Assembly (NCBI RefSeq): GCF_006345805.1
Contig: NC_043016.1
Coordinates: 558,001 to 622,000 of the forward strand
Direction: 5' to 3'
Length of the DNA stretch: 64,000 nucleotides
Origin: Octopus sinensis
Lineage: Eukaryota
Positions 1 to 64,000 of the stretch are shown here, piece by piece (within the stretch, counting starts at the first letter, position 1; every line of letters starts with the position of its first letter). The notes below the pieces were generated by a model. It did not search any database. It was not told the DNA's origin and worked only from the letters and a program-made list of their open reading frames with translations. The position numbers were made by a program, and so were the translations under genes.

Positions 1-929
1 GAGACAGAGTAGAATCAGTACATGTGTTTCATATTGGCTTAACGACCCTAACAAGACACAACAAAATAAATGAGTAATTGTCTACATCTCTGAAAAACAA
101 TCGTTAAACGATAATATAGTCACGTAATATAGTCATAAAAATTAAGGTAACTCTACAGTTTCATTTTTTAACAGTGGATCGAAACCAGCTAAATTGATGT
201 TATTTCATAAGAACAATTGAAAAGTAAACACAATTTCGAAGCTTATTATACCTGAATGTATTTGTTAATAATACAAATATCTGTTTTTGTGTGGGATAGA
301 AAGCCTAGTGGAGGGATTGTGTACAAAATCGGTTTTACGATCTTTAAAGGTAATGTACGGCTTTTGTAATGACGGGAACTTTACATTTCCATTTATATTT
401 AATTCAGAAACGATCATTTTGCCTCGGCGTCGATATCATGTAAACTTATAAATAAATTCGTTTCTTTTTTGGAAAGTTTTTAGTAATAGATAAGAATTTA
501 TGGTAATTAGATTTATCTATTTCATGAAGATCACCTTGAAATAAATCTGGGAAGAAGTAGTTAAATTTTTCATTCAGATTGATTTCTCTATGTAAATAAT
601 GTCTTTCTGAAGCACACGTTTATGCCTGAAAAATAAACTTTCAAATTCAATTTTATGGTTCACACTTCAGAATTTTACTAAACTTTTGATTTTCCTATCC
701 TATATAGGTCCTTTTCTTGTTGTTAGTACAACAGTCCTACACTAATTTGTTGTAAGCAGTCTATAGCATTAATGCAAAAACTGACTATAGCTCAATTGTG
801 TAATACTGTCCCGATAAAAAAGAATATTAACGCTACATCAGAAGAACTAAGTATTTTTTTCCACCAAAACAGCTGATGGTAATTTTAGAATAGCTTTGCT
901 GCGCAGTCGATTTATTCGTACTTGAAGTA

Positions 930-1156
930 ACTCTTTACTCTTTACTCTTTTACTTGTTTCAGTCATGTGACTGTAGCCATGCTGAAGCACCGCCTTTAGT
1001 CGAGCAAATCGACCGCAGGACTTATTCTTCGTAAGCCTAGTACTTATTCTATCGGTCTCCTTTGCTGAACCGCTAAGTTTTGGGGACGTAAACACACCAG
1101 CATCGGTTGACAAGCGATATTGGAGGGACAAACACAGACACACAAACACACACACA

Positions 1157-1193
<37 letters not shown>

Positions 1194-1397
1194 ACACACA
1201 TATATATATATATACATACACATACATATATACGACGGGCAACTTTCAGTTTCTTCCTACCAAATCCACTCACAAGGTTTTGGTCGGTCCGAGGCTATAG
1301 TAGAAGACATTTGTCCAAGGTGCCACGCAATAGGACTCGAACCCAGAACCCTGCGGTTCGTATGCAAGCTATTTACCACACAGCCACTCCTACGCCT
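930..1397 (-). mobile_element. tRNA-derived CORE-like SINE (family B), full length
   Basis: Head aggcgtaggagtggctgtgtggtaa with B-box-like gggttcgagtcc; CORE-like gtggcaccttggacaaatg; internal (TA)n(TG)n; 3' ggcggtgcttcagcatggc...ctgaaacaag and (AAAGAGT)n tail. Five further copies in the window. Confidence 0.9.
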
Positions 1398-2079
1398 AAA
1401 ATATAATTTTTGAAATAATTACTAAAATCTCAAATTTTTTAACAAAGATTCACGAAATATTTTTCTTGCAAAATATTTTTTTAAATCACCATATTAACGG
1501 CTTCATATTCCTTTACTAGGCTTTCTTCTTTTTATCATTTGAAAAGGGTTTTTTTCTGGTCCCACAATGGGACACAAGTCCAAGTAAACCCTTTGATCTT
1601 CCGAGGTCATCAAAGTCCGTTTATCGAAGCAGACTCATATACAATCACAATCCGCATTCACAACCATCTATCCATATTGCTCCGCAAAAGAAACGATAGA
1701 GCAATAGAGAAATCCGCGCCATCATCGTTTGCTCTGACGTTTCCATTATTTCCCTCTATTCAGTGCTATATCAACTTCACCTGTCACTTCCCTTCATCAT
1801 TCTTTTTCATGATCGAACGCAGACTTGTACACGTTTCACCCGGTTCAATAGAACACAAATCACGCTATTAATCGATCAGAATTTCTTCGAACTGTTGCAT
1901 TTGAGGGTGTGAGACACATGCCTGCGTTTTTGAAGGAAAGAAAGTGTGAGACTTTTTATCTTGTTGCTTTCCTGATAAATCATTCGGGCAAAATGTCACT
2001 ATTTTTGTGGCTAAACTTTCCCACATTTTCCCACGAAGCTCACCCATGATCGGCGTTTCTCTTTGTATCAAGCTGGCAC

Positions 2080-2148
2080 GTATACACATACATATATACA
2101 TACACACACACATACATACATACATACATACATACATACATACATACA

Positions 2149-2182
<34 letters not shown>

Positions 2183-2345
2183 CATACATACATACATACA
2201 TACATACATACACGCAAATACACACGCACAATCACACACACACATGTATGCGTGTGTATGCATGCGTGTGTATGCATGTATTTGTATATATGTATATATA
2301 TATGTGTGCATGTATGTGTGTGTATTTATGTATGTATATATGTAT
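2080..2345. repeat. (ATAC)n / (TA,TG) compound microsatellite
   Basis: Directly visible tandem repeats. Confidence 0.95.
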
Positions 2346-3520
2346 GTGTGGGTGTTTAAACACGCGTATATAGACAACTCCATATATGTTTGTTTGTGTG
2401 TGCGTCTATAAAGTTAGTTGAGATATGTGTGTTCGTGTGTAAGTGTTCGTGTGCGTATGCCTAAATGTTCCGATATTTTTCAAAAACATTAACGATTGAA
2501 TAAAAATTTTTTATTTTATCTTATTATATCTTGTTTGCTTTTAAATGTATACTTTAAATTGTTTTTTTTTTTTAGAAACATTTCCATCGTCATTTCACGC
2601 TGGGGAAAACGAAAGAAAATTTTTTAAAAGCGGGGCCTAGAAAGTTTTCCATTTCTAAAGATTCATTCTGTTCGTATATGTTCATAAAATAAATTTTAAT
2701 ATTGGTAAACCCACAGAACATGAAATATAATCTACGTGGGGTAAAAGTATTGTTCCCTTTGGCTTCCGTAAAGATTTTACAAAATAAATTTCGTTTCTAT
2801 TTGTATATTATATATTGAAAATAGTTTAGAAAAATATATAAGAACAAAAATTGGCAGAGGAAGCGGAGAGATGAAAAGGTAATAACAAGGTAGGGGTACG
2901 CGAGAGATGGGGAGAAAAGTATATTTTCCATAAAGAGAGAAAGCAAAATAATCACTGAAATAAATACAAAAAGGGCGAAATGCCATGAGAAGATATGTGT
3001 AAAATATAGATTGCTTGATGTTGTTATTATATTATTATGTATTTTTAGCGCAGCATGGATATATAATACTGATGTTTGTGTATTTCTTTTTCTTCATGTT
3101 AACCACCAAACCTTTCATGAAAGACATAAGATAGGATGTACCTCTCTATGAATAATAGCCTTTACAAGGAGAGAAAATCTTTGAGTACACGCATGTCTGT
3201 CTTGATGCTCAACTCTTTCAGGTGCTACCAGTTGTTTTTTGGAGCATTGTCCAAATCTTTATATCTCTTATTTTAAATTAGCATATTTTGCGATCTTTTC
3301 TTCTTTCTTTTGTTTGAATAATTTGAAGAAATGATGATGTCTGTTACGGCGCATTTTATACAAATACTTTCATGTATAATAATATATTTGGCATATGGTG
3401 TTCAATTCGTTTTCATCTCATTGAATACAAAAATTCCATAGAATTGTTAGTTTACCATGTTAAATAAGGATCTCTTTTCTCACATAAAATACCATTTGTC
3501 AGAACTATACTATTAGGGCA

Positions 3521-3715
3521 CCGAGCTGAAAAAGTCATTAACACCTCGGTCAAAGAGAGGAGCTTTCCTTCAGGCAGTTTATGTTCTGAGTTCAAATTTT
3601 GCCTGGGCCAACTTAGTATTCCATCGTTTCGGGAACGATATTTGCACCAGTCAAGTTTTTAGGTCGATGTAACTGACTTACCCCACTCTCAAGATTGCCA
3701 GCCTTGTGCTAAAGC
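3521..3715 (+). mobile_element. Degenerate tRNA/Meta-domain-like SINE (family A)
   Basis: B-box gttctgagttcaaatt, degenerate ccatcgtttcggg core, tail ...gccagccttgtgctaa. Confidence 0.6.
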
Positions 3716-3724
3716 AATACATGG

Positions 3725-4480
3725 ACCATGCCAGTATTAAAGATAATATGTTCTCCTTCTAAAATGGAGAAGGTTGATTCACAGAACTTAGATAGAAGAC
3801 TTAGTAAGCTGCTACGCACGACTCTAAAAGTAATACCGTAAAGAGGATTAGTAAATGCAAAGTACACCGTTAATATCGCGATATTGGGGTTGAAAAAAGT
3901 ATGTTTTGCAGTGTAATGGAAGAATACTATCGGAAGCTACAAATGTCTCAAAAAAGACTGGAACAGTAGGTGAATTCAAAAAGAAAAGAACAGCAGATCA
4001 GACAAATGGAAAGAAATGGAATTACATGGCCAATTCATGAAAGAGATTGAGACTGTTGAAAGCAAAGAACGCTGTCTACGGTTGTCGGATGGAAACTTGG
4101 AACGAATGACTGAAATGCTAATTATACCCGTTCAAGAACAAGCCGTTAGAAGAAAGCTCATGAAGGCAATAATCGACGAAACTCAGTCAGACAGCAAATG
4201 TAGAATCTGTAGTAGAAAAGATGAAAGTATCAATCATCTCTTGAGTGAATGCAATATACTAGCACAAAAAAAATGCACAAAAAGAGTATAAGTACATTTA
4301 TGGGAAAATGAATTCATTGCGATGTCAGCCGAGTATGTGGCTTCAAAATGAAAGTGATATAAACACGAACCAGATGCTGTAGCAGAAAATGAGAATTGCA
4401 CGGTCTTCATAAAGTCTAACCATACTACAGAAGCAAAAAGACCAGATATAATTATAGAGAAAAAAGTGTCAAGCTATATT
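3725..4480 (+). mobile_element. R4/Dong-type non-LTR retrotransposon, 3' fragment (CCHC finger and RLE start), decayed
   Basis: ORF 4016-4291 HGQF...QEQ...CRICSRKDESINHLLSEC (with downstream H); KRPDII restriction-like endonuclease motif at about 4437. Confidence 0.85.
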
Positions 4481-4539
4481 ATATAGGAATCTTAAGAAAT
4501 ATTTTTGAGATTTGAGGCGACTTTGTATAGGTTGGCTAA

Positions 4540-4800
4540 TATCTTGTGAGTGAATTTGGTAGGCAGAAACTCTTTGTCTGTGTGTAGGTCTGTCTGTCTG
4601 TATGTATTTATGAGTATTATATATATGTGTGTGTGTGTGTGTGTGTGCGTGTGTATATGTCATTGTGTTTGTGTTCGTTCTCTCGCCGCTTGAGAACCGG
4701 TGTTGGTTTATTTACGTCTCCGTAAGCTAACGGCAAAAAGACACTGATAGTTCCAGCTTGGTTGCGGTCCTATGAAGTAAACAAGTAAAAGAAATAAAAT
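4540..4800 (+). mobile_element. Degenerate family B SINE, 3' portion
   Basis: gtgagtgaatttggtag, internal TG/TA repeat, tail aaacaagtaaaag. Confidence 0.65.
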
Positions 4801-5125
4801 CTAAAAATATATAACATCTATAAAAGATCTGAAAATGAAAATGTCTTTTTAATCTTGACAAAAAAGCGATAACGCTTAATCCCCCCCCCCGTAGTAGTCG
4901 TTGTTATTTAGTTCATGTTATATACTGTTAAGTTTGTGAATAGAAATATACGCATATTTTAACACTATTTCTGTTCAGACTTCATTGGTTGAGCTGTATA
5001 TATACCTACTTGAACTAATTGCAGCCAGTGAGCAAAATTCGAGTGATTACACACATCAAATATTATTACAGGAGGCTAAATATGTTGCTTCATGTTAAAA
5101 TGTTAAATGGCTAAGAGATATGTAG

Positions 5126-5126
<1 letters not shown>

Positions 5127-5171
<45 letters not shown>

Positions 5172-5390
5172 ACACGCACACACAGATACACGCACACACT
5201 CACACACACACGCACACACGCACACGCACGCACACACACACGCACACATACACACGCACACACACACACGCACACACACGCACGCACACACACACACGCA
5301 CACGCGCACACGCACAGACACACGCACACGCACACACACACACGCACACGCACACACACGCACACGCACACACACACACGTACACTCATA
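5127..5390. repeat. (CA)n/(CACG)n microsatellite
   Basis: Directly visible. Confidence 0.95.
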
Positions 5391-8067
5391 AGTATGTAAA
5401 TATTCATATATATACACGTGTATATATGCATTCATACATAGAAACATGCGTGCGCGCGCACATACACATATATGTTTGCGTCAGTAGTAATTTTAAAAGT
5501 AAATAGTAAAATTATGCTATAGTAAGAAGACCATAGGCATTGGTAGGAAGTAACAGAATTTACGAGAATAATTCTAGGTGCAAGAGTGGTCAAATGTGTG
5601 GACCATGTAAAATCTTGCCAATTTGTAGCAATTAAAGCCAACTGAAATAGCTTGGCTAAACCATACACACGGAACGATTTTACACGTTAGGAAATGTTAG
5701 AGTGGCTTATTTGTGTTATGGCCGCCAATCAATAATGATTGCAAAAATTGAAATAGAAAACTTACTTTTTTCTGTATTTCTTGAACGTTATTCTTTTATT
5801 TGTTGAGTTACCTATGGCTAAATTATTTTATTGAAGGCCAGACGTGCATATACGGTTGTCATATTTATATAATTAGTACAATTCGTTAATTTTCTATATG
5901 AGTAAAGGACACACTGTTTGTAGTATGTGTTAGACGTATTTATATAACACTGACAGCATCAGGTGAGCTGCATGATAGCTAACTTTATTCCCTCCTTCAC
6001 TGTGGTTACATTGATTTATTGCTACCTAAAAAGAAATTTATTGCTACATAACAATGAATTCTTTCATATTTTCCCATAGACAATGATAAACAAAGTGAAG
6101 ATATGATTCACCATAAAATAAAGCAAAATCGATTATTTCTGACTACAATACCTCAATCTATAAAAGAGAAAAAGAAAGTTGTGGGAAGTTTTCGGTTATT
6201 TCTGTAGTTTACGGGTGGGATTTTGAAAATATGGAAAAGTCTAATTAAAGGGAAAGTTGAGACTCTAAGCTGTCGATTATAACGCTAGCAATTCCTTTGA
6301 TTAGATCTATAAAAACACTGGCGAAATAATTTTATCGCTGGCATTAGTACAGTTAACACAACATATCATTGTCCAACAGATTGTTTTACTTTTACTCGTA
6401 ATGGTAACTCTGGCAACTCTGAGAACAATAATAATGCACGCACAAGCACACACATGTACACACATACAAATATCAGTAAATTGATATACCGATAAATTAA
6501 TATATCGATAAATTAATACCAGTCAAATGCTGAGGATCATTACAGCCGATGTAATGGATAACATTTCTCCTACAAATTTACCAACCTTCTACTAACGTGA
6601 AAAATCATTATTACTATACAAAGCAAATACTAATAAAGTGAGCGATATGTAGTCAATTTCCATCGACTACATTTTCCCTTTATTTTGGGACTTCGAAATA
6701 GGATTGATAGATTTGCTTGTATGGTAGTGAACAAGTTAATCATTCAAGAGTAATGTGTGGAGACGAACAATAATATTTTTTTCAAATTTTCCTCAGCGTC
6801 TTAAGTTGTGATAAACGCTATTCCTTTACATTTTAAAACTCTTTGTTTGTTAACTCCCAGGAGTTGTTAATGAAGATGTCGAAAGCCTCTAGGTTGATAT
6901 AGTTTAATTTATCGGATTTTTAGGTCATCTGTTCTACAAGTATGTCGTGCCTTACAATTCAGAAGAACGTTCCGTTTGATGTGTGAAAGTTTGTAAGAAC
7001 GTTACTTTGACTAGTTTCTGATGTAAATTCATTGGATGGATAAAACTTGCTCAGAATGTTGTAAAATATATGAAGTTCATCATTTGATTTGGCTCAAGAT
7101 ATATAATACCCATCAAGAAGTGTTACTATTTCTCTATAACATAGATTTTAAAACGTTGAACAAATGTTCTCAATACTTCTTGCTATGATTTCACATTTTT
7201 AAATAAACAATCACTAAGTTAGCAAAGCTAAGTGACGCTATTGTGCCCATAGTTATACCATTTCTTCCTATACCTTTTCTGTAAAAGCAAGCGTGTTCTC
7301 TTTCAGCGCTAATTTATAGCTCTGGTGATAAAGGCCATTTTGAGTTGCTCATTTTTTATTTCTCTGTAGGATTCTATATAAACAGCCGATAAGACAACTG
7401 GAATGAAGGAGAATTCCATTGAGTGATCATATAGAAGTTTGCAGAAATACCAAATTCAAGATTTCCCTATTTTATAAGTCCTCAAGGGATGATGCTCAAT
7501 AATAGAAAAAAATGGAAAAATAATTTATCAAAATATTTACTCCGAAATTAAATACATTAAAACTATTTATAGAGACACTGAAAACTTTATTACAGAATGA
7601 CTTTCCCATATGAACCAAAGCAAGTCACCGTCAGATATTAATATTTTTGTTACTGTTGTTATTTAACAACTATTGAGGAGAATATTTTTGAAATAATCAC
7701 CAAATACTCACGAGCATACATATATTTATATAGAAACTCCCAAATCACAGTCATATACCTTGAAAAATCCCTCATATAGACAAAAATCAGTCAACTGTTT
7801 AATGACTTCCCTAGATTAAAATCAAAGATTTATTGAAAATTATAAAAAATCTCGACATTTATTTGATAAACTTGTCACTTGAACAAAGGAAACCAAAAAC
7901 CCAATCCCTGAGCTCATTTGTTCGTTGGTTTACTTTCAACAAACTATTGATACATTTTAAACACAACACACACACGCACCAATATATATATACATATATA
8001 AATGCATGTATGCATATATTATATTTACGTACACTAACATTAATATATATGCTTTTCTGTATGTATG

Positions 8068-8120
<53 letters not shown>

Positions 8121-8574
8121 CAAATACCAAATGTACATATATCATATATTATAGGTGGTCTCCTATTAGTTACCATCCAAATGGGATAAATACAAACCAT
8201 GCCAATAGTAAATCACAAACTATGCCATAATGAAAGATAAAGGCCATATTGCACAATGTAATCCAGGCTTATATAATCCAGCAGGATGGACTTTTATCTT
8301 ACGTCTTCTCCATCATGGCTAGCCGAGAGCTAAGTATCAACTAGAAAAATAATTTCTAATGGCCGATCTTTCTCTTAGAAATTTATGGCGGATAAATGCA
8401 TGTAAATATGCGAGCAGTTATCTTTATAAAAACGACACATACTAAATTATTCATCTTTAGTAGTAAAAGGCAGAACATTTTGCAGATATAAAATGAAGGA
8501 CGGACAACAAAATAATCATCATATTAATAATATTAAGGGTAATAAAAACTAACTCTACAAGGAAAACAACAGTA

Positions 8575-9050
<476 letters not shown>

Positions 9051-10366
9051 TAGGTTTGTGGGAGGCAGACAGCTATAAATACGTATTAAATATGATATCT
9101 AAGTGGGTTTCCATGATATGACCGGAAAGAAAAATCAAGAGTTAAACAAACAAAAAATGATTTAATAAAATATTAAATACATAAGAATAATAGTGAAAAA
9201 TAATCTAGCAAATATATGTAGGACAACAACTAAAGCAGAATAACAAAATAAACCAAAAGACACAAGTATTATAACAGCAAACACTTAAACAACAACAATA
9301 ACAACAGGAGTAATATCATTAACAACAGCCTACAACATTTATAGGAAATAGTGAAATATTGTGATGAATGTGTTATTTAGAGTGTAAGCAAATAATTGTT
9401 TACAGTATTCCTGGAACAACAATAGCATGCATTTATGACGGCAACAAATATTTTTACACGGGCCATTAATGGCGTTGAGAAAGTAATAAAACATAAAAAC
9501 GAGAAGACATTTTTGTGCTACACTGTGTGTTTATAAGGTAGGTATGTATTAACGTTTGTATTCATGTGTGTTTGTTATGTGTATTTGTGTGTCTGTGTGA
9601 GCTTTTTGGTGTGTGTGTGTGTTGCTGTGTGTAGAGGCACACTTGCACATGCATACGCTAACACACTGATTGCGAAGATGCTATTGATACTGATGATGAT
9701 GATGATGATGATGATGAGGATGATGATGATGATGACGATGATGATGATGATGACGATGGCGATGATGATGAGGGGGAGGATGATACCCCAAAGGGTAGGA
9801 CCGTTCGTCATCGAGATAATGTGGTACAAAAGAAAGGAGGAAAGATTGACTGGAGCAGACTGAACGAAACCCGTGATGGAATCTTATATCCGAAGTGAAC
9901 CTAACAGATTTGGCTATATGGACAGAAGTGTGAAAGATATTGACTTGAACATGGAATATCTGATGAATCCCGGTGGAGATTAAGTGATCATGTAAGGCAT
10001 AAAAAAAATGAAATGCTGGTTAACAGTAGTACGAATCGAAGAAATCAAATGTAGAACTTACCAAACTGAAAATAATAATGTAAGATAGATAAATGTTAAT
10101 GATACTGAATGCAGAGGTATGGAGGTTTAGATACCACGTATCGAAATACACCTAACTGTGCACGAGGAACAAGAAATTAACTTTCCTGGTTGAGAACTAG
10201 TTATTGCTGGTAGATTACAATATATTACCAAGTGAGATGAATGAAAATAGTTGCCATCAATTAAAAAGATAAAGAAGAACAGTATGGCGAAAGTGTTACA
10301 GTTATTTAATCAAGTCTTGGACAAAATTAGAAATAATGAGATCACCATGACCAACAAATTAATGTA

Positions 10367-10583
10367 CGAGGGGCTGCTAAAAAGGTCCTTGTTTTAAGGG
10401 TATCGTGAAAGGCCTGGCTGGAGGCTTAATCTGCCGAGCTCTTGTATATGGCTTACAAAAACTGAAGGACTACTGCAATAAATGTGTGAATCTGAGAAGA
10501 GAATATGTTGAATAAAATCATTATTAACTAATCCTGCTGTATTTTCATTTACCCAAAGCCAGGAACTTTTCAGCACCAACTCG
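10367..10583 (+). mobile_element. Mariner-derived MITE, about 217 bp, TA TSD
   Basis: TA|CGAGGGGCTGCTAAAAAG ... CTTTTCAGCACCAACTCG|TA imperfect TIRs; internal GLQKLKDYCNKCVNLRREYVE* resembles the mariner transposase C-terminus. Confidence 0.8.
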
Positions 10584-11385
10584 TATGCTGCAGCAGTGGT
10601 ATTAATGGAAAGACTTAGATTGAAGATATCCCAATCTCAAGAGAAAGTGAACCCTCGTGGGAAAGCGGTCGCAAGGACAGGTAGACTAGTTGTAAAAAGG
10701 TCTTGCGAGGGTAGAAATTCTTTGCCACGAGTTTAAGATTCCACGAAGCAATCCAAAGAAAGTACTGGCAGAAAAAATAAGATATAGGAGAATTAAGACA
10801 AAAGATAAAAGCGAAAGCTGCCGAGATCAAGAGATACAAAAACAAACTGAACAGTTTTGACAAACTAAGTTGTTCGAAACAGATCAAAGTTGATTTTACA
10901 AGGAACTAAATGGAGATGGTACAAAGAACGTACTGCCTAACAAAGAAGAGACAAAGAAATTTTGGTGAAATATTAGGAATCATGAAGTGAAACACAATGG
11001 TGATGCAGAATGGTTAAAAAATATAAAGACAACGCAGATTTGCCAAAATAGAGAAACGTAGAGGTCACAGGAGAAAAGTTTTAAAATGTCTTGAAAGGGA
11101 TGCCAAACTGGAAATCACCTGGATCAGATTCGGTCCAGGGATTTTGGCTAAAACGTTTCACTGCGCTTCATGATAGAATAAAAACACAACTAGATAGCTG
11201 TATTGAGACAGGGGATGTCCCTGAATGGATGGAGGCAGGCAGGACGATGTTGATATTGAATCAAAAGAAATTACTTATAGCAAGTGATTACCGACCAATA
11301 ACTTTGCCCACCGCTGATGTAGAAGTTGCAAACAGACGTTACTGGGAAGGAAATAAGTATCTTGAAGAGGGAGATCTTTGCCAAA

Positions 11386-11444
<59 letters not shown>

Positions 11445-12052
11445 AAGAGAAAGGATGTAGAAAAGATTCTAAGGAAAACACAATCTACTATATGTATGTC
11501 AGCAAGTCTCAGGGACGTCAAAAGCAGAAAGATAAACTTACTAAAAGGCTCACTTGTGGATTCCAGAATGCCTCAAGATATTTGGGATGGCTGAGAATAT
11601 TGTCCTGCTTCTACAAAACAATATGCCAACATGGAGAACTATTCTAACATCGGGTCAAGATAAGATAGGTGATGTAAACAAAACTGGGGGAATATTGCAA
11701 GGTGATACACTCTCACCACTTATATTTAACATAACAGAGATTAAATTATGACTCGAATTTTCCAATGGGGAGTAAACAAGACACCTCTTGTTTATGGGTG
11801 ACCTGAAATTATTTGTTCAAATTGAGAAAGTTTTCGATTCACTGGTTCAAACCGTTAGAACAGTGAGTGATGATATTAGCGTGAAGTTTTGAAAAGATAA
11901 ATGTGCTATGCTAGTTATGAACAGAGGGAAAATATTCAAGTCAGAAGCGATGAAGCTCCCACATGAGACATCAATCTGAGCAATGAAGAAGAGTTACACC
12001 TAGAAGACCTAGGTCTATTCGAGGCAGATGAAATTCTCAGTGAAGAAATCAA

Positions 12053-12355
12053 AGATTCACACATTTATTGCAGTAGTCCTTCAGTTTTTGTAAGCCATAT
12101 ACAAGAGCTCGGAAGATTAAGCCTCCAGCCAAGCCTTTCACGATACCCTTAAAACAAGGAACATTTGAGCATCCCCTCGTACATTAATTTGTTGGTCATG
12201 GTGATCTCATTATTTCTAATTTTGTCCAAGACTTGATTAAATATCTGTAACTCTTTCGCCATACTGTTCTTCTTTATCTTTTTAATTGATGGCAACTATT
12301 TTCATTCATCTCACTGGGTAATATATTGTAATCTACCTGCAATAACTAGTTCTCA
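12053..12355 (-). repeat. Inverted copy of 10191-10493 (Dong sequence plus part of the mariner MITE)
   Basis: Reverse complement aligns over 303 bp with about 10 mismatches counted by eye; flanked by a 21-bp direct repeat with 2 mismatches. Confidence 0.9.
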
Positions 12356-12603
12356 GTTAAGAAATGAAAGAAAAGGTGAGAAATGAATATCCCAGGAGAA
12401 TAAAAACTGTGATAAGCTCAAAACAGAAGAGAACAGCATCTCTGTTATTAACTCATGGATAGTCATCTAATACAATATTCTGCTGCCTTCCTTACTTGGA
12501 CTAAAGCAGAACTAAGCGGTATAGATTGTAGAACAAGAAAGACAAAGGTATTTACATCCTAAAGACTGTACTGAAGGTTATACCTATTCCTTTACAAGGA
12601 ACT

Positions 12604-12800
12604 AAACACAGAAGGGACAAACAAGGGCAAACGGATTCAGTCGATTATATCGACTCCAACGCGTAACTGGTACTTAATTTATCGACCCCGGAAGGATGAA
12701 AGGTAAAGTCGACCTCGGCGGAATTTGAACTCAGAACGTAACGGCAGACGAAATATGACTACGCATTTCACCCGGCGAGCTAACGTTTCTGCCAGCTCGT
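12604..12800 (-). mobile_element. Family A (tRNA + Meta-like) SINE
   Basis: Reverse complement of cgagctggcagaaacgttag...gagttcaaattccgccgaggtcgactttacctttcatcc. Confidence 0.9.
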
Positions 12801-13397
12801 ATTACCAGCCAATGTACGCCACTAGCCCAGAAGGAATATAAGAGACGCCACGACAATATAGCCAGGCTTGTCCATTGAACACTTTGCAACATGTATGGAC
12901 TTGACGAAGCAAAAAATTGGTACGACCACAAACCTGAAAGCATTGTCGAAAATAGAAATGCAAAGATCCTATGGGATTTTATGATTCAGTACGACCATGA
13001 AATTGAGAATAGGAAATCACAGTCTTAATTGAGAAAGAAAACAAACTATGCTGGATCATAGATATAGCATGCCCAGCTGACAACAAGGTATGCGATAAGG
13101 AAGAAACAAAAGTCGAGAGATATGACAGGTTAACTTGGGAAGTTAAGCAGTTGTGGTCGATGAAAAAGGTAGTAGTAGTACTAATAATTGTCGGAGGCCT
13201 GGGAATAGCGAGAAAAAATATCGAGAAGTACGCGGAACAAACAGGGGCTGCAATAAGGGTGGAGCACTTGTAGAAAACAGCACTGCTTAGAGCCGCTCGT
13301 ATACGCCGGAAGGTGGTCGAAAAATAAGAGTTGTCACCTTAGTTCACTGGTAGTGAACAGCTGACACTGTAATACATCTCAGCGTTAGAAGCTATGC

Positions 13398-13422
13398 AAT
13401 AATAATAATAATGATATTAATG

Positions 13423-13496
<74 letters not shown>

Positions 13497-13505
13497 CATA
13501 ATCAT
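13398..13505. repeat. (AAT)n microsatellite
   Basis: Directly visible; follows the Dong 3' end. Confidence 0.95.
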
Positions 13506-13519
13506 AATTTCTAGTGAAG

Positions 13520-14210
13520 ACACAAGGACTGACATTTTAGGAGAGGTGGGGCTAGTCAATTACAACGACCCCAACGCATAACTAGCACTTATTTCATCGA
13601 CCCCGAAAGGGTGAATGATAAAGTTGACCTTGGTAGAATTTGAACTCAGAACATAAAGACAAATGAAATGCCACTAAGCATTTTGCCCGGCGTGCTAACG
13701 GTTCTGCCAATTCACCGCCTTATATAATGATAATAACAATAATAGGAATGATAAGGTGGTGGGCTAGCAGAATTTTCGCCATGCCTGGCGAAATGCTCTC
13801 CGGCATGTCGTCCCTTTTCACGCTCTACGTTTAAATTCTGTCGGGATCGACTTTCCCTTTCATCCTTTCGGGACCGATAAAATAAGCATTAGTTTAACAC
13901 TGGGGTTGATGTAATCAACTTTTCTTTTCACCCGTAATTGCTGGCCTTGTACTAAAATTTGAAACTAGTAGTGATGATAGCGATAGTAATAAGGGTAACA
14001 ATAGCAATAACAACAACAATAACAATCATTTCAAATTTTGGCACAAGGCCAGTATTCCCGGCCAGTATTTCGATAGCATCAACCCCAGTGCTCAACTGGT
14101 ACTTCGTCGATCCCTAAAAGATGAAAGGCAAAGTCAACTTTGGCGGAATTTCAACTCAGAACGTAAAGACGGGCAAAATGCCGCCAAGCATTTGCCAGCT
14201 TGCCACCTTA
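13520..14210. mobile_element. Cluster of three family A SINEs (alternative tail): 13520-13722(-), 13755-13965(+), 14030-14210(-)
   Basis: Each has a B-box-like motif and the gactttgcctttcatcc core; tail ctggccttgtgccaaaatttgaaa. Confidence 0.85.
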
Positions 14211-14904
14211 TCCAATGACAATAATAATAACAATGCTTTCTGCATTTAACACAAAGGATTGATAAAAGCTGAAGAGGATAAAAGGTTGATGCAACGTGGG
14301 ATTAGATAAAAAGTGTAAACAACGGAAACAAAAATAAAAAAAGGGAAAATATCCTTAAAATAAAGGAGACTTTCAGAGTTACTAAAGCAAATTTCTCCTC
14401 CTGACTACGGGACCATTCTCAGAATACGCTCAATCATTTGGTTTATGTTCACCACTCTCATCTAACTTTCAACAAATTTGCTGAAAGGCAGTACACTGCT
14501 TTACACCCTCACTTCTGAAAAAAATTAATGAGGGTTTAGTCAAAGAGGAAAGTACCATTTCCTGGTACCATTTCAGTTTTATCCATGGCCACGAGAGAGA
14601 TAAACACTGCCTACTCCTTCTCGGTAAAAGGAAAGAAACGAAACAGGCACAAGTCCAGCGAGGTGAGTCCGTATCTATTTCTTTCACACTTTGACTGGTG
14701 GTACTCAATGTACGACTCTCACGAAGTATCAAAAATGAAAATTGACTACACCTCAACTGGATTTCAATTCAGATTTTAAATGATTGGAACAAATAATGGA
14801 AGACATTTTTCCGAGACTCTAACGATTCTGTTAAACCAATGCTGTACCATAACTGTTTCTGATTCTGTTAAAATTGATGGTACAATGCCATCAATTTTTG
14901 GGAG

Positions 14905-15035
14905 ACACTTCAGTCGATTACATCGACCCCAGTGCTCGACTGGTACCTATTTTATAGTCCTCGAAAAGATAAAAGCGAAGTCGACCCCGGTGTTTTAACT
15001 GAGAGCAAAAAGTCGGAAGAAACGCCGATAAGCAC
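14905..15035 (-). mobile_element. Family A SINE fragment
   Basis: agtcgattacatcgaccccagtgctcgactggtac core. Confidence 0.7.
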
Positions 15036-15047
15036 TGTTAACGGAGT

Positions 15048-15358
15048 TGTTGTGTTTGTTCCTTCTCGAGCCATGCGTCGGCCATAAGGACCGGTTTCCC
15101 GGTTTCTTGGCGTATAGGTTCCCCACCTGGACGGGACGCCGGTCCATCGCAGGTGAGCTGCAAGATACAAGAAGAAAGAGTGAGAGAAAGTTGTGGCAAA
15201 AGAGTCAGCAGAAGTTCACCATTACCTTCTGCCAGAGCCGCGTGGAGCTTAGAAGTTTCACTCATAAACACACACATCGTCCGGTCTGAGATTCGAACCC
15301 GCGATCCCTCGACCGCAAGTTCGCTGCTCCAACCACTAGGCCATGTGCCTCCACACTT
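15048..15358 (-). mobile_element. tRNA-derived SINE family D (V-domain-like), 10-bp TSD
   Basis: A-box tggcctagtgg, B-box ggttcgaatct; cctgcgatggaccggcgtcccgtccagg resembles the V-SINE domain; TSD ttaacggagt at 15038-15047 and 15359-15368. Confidence 0.9.
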
Positions 15359-16371
15359 TTAACGGAGTGGTAACTATTATGTCAGCTAGCCGCCTTAGAT
15401 ATAGTAATAACAGTAACCATCTCCTCTATATAGACTCCCTACCATATTTACGGACAAGATACAATGTCCGTCTTGCCTATCTAGATGTCCTATGAAGATT
15501 TGTTCATGAATCCTAGACGGAAAAAAAAAAAGGAAATCTAATAGTGTAATTGGAAAATTGATTTTAAAATGTAGAATATTAATTTTGACATACCTACAGA
15601 AATCAAATAACCCGATGCAGAAAAAAAAAATCTTACAACTAGAAAGTAATAGATTAAAGGAATAAAATAAAAATCTAGAAATGAAGAAGCCCAACAACTG
15701 TTCCTACAGAATTGTTACACTTATCACATAAAAAGAACTCAATGGAAATAAGATAATAGGTATTAATACGCTAGCCGCTCCAATTGTAATTCTACAGCTT
15801 CAATATAATAAAGTGACAGGCAAGTAAATTGTGTATTAACTGTATTCCGAAGCCACCATTATGATGCTGATGTAGAAAATATATATTTATCCTACAAATA
15901 ATGTCGACGAGCTTGATACACATAGAGGACACATACAAAATATTGACATAGGGACTGCAAAATTGCTGGAAATATTAAAACAGAAATATTAATAACACGC
16001 CGCGAAGAAAAACAAATTTGGTTTAGTTATTAACTGGTGCACCAGCACAATGTAAAATTTTCGAAAAATAGTCGCAATATCTTTACTAAACTTATTTTTA
16101 GCTTCATTACGAAAATAACCACTATGGCTAAACAACGGGAGCAGCCAGGGAGAGAAAGATCGTGTCGCAAATAAATATTTTCACCTTTCGTTAATTTCAT
16201 CAACGGAACTCAGGTAACTCTGATCTAATCTGGTCTTCATTTCCATTATCTCGAAATTAGTGACCACCACGTTCTCCCATCAATAAAGGTAGAACAAGAG
16301 AGCCCCCGAGATGGCTCGAACGTTAGTATAATAATCCAATTAATCCTTTACAATTCAACCACGGAGTGTAT

Positions 16372-16374
<3 letters not shown>

Positions 16375-16465
<91 letters not shown>
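16375..16465. repeat. (GA)n microsatellite, about 45 units
   Basis: Directly visible. Confidence 0.95.
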
Positions 16466-16467
<2 letters not shown>

Positions 16468-16571
16468 TTACAATATTTATTAAATATGTGATTTTAATTA
16501 TATATGTGTCATGATAGAAACTCTCGGCTTGCTTTTGGGTTATATTTGCAAATTTTCCACAGAGTATTGAT

Positions 16572-16975
16572 GCAGGCACAGTTGTAAGGTAAGAAGATTG
16601 CTTCCCATGGATCCGGTTTCAGTCTCACTGCGTAGCGCCTTGGACAAGTGTTTTATACTATAGCCTCGGGCCGACCAAAGCCGCGTAAGTGGACTTGGTA
16701 CACAGAAACTGAAAGGAGCCCGGCGTATACACATATATATCTATGTGTGTGTCTTTACGTCTGCATTTGTCCCCCACCACCACTTGACAACCGGTTTTGA
16801 TATGTTTAGCCCCCTCCCATACGTTAGCGGTTCAGCAAAAGAAACTGATATTTTAAGTACCAGGTTTAAAAAAAAACAAATTAATCATGGGGTCGATTCG
16901 TTCGACAAAACTCTTCAGGCTGGTTCCTCAGCATGGCTGCTGTCAAATGACTGAAATAAGTAAAGAGAAGAAGAA
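16572..16975 (+). mobile_element. Family B CORE-like SINE, diverged
   Basis: gcgccttggacaagtg, ccgaccaaagcc, tail gactgaaataagtaaagag. Confidence 0.85.
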
Positions 16976-18076
16976 TATAATCACACACGCATACCACACA
17001 CACACACACACACACATGCACACCACACACATACCTATACACACAGAAACAACACATGCACACACATACACATACACACACACACATACACACATACACA
17101 CACTAATCCAAACTACCCTTGCTGGAAGATTCCGCTCCAAATGTTGAGCTTCAATACCAATGTTTTATGACGTGGAAATCAATCGCTTCCCTTAAAGAAG
17201 GGGATATTGCGTTTTAAATGGAGACAAAATAATATCGTGTCAGTTGTGAAAGTATCTCTATTACAATGTAAATTTTATGTTTCCCTACGTTCCATTCTCA
17301 AGACTTGGATTAACCAAAGAACTGTCAGATTCTGGAACCATCATAAATATTTTAAACTAGTATAACGCTGATTTGAATGCATATATACACACATACATAC
17401 ATCTATATAACACACACACATGTATATATTTACATATATATATAAAACACAAACATTCACACACACATACGCACATATATAAATGTAAATGTAAGTATAT
17501 ATTTATGTGTATATGTTTCTCTCAATAGATGCATATATGTAAATGTATATATATATAAATCTCTCTCTCCCTCTACATATATATATGTAAATCTGTCGGA
17601 ATAACACGTTGGAAATTTGTTGAAGTATATACATGAAAATAAATACACGTTCTATTATTCTTTTTCTCCGGATATGTAGCAAGATTCTTCGCGGAAATAT
17701 GTATATAGATTCATACATTCGTACTTCACGTTTACTACCACGTGCTAAATTATGCACTGTGTCGAACAGAGCTTATATTTACATACAGTGGAGTTGTTAA
17801 TACTTTTTAAACCGCTGGCATTTGCTGATACAAGTCGAAAATGAGACAAAGCCAAAAAAAAGAAAACGAAGATGGAACAACAAAAAATAACCCCCAAATC
17901 AAAATAACCTTCCTCGCCAATTCTTTCTCAGATGTGTACTATCTCTACAACTGAATTCGTCCACCTTTCAATACTAAGTATTAGTGACGGATTTCAGGAA
18001 TAAATATTTCGCGGTTATAGCAAGAATGTTTCCTCTCGGAAGATTTAAGGGAGGGCTCAAATTTGAGAATGTTTAC

Positions 18077-18118
<42 letters not shown>

Positions 18119-18831
18119 CATATATACAGACAAGTATGTATATTTATATATGTATATAAGGATGTATGTATGTTTATCAAAGGCAAAAATAGATAAAGGG
18201 TTTATGTGAAATAATGTGTAAGCTCTCTGTGCAGAAAACAGACCAGGCTAATAAAATCAAAGTGAGAAAGATAGAGAAATTTATGCAATCCATAAATTAA
18301 TAAAGCGTCACGAGTCCATTTGGAAATCCAAAGTTTAGTAACCAAGAAAATTGATACGGTGTAACAGAGGGCCATACAAAAGGTGCAAAGTTAATGGATG
18401 TTTAAACGTTTCATTTCAGCTTACATGTATTTCCGATAGGGTTGGAGAATCATAGCAGCCTAAGATAATAATCAGATTTATTAATCAATTCCAAAATCGA
18501 TCAGCTGAATAGAGCAGAGAACGTACTTGCTCCATTTATCTTCTTTAGAATTTAATGATACTGGTTACAAGCGAGTATAGTTAAACGAAATAGAAGTAGA
18601 AACTAGGTCAGCTATATTAAGCGTGTATTCGGCCATTATTTGATCGGTTAGTCCAGTGATCTCAATCAGGGATCCATAAGATCCATGAGAGTCCAGATAA
18701 GATTTTGTTGTTAAAATTTATGTAAAATAGATTGGTTATAATTCAAGAATATACAAAATATTTTGATTTTTTAAAATACAATTCCTGGATGGCTTTATAA
18801 CTTCTGAAATTACAGAAGAATTTGTCGGTCG

Positions 18832-18925
18832 GCAGTTTAGCTTAAAAGTAGAGCACTCTGACCGGATATTAAATGGATGTGAGTTCGATCCACATGGCTG
18901 GTTGCCAACGAATTTTTCTGCTCTT
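18832..18925 (+). pseudogene. tRNA-like remnant (A- and B-box), probably a degenerate short SINE or tRNA pseudogene
   Basis: tagcttaaaagtagagc (A-box-like) and gagttcgatcc (B-box); cloverleaf not intact. Confidence 0.5.
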
Positions 18926-18941
18926 AAAGGATTTTATCATA

Positions 18942-19336
18942 TACTAGCAGTATCATCCGGCGTTTCTCGGGTTTGTTTCGACCCTTTAGAATTGAAACTT
19001 TTGAAAAGTAAAAATGTTGCATTATGTAGCTTGTTATACTCATTAAGTGAACATTTTTCTGGTTGAAATACACCGAAAAATGGCGACACAGCAGTCAAAA
19101 AATCGTAAAAAAATAGGGATTTTCATAGAAAAAAGCACCTTTTTGATGTAAATAATTTTTGGTGTAAACATCGCCCGATTTGAATTTGTTCTTCTACGAA
19201 TGGAAGAGGAAGCCTTGATCTATCATGCCCTCAATTTTGGTCAACTTGCGCCGTAGGGTCTCAGAGGAGATAGTGTTAGTTGAAGGCTACCAAACCTGCC
19301 ATACACAGACAACTTCAGTTTTATATAGAGAGAGAT
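18942..19336 (+). mobile_element. Non-autonomous Helitron/Helentron-like element
   Basis: Starts TACTAGC with subterminal hairpin ccggcgtttctcggg; ends cacagacaacttcagttttatatag...at; architecture resembles DINE-1/Lep1-type elements. Confidence 0.55.
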
Positions 19337-19769
19337 ATGCTGCTCTATCAGTATTTGGGCTTTGATTGAAAAATTACAATAGGATGCTTTTTACATACAA
19401 TGAATAGGTATGGAGGTCCAGTAGAATAAAATAGAACTCAAAAGAACCCTTAGGTAAAAATGGTTTAGAATCACTGGATTAGAGGGAACACAGGCTCAGA
19501 TACAAATAAGCATAAAAGCTCTTATCTGACCAAGAATGAACTGAAATTTGATATCCTGCTATTTCGTTCAAGGTTGTGGCAAATATCGTATAGAGCATAT
19601 TCAGATATCTATTAATTGCTGAAGAATTAGTAGCGACAAAGATGTTATTTATATCAGGATGTAAATAAATTCTCAATCATTAAACCGGACCTTAAAAATA
19701 GCAAATTGAAGACCGGCGGAACTATTTATAACAAAGACAGTAATATATTGTTCAACACAAAGTAAAATG

Positions 19770-20440
19770 TATGTATGTATGTAAGTATGTAAGTATGTAT
19801 GTATGCATGTATGTATGCATGTATGTATGTATGTGTGTATGTATGTATGTACGTATGAATGTATGTATGTATGTGTGTATGTATATATGTATGTATGTAT
19901 GTATGTGTGTATGTATGTATGTGTGTATGTATGTATGTGTGTGTATGTATGTATGTATGTATGTATGTGTGTATGTATGTATTATGTATGTATGTTTGTA
20001 TGTATGTATGTGTGTATGTATGTATTATATATGTATGTATTATGTATGTATGTATGTACGTATGTATATATATGTATTATGTATGTATGTAATATGTTTG
20101 TATGTATTATGTATGTATGTATGTATTTATATGTGTATGTATTTATGTGTGTATGTATGTACGTATATGTGTATATATATAGTGTATATATACACCCCCC
20201 CACACACAAACACACACACATATATATGTACATATATGTATGTACGTGTATATACATATCTATAGTGTATATATCCACACATATATACGCATGTATATAT
20301 ATGTATATACATAATATATAAAATATATATATATATATTTACATATATACATATATATTTATTATATATATATATATATATATAATATATAAGCACACAT
20401 ATATAAATATACATATGTATGTATATTTGTTGTATCATCT
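19770..20440. repeat. (ATGT)n / TA compound microsatellite
   Basis: Directly visible. Confidence 0.95.
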
Positions 20441-20706
20441 TATCACAGAGAAATTTAATTATTCTACTTCATTGAACCAATTGTTAAAATCTTTCACGAA
20501 GAAATATCGTTATATCTACAAAATACTTAAACCTAGCACTTGTATTACTCCGAATAACAACCTATCTGTTCACATGGGTGTATGCTAAACACAGCGACAA
20601 ATATAAGTAAATGTCACTCATATTTCTGAACATACACACACAGATACACATACACACATACACAACACATACAAACGGGCACACACATATGTAGATGTAT
20701 ATATAA

Positions 20707-20745
<39 letters not shown>

Positions 20746-20929
20746 TATATATACAGACACACGCATGCATATATCTATATATACATACAGATTTAACACC
20801 CACACACATCACCACATATTGTTTGTTTTATCACATAGTTTATCTTAAATTCCCTCTCCAATCTCCCCATCAAATTTTCCATTAGAAATTTACTGATCAG
20901 AATGATAAAAACAATTAATAAATAGGAAC

Positions 20930-22460
<1,531 letters not shown>

Positions 22461-22645
22461 GCATTATGTTCGCATTATTAATACATTCAGCGAACATTCT
22501 GATTAGTGGTTTTTAAAATTAGTTGTCTTTTTCTTTTCTTCTTTAGGAATATTAATGCATTTTAAAACAACAATAAATATAATAATAAAAGCTACAGCAA
22601 TAAAAAAAAGAAAACAATGAAAGTATAACAACAGTAATACTGCAT

Positions 22646-22698
<53 letters not shown>

Positions 22699-22781
22699 GT
22701 CACAAAACTGAAATTTATGATAATATAGTTTTGTCCTTATACATGATTTTGCTCTTATCATTATTATTATTATTATTATTA

Positions 22782-22818
<37 letters not shown>

Positions 22819-23914
22819 GTTATTATTATTATTATTGTTGTTGTTTTTGTTGTTGTCATTGTTGTTGTTGTTATTATTATTATTATTATTATATTTATTG
22901 TTGTTATTGTTGTTATTATTATAACATTAATAATAAATACATTTAAAGCAGTTCATGTAAAACAACCGAAAATTAGCCCTGTCTTTGTATTTGTGATTTT
23001 AAATATAACGGAGACAATCTATTAACCGTTCTCTCAAGAGGTGTGATTTACCACACATGAAAGGAACCGATAATTGTTCTAGCAATTTCATTGTTTTCTA
23101 ATCAGAAAAATATTTGAAATTACTGTTAATAATTTGCAATCACTTTTTAACAAAAACGTTCCTTGATTAAATACAGATTCTGCTCATCTACCAATGTGTC
23201 ATGATATAGATGCTCCAGTATTGCTGTGTATCGTTATAAATGTGAATAAGAAAAAAAAATATTATGTAGGAATATGTGAATGTGCATAAAGCACTCTTTC
23301 TCGCTTTCTCATACACATTTACACACAGACGCAGACACACAGGCACACACACATACGCACATGTATACACACACATCCACGGAAATGTATTATCTGGAAT
23401 TGTTGATTTGTTTGTGGGAAACAACTAATCATTCATTCACTGGAAGTGATGCTCTCAGCATGTTGTAGAGCAAGCTTTATTGATAAATATATATGTGTGT
23501 GTGTGTGTGTGTTTAATAATAGGAGGGATGTGAACATCCAGGCAGATAACAGTTTTCACAATGTAAATGTCAAGGCCAGTTTCTTCAAATGGTTGACTTA
23601 AAGGTATATTCTTAAAAACTACCATCCGATGTCACGGTTTATTTCCTGGCTATACTAGTTATAAGGAAAACGACGAATCTGAACATCCAGATTTTCCGTT
23701 TTGTTTATTCATAGTAATTGTCCAACACGTGTTTCGATCATATCAATTGCAAATTGCTGCATATTTCTATGCATGGATTTATGAATAATCTGTACGATCT
23801 CTTCGGGGTGAAAATATGTCATTGTACAAGGGGTAATTCTCACCGTTATTAGTTTAAATCAGACTTGGTAGTAGTAATAGTAAACCATGTTGTTCAATGA
23901 TGTTCAACTCAACG

Positions 23915-23946
<32 letters not shown>

Positions 23947-23964
23947 ATATATATATTATATACA

Positions 23965-26900
23965 TGATTAATTGATTGATTGATTGATTCTAGTTTCAGC
24001 TTATGAGCTGTGGCCATGCTGGGGCACCGCCATTTGTGTTGCTACTTGGTTCACTTCATGGAGGCTTTCTAGCAACTGCTATTTGGTGCATGAGAGAGTT
24101 CGATGCAGCTGCCCTCATCTGCCCCTCCTGCCGTGAAGTTGGTTCATCTGGGACACCTGACAGGAAGAGATCCAGCTTCATTTTAAAGACATCTGTATCC
24201 ACCCCATGCAGGTCTCTCAGGTTCTTCGGGAGGATATTGAAGAGCTGTGGGCCTCGGAAGCCCAGGCTATCACAGAATCTTGTCCTACATCTTGATGGCA
24301 GGTTTGGAGTCCTAGGCACCACGCAGTGGCGCCCAGTTCTGGCATTTGCGTAACTCTCGATGCCAAAGTTCAGGACACTTCCCTCCAGGATCTTCCAGAT
24401 GTATATTATGGCATATCTTTCCCGCCTACGCTCCAGGGAATATAATTTTAATCTCTTGAGTCTTTCCCAGTAGCTTACATTCTGCATAGAGGCTATCTTC
24501 TTCGTGTAGCTTCGTTGGATCGCCTCAAGTTCTGTGATCAACTTGACACTGGATGGTGACCATAGCTGAGAGCAAATAGTCAAAGTGGCTTAGGACAAGT
24601 GTCTTCCAGAGGACCATCATGGTATCTTGTTCTCTTGTTCTAAAGGTTCTAAGAATCCATCCAGCCAGCCGTCTACATTTCATTGTCAGTTTAGCAACAT
24701 GTACATGAAAGGTCGCGTCATCACTCATGTGAATACCCAGGTCACGCACTGATTGTGCCTCTGGGATTGCAATCTCTCCGGGTCCAGTGTATTCATTGGG
24801 TATTGCATTCAGTTTTGCATGCTGATAGTATAAAGCTTGAAACTTTCCAGCATTGAACTGCATGCTATTCTTTTCAGCCCACTTGTATATTTCGTCCAGC
24901 TCACATTGCAGGTGTTTAGTGTCCTCGGGGTTCTGTATTGCCTGTGAAACTTTTGTATCATCTGCATAACTTGTGATCGTGGCTCTCTGCGTGGCTGAGG
25001 GCATGTCTGAGAGGGCCATTATGAACAGTAGTGGTCCCAGAACAGTGCCCTGCGGAACACCGCTCACTATTTGTGTGTTAATGGAGGTGGCCCCATTGGC
25101 TACTACCACCTGACTTCTATCCTTCAGAAAGTCATGAAGCCATTCTCCCAGTTTTCCAACTATGTTGAGATCACGCAGTTTGTGACATATCATTCCATGA
25201 TCGACTTTATCAAAGGCCTTTGCAAAGTCGAGATATATCACTTTCACATTTGAGTGGTGAGCAGCCGTTTCAGCACCCAGTCATAGTGTTGTAGGAGCTG
25301 AGTTAAACAGCTTCTCCCTGGTCGGAAACCATGTTGGGTGTCGAGCAGCAAGTCATTCTCTTCAAGGAAGGTGATCAGCTTCCTTCTGACTATTCGTTCC
25401 ATGACCTTGCTGATGTTGAGGTCAGAGAGATAGGTCTATAGTTCTTGGCTCCGCTCTGCTACCTCCTTTATGAATGGGGCATATTTTACCTTCCTTCAGT
25501 TTTCCTGGAAGTTTGCCAGCTGCAAGGAAGCTCTGAAAGAGGAACTGCAGTGGTCTTGCTAGGACTCTCTTACATGCTTTTAGGAGGATTGCCGGGAATC
25601 CATCGGGGCCGTAGCTGAGTCTGTTTTCATTTCATCTATAGCCTTGGTTACATCGTCTTCCTTATATCGATGTAATCTATCGTCGCCGCCTCTGATTTTA
25701 TATCTGCAGTGGTAAAAAAGTCAGTTGGATTGGTGATTTGGAGATGCCCAAGGGGTGGAGTGAAAACACTCTTGAATTGCTCATTCAGTATTTCACTTAC
25801 CCTCATTGGTTTTCTGTAAGTGTGCCATCCTTTTCGAGGAGTGGCCCTATTCTACAGTGCACTGTAGCTGTTTCTTTGGCATACCTGTAGAAAGCTCTGG
25901 GGTTAGATTTTATGTTTTCTATAGCCCAGGCTTCTTTGTCTGCTCTTTCTTTTTCATGGGAGAGTTGCAGACATTTTTCGATTCCAACAGTTTTATTTTT
26001 AGGCGGGACTTTTCACTGCTTTCAATCTGTGTTTAGGCGATTTGAAAATTTCGTACGCCGTCTCATTAAAATTTTCCTCTCTCTGGGGATTTTGTCTTGT
26101 GTACAGTGGCCTTTCTCTCTGGGACACATTTGTAGCATATGGCTTGCATTACAGACATGAATTGTTGAAGTTTCACGTCGATGTCTGGCGAGGAGAGACA
26201 TTTAGGCCAGTTTTTTGAGGATCTCTTTCTCAATTTGTTTCCAGTTTGCCTTATGGTAGTTCAAGCTGGAAAGATTTTGAGGGTTTCTTGTAGGCTGCAT
26301 GTCCGTGCTCTCTTTTGGCCGTACATGGTCAGCTCTATCATGTTGTGATCCGAGAGTAGTGTCGGTGTCACTTTCACATTATGGATGAGATCCATGTCAT
26401 TTGTGAAGCAGAGATCCAGTGTGTTACCTGCCCTGGTTGGTTGGAGTATTACCTGCTCCATGTACAGGGTGTTGATGAGGTCAGGAGGGACCTCGCCTGT
26501 CCTCGTTCACATCTTGTCATTCCTGGGAGAGAAAGGCCCTCGGGCCATCTGACATTGGGCAGATTGAAGTCTCCCATAAGAAGCACACCTATGTGCTGTT
26601 CTAAGTGGTAGAATTTCTTCTATTTTTATAAGGCAGTCTTCAAACTTGCCACATGGCTTGGGGCATCTGGAGGGCGATATGTAGCACACACAACTACATC
26701 AAGTTGCCTAATATGTACAATTAGTGTGTCACACACCGAGTTTGAGTATGACAAGAGGACCTGGGTGTGAGGTCCTCACGGATGTACATAGCAACACCTC
26801 CATGACTCCTTTCTTTCCTGTCGGTCCGTAGTACAGCATAATGTGGTATGTGTAACTCCGCATCTGCTATGTCCGGTTTCAGGTGCGTTTCCGTAAGTGC

Positions 26901-27065
26901 TATGCATAAGGCTTGATTGCATGCAACAAAGTCTCTCAGGAACGGGATTTTTGTCCTGTTACTGAGTGTTTGCAGTCCTCTGATGTTCAGTAGGAGCATC
27001 GAGGTGAGGTGTACGTTGTTGCCGGCGGTGTCCATCCTGTGTCTGTTTGCTGTGGTGGTCTGGTA
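23965..27065 (-). mobile_element. CR1-group LINE: near-complete APE-RT ORF2 (frameshifted), 3' UTR and (ATCA)n tail
   Basis: APE LLLNIRGLQ...LTETHL...GGVAMYI, TRAGNTLDL, SDHNMI; RT IYLDFAKAFDKVDH, GVPQGTVLGPLLF, YADD; C-terminal LKLYSLERRRERY; both ends flanked by (TA)n. Confidence 0.92.
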
Positions 27066-27074
27066 TATAGTGGG

Positions 27075-27139
<65 letters not shown>

Positions 27140-27168
27140 TGTGGTGTGTTGTGTGTGTGTGTGTGTGT

Positions 27169-27471
27169 GGAGGCGCAAAGGCCCAGTGGTTAGGGCAGCA
27201 GACTCGCGGTTGTAGGATCGCGGTTTCGATTCCCAGACCTGGCGTTGTGAGTGTTTATTGAACGAAAAACACCTAAAGCTCCACGAGGCTCCGGCAGGGG
27301 CTTGTGCCGATCCCTGCTGTACTCTTTCGTCACAACTTTCCCTCACTCTTTCTTCTGTTTGCCTGCTCGCTTAGCCACCGGGGTAGCGTCATTTGAAGGC
27401 TAAAACAATGCGAAGTACATTGTGACCAGCGATGTGCAGCAACATTTGATAACCTGGTCGGTCACGGTGAT
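27169..27471 (+). mobile_element. tRNA-derived SINE family C (tail type i)
   Basis: Head ggaggcgcaaaggcccagtggttagggc...ggtttcgattccc; tail cctggtcggtcacggtga(ta)n; second copy at 49301-49590. Confidence 0.9.
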
Positions 27472-27478
27472 ATATATG

Positions 27479-27509
<31 letters not shown>

Positions 27510-28064
27510 TATATATATATTATATATATATATATTATATATATATATATGTATATGATTTAAATGAATTATGTAACGTAACGTGGTATTGGCATGGGTG
27601 TGTGACCTTGAGGAGTAGATGGAAAAAGCAAGAGGGAGAAGACGGTCGGTGATGTGTATTTTGGAGAGATTAGAGCGAATGGTGGCACGCATAAGGCGGT
27701 AGGATGTGGGGAGAGTTGGAGAGACGGGGTCGAGTGAAGGTAAGAGAGCGTATCAGGGAGGGAGAGGAGTAGTGGAGAAGTTGGGGTAGTGGCATCGGGT
27801 GTGATGGAATGGAGGAGTGAGCGCTGTCTGTAATCACTAGTTATCAAATTTAACGAAAGCAGCATCAACACCATATGCATAGTTATTTATTCTTTAATAT
27901 ATATTTTTTACTTATATTTTTGAATTCAAAATTATTTTCTAAAATTTTTATATTTTTTAAATTTAGAAATATATTTATTTGTTTATTAAAAAAAATTTGA
28001 ATTGTAAAAATTTAATACTTTATAGTTTCTTCCTTCTTTTTTATGTGTACATATATATTGTTTC

Positions 28065-29480
<1,416 letters not shown>

Positions 29481-29608
29481 GTAAAAATAAGAGCATCGTA
29501 ACAAACCGTAGCACTACCCAGTGCACAGAGAGCTGCGCTCGGTGGTGCTGTGAAAGTACGTGATAAAAATAAGACTACTGGGTAGTAGTAGTAGTAGTAG
29601 TAGTAGTA

Positions 29609-29668
<60 letters not shown>

Positions 29669-29671
<3 letters not shown>

Positions 29672-30320
29672 TAATTTCTCGAAAGTAACGTTTACCCCAC
29701 GAGGTATATTCTCATTTTCTACACTCTAATTCATTGTTCACTCTCTCTCCGCCTCTCTATCCTTCTCTTTCTAACTCTTTCTATCTCTCTTTGCCCCTGT
29801 CCTCTCCCTTTCTGCAAAGCACCAGTTCTAGTTGCTAACTAAAAAGAAGCTGGGTATTTATTTACGAGCAAAACTGTCCCAATCAAAATACCGTAAGCTA
29901 TGATCTTAATATGATAATACAAAGATATATCTAAAAAATATATGACATGTCTCTACAACCTTTAATTTATTTAATGGATTGCTGTGTTTTAGATGTAGAA
30001 TAGAACTTAATTGCCCCGTCCTCGAATTTAATTAATTTCTTGAAAGTAACGTTTACCCTACGAGGTAAATTCTCATTTCCTCACTCTCTAATTCATTCCT
30101 CGCCTTCTATTCCTTTCCTTCTCTCCTTCTTTCTTTCTCTTTCTTTCTCTCTGCCTCTCCCATTCTGCAAAACACAAGTTTTAGTTGCTACTAAAAAGAA
30201 ACCGGTTGTTTATTTATAACCAAGAGACCCACAGTCAAAATACCGTAATCTGCGATCTTAATATAATACAAAGACATATCTAAAAATATATGACACGTTT
30301 TTGCAACTTCTAATTTATTT
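29669..30320. repeat. Diverged tandem duplication, period about 361 bp (29669-29985 / 30030-30320)
   Basis: Shared blocks aattaatttct.gaaagtaacgtttaccc, caaaataccgtaa, tacaaaga.atatctaaaaa. Confidence 0.85.
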
Positions 30321-30339
30321 CTTGACAGAAAACTTTTTT

Positions 30340-33300
30340 GTTTGGGTAGTAAGGAGAGCTACAGTAGGTACCTTCCCTCGGCGGTGATGCGATCCTCTAC
30401 CATCTTTCCTAATGTTCAACATCTACTTCACTTCCGTGTTTACAACCACTCCTGAGTCGTCCTCCCACTCGCCTTGTCGACCCGCATGGATTATAGTGAC
30501 CTTGCTGTGTTAAATGGCGTCCTCTCCTCGCAAGTTGATCTTTCTTTTTCTCTTTCTTTTTCTTTTCTCTCTGTTATAATTTTTTTCTTTCTGTCAATGT
30601 CGGTGTAGTAAGGGAATTTGAGCGCCCTTCACTTATAAAATGACCCAATAAGCTGCACAATACGTGTCCCTTGACAGTCAAGACAGACAGGAGAAGGGGT
30701 AGGCGAGTGTCTGGCGCCTTCAAATAGCTAGTGCTCCGTACAGGCCATACTCGTTAGCCTTGGATGGAAAGCAGCCTAGAAGGACCACTCTAGTAACCTA
30801 AAATCTCACCTCGTTTGTGAGTGAAAATGCAAAGTAGAAAAGATGACAATAACAGTGTGAACGGGACTGGAAAGAATGTTAAAGGTGTCTCACCCAGCAT
30901 GTGCCCCACCCGGTAGGTGCCCCACTGTCCAGCAGAGTGGGTCCGGTCGTAATCCAGCAACTGCTAGCCATGATGCAAGGCATAAGTGGAGTAAACAAGT
31001 AAACATGATGGTTAAGGAATGTTTCTACCGAAGCACCTCAGTGGATGCAAATGGCGTGCCAGTCAGAGGGTACAGAAAACGAATGCACAATGCATGGAAG
31101 GCAATGGATCTGTTTGAAATTACATAACAGAGATTGTGTGACCAAGCAAGAGCAATACGAAAGAATGGATGGTTAACGGAATTGGAGCTAGAAGTTGTTA
31201 AAAGAAGGATATCGGGTAATGCTGGACATACGAGAAACGAAAGTGGTACAGTGGAAGAGATGGACAATAGTCCGCAAGAATATACCAACGTGAATTGTGA
31301 AAGAATCGAGATTAGTGACTACTTAAACAATGAAGACCGATTAATAATAGACAAGATTTTTGGATTTGTTTAATTCAGAGGGGACAGAATTAATGTGCGT
31401 CTTTAGGGAGGCTAACCAATGGAAGCTAAATCAAGAGACGAGTATAGTCAATATCGTATTGAGACACATTGAAACAAAGAAAACCACACAAACAAATAAT
31501 CTTATCAAGACTGTCAGTTGGAATCTGGCAGAAAAATGGGACTGAGAACAGAACAGCAATGGATCGAAGAGAAAATAAACACCTTGGTGGAAAAGGAGAA
31601 TTTCAGAAGATGATGGAACAGTGTAGTGTCAATACTTGTCAGGAAAAGAAATGGAGAACTTGAGAATGAGTGCAAATTTGAAAACGTTAGGAAGAAGTAT
31701 GGTGTAGATACAAAAGCTCCGAATGTTTTAATTAAAGAATTGATACAGCACATACTTGCAAAAAAAAAAAAGGAAAGAAAGAACGGAAGAACAGAAAGAA
31801 AAAAGCAAAGCTAACTAGGTTTGAACAATGGATTAAGCAATATTGGCAAAACAAATTGTTTAGAATTGACCAAAAAAGAATTTACTAAGAGATTAATAAT
31901 GATAAAAAACTTGAAAGATTAGTCCCTGATGCTGATGCTGGGGTAAGATATGCAGTAAGCAAGAACAACATAATACTACATGTGAATAAGACGGCGAGCT
32001 GGCAGAACCGTCAGCACGTTGGTCGAAATGCGTAGCCGTATTTCGTCTGCTGGTACGTTCTGAGTTCAAATTCCGCCGAGGTCCACTTTGCCTTTCATAC
32101 TTTCGGGGTCGATAAATTAAGTACCTGTTTCGCACTGGGATCGATGTAATCGACTTAATTCGTTTGTCTGTCCTTGTTTGTTCCCTCTATGTTTAGCCCC
32201 TTCTGGGTAATAAAGAAACAAATACTACAGGTGAATGGCTCTGTAGGCTGAAACAAACAGCTTCTTATCCTTAGTGTGAAGCTATCCATTTCACTGAAGA
32301 CAGTATAAGAAATATGAATAAAAAGATAAGCAATTTGAAATCAGCAGGACCTGATGGTGTGCTTGGATGTTGGATTAAAAAAAGTTCAGTAGTTGCCATA
32401 AATTGATTGCAGATCAATCTAATGCATTGATCAGTGGAGAAGAAATCCCGGGCTGGTTGACAAAAGGACGAACGGTGATGCGTCTGAAGAATGCATCAAA
32501 ATGAAATACTCTGACAATTACAGGCCAATTTCTTGTGGAAATTACTGTCAGGAGGAATTGCAGAAGAACTGTACAAAGTTCTTGATGAGAACGATATATT
32601 ACCGACGGAACGAAAATGCTGTAGGAGGAGATGCAGAGGTACCAAAAATTAATTATTGAAAAACAATAAAAGGAGAACAAAGTTGGGAATAGACTGGATT
32701 GATTATGGCAAAACTTATGATATAATTGTACATTCGTAGATCACCGAGTGCTGAGATATGTTTGGAATTGCGAGGAATATAACGTATTTCCTGAAGAGAA
32801 GTATGACCGGGTGGAAAACCGAACTGGCAGCCTACGAAAAAATCTTGGCCACCCTGGCGATCAGAAGAGAGATTTTCCAGGATGATAGCTTATCTTCGTT
32901 AATTTTTGTTCTCTGCATGATACCTATGACCTTGGTACTTAGGAAAATATATCTGGGAGACAAACTAAGGGAAAAAAACCCCAAACAATCAACCATCTCC
33001 TCTTCATGAATGATTTAAAGCTGTATGGTAAAGGTGAGACACAAGTTAGTTCCTTGGTGAACACGGTCCACTGTTTTGGTGGTGCTGATATTAGAAGGAA
33101 ATTCGGACTCAAGAAGTGTGGGATAATCTACCTAACATGAAGCAAGGTACAGTCCCTACCACAGATTGAATTTCCGAATAGACAATTGATTAAGCAAATT
33201 GAAACGGAAGGATACAAATACCCTGGTGTACTACAGTCCAACGAGATAATGGAGAAGGAAATAAAACAGCAACTGAGGATGGAACGTTGCCGAAGACTAA

Positions 33301-33848
33301 GGTTGGTTTTTCGTGCAAAATTGACCGGATAGAATATAATCCAAGCAGTTAATACACGGGTGATAGCATAACTTCTTTATGGAGCGGGAATTATAAATTG
33401 CCAAAAGAGAGAAATGAAGAAGATGGATACAAAAACCAGAAAAATGTTGACAGTACAAGGAGCCTTTCACGTTAAGAGTGATACCGATAGGCTGTACTTG
33501 TCTAGAAGTAAGGTTGGGAGAGATTTGATCAGTAGCCAGAACTGTACCGAAGTAAAGGGTGGTATATAAAAAATGCCGTGGAGCTATTGTTGAAACATAC
33601 GAAGGCCGGCGTCATCAATACTGAAAATTGTTTAAAGAAAGAAAAATTTAAAGAAAAAAATGAACACAAAAAAGAAACTGCATGGAAGGAGAGAAAAATG
33701 TACGGTCAGTTAGCAAAATATGCGAACGTCAAGCCAAAGGCAGAAAACCGGTGGCTATGGATGATGAGGAGTGACCTGAAGATAAAGACAGAAGCATTCA
33801 TATGTGCAGCTCCAGAACAAGCGTTAAGGACCAACTATATGAAGTTGT
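30340..33848 (+). mobile_element. Near-full-length decayed R4/Dong LINE (5' UTR, N-terminal domain, RT, up to just before the CCHC finger)
   Basis: HKWSKQVN...RGYRKRMHNAWK...[20 protein letters not shown]; RT IFQDDSLSSLIFVLCMIP, HLLFMNDLKLY; MYGQL...APEQALRTNY. Confidence 0.9.
31988..32220 (+). mobile_element. Family A SINE inserted in Dong, 16-bp TSD
   Basis: TSD aatactaca(t/g)gtgaat at 31972-31987 and 32221-32236. Confidence 0.92.
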
Positions 33849-34080
33849 AGGGCGGCAAGCTGGCAGAAACGTTAGCACGCCGGGCGAAATGCGTAACCCT
33901 ATTTCGTCTGCCGTTACGTTCTGAGTTCAAATTCCGCCGAGGTCGACTTTGCCTTTCATCCTTTCGGGGTCGATTAAATTAGTACCAGTTACGCACTGGA
34001 CTCGATATAATCGACTTAATCCGTTTGTCTGTCCTTGTTTGTCCTCTCTGTGTTTAGCCCCTTGCGGGTAATAAAGAAAC
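33849..34080 (+). mobile_element. Family A SINE, full length
   Basis: Complete head, Meta-like core and tail ...ccccttgcgggtaataaagaaa. Confidence 0.92.
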
Positions 34081-34101
34081 ATTTATGAAGTGCAGAATAG
34101 A

Positions 34102-34197
<96 letters not shown>

Positions 34198-34324
34198 TAA
34201 TAATAATAAACAATCCCTATAATAATAGGTACATTAGGCACGATTAAAAAACTTTCGAATACATAACCAAAATATCAGGACTTACGAATGTATATAACAT
34301 AGAAAATAGCACAATTGATTTCAT

Positions 34325-36415
34325 TTATTTGTCACAAGGGTGAAGGATGAGGGGGACAATACAGAAACAGACATAAAGTGTTGGGGGTAAACATATAATG
34401 AAATGAGAAAAAAAGGATAGAAAGAAAGAAATTATGTTTACGCGGTATAAACTGAAAAAGCATACAAGGGTTACGAAAATGTAGTGGCGGGGAGGATGAT
34501 AGCGATGAGGCTCTTCTAATAGAGGAAGGCCTCCAGAGATAGTCCGAGACTGCCTTGAAACCCCAAGAGGAAGTGCTCTCTCCAATTCCTTCCCTCCGAC
34601 TCACAGGTACCATCTACTCTTGCCATTTTCGATGCTCTCGGTGTCGGGGGTTGACCTGCTTTCTCTTCTGTGGGTCTTACGAATAGTAATGGGTCACGTT
34701 TCGGACTTATCCCATCTTGCGAGCTCCGGGACGAAGACCGCTTCGCTCAACAGCAACAGCAACAGCCCCAACAGTCATAAGGAAACCATAATATTAACAG
34801 CCATTTTCGCAACTTTCACCTTCCAATAAAACTCACTCGAGGACAACACTTCCCTCTCCACTTTCAATTTTCTTTTCAAGTAAAACTTGAAGAAGACAAT
34901 GAGAGCTCTACCAAAGAGGAATGTAATTGTCCTCATGCCTTTCAGCCTTGTCCACCAAACAGTCTCTTTCACTATAGCAACCAGGCAAAGGAAAACTGTC
35001 TTGCCTTCCCGATTGAAGGGCGGCGGTGCTATCATCACTACAGACTCGGCCGACAGCCAGATTCGTCCCACATGTGACAACGGTTGTTCGACATAACTTC
35101 ACAAGTCAGCAATGTCTGTCCACTGAACGAAGGCATGCAGAATGGTTTCGCCACTTTGCGCACAACTCGGACCAGCCCATCTGACAGCACATTCATACCT
35201 ATAGAGTACCCCCCGCTAGCACTGCCAGGCCAAGGACATCTGGAAAGTATGCATGATAATTCCCGACCTGAAAATCCCCCGGAACAGACTAGCCTGTTCG
35301 TTCTTGTCGGCGCCCAGAGTCTCTACGAGAAAGACGTCGCACTTCCTCGCCACTAATGCTCTATAAATTTCTAAAGTGGAGCATCCACCGATCTCATTGT
35401 CCGACTAGTAGAGAGCTGTGAGCGCCTGATAATATTCTGGGTGCTCCGTCAAGGAAACGAGTTGCAGAAAGACGAGCCTCATAAACGGAGCCCAGACGCT
35501 CACCGTCCAGGCATCATTGCAGGTGACGTAATCTAAGAGCGTGTATGCGCATTAGGAGCCACGGCATACCTAATTTGCCACTCAGAGTATACTGGCAACA
35601 GACTGACCGCCTGACCATTCGAACGCGCCCTTCCGCAAGAATTTAAATAAGAGACGCTCCAATCTCGTCAAGCAGTAACTGGGACAAGGCACGACAGTCG
35701 ACCGATAAATGATAACAGAGTCCTTTCAGGGACAAATTCCTCTCAGTTCATTTCTGGGTAAGACTTGCTAGCCACCCTATTCTCCACCTTGTCTCAGTTC
35801 TTGTCAACCTGGAGGTCGGGACCAGCGTCCGACGATGCCGTCCGATCGCATTGTCCTGTCTCTCCAGGAGCCCAACCGCAAATCCACCGTTTTGTCGGAG
35901 TTGATGTTATCTTCTGCAATCGACTCATATTCTTTTAGGATGGTGCCGACTGTCTCCACTTCAGAGGCATCCGACACTATGACGGTGACGTCGTCTGCGT
36001 ATGCCGACACTACTCTTCCTTGTCCCAGTTCGAAAGAGATACCCCTTAGCTGTTCCAACTTCCGCAGCAGTGGCTCGAGTGCCAATACGTATAGAAGAGG
36101 CCACAGCGGGCAGCCTTGACGGAGTGAGCGTGTGATGCCAAACGGCTCCGATAGTGGCCATTTACTTTGACCACTGAACAGATGCCACTATGCGTTGCAG
36201 CCTCCAGCCTCTGAAAACGTGTCCGAAACCGCCTGCTTTCAGGACGGTTTCCAAGTAGCAATGGTCGACCCTATCCAATGTTTTCGATTGACCCAAATTG
36301 ATCAGAGCACCCTCGAGCCAGCTTTGGTCCCAGCATTCTCTATGATGTATCGCATTAGGTGGAAGTTGTCGTGGATAGATCTGCTCGGGATTGTGCATGT
36401 TTGCTTGACCGTAAC
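34325..36415 (-). mobile_element. Tx1 (L1-clade) LINE fragment A: RT C-terminal half, C-terminal domain, 3' UTR
   Basis: QTCTIPSRSIHDNFHLMRYII; ALEPLLRKL...AYADD; AIVKETVWWTR; 3' UTR ends aataaatgaaa. Confidence 0.88.
34632..34799 (+). mobile_element. 5'-truncated SINE tail (type iv) plus a 38-bp extension, inserted into Tx1-A with a 10-bp TSD
   Basis: Matches the reverse complement of about 47770-47915; TSD gccattttcg at 34622-34631 and 34800-34809. Confidence 0.85.
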
Positions 36416-36540
36416 TAGTTGAGCATGTTCTTTGTGGCTGACGATATGTGCATCTCTGATCATGAGCGGAAGTAGCGGGGGAGCATCATAGCCAAGTGTT
36501 GAGAGGATTTCTTTAATGTTTGAATAATTAACCTCTGGAA
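36416..36540. mobile_element. Fragment of unclassified interspersed repeat E
   Basis: Matches 37380-37505 and 63300-63350. Confidence 0.8.
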
Positions 36541-36854
36541 GAACTTGGGATACAGAAGAATTCACCTCTGGAAGAACTTGGAATAGAGAAGAATTCACCT
36601 TTGGAAGTACTTGGGATACAGAAGAATTCACCCCTGGAAGTACTTGAGGTACAGAAGAATTCACCCCTGGAAGTACTTGTGATACAGAAGAATTCTCCCT
36701 TGGAAGTACTTGGGATACAGAAGAACTCACCCTTGGAAATACTTGGGATACAGAAGAATTCACCTCTAGAAGTACTTGGGATTCAGAAAAAAAAAATCAC
36801 CTATGGAAGTAATCGGGGTACAGAAGAATTCACTCCTGGAAGTATTTGGGACAC
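36522..36854. repeat. 33-bp minisatellite, about 10 units (gaagaattcacctctggaagtacttgggataca)
   Basis: Directly visible; the first unit overlaps repeat E sequence. Confidence 0.95.
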
Positions 36855-37354
36855 AGAAGTATGCCATCACTCCTTCAGGACTACCCAGATATTGCAGAGC
36901 CAGAGTTTCAGTTTTGAATAAGACATCCATGTTTCCAGTACTGTGTGATCACAATTCTTTCCACCAGAGCATTAGCTGCGTTCACCAGGCGACGGCTCCT
37001 CGCTGAGATGCAGCACTGGCATATTGCTCTTTTTAAAATGCCATTTGAGAAGCCTTGAGGGCGGGGCTGATAATTTTCAATTAATGCTTTCCTCACCTGA
37101 ATGTTTCTATAACGAGCAGTTTCCTCTATCTTTTGGATCTTTTCTTCTAAACAGAGTTTAATTAGTTCCATCTGCCTTGCTATGCCCGCAAAGTTGGTTT
37201 GCAGTCAATGTTGTTGTTTGGTGAGTTTTTGATGGTGTTTATGTTGCCGCTATTGCTACTGCTGAATGTATTACTATATTACTGTTATCGTTACTCTTAA
37301 TATTATTGTTGTCGTGGTTGCTGTTAATATTATGGTTTCCTTATGACTGTTGGG

Positions 37355-37740
37355 GCTTGTCAGTTGTTTGACTCTTAACGAGTTGAGCATGTCCCTTAGT
37401 GGCTGACGATATGTGCATCTCTGATCACGCGCAGAAGTAGTGAGGAGCATCATAGCCATGCGTTGAAAGTAATTCTTTGGCGTTTGAATAATTCACTTCT
37501 GGAAACATAGGTGCTTCGTTCAACACCCTTAAACAATCCTTATTCAGGGACCTTTTGAGCGGGATGGGCTACTCGACCTGAAGAAAATTCTAACTGCGCC
37601 CCACCTGCAAGGTCATGTGCTGTTTATCTTGATATGAGATCACTATGTCGTGCACATATGGTTGTGATGCATGTGCTTAATGTACCCTTATTATACGTGA
37701 AGTCATGATGGGTATACTGGGCTTCATATATTTTACCCCA
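37355..37740. mobile_element. Unclassified interspersed repeat E, about 390 bp
   Basis: Three partial copies in the window; no A/B boxes or TIRs recognised. Confidence 0.75.
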
Positions 37741-37795
37741 ACGTCACTTTGATGGCATGCACTGCTCTCACACTCATAATAATAATAATAATAAC

Positions 37796-37919
<124 letters not shown>

Positions 37920-37989
37920 ATGTATATGAGTGTAGGTATGGATTCTGAGCTTTGGTTGACAACTAACCCTGTAATGGTGTGACGATAAA

Positions 37990-39330
37990 ATACTGGTGAT
38001 CGCACAACCTTATAAATGCTATCTCAAAATGAATAATGTTATATTCAAGTAGTAATTAAAGCTATGTTAACGGGAACGGAACTGCTATCAGAGAAGGTAT
38101 CGCGTACGACAGTCAAGAACTATCTGACCGAGCTCCAACAGGTTGTCATCAGGCCATTGATTAGGACCAGACTCGAAGTTAAAAGTGCAGATGGAGGAAA
38201 TTGAAATGAGAAAAAGAGGTGATCAAGATTGTGATTGGATAGCCGGCTGAGAAATAAGCGAAATAAAAAAAAAGGTTTCATGAAACGAATGATAAGAAAA
38301 TGGGATGAAGAGGGAGCCTATGAAGCATTCTCCCAGCGATTGATAGACGAGGCCAAAGGAAATTCGTATGGACGAGAGGATTACAGGATTAGAGGTGGAA
38401 GAACTTCAGAGAAGAATACAAAATGAGCACGAAGAGTGTGAAACAACAATGTCAGGAATTGATAATGGAGTAAGAGATACAGAAAATGAAAAAAGGAAGA
38501 AATCACTATGCTGATGAAATAAATAGTGAAGGAGATTTAGTTGGACAAGTGACAATAAATGTGGCACAGGAGCTGAATGATGGAGAAAAGCAGAATGTAG
38601 AAATGATGCAAGGTTTGGTGTGAAGAATGAAGTGCCGCCATATGTAAACTATATAGACAGAGGGAAAATAAGTATAGCCAGAGGCAAATTAAATGCCGTT
38701 TGAGCTTGGTTAAAACAGAGAATGTTAGCGAAACAAAACGATTAATCATAGCTGCTGCTAATGTAGCTGACATAATAGGATGCAAATGGAAGACCTGCAA
38801 AAAAAAGAAGGGTAATGAAAAGAATGAACTAAACTGGAGGAAAAGGTTACGAATGAAGTTGGGAAGACGCAGAAAGAACTGAAGCAATCGTATAGGATAA
38901 TGGGAAGAGAATGAGATAGCGATCAGAAAATTGAATGGACAGTACATGTTAGAAAAGAGAGGAAAGCAAACAGTGCATGAAGGATTTTCACAAAGGGTAA
39001 TTGCGTTAAAGGCCAAACAGAAAAGATATGATACTAGATGCAAAGGTTTTGAAATTGCGAGAATTCAGAATCTGGAAACTGTAAAGGTTGCGCCTGTAAT
39101 AATTGGTGCAGTAGGAACTGTGAGTAATTATATAGACAAATGGTTGAAGAAGATAGAAATGGAATTTCCTGTAGAACTTCCTGCAGAATCTTCTTAGGAT
39201 AATGAAAGATTATCAGAAGGGTTTAGAGCGCTTGAAAGATTATTGAAAGCTTGTGGATAGCTAAGGTTGCAGGTAGTAATCTGTTAGCCATATAAATTCA
39301 GGAATAAGACCAAACCGAGTCAAATCTAAT
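37990..39330 (+). mobile_element. R4/Dong LINE with the RT region internally deleted
   Basis: N-terminal-type peptides (TKRLIIAAANV...WRKRL, SQRVIALKAKQKRYD) run in frame into the C-terminal VAPVIIGAVGTV motif. Confidence 0.75.
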
Positions 39331-39469
39331 AACATTGTAACACGACTTTTGCTCTTCGGTCGCAATTGTTATTTCCTATTTGCTTATCCTTAGAAACTAT
39401 ACAAAATGGTTAATATCTCCTTGAAAATTTGCTCTTGTCACATTTATTCAAAACTTAAAGTATCCCTCT

Positions 39470-40170
39470 CAGTCCATGACATACTCTTCTCTTTTTCAAA
39501 TCTTCCATTTGTTTCCTATGCACATATTGTCAGTCACTAAGCGACATATACATCGACCACACAACAGACCACACAAGAGAGAGCCATCAATGTGCAGAAA
39601 GTGTTGGCAGGAACTGAGAGGGTACTTACATTATCGGCGACTGCTCACGGTTAGCACAAAAAAGAGCACGGAGGTTATTTGACAATATCGTTATTAGCAT
39701 GTTCTAGAAATACAAAAAAAAAGCACGATCTTCCGTGCAGAGATAAATGTCACCATAGCACAAGCCTTGGTTGAGAATGTGCGAATGAAGTTCACGTGGA
39801 ACATGATTATCTTTACTGATCGCCAAATTATGCACTAAGACACACATGAATGGGTCATTATAGGCATCGCTGTTTCTGCTGACTACACTGTTGAAATCTC
39901 GGAAAGAATGAAGATAATCAAATACCAGAATTTGGAGAGCCTGCTACGAGGAAATACATCAAGTAGCAGTTCAATTTTCCCTTGTGTTATCGGTGCACTC
40001 ATAACGATTTCAAAGAATCTGGATACAATAACTAAGGGCTTCGACTTTACAGATATATTAGAGAGTGCACAGATGGCTGCGGTGCTTGGAACGGCTAATG
40101 TGCTGAAGGTGTTGTGCCTCTGGGTTGTGGGTAGGAGCTGAGACATAATTACATAAATGATCTGTGTTGT
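39470..40170 (+). mobile_element. R4/Dong-type 3' fragment
   Basis: CRKC finger remnant; KIIKYQNL...FPCVIGALITI; SAQMAAVLGTANVLKVL; ends at CAA/GAT/AAT repeats. Confidence 0.75.
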
Positions 40171-40272
40171 AGAACAACAACGATAATAATAACATTAATA
40201 ACAACTACAGCAAAACAACAATGACAACAAAATAACAACAAAGATGATGATGATGATGATGATGATGATGAC

Positions 40273-40347
<75 letters not shown>

Positions 40348-40407
40348 GAAAACGAAGACTTAGGAAGTTGCTCAATGCACAACGCACTCCATCCTGAAAG
40401 CAATACC

Positions 40408-40637
40408 TATTTCTTTACTACCCACAAGGGGCTAAGCACAGAGAAGACAAACAAGGACAGACAAACGGATCAAGTCGATTATATCGACCCCAGTGCGTAA
40501 CTGGTACTTATTTAATCGATCCCGAAAGGATGAAAGGCAAAGTCGACCTCGGCGGAATTTGAACTCAGAACGTAGTTGCAGACGAAATACTGCTAAGCAT
40601 TTCGCCCGGCGTGCTAACGATTGTCAGCTCGCCGCCT
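40408..40637 (-). mobile_element. Family A SINE, 16-bp TSD
   Basis: TSD tcctgaaagcaatacc at 40392-40407 and 40638-40653. Confidence 0.93.
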
Positions 40638-40659
40638 TCCTGAAAGCAATACCGACCGG

Positions 40660-41630
40660 CTCAATTTATTAAGAAAGAAAGGCGGCGGAGGATTACTAAA
40701 CGCGGAAGACACTGTTAATATTGCGATACTGGGTCTGAAAAATAATATTGTGCAGAGTAAAGAGAGATTACTATCGGCAGCCAGAGATATCGAAAAGTGA
40801 TTGGAACAATAGGGAAATTCAAAGAGTAAAGGAGGAACAACAGAACAAATAGATGGAAAGAAATAGAACAACCCGACCAATTCATGCAAAAACATTGGAA
40901 GTAAAGATGGCTGGCTCTGGTTGACGGACGGGAACTTCAAACGGGAGACAGACATGTTAATTATAGCCGCTCAGGAACAAATCTGATAAAGGCTAAGATC
41001 GACAAAACTCAGGGATGGTGACGAAAAGTATGAATAGCATTTTGAGTGAGTGCAGTATTGTAGAACAAAAAGAGTATAATAGCAGATATGACTGTGTAGG
41101 CAAAAGTATGCATTGGGATGTTAGCCGAGTGTGTGACTTCAAAACAAAAAAAAATGTGGTATAAACACAAAACAGAAGCCGTGAGAGAAAATGAGTATTA
41201 CAAGAGGTTGTAGGATTTTCCCATAAAAACTGAACATATTACTGAAGCAAGATAACTGGATATTGTAATAGGGACTAAATAAACAAGCAATGTAAGATAA
41301 TAGATTTTGTAACTCCCTATGATAGCAGAGTCGATAGAAAGAAATTGAAACAATTGAGAAATAACAGGGATCTAGCCAGAGAGCTGAGGAGACTGTGGAA
41401 GAGCAAGACAACAATTATTCTGTAACAATTAGCGCACTTGGCACAACACCCGAAATGCTATCTAAAAGACTGAAAGAAATTGGAACAGAAACTTGCATTG
41501 TCGACCAGCAGCAAAGAACAGTTCTATATTTTCCAAGAATTTTAAGAAAGTTTCTTGAGATTTGAGGTGACTTGTTGCCACCAAGCCTCAAGGTAAAATA
41601 CCTGCTGACTAAATTCGCATGCACTTGCGA
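40660..41630 (+). mobile_element. R4/Dong-type 3' fragment
   Basis: MLIIAAQEQ, SILSECSIVEQKEY, HWDV, IIDFVTPYD, ARELRRLW motifs across frameshifts. Confidence 0.82.
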
Positions 41631-42079
41631 AATATTTTTTCTAGTATAGGCACAAAGCCTGAAATTCTTGGGATAGTCGATTGCATTGACACCAGTACGT
41701 AACTGGTACTTATTTCAGTGATCCCGAAAAGATGAAAGGCAAAATCGACTTGAACGTAATTCGGTCTCAAGAGAGCCATATGTCCTACACGTATTCAGTT
41801 TTATTTTTGTAGATTAGTTTATTGCATTAGGTTCCAGGCACTTCGTGGTGTTGTTCTAAGAGTGCCATGTGGAAGTTTACTGATTTTGACATAGTACAAA
41901 CTGAATGACTATTAAATTAAATGACTAAGAAAGCAGGAATTACATCGAAAAAAAAAAAAATATTGATCAGTTTCCTGTACAAAGCAGCGGAGTTTGGTTT
42001 GCGCCGTAGTGCTATGATCGCAGGTGTTCCTACTGAGTGAATAAGAAGATAAGTTGATTATAGTCTGCTTATTCACCAG

Positions 42080-42137
42080 GTTCAGCCTAACAACTTCCAA
42101 GAATTTCTCATGAGATATATTGCTGGTCATGGGAAGG
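42080..42137 (+). other. Candidate 58-nt coding exon (VQPNNFQEFLMRYIAGHGK), product unknown
   Basis: ttattcaccag| acceptor, AGG|gtaagt donor, only one of three frames open; a minus-strand exon reading is also possible. Confidence 0.3.
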
Positions 42138-54495: not shown

Positions 54496-55446
54496 ACACA
54501 CACACACACATACACAAACACATCATTGCCGTTTCAAATAGCGACAGGTCAAAGCGGGAAAGCAAAAAGAGGCATTTGTGATCATGAAGTTAGGTAGGAG
54601 TGAAAATATTTGCTTCAAGAAAATGATACACTATGCCTAATACTTATAAGAGAAACCCTCTCATCATTACTAGTCACCCTAAGCCGTTATTTTCTATAAC
54701 AATTTTTAAGTGAACACCAAATAGTACGTAAAGGTGTTTTCGACTCGGATGGGATTCGAAAATGTTCAACTGTTCGAACAGTTATCTTTTTTACAAAAGT
54801 GTAGATAACATAAGGAATGATAAATTATCCACAAAAAGCTTCCTCCCACACAAATAAATGTTATTATTTGGAATGGAATAGATTTTCCATTATTGCCCTG
54901 CAGCTGCTCAACTCGTCGATACAAAATTCAAAACAAACAGCAAACCTAGATCTTGGTCAAATATGCAGAACGTACACAAAAATTTTGACGCTACACCGTT
55001 GTTCATTAACACAGATCACGCACACACACACACACACACACATGCGTGCGCGCGCACACACACACACATGCGTGCGCGCGCACACACACACACACTCATG
55101 CAGGAGCGCGATGAAATAATCACTTGGATTCTATTTACATTTTGAAACAACGAAGTTGGTTTTTCTGTAATCTATATTTAAACTTTCCTGAAATACTCAC
55201 TTTTATCACACAGTATATCTTATTGAATTCTAAATTAAATGTTTTATTTACTTGATTAGGAATATTCCCGAATGAGTATGTGTCTTAATACCGAACAAGT
55301 TTGGTATAGTTTTTGTTTTTACTTTTGTTTTCATTTAGAGAGTAAACACAATATTTGACGAGTATTGGTTGTAAGGCTTCGAACTTGCGTTTATGCAGGA
55401 AAATATTGCACACGCACAAGCACACACCGACACACACACACACATG

Positions 55447-55484
<38 letters not shown>

Positions 55485-56378
55485 CACGCACACACACACA
55501 CACACTCATGCACACACACATGCATACACACACGCGCTAACACACACACACACTCAGCACAATCATACATGCTTACATAAACAGTAAGATTAATTAATTT
55601 CCTCATATCGCTTTAAGTAATTTTATATAACATTCAGGTGTTTATGCAGCTGAATATTAAATAATTTTAATACCTGTGGTTATTCATAAAACAGTCTAAT
55701 AATATATTATATAATTTCCATACATCAAGTACGTTAAGCCATAGATTCGTGCAATAATTGAAGAATTTCCAATATGTATATATATACTGGTGGAATTGGA
55801 AGCCTGAACCTAGTATAAAGGAATTATTTCTCCATTGGTTCTTATACTAAATCAGCTGAGTCATCTAGATCAACAATAAACTATTTGATGTTACATCACT
55901 TCATATCATAACTCAGTCAACTAAAGTACCTTTACATGTTCGCCTAACCCATAGAAATAGTAGCGAAATACTCCTCTTATCATGCTTTACCATTAAGTAA
56001 AGGAAAATTAACTTTATATATGATGTGGCATTACTCATCAATAATTGTCTGTATTAATAACTGCTTCAGTACCTTTGTTTGATATAAGGTTTTGGTAAGT
56101 GTCAGCCAGGTTCTATGCAGCAGCAGCATGACCACGTGATTGGTCGCCACCAACGGCAACAACAACAACACTAACAACCACAATATATCTTCATCGTATA
56201 AGTAACAATCAACTGTAGCATAGATATATTCTAGTAAAACTCTCACTCGCACACACATCTCATCAAACTCAGAGATATATTTACTCGTTTGCTTTCAGAC
56301 ATAGTCGGTGTCCAGCATATTACTGTCTACTGTCTACTGGTTGAAATTAATAATGACGCAAGAGAATGTAGGCTTCTA

Positions 56379-56428
56379 CATACATACATACATACATACA
56401 TACATACATACATACATACATACATACA

Positions 56429-56490
<62 letters not shown>

Positions 56491-56690
56491 CATACATACA
56501 TACATACATACATACATACATACATACATACATACATACATACATACACATACATATATACATACACACATACATACACACATACACACGCACATGCATA
56601 CATACATACACACATACATACAAACATACATACATACATACATACATACATACAAACATACATACATACATACATACATGCATACACACA
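56379..56690. repeat. (ATAC)n microsatellite
   Basis: Directly visible. Confidence 0.95.
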
Positions 56691-57490
56691 CAGAGAAAGA
56701 AAGAAAGAGGCAGAGAGAGAAATGGACAGAGAAAAAGAGAGGGAGAGGTATTTACACAACTGTGCTCACTTATTACGCTAAGACATACGCTTCCATAACA
56801 CCCCTTTTCGTTCACATATCGCACCTATCGCCCGTTTTTGCAGGTGTGCGCTAATTAACATACTTACGAATACTTACAAATTGATGCACTCACACATATA
56901 CAAACAATCACACGTACACACATGTCTGCGTACACCTGTGAGCTAATTAGAAAACTCATAGGCATAGATAAACATTTTCAGAATTGAATGACCAACAGCC
57001 AATAGGTAACTTCAGTATACCTTTCTATGTGCCCTGAAGCAAAGTTATGCTGTTATCATTTCATTATAAATATAAATTCCTCTATAATCCAAACGAAATT
57101 AGTGAATTTGATTAGTTAACATAACAAACTTCACGAATTACTGGTTCATGGCATCAAAAAGTATCTGAGAAATGAAAAATGAAAACAATAGATTGATAAG
57201 AAAATAAAATTGTTGATGATGTACTTTAACTCCAGGTCATCCTTAATGAAGCAGCTCTGTAATACAAAAATAGCCATTTAGTCTTGTTCACTTGGCACGG
57301 TATATCTAAAGCTTTATTAAGTAGATTGTCCTCTCATTTAGTAAGACTGAGGTATGTGGTAAAATGGGATTTGGTCGCTATTTTTAGTTATCACTTTCGA
57401 TCTAAACTGTAAACAATTGTAATAAAGAAAGAATATAAATATTGAGAATTGCGTGCTTAATAAAATGATAAACTGAAACTGGTGGTACAT

Positions 57491-57837
57491 ACTCTTTACT
57501 CTTTTACTTATTTCAGTCATTTGACTGTGGCACAGCCTTTAGTCGAGCAAATCGACCCCAGGACTTATTCTTTGCAAGCCTACTACTTATTCTATCGGTC
57601 TCTTTTGCCTATCCGCTACGTTTCGGGGACGTAAACACACCAGCATCGGTTGTCAAGCGTTGTTGGGGGGGGGGACAAATGCAGACACACACATACATAT
57701 ATACGACGGGCTTCTTTTAGTTTCCATCTACCAAATCCACTCACAAGGCTTTGGTCGGCTCGAAGCTATAGAAGGACTGGACCCGGAACCATGTAGTTCA
57801 TAAGCAAGCTACTTACCACACAGCCACTCCTACACCT
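57491..57837 (-). mobile_element. Family B SINE with an internal deletion in the CORE region
   Basis: Head and tail present; segment between gctatagaag and ggactggacccgg missing relative to other copies. Confidence 0.88.
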
Positions 57838-58364
57838 ATAGTACATTTATTTTAATAAAATTGAAGAATAATGTCTGTAATCAATTCTACAATATTAAAT
57901 GTTTTGTGTTTGTTATTATTTAGACACCAGGTGTTTTCCAGTCTTGACCATTCCGTATCCGACATTGTACCTATATCAGATATCAATACATACATGACAT
58001 CTAGATGAACAGATGCAAGTACACTTGCATCTTTCCCAGAAATACACAGAAGTATTTGTATTGGTTTAAGGTCCAAGGAGAGAGCTATTATAGGATATCC
58101 CTATCTAAAAGACGATTACCCGATCGTCTAATAAAGGACTATTTTTTTATAAGTTCCTGGGTTTCCTAAACATATAAATAAGACTGGATGACCATGGCTG
58201 TAATATCTTTGATGTTTTCTTTTATCCAGAACCGACTCGGGTCTAGACTACAATAACATGTAATCCATTGCATGGAACTCGGTATGTTATTTACTGTATC
58301 TATCCACTTCTATGATTGTGAAGATCAAATAAGCAAAGAACGAAACAAATTATTTGAATACTGG

Positions 58365-58805
58365 TTTCTAATTTTAACACAAGGCCAGCAGGTTCGGGGG
58401 CGGTGTAAATCGATTACATCCACACCTGTGAATAACTAGTACTTATTTATCAACTCTGAAAAGATGAAACGCAAAGTCAATCTCGTCGGTATTTGAACTC
58501 AGAATGTAAAGACGGACGAAATGCCGCTAAGCATTTCCCCGTGCATACTAACGACTTTGTCAGTTCGCCGCCTTTTAAAGTGCTTAAATATAAATTTCAA
58601 GTTTTAACGCAAAGTCGGCAGTTTCGGGGGAGGGGTTCTGTCGATTGCATCGACCCTAGTACTCAACTGGTATTTATTTTATGAACTCCGAAAGAATGAA
58701 AGGTAAAGTCGACCTCGGTGGTATTTGAACTCAGAATGTAAAGACAGACGAAATGGCGTTAAGCATTTTGTCCGGCATTCTAACGACTCTACCAGTGCAT
58801 CACCA
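58365..58805 (-). mobile_element. Two tandem family A SINEs; the second has a 15-bp TSD
   Basis: TSD tttaaagtgcttaaa at 58574-58588 and 58806-58820. Confidence 0.85.
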
Positions 58806-59170
58806 TTTAAAGTGCTTAAACAGTGATTAATCATATCAGTTTCGATGGTTAATCAAGTAAATTTCAAAATTCGACTGTTTACTGACTAATGTAACCTTGG
58901 GGTGATTTGAACTCAGAAATTAAAGGAACATAACTAAATACAAGATACATTATCTGTGATACTCTTATGAATCGCTTCCATAGAAACTGAAGGGGTTAAA
59001 TGCTTTGCTAATCAGGGAAGGAAGAGAAATAGCGATAATTGACTACAGAGCTTCTGTGATAGCTTTAGTCAATTAATCTTGATCTGGAAACTCAGTCCAA
59101 GGGATTATTGAACAGTGAAATCAACACAAAACTAATGGCGTCTAAGGTAACATGTGGTATTAAATCGCAC

Positions 59171-59406
59171 AGAAGACGGCGAGCTAGCGGAAACGTTAGC
59201 ACGCCGGGCGAAATGCTTAGCAGTATATCGTCTGCCGTTACGTTCTGAGTTCAAATTCCGCCGAGGTCGACTTTGTGTTTCATCCTTTCGGGGTCGATTA
59301 AATAAGTACCAGCTACGCACTGGGGGTCGATATAATCGACTTAATCCGTTTGTCTGTCCTTGTTTGTCTCCTCTGTGTTTAGCCCCTTGTGGGTAGTAAA
59401 GAAATA
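59171..59406 (+). mobile_element. Family A SINE, 15-bp TSD
   Basis: TSD ggtattaaatcgcac at 59156-59170 and 59407-59421. Confidence 0.93.
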
Positions 59407-59981
59407 GGTATTAAATCGCACGAATGATTAAGTGTATCACAGGATAAGGTCACAGAAGGATTTGAACTTATATTGTAAAAAATCGAAAGAAACCAATGCG
59501 TCTCGTCCAATGCTGTAACAATTCCATTAAACTAGACGGCTACTTAATTTATTGTCTTTGGAAGGACGAAAGACAAAATCGACTCGTTGGGGTTTGAACT
59601 GAGAAGATAAAATGGTGGAATAAATAACGCAAGCTCAATACAGTTTATTTATGAGCTAACTGTATCTCCCACTCATTACCTTGGTGAAACGAACTTGTCC
59701 AAAAATCTATTTTTACTTCGTCTAGAATTTTAAACCACCTCGGAGTTCTTTTGTCTGTTACAAATGCATCAATCCTACGTCAGTATTAACAAAATGTAAG
59801 TTCACGCTAGATGGTTCGTACCATCTGATACATTACATGTAGATAAATTACACCCGAACTTTAAAACGCAATCGGCGTAGTCGGAATTATTTTAATGATT
59901 GCACAGTCTATTTGGAGCTAAGCAACAATAACAGTAATAAAAATAACAACGATCAGAATAGAAATATCAATGATGGAAATT

Positions 59982-60416
59982 GGATCTTTTCGGTTGAACG
60001 GGCAGTTTTTTACATAATTTCAGGAACTACCTAACTAAAAAATTTTAAACTTCGTATACTGGTAGAATGTGTTTATAAAACATCTTTTTTCTCTTGGCTT
60101 TATTGAGAAAATTCAATAGTTTGTAAGATATTTGTTGTTATTTTTCTTCAATTTCTGCAATTTCGACCAATCCTTGATGTCTATTGAGGTAAACAACATT
60201 CTGTGCCGTATGAATATGTCCCTCGTTTAAGAAACAGATTGGATTTATTTATATTTGTGAAGAAAAAAAGATATATTTCCCCCACCCCTAACCCTAATTC
60301 TAACCCTAACCCTAAAACAGATTGAAATGCAATAGATCGATACTAGGGTCATAATTATGGGTGACAATTTCATATGACACCCCTAGAAAAAAACTGCCGT
60401 TCAAACCGAAATGATC
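59982..60416. mobile_element. 435-bp MITE, ~30-bp TIRs starting GGATC, 8-bp TSD (Merlin-like), with internal telomeric repeats
   Basis: Left ggatcttttcggttgaacgggcagtttttt; right rc ggatcatttcggtttgaacggcagtttttt; TSD tggaaatt on both sides; (CCCTAA)x5 at 60286-60315. Confidence 0.88.
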
Positions 60417-60779
60417 CTGGAAATTCAATGTGCGAGATGGACCTGATAGAAATAATAGCTACATTTCTATCAAATCAATCATGCTGCCTCAATTTAAGCA
60501 ACTGGAGAACACGTACAATTCGAACTTACATACAGTGTATTTGAAAAATACATAGAACAGTTTTGATCATACAATTTATGCATCAGAGATGAGTAGAAGC
60601 TAAACAAATTGAATAAGACTATGAGAAAGACAGCTCCGAGAAATAAAGACCATTACAGTACTGATAGAAGAGTTAGAGAAATAAGACAGCGTGCCTGAGG
60701 ACCAAAGTCTGAAGCATGTCTCTGGGTGAGTGGGTATTATTTAACTGACTGTTCTGATTAAACATTTTTGGTTTATGGA

Positions 60780-61871
60780 GCATGCTACTTTAAATCATGC
60801 CCACACTACGCTATCTCTGCCTATTACCTTAAAAATTGCCTTATTCCGATACGATCTGTATGACCCACTGGTGTCTAGTTCATGTTCACATCAACACATT
60901 CGAGCAGTCCTGTCGCTTTCTGTTTTATAGAATTGTAAACGTCTGAGCAAATTTTTTAGGCTTTTGCACCCCGACATTTTATCAGCTACCTCTATATGAT
61001 ACCAGTATATGTCTAAAATACCACTCTATTCTCATTAACAATACAGAGGGACCTTCTAAAGAAAACTACTGGGAACCTGAAGAAATCCAGCAATCCTGTT
61101 TCTGTCAGAATATACTCGATCATTGAATATTTGGAATTCTCTCCTGATCGCATGCAACACCGTTGGCTTAGCATTAGAGTTGAGGTATACGGTTTGTAGA
61201 TTGAGATATAGAGCTTTTCGAACTACGCTGCCACTCCAACTCCCGGTCTAAGCTGACTGAGGGATATGTACGACATACTGTTGCTGTAGGTGTAAAGTCA
61301 GCGTTCCAGAAATATTGGTCCCGCTGATGGTTACTTCATCAATATCCAGTGATTTTAGGTGATCTCAAGCTCCATACATTTATTCTACTTACTCTTCATG
61401 CCATACTGGTCGGTATGTTGAATGTGGGAGAAACCACGAATATATTTCCTTTCATACAATGGATGACCGACTTTCTTTTGGCTAGTTGTGGATTTATCCC
61501 CAAGCTACACTTTGTACGGTATTTTATTTTTCTGCACTTAGGAAATGCACCACATCTTTGGGAAGCTGCATTAAATAGTTTATAAGATGATTTTCTTGGA
61601 TGGTACGATGCGGAATTGCTTTGTAAAAAGGTTTGTTATATTACTGCCTTTGATTATGGCTGTCATGCTTTAATGTTTACTATTCGTACTTTTCTATTTG
61701 TAGTTATATCTGTGCTGTAAGATATAATGGGAATAGGTTTGTATAGTTGGTTGGTGGCATCCATTTCCTTTCGAACATCCTGACTTTCTTTGGTTTGCTG
61801 GCTATTCATCTGTAAATTTCCTTTGTTTTCTGCTTGTCGATGATTCGTTTCACCCTTGTTGGACGACATGG
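60780..61871 (-). pseudogene. Possible degenerate gag/ORF1-like sequence with CCHC-knuckle remnants
   Basis: ATG at 61869 (MSSNKGE...YKPIPII); downstream frameshifted PLYC...WYFRH and CSN...H...SYRS remnants. Confidence 0.35.
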
Positions 61872-63282
61872 CTGAAAAGTGAAAAGGAAGGAAAAGGAGG
61901 TTTTGTGAATTATTTTATTGTTTTTGCTTTCATTGATTTATGTGGCCGTGTCAGCAGCAGTGTTTTTCTACTTAGCTGTTTTATGAAGATGTTTGAATGT
62001 CCATCTATTAGGTAGGTCGATTAAATCGGCGGGAGCAGGTGTTTTCCTAACAATTGATTTATTTCGATCGAAAGCTTTATCTTCACATCGGCCCAGTTTC
62101 CCTTTTCAGCTTGTGGACTTCGAGAAAAATCCTTTTGGGCTCGCTGTCTGTTAAACTGGATATCTCCAGTCAGCAGACGTTGATTCTTAAAGGGAGGCTA
62201 GGCACACCTAAATATGCAATTCAACGGTCGTGGTAATATTGGCTTATCATTCCATTAATATGGAATGCATGGCACGCCCTTTTGTCTTTCATTTCATTCG
62301 TAAACCTTACTTTAACCGTGCTGAACATTCTACTTCATGCCATGTCACTTTTAACGCCACATATTGGCGTCAGCTATTTTTCTATTTGAACTTGAGTTAA
62401 TCGATTCACATGACTGTTTTTCGTGCTTATGCATTTAAATATAATTTTATTGCCAAATCGACTCAGGTGCATGCAGATATACAGATCTTTCAATTTTTTT
62501 CTCTATCAGTTTCCTCACTTATGTTATAATTTCATCCGACCGCTAGCTTATTTTAGAAGCACGTGTTAAGTTTGCAAATGACCCAGTTTTAGAAACGTTC
62601 ACACATTTAACGGCGGCTAATCTAGTGTTGATGGTAGCAGCATCTTTAATACTGCTACAGAGCTGAGGCTTTGTCTGCTGGCATATAGTGCTTTCTTATC
62701 GCCTTTCATTATTATTGTTTCTGTTTCCATCGCTGCCGTCTTTGTAGCTTATTGCCATAGTTAACTATTTCGTCAGTTGTTGTTGCCATCACAGCTAACT
62801 TTTCTTGCAGCTTTGGTAGTGGTGATAACTTGGCTCTTACTAGTGCCACCCATTTTTTTTGTTACTCTTGTTGTTGCTGCAGTGTCGTAGCTACTGTTTT
62901 AGTTGTTATTGTTGCCGTCATTACCACCAAATGTCGCATTGTTGTCGGTAGTTTGTTACGCTGTTAAAGGTGGTCATGTAGTGGTTGCGCTATGAACTTT
63001 CTTCCTGCTTCTGTCTCCTTTCACAAATCCCAACACCACGTGTTGAAATGCAAAAGAAAAAAAAAGAAAGAAAAGATGCAACTAGTTTCGATAAGAATAA
63101 CGATCATCGCCTCGCATCCCCAAGATACCGGTGAGTTTAGGAGTTTAGTGATGCAGTAATACAGACCTCAGCGGAGTTTGAACTCAGATTGTAAAGACGG
63201 ACGGAACACTGTTACGCATTTCGCCAGTGTACTATACTGGTAGTTCGCCAACTTAATAATAATAATGATAAATTGCTCAATA

Positions 63283-63487
63283 TCACAGATTTGCTTGTCA
63301 GTTGTTTGACCTTAACCAGTTGAGCATTTCCCTTGGTGACTGACGATATGTGCTTGCGAACCATATGGTTCCGGGTTCAGTCCCACAGTGTGGCAGCTTG
63401 GGCAAGTGTCTTATACAATAGCCTCGGACCGACCAAAGCCTCGTGAGTGGATTTGGAAGGCGGAAACTGAAAGAAGCCCATCGTATG

Positions 63488-63554
<67 letters not shown>

Positions 63555-63752
63555 TCTGTGTTTGTTCCACTGCCGCGCTTGTGATAACCGATGCTGGGTG
63601 TTTTACGTTCCCATAACTTAGCAGTTCGGCACAGGATACCGATAGAATAAGTACTAGTCTCACAAAGAATAAGTCCCGGGGTCGATTTGCCCGACTAAAG
63701 GCGGTACACCTGCATGGCCGCAGTGAAATGTCCGAAACAAATAAAAGAATAA
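63283..63752 (+). mobile_element. Repeat E fragment fused to a family B SINE
   Basis: E sequence ...gacgatatgtgc joins the B head at ttgcgaaccatatggttcc. Confidence 0.85.
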
Positions 63753-63769
63753 ACGAATATTGACAATGA

Positions 63770-64000
63770 ATGGAGTGCCTGACCAGTGAAACGCGCCTTC
63801 TAGATAAAGGGAAAGAGTAGGCGCTCCTGTTTGGCCACATGTGGACTGAGACAAGGTACGACAATCAGGCGGTATAATATAACGGAGGTGATGCATGCAT
63901 TCGCCACCTTTGCTCAGACTTTCAAGGATCGTTCTCTTTCGGCCCATTTCTGGGTGATATCGGCCATTCAGTTTGTCACCCTTCCCAGCTCTTCTCCGTT
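63770..64000 (-). mobile_element. Tx1 LINE fragment C (runs off the window end)
   Basis: ITQKWAERERSLKV*AKVANACITSVILYRLIVVPC, homologous to Tx1-B LTQNWSGRALSLLGKAEVV...TYRLTVVPC. Confidence 0.75.

What the first reader, a model, noticed from the sequence alone, without database searches (positions are those of the whole stretch)
23990..24034. One CR1-LINE 3' end shared by two unrelated SINE families, with a covarying stem-loop
The CR1-group element ends (RNA sense) ggcggtgccccagcatggcca-CAGCT-cata-AGCTG-aaactag. The chimeric SINE at 52933-53162 ends with the same 45 nt (40/45) and reads CAGCT-cggg-AGCTG. Family B CORE-like SINEs (e.g. 43905-43945) read ggcggtgctccagcatggc..-CAGTC-aaat-GACTG-aaacaag. 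The 5-bp stem is kept through two compensatory pair changes while the 4-nt loop varies. It is established (eel UnaL2/UnaSINE) that stringent LINE RTs recognise a 3' stem-loop. The inference is that this CR1 family mobilises both SINE families through this hairpin.
Basis: partly seen in the sequence, partly recalled or inferred. Interest (0 to 1): 0.72.

Follow-up and report, generated by a model that had tools for sequence, protein, structure and literature searches.

The report
Octopus LINE tail borrowed by SINEs
A 43-base, two-hairpin 3' end of an octopus CR1-type LINE retrotransposon is also carried by an abundant SINE family and by one tail-swapped SINE copy, which is a real but ordinary example of SINEs borrowing a LINE's recognition tail.

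Summary
The LINE on the minus strand (about 27035 to 23990) ends in a 45-nt tail that matches 40/45 in the tRNA-headed SINE copy at 52933-53159. Five family B SINE copies carry a diverged version of it. The 5-bp stem is kept through two compensated pair changes.

The tools added three points:
- The shared module is two adjacent hairpins, not one. HP1 is an interrupted 8-bp stem with a conserved G-G mismatch and an NCCA loop. AAAC and a short tandem repeat follow.
- LINE relatives from other octopods (Argonauta hians, an Octopus vulgaris chromosome, two unnamed assemblies) keep HP1 almost unchanged: 22/22 against about 75% identity in the ORF. HP2's stem covaries and its loop is free.
- Only 1 of 5 aligned copies of the tRNA-headed SINE carries this tail, and the other four have other tails. 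I could not show that the tail-swapped form is a family.

Family B's stem variant occurs in none of the five LINE tails sampled. Its RTAAAAGA end repeat matches the sister LINE lineages, not the window LINE.

The kind is already published: bivalve CR1-14_CGi with two SINEs, passerine TguSINE1/PittSINE, and eel UnaL2. This is a new member of a known kind, of modest interest.

The parts
24033..27035 (-). Body of a degraded LINE copy. It has one long reading frame for an endonuclease and a reverse transcriptase, broken by frameshifts and stops. A 23-nt spacer follows the stop codon at 24056-24058.
   Evidence: Three-frame translation. Pfam RVT_1 at 87 bits and two Exo_endo_phos_2 fragments. 4257 homologues at E<=1e-20, the closest at 75% and 63% identity, the latter from Argonauta hians.
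24011..24032 (-). HP1 of the LINE tail: UGGC-G-GUGC cccA GCAU-G-GCCA. It is an 8-bp stem with a G-G mismatch and a 4-nt loop.
   Evidence: Predicted in the minimum-energy fold, z = -3.07. Identical 22/22 in L002 and L031, while the last 300 nt of the ORF are about 75% identical. The C-G pair becomes U-A in Argonauta.
23997..24010 (-). HP2 of the LINE tail: CAGCU caua AGCUG.
23966..23996 (-). AAACUAG linker followed by the terminal (AATC)n tandem repeat. There is no poly(A).
   Evidence: Sequence.
52994..53159 (-). tRNA-like head and body of SINE family A in the tail-swapped copy, followed by the linker AAAAAAAGAA. Box A reads TGGCCCAGTGG and box B reads GGTTTCGATTCC.
   Evidence: BLAST to four other A copies at 81-85% identity. 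The alignment shows the copy departs from the family right after CTGTTGTAC.
52934..52993 (-). CR1-type tail on the SINE A copy: HP1 52972-52993, HP2 52958-52971 (CAGCU cggg AGCUG), AAACUGG 52951-52957, and (ATGAA)3 52934-52950.
   Evidence: Covariance-model hit at 57.3 bits. 40/45 to the LINE (sequence). It shares the derived U-A fifth pair found only in the window LINE.
43895..44260 (-). SINE family B copy. The tail module is at 43902-43944 (HP2 CAGUC aaau GACUG), followed by (GTAAAAGA)n.
946..1362 (-). SINE family B copy. The tail module is at 953-995 (HP2 CAGUC acau GACUG).
63351..63748 (+). SINE family B copy. The tail module at 63699-63741 is decayed (CAGUG aaau GUCCG).
16606..16964 (+). 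SINE family B copy of a sub-type with an extra TTCTTCA before the tail. The tail module is at 16922-16960.
57500..57807 (-). SINE family B copy with an internal deletion in HP1. The tail module is at 57507-57538 and HP2 is intact.

Best explanation
The shared sequence is the 3'-terminal recognition and priming module of an octopod CR1-type LINE lineage. It is 43 nt long: hairpin HP1 (sequence-conserved, with a G-G mismatch and an NCCA loop), directly followed by hairpin HP2 (only the pairing is conserved), then AAAC, then a short tandem repeat instead of poly(A).

Inferred mechanism, by analogy with eel UnaL2, zebrafish ZfL2 and amniote CR1. The LINE's ORF2 protein binds this structure on its own RNA. 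The terminal repeats position the RNA on the nicked target for target-primed reverse transcription. RNA polymerase III transcripts that end in the same module are copied in trans.

The abundant tRNA-derived SINE family B carries the module with its own compensated stem variant and the RTAAAAGA repeat of the sister LINE lineages. Its likely partner is therefore a close relative of the window LINE rather than that LINE itself.

The SINE copy at 52933-53159 is a family A head and body whose normal tail was replaced, at the RNA level, by the module of the window LINE's own sub-lineage.

Shown: homology, module boundaries, folding, covariation, and conservation above that of the coding sequence. 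Inferred: protein binding and trans-mobilisation.
For: - Homology is far above chance.
- In the LINE, the family A copy and family B, similarity starts within 1-2 nt of the base of HP1 and runs to the repeat. In the LINE relatives the spacer between stop codon and module varies from 0 to 26 nt and is not conserved.
- Every tail folds on its own into the same two hairpins, with z from -2.3 to -4.3. The mutated family A copy is the exception at z = -0.5.
- HP1 is 22/22 identical in three LINE lineages whose ORF ends are about 75% identical.
- HP2 stems are CAGCU/AGCUG (window), CAGCC/GGCUG (L002), CAGCCC/GGGCUG (L031), CAGCCG/CGGCUG (Argonauta) and CAGUC/GACUG (family B). Loops are CAUA, CGGG, UGCG, GUAAACUA, ACU and AAAU.
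- Pair counts: 90.6% of cells paired against 21-38% for slid controls, 6 pairs changed on both sides, and 0/500 shuffles reach the observed value.
- All elements end in short tandem repeats.
- The same plan is published for other CR1/L2 LINE-SINE pairs (PMC4824008, PMC5729268, PMC1636434, PMC4176376).
Against: - There is no functional test.
- All copies in the window are old. The LINE is frameshifted and family B copies are about 75-78% identical to each other.
- Only about 13 tails could be collected. The alignment used for the larger pair count was fitted to the model, which leans towards the structure.
- Several both-side changes in HP1 come from single decayed copies.
- No LINE with family B's stem was found.
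- The window LINE's end repeat (AATC)n differs from the family A copy's (ATGAA)n.
- Only one SINE A copy with this tail is known.
Confidence: 0.75

Rival explanations
1. The copy at 52933-53159 is a one-off chimeric retrocopy, not a member of a SINE family. The reverse transcriptase started on a LINE RNA tail and jumped to a truncated SINE A transcript. On this reading only one SINE family (B) uses the tail.
For: Only 1 of 5 aligned family A copies in the window has this tail, and the others have three other tails. An A-rich linker sits at the junction. No second copy was found in the O. vulgaris or Argonauta loci or in a six-frame protein search.
Against: A randomly sampled copy is more likely to belong to a multi-copy subfamily than to be unique. 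Family A swaps tails repeatedly, with at least four tail types in 64 kb. The searches that found nothing had very little octopus DNA to look at.
Confidence: 0.35
2. The SINE A copy and the LINE tail are two separate insertions. A LINE copy truncated at the 5' end to about 55 nt landed inside or next to a SINE A copy.
For: CR1-type LINEs are often heavily truncated at the 5' end (established knowledge).
Against: No remnant of any normal SINE A tail lies downstream of the repeat at 52500-52933. The LINE-derived part starts exactly at the module boundary.
Confidence: 0.07
3. The hairpins are passengers. The tail is kept only as sequence inherited from a common ancestor, and pairing is incidental.
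For: The number of independent compensatory events is small: two in HP2, one clear one in HP1 in a LINE lineage, and the differing sixth pair in L001 and L031.
Against: HP1 is more conserved than the ORF. HP2 keeps its pairing while its loop changes in both sequence and length. Slid-partner controls fall to 21-38% pairing. z-scores run from -2.3 to -4.3.
Confidence: 0.05

Closest known systems
Bivalve CR1-14_CGi with BivaV-SINE2 and BivaCORE-SINE1 (Nishihara et al. 2016, PMC4824008)
   Same: One mollusc CR1 LINE tail is shared by two SINE families with different bodies. Conserved stem-loops and compensatory mutations are used to argue for recognition by the CR1 reverse transcriptase.
   Different: The host class differs (Bivalvia against Octopoda) and the tail sequence is unrelated. 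Here the module is two adjacent hairpins, with HP1 conserved in sequence. The second SINE is represented here by a single copy.
Passerine TguSINE1 and PittSINE with the CR1-X tail (Suh et al. 2017, PMC5729268)
   Same: Two SINEs with different tRNA heads carry the same CR1-derived tail. The tail consists of a hairpin taken to be the reverse transcriptase binding site, followed by an 8-bp microsatellite.
   Different: Here the 8-mer is RTAAAAGA in Octopus-type lineages and ATTAAAAC in Argonauta, not AUUCURUG. There are two hairpins instead of one.
Eel UnaL2 / UnaSINE1 (Nomura et al. 2006, PMC1636434) and zebrafish ZfL2-1/-2 (Hayashi et al. 2014, PMC4176376)
   Same: These are stringent-type LINEs in which the 3' stem-loop and the terminal repeats are needed for retrotransposition. 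UnaL2's stem has a required internal mismatch, which parallels the invariant G-G mismatch in HP1. In ZfL2, ORF2 recognises the stem generally and the loop specifically.
   Different: Those are L2-clade vertebrate elements with experimental proof. Nothing has been tested for the octopus module, and its sequence is unrelated to theirs.

Membership tests
LINE-SINE pair with a shared 3' tail (stringent type) | The autonomous partner encodes an endonuclease and a reverse transcriptase. | tested here: met
   RVT_1 at 87 bits and two Exo_endo_phos_2 fragments below the cut-off because the frame is broken. Thousands of LINE-like homologues.
LINE-SINE pair with a shared 3' tail (stringent type) | The SINE 3' end is homologous to the LINE 3' end, while the bodies are unrelated. 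| tested here: met
   BLAST finds only the 46-nt tail shared between the LINE, family A and family B. The covariance model finds 7 tails.
LINE-SINE pair with a shared 3' tail (stringent type) | The tail forms a conserved stem-loop supported by compensatory changes. | tested here: met
   LINE relatives.
LINE-SINE pair with a shared 3' tail (stringent type) | The elements end in short tandem repeats rather than poly(A). | tested here: met
   (AATC)n, (ATGAA)n, (RTAAAAGA)n and (ATTAAAAC)n.
LINE-SINE pair with a shared 3' tail (stringent type) | The SINE has an RNA polymerase III promoter head derived from a tRNA. | tested here: inconclusive
   Box A and box B motifs are visible by eye in family A and family B. 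ARAGORN and Rfam call no tRNA.
LINE-SINE pair with a shared 3' tail (stringent type) | The SINE with this tail is multi-copy. | tested here: inconclusive
   Met for family B, with 5 copies in the window and 3 in a 20-kb O. vulgaris locus. Not shown for the family A/CR1 chimera, with 1 copy and no other found.
LINE-SINE pair with a shared 3' tail (stringent type) | Mobilisation in trans depends on the tail. | not testable with these tools
   This needs a retrotransposition assay.
CR1 clade of LINEs in the strict sense | The reverse transcriptase falls inside the CR1 clade in a phylogeny with reference LINEs. | not tested
   No reference LINE library was available. The 3' plan of hairpin plus 8-mer repeat fits CR1 as described in PMC5729268, but L2 and Rex1 relatives look similar. 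Octopus genomes are reported to hold active CR1 elements (PMC13282606).
CORE-SINE superfamily (for family B) | Presence of the roughly 60-bp CORE domain. | not tested
   No CORE consensus was available. Published annotations call the main octopus SINEs tRNA-Core and tRNA-Deu (PMC8967140).

The most novel reading that the evidence does not exclude
This 43-nt double hairpin is the portable retrotransposition signal behind the octopus-specific SINE expansion, in which SINEs make up about 11% of the O. vulgaris genome. HP1, with its invariant G-G mismatch and NCCA loop, would be the sequence-specific determinant, conserved since Argonauta and Octopus split. HP2 would be a purely structural element. 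Several CR1 sub-lineages could then cross-mobilise any RNA that acquires the module.
Probability: 0.4. Interest if true: 0.45.

Novelty: new member of a known kind. Interest (0 to 1): 0.3.

Why it matters
SINEs are among the largest repeat classes in octopus genomes, and their expansion is specific to the lineage. The octopus repeat papers I could search list tRNA-Core and tRNA-Deu SINEs and CR1 LINEs, but give no partner or tail analysis. Naming the LINE lineage and the exact RNA module that SINE family B depends on would:
- let SINE and LINE activity be dated together;
- give a compact, testable recognition element made of two hairpins with different kinds of constraint;
- provide a simple covariance model for annotating these elements.

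The principle itself is textbook, so the gain is local rather than conceptual.

Tried and rejected
- A scan of JGI metagenome contigs for GGTGCNCCAGCATGRCYRCAG gave 25 hits. All are chance matches, almost all on GC-rich contigs (one has 41% GC), and none has the hairpin or AAAC.
- Scans of prokaryote genomes and viral contigs for the tail pattern gave 4 chance hits and 0 hits.
- A protein search with all six frames of the tail-swapped SINE, meant to find other copies through spurious ORFs, gave nothing at E<=0.001.
- A protein search with the LINE C-terminus gave only 6 hits. Two of them were useful: L030 and L031.
- Rfam matched neither the tails nor the SINE heads. Its other hits in the window are nearly all microsatellite artefacts.
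- ARAGORN found no tRNA.
- More distant LINE relatives (L003, L004, L032, L033; about 40-50% protein identity) do not share the tail sequence. They share only the plan of a hairpin followed by a 10-mer tandem repeat. The module therefore seems confined to octopods.
- A Pfam scan of a relative's upstream ORF failed because of stop codons.
- Nested insertion as the origin of the tail-swapped copy was rejected.
- I could not obtain more DNA from the window's own species. Copy numbers, subfamily consensus sequences and age profiles were therefore out of reach.

Full report
**What is in the sequence**

The window looks like octopod DNA. It is AT-rich, full of microsatellites and dense in SINEs. The closest relatives of its LINE come from Argonauta hians and Octopus vulgaris.

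A degraded LINE copy lies on the minus strand from about 27035 to 23990. It has one long frame, broken by frameshifts. That frame gives a reverse transcriptase match (RVT_1, 87 bits) and two fragments of the endonuclease domain. Its stop codon is at 24056-24058.

After a 23-nt spacer the element ends, in RNA sense, with UGGCGGUGCCCCAGCAUGGCCA CAGCU CAUA AGCUG AAACUAG and then (AATC)n.

**Check of the observation**

The SINE copy at 52933-53159 ends with the same 45 nt. BLAST gives 89% over 46 nt with E 7e-12.

Family B SINEs carry a more diverged version: 33/45 by direct count at 43902-43946, and 80% over 46 nt by BLAST.

The core 19-mer, with up to three mismatches, occurs five times against 0.01 expected. 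A covariance model built from the tails finds exactly seven in the window. They are the LINE, the one SINE A copy, and five family B copies at 953-995, 16922-16960, 43902-43944, 57507-57538 and 63699-63741.

Folding each tail on its own gives the same two adjacent hairpins every time.

- HP1 is UGGC-G-GUGC, a four-base loop, then GCAU-G-GCCA. That makes eight pairs around a G-G mismatch.

z-scores against shuffles run from -2.3 to -4.3. The exception is the SINE A copy at -0.5, which carries a C-to-G change in the top pair of HP1.

In the LINE, the SINE A copy and family B, similarity begins within one or two bases of the foot of HP1. The shared unit is therefore exactly HP1 + HP2 + AAAC + repeat, about 43 nt before the repeat.

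**Relatives from elsewhere**

A protein search with the reverse transcriptase and C-terminus found two close relatives. A second search with the C-terminus alone found two more. Their contigs carry the same module.

| Source | Protein identity | HP2 stem and loop | End repeat |
|---|---|---|---|
| L002 (unnamed ENA metagenome contig) | 75% | CAGCC ugcg GGCUG | GUAAAAGA |
| L031 (NCBI assembly GCA_024449705.1) | 73% | CAGCCC guaaacua GGGCUG | RTAAAAGA |
| L001 (Argonauta hians) | 63% | CAGCCG acu CGGCUG | AUUAAAAC |
| L030 (O. vulgaris chromosome OX597824) | 59% | decayed LINE tail | ATAAAAGA |

In L031 the module starts immediately after the stop codon. L030 also carries three family B tails, with CAGUC ugau/uaau GACUG.

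HP1 is identical, 22/22, in the window LINE, L002 and L031. The last 300 nt of their reading frames are only about 75% identical. Argonauta differs at three HP1 positions. Two of them are the two sides of one pair (C-G to U-A).

The spacer between stop codon and module varies from 0 to 26 nt and is not conserved.

More distant LINE relatives (L003, L004, L032, L033) have unrelated tail sequences. They share only the plan of a hairpin followed by a tandem 10-mer.

**Covariation**

On a MAFFT alignment of ten tails, 87% of cells pair against 24-39% when partners are slid. Three pairs change on both sides, and RNAalifold predicts HP2 on its own.

On thirteen tails aligned to the model, 90.6% of cells pair against 21-38% for slid controls. 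Six pairs change on both sides, and no shuffle out of 500 reaches the observed values. That alignment was fitted to the structure, and several HP1 changes come from single decayed SINE copies. The count of independent events is therefore small.

The clear events are these:
- Pair 5 of HP2 changed from C-G to U-A on the branch to the window LINE.
- Pair 4 changed from C-G to U-A on the branch to family B.
- One HP1 pair changed in Argonauta.
- A sixth HP2 pair was gained as G-C in Argonauta and as C-G in L031.

Both are transition pairs that can pass through a G-U intermediate.

**How it most likely works**

The pattern is one hairpin conserved in sequence, with an invariant mismatch and an NCCA loop. 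The second hairpin is conserved only in pairing, and a short tandem repeat follows. This fits the published model for stringent-type LINEs.

- In eel UnaL2 the tail hairpin and its internal mismatch are needed for retrotransposition (PMC1636434).
- In zebrafish ZfL2 the ORF2 protein binds the stem generally and the loop specifically (PMC4176376).
- In amniote CR1 elements a hairpin and an 8-bp microsatellite are taken to be the reverse transcriptase binding and priming sites (PMC5729268).

I infer that the octopod LINE's protein binds this module on its own RNA. SINE transcripts that end in the module would then be copied in trans. HP1 is the better candidate for the specific contact, because HP2's loop is free to change. 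None of this is tested here.

**Who mobilises what**

The SINE A copy shares the derived U-A fifth pair and the AAACURG linker with the window LINE only. Its tail therefore came from that sub-lineage.

Family B's stem is found in none of the five LINE tails sampled. Its RTAAAAGA repeat is that of the L002, L031 and O. vulgaris lineages, not the window LINE's (AATC)n. Its partner is more likely a sister lineage. Alternatively, family B's tail has drifted on its own while keeping the fold.

**Is the second SINE a family?**

Five copies of the tRNA-headed SINE A were aligned in the window, and a further fragment lies at 54242-54402. Only the copy at 52933 has the CR1-type tail. It departs from the others right after CTGTTGTAC, with an A-rich linker.

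The others carry at least three other tails. This SINE therefore swaps tails readily.

No remnant of a normal tail lies downstream of the chimeric copy, so a nested insertion is unlikely. I found no second chimeric copy, but I had almost no further octopus DNA to search. A multi-copy subfamily is somewhat more likely than a one-off chimera, but this is open.

**Comparison with what is known**

The phenomenon is well described.
- Bivalves: CR1-14_CGi shares its tail with BivaV-SINE2 and BivaCORE-SINE1, with stem-loops and compensatory mutations (PMC4824008).
- Oyster: Vhc_1 SINEs share tails with CR1-1_CGi and CR1-14_CGi (PMC4758252).
- Passerines: TguSINE1 and PittSINE, with different tRNA heads, share one CR1 tail (PMC5729268).
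- A review lists many CR1-SINE pairs (PMC3747384).

The octopus repeat papers I could search list tRNA-Core and tRNA-Deu SINEs and active CR1 elements, but give no partner or tail analysis (PMC13282606, PMC8967140).

The finding is a new member of a known kind. Assignment to the CR1 clade in the strict sense, and the 'CORE-like' label for family B, were not tested because no reference library was available.

**Verdict**

Novelty is low and interest is modest (0.3).

Noticed in passing
window 53748-53838 (+): A U6 snRNA-like match at 43.3 bits, just under Rfam's gathering score of 44. It may be a U6 gene, a pseudogene or a U6-derived retrocopy. It lies about 600 bp from the tail-swapped SINE.
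   Followed up: no
window 27167-27322 (+), 49438-49592 (-), 47999-48148 (-), 15256-15354 (-), 54242-54402 (-), 34629-34692 (+): The tRNA-headed SINE A has a common head and body of about 160 nt joined to at least four different tails within 64 kb. One of those tails also occurs alone at 34629-34692. This indicates modular tail swapping.
   Followed up: partly
window 44496-46490 (-) and 28903-29178 (+): A second, unrelated LINE with reverse transcriptase ORFs of 344 and 284 aa. Elsewhere there is an ORF resembling the start of a LINE endonuclease domain, judged by eye and not scanned.
   Followed up: no
window 20000-24000: A block of very low GC content (0.16-0.24) made of low-complexity and microsatellite sequence, directly downstream of the LINE's 3' end.
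   Followed up: no
L003 4920-4990; L004 4280-4340; L032 about 440-510; L033 about 440-507: LINE relatives at about 40-50% protein identity, from other marine assemblies, end in unrelated hairpins followed by 10-mer tandem repeats (ACTTCAAGTA, GATTCAGTAA, ATCCACAAGT). This points to a common 3' plan for this LINE group.
   Followed up: partly
window 63819-63855 (+): A weak tail-like covariance-model hit (13 bits, E 0.03) about 70 bp downstream of a family B copy. It may be a very decayed tail.
   Followed up: partly
window 16922-16964 and L030 2958-3000, 15643-15685, 15994-16034: Some family B copies have extra bases (TTCTTCA or similar) just before the tail and a variant 5' arm in HP1 (GCTGGTG or GCAGTG). 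In one O. vulgaris copy, two HP1 pairs are changed on both sides. These may mark a separate B subfamily.
   Followed up: partly
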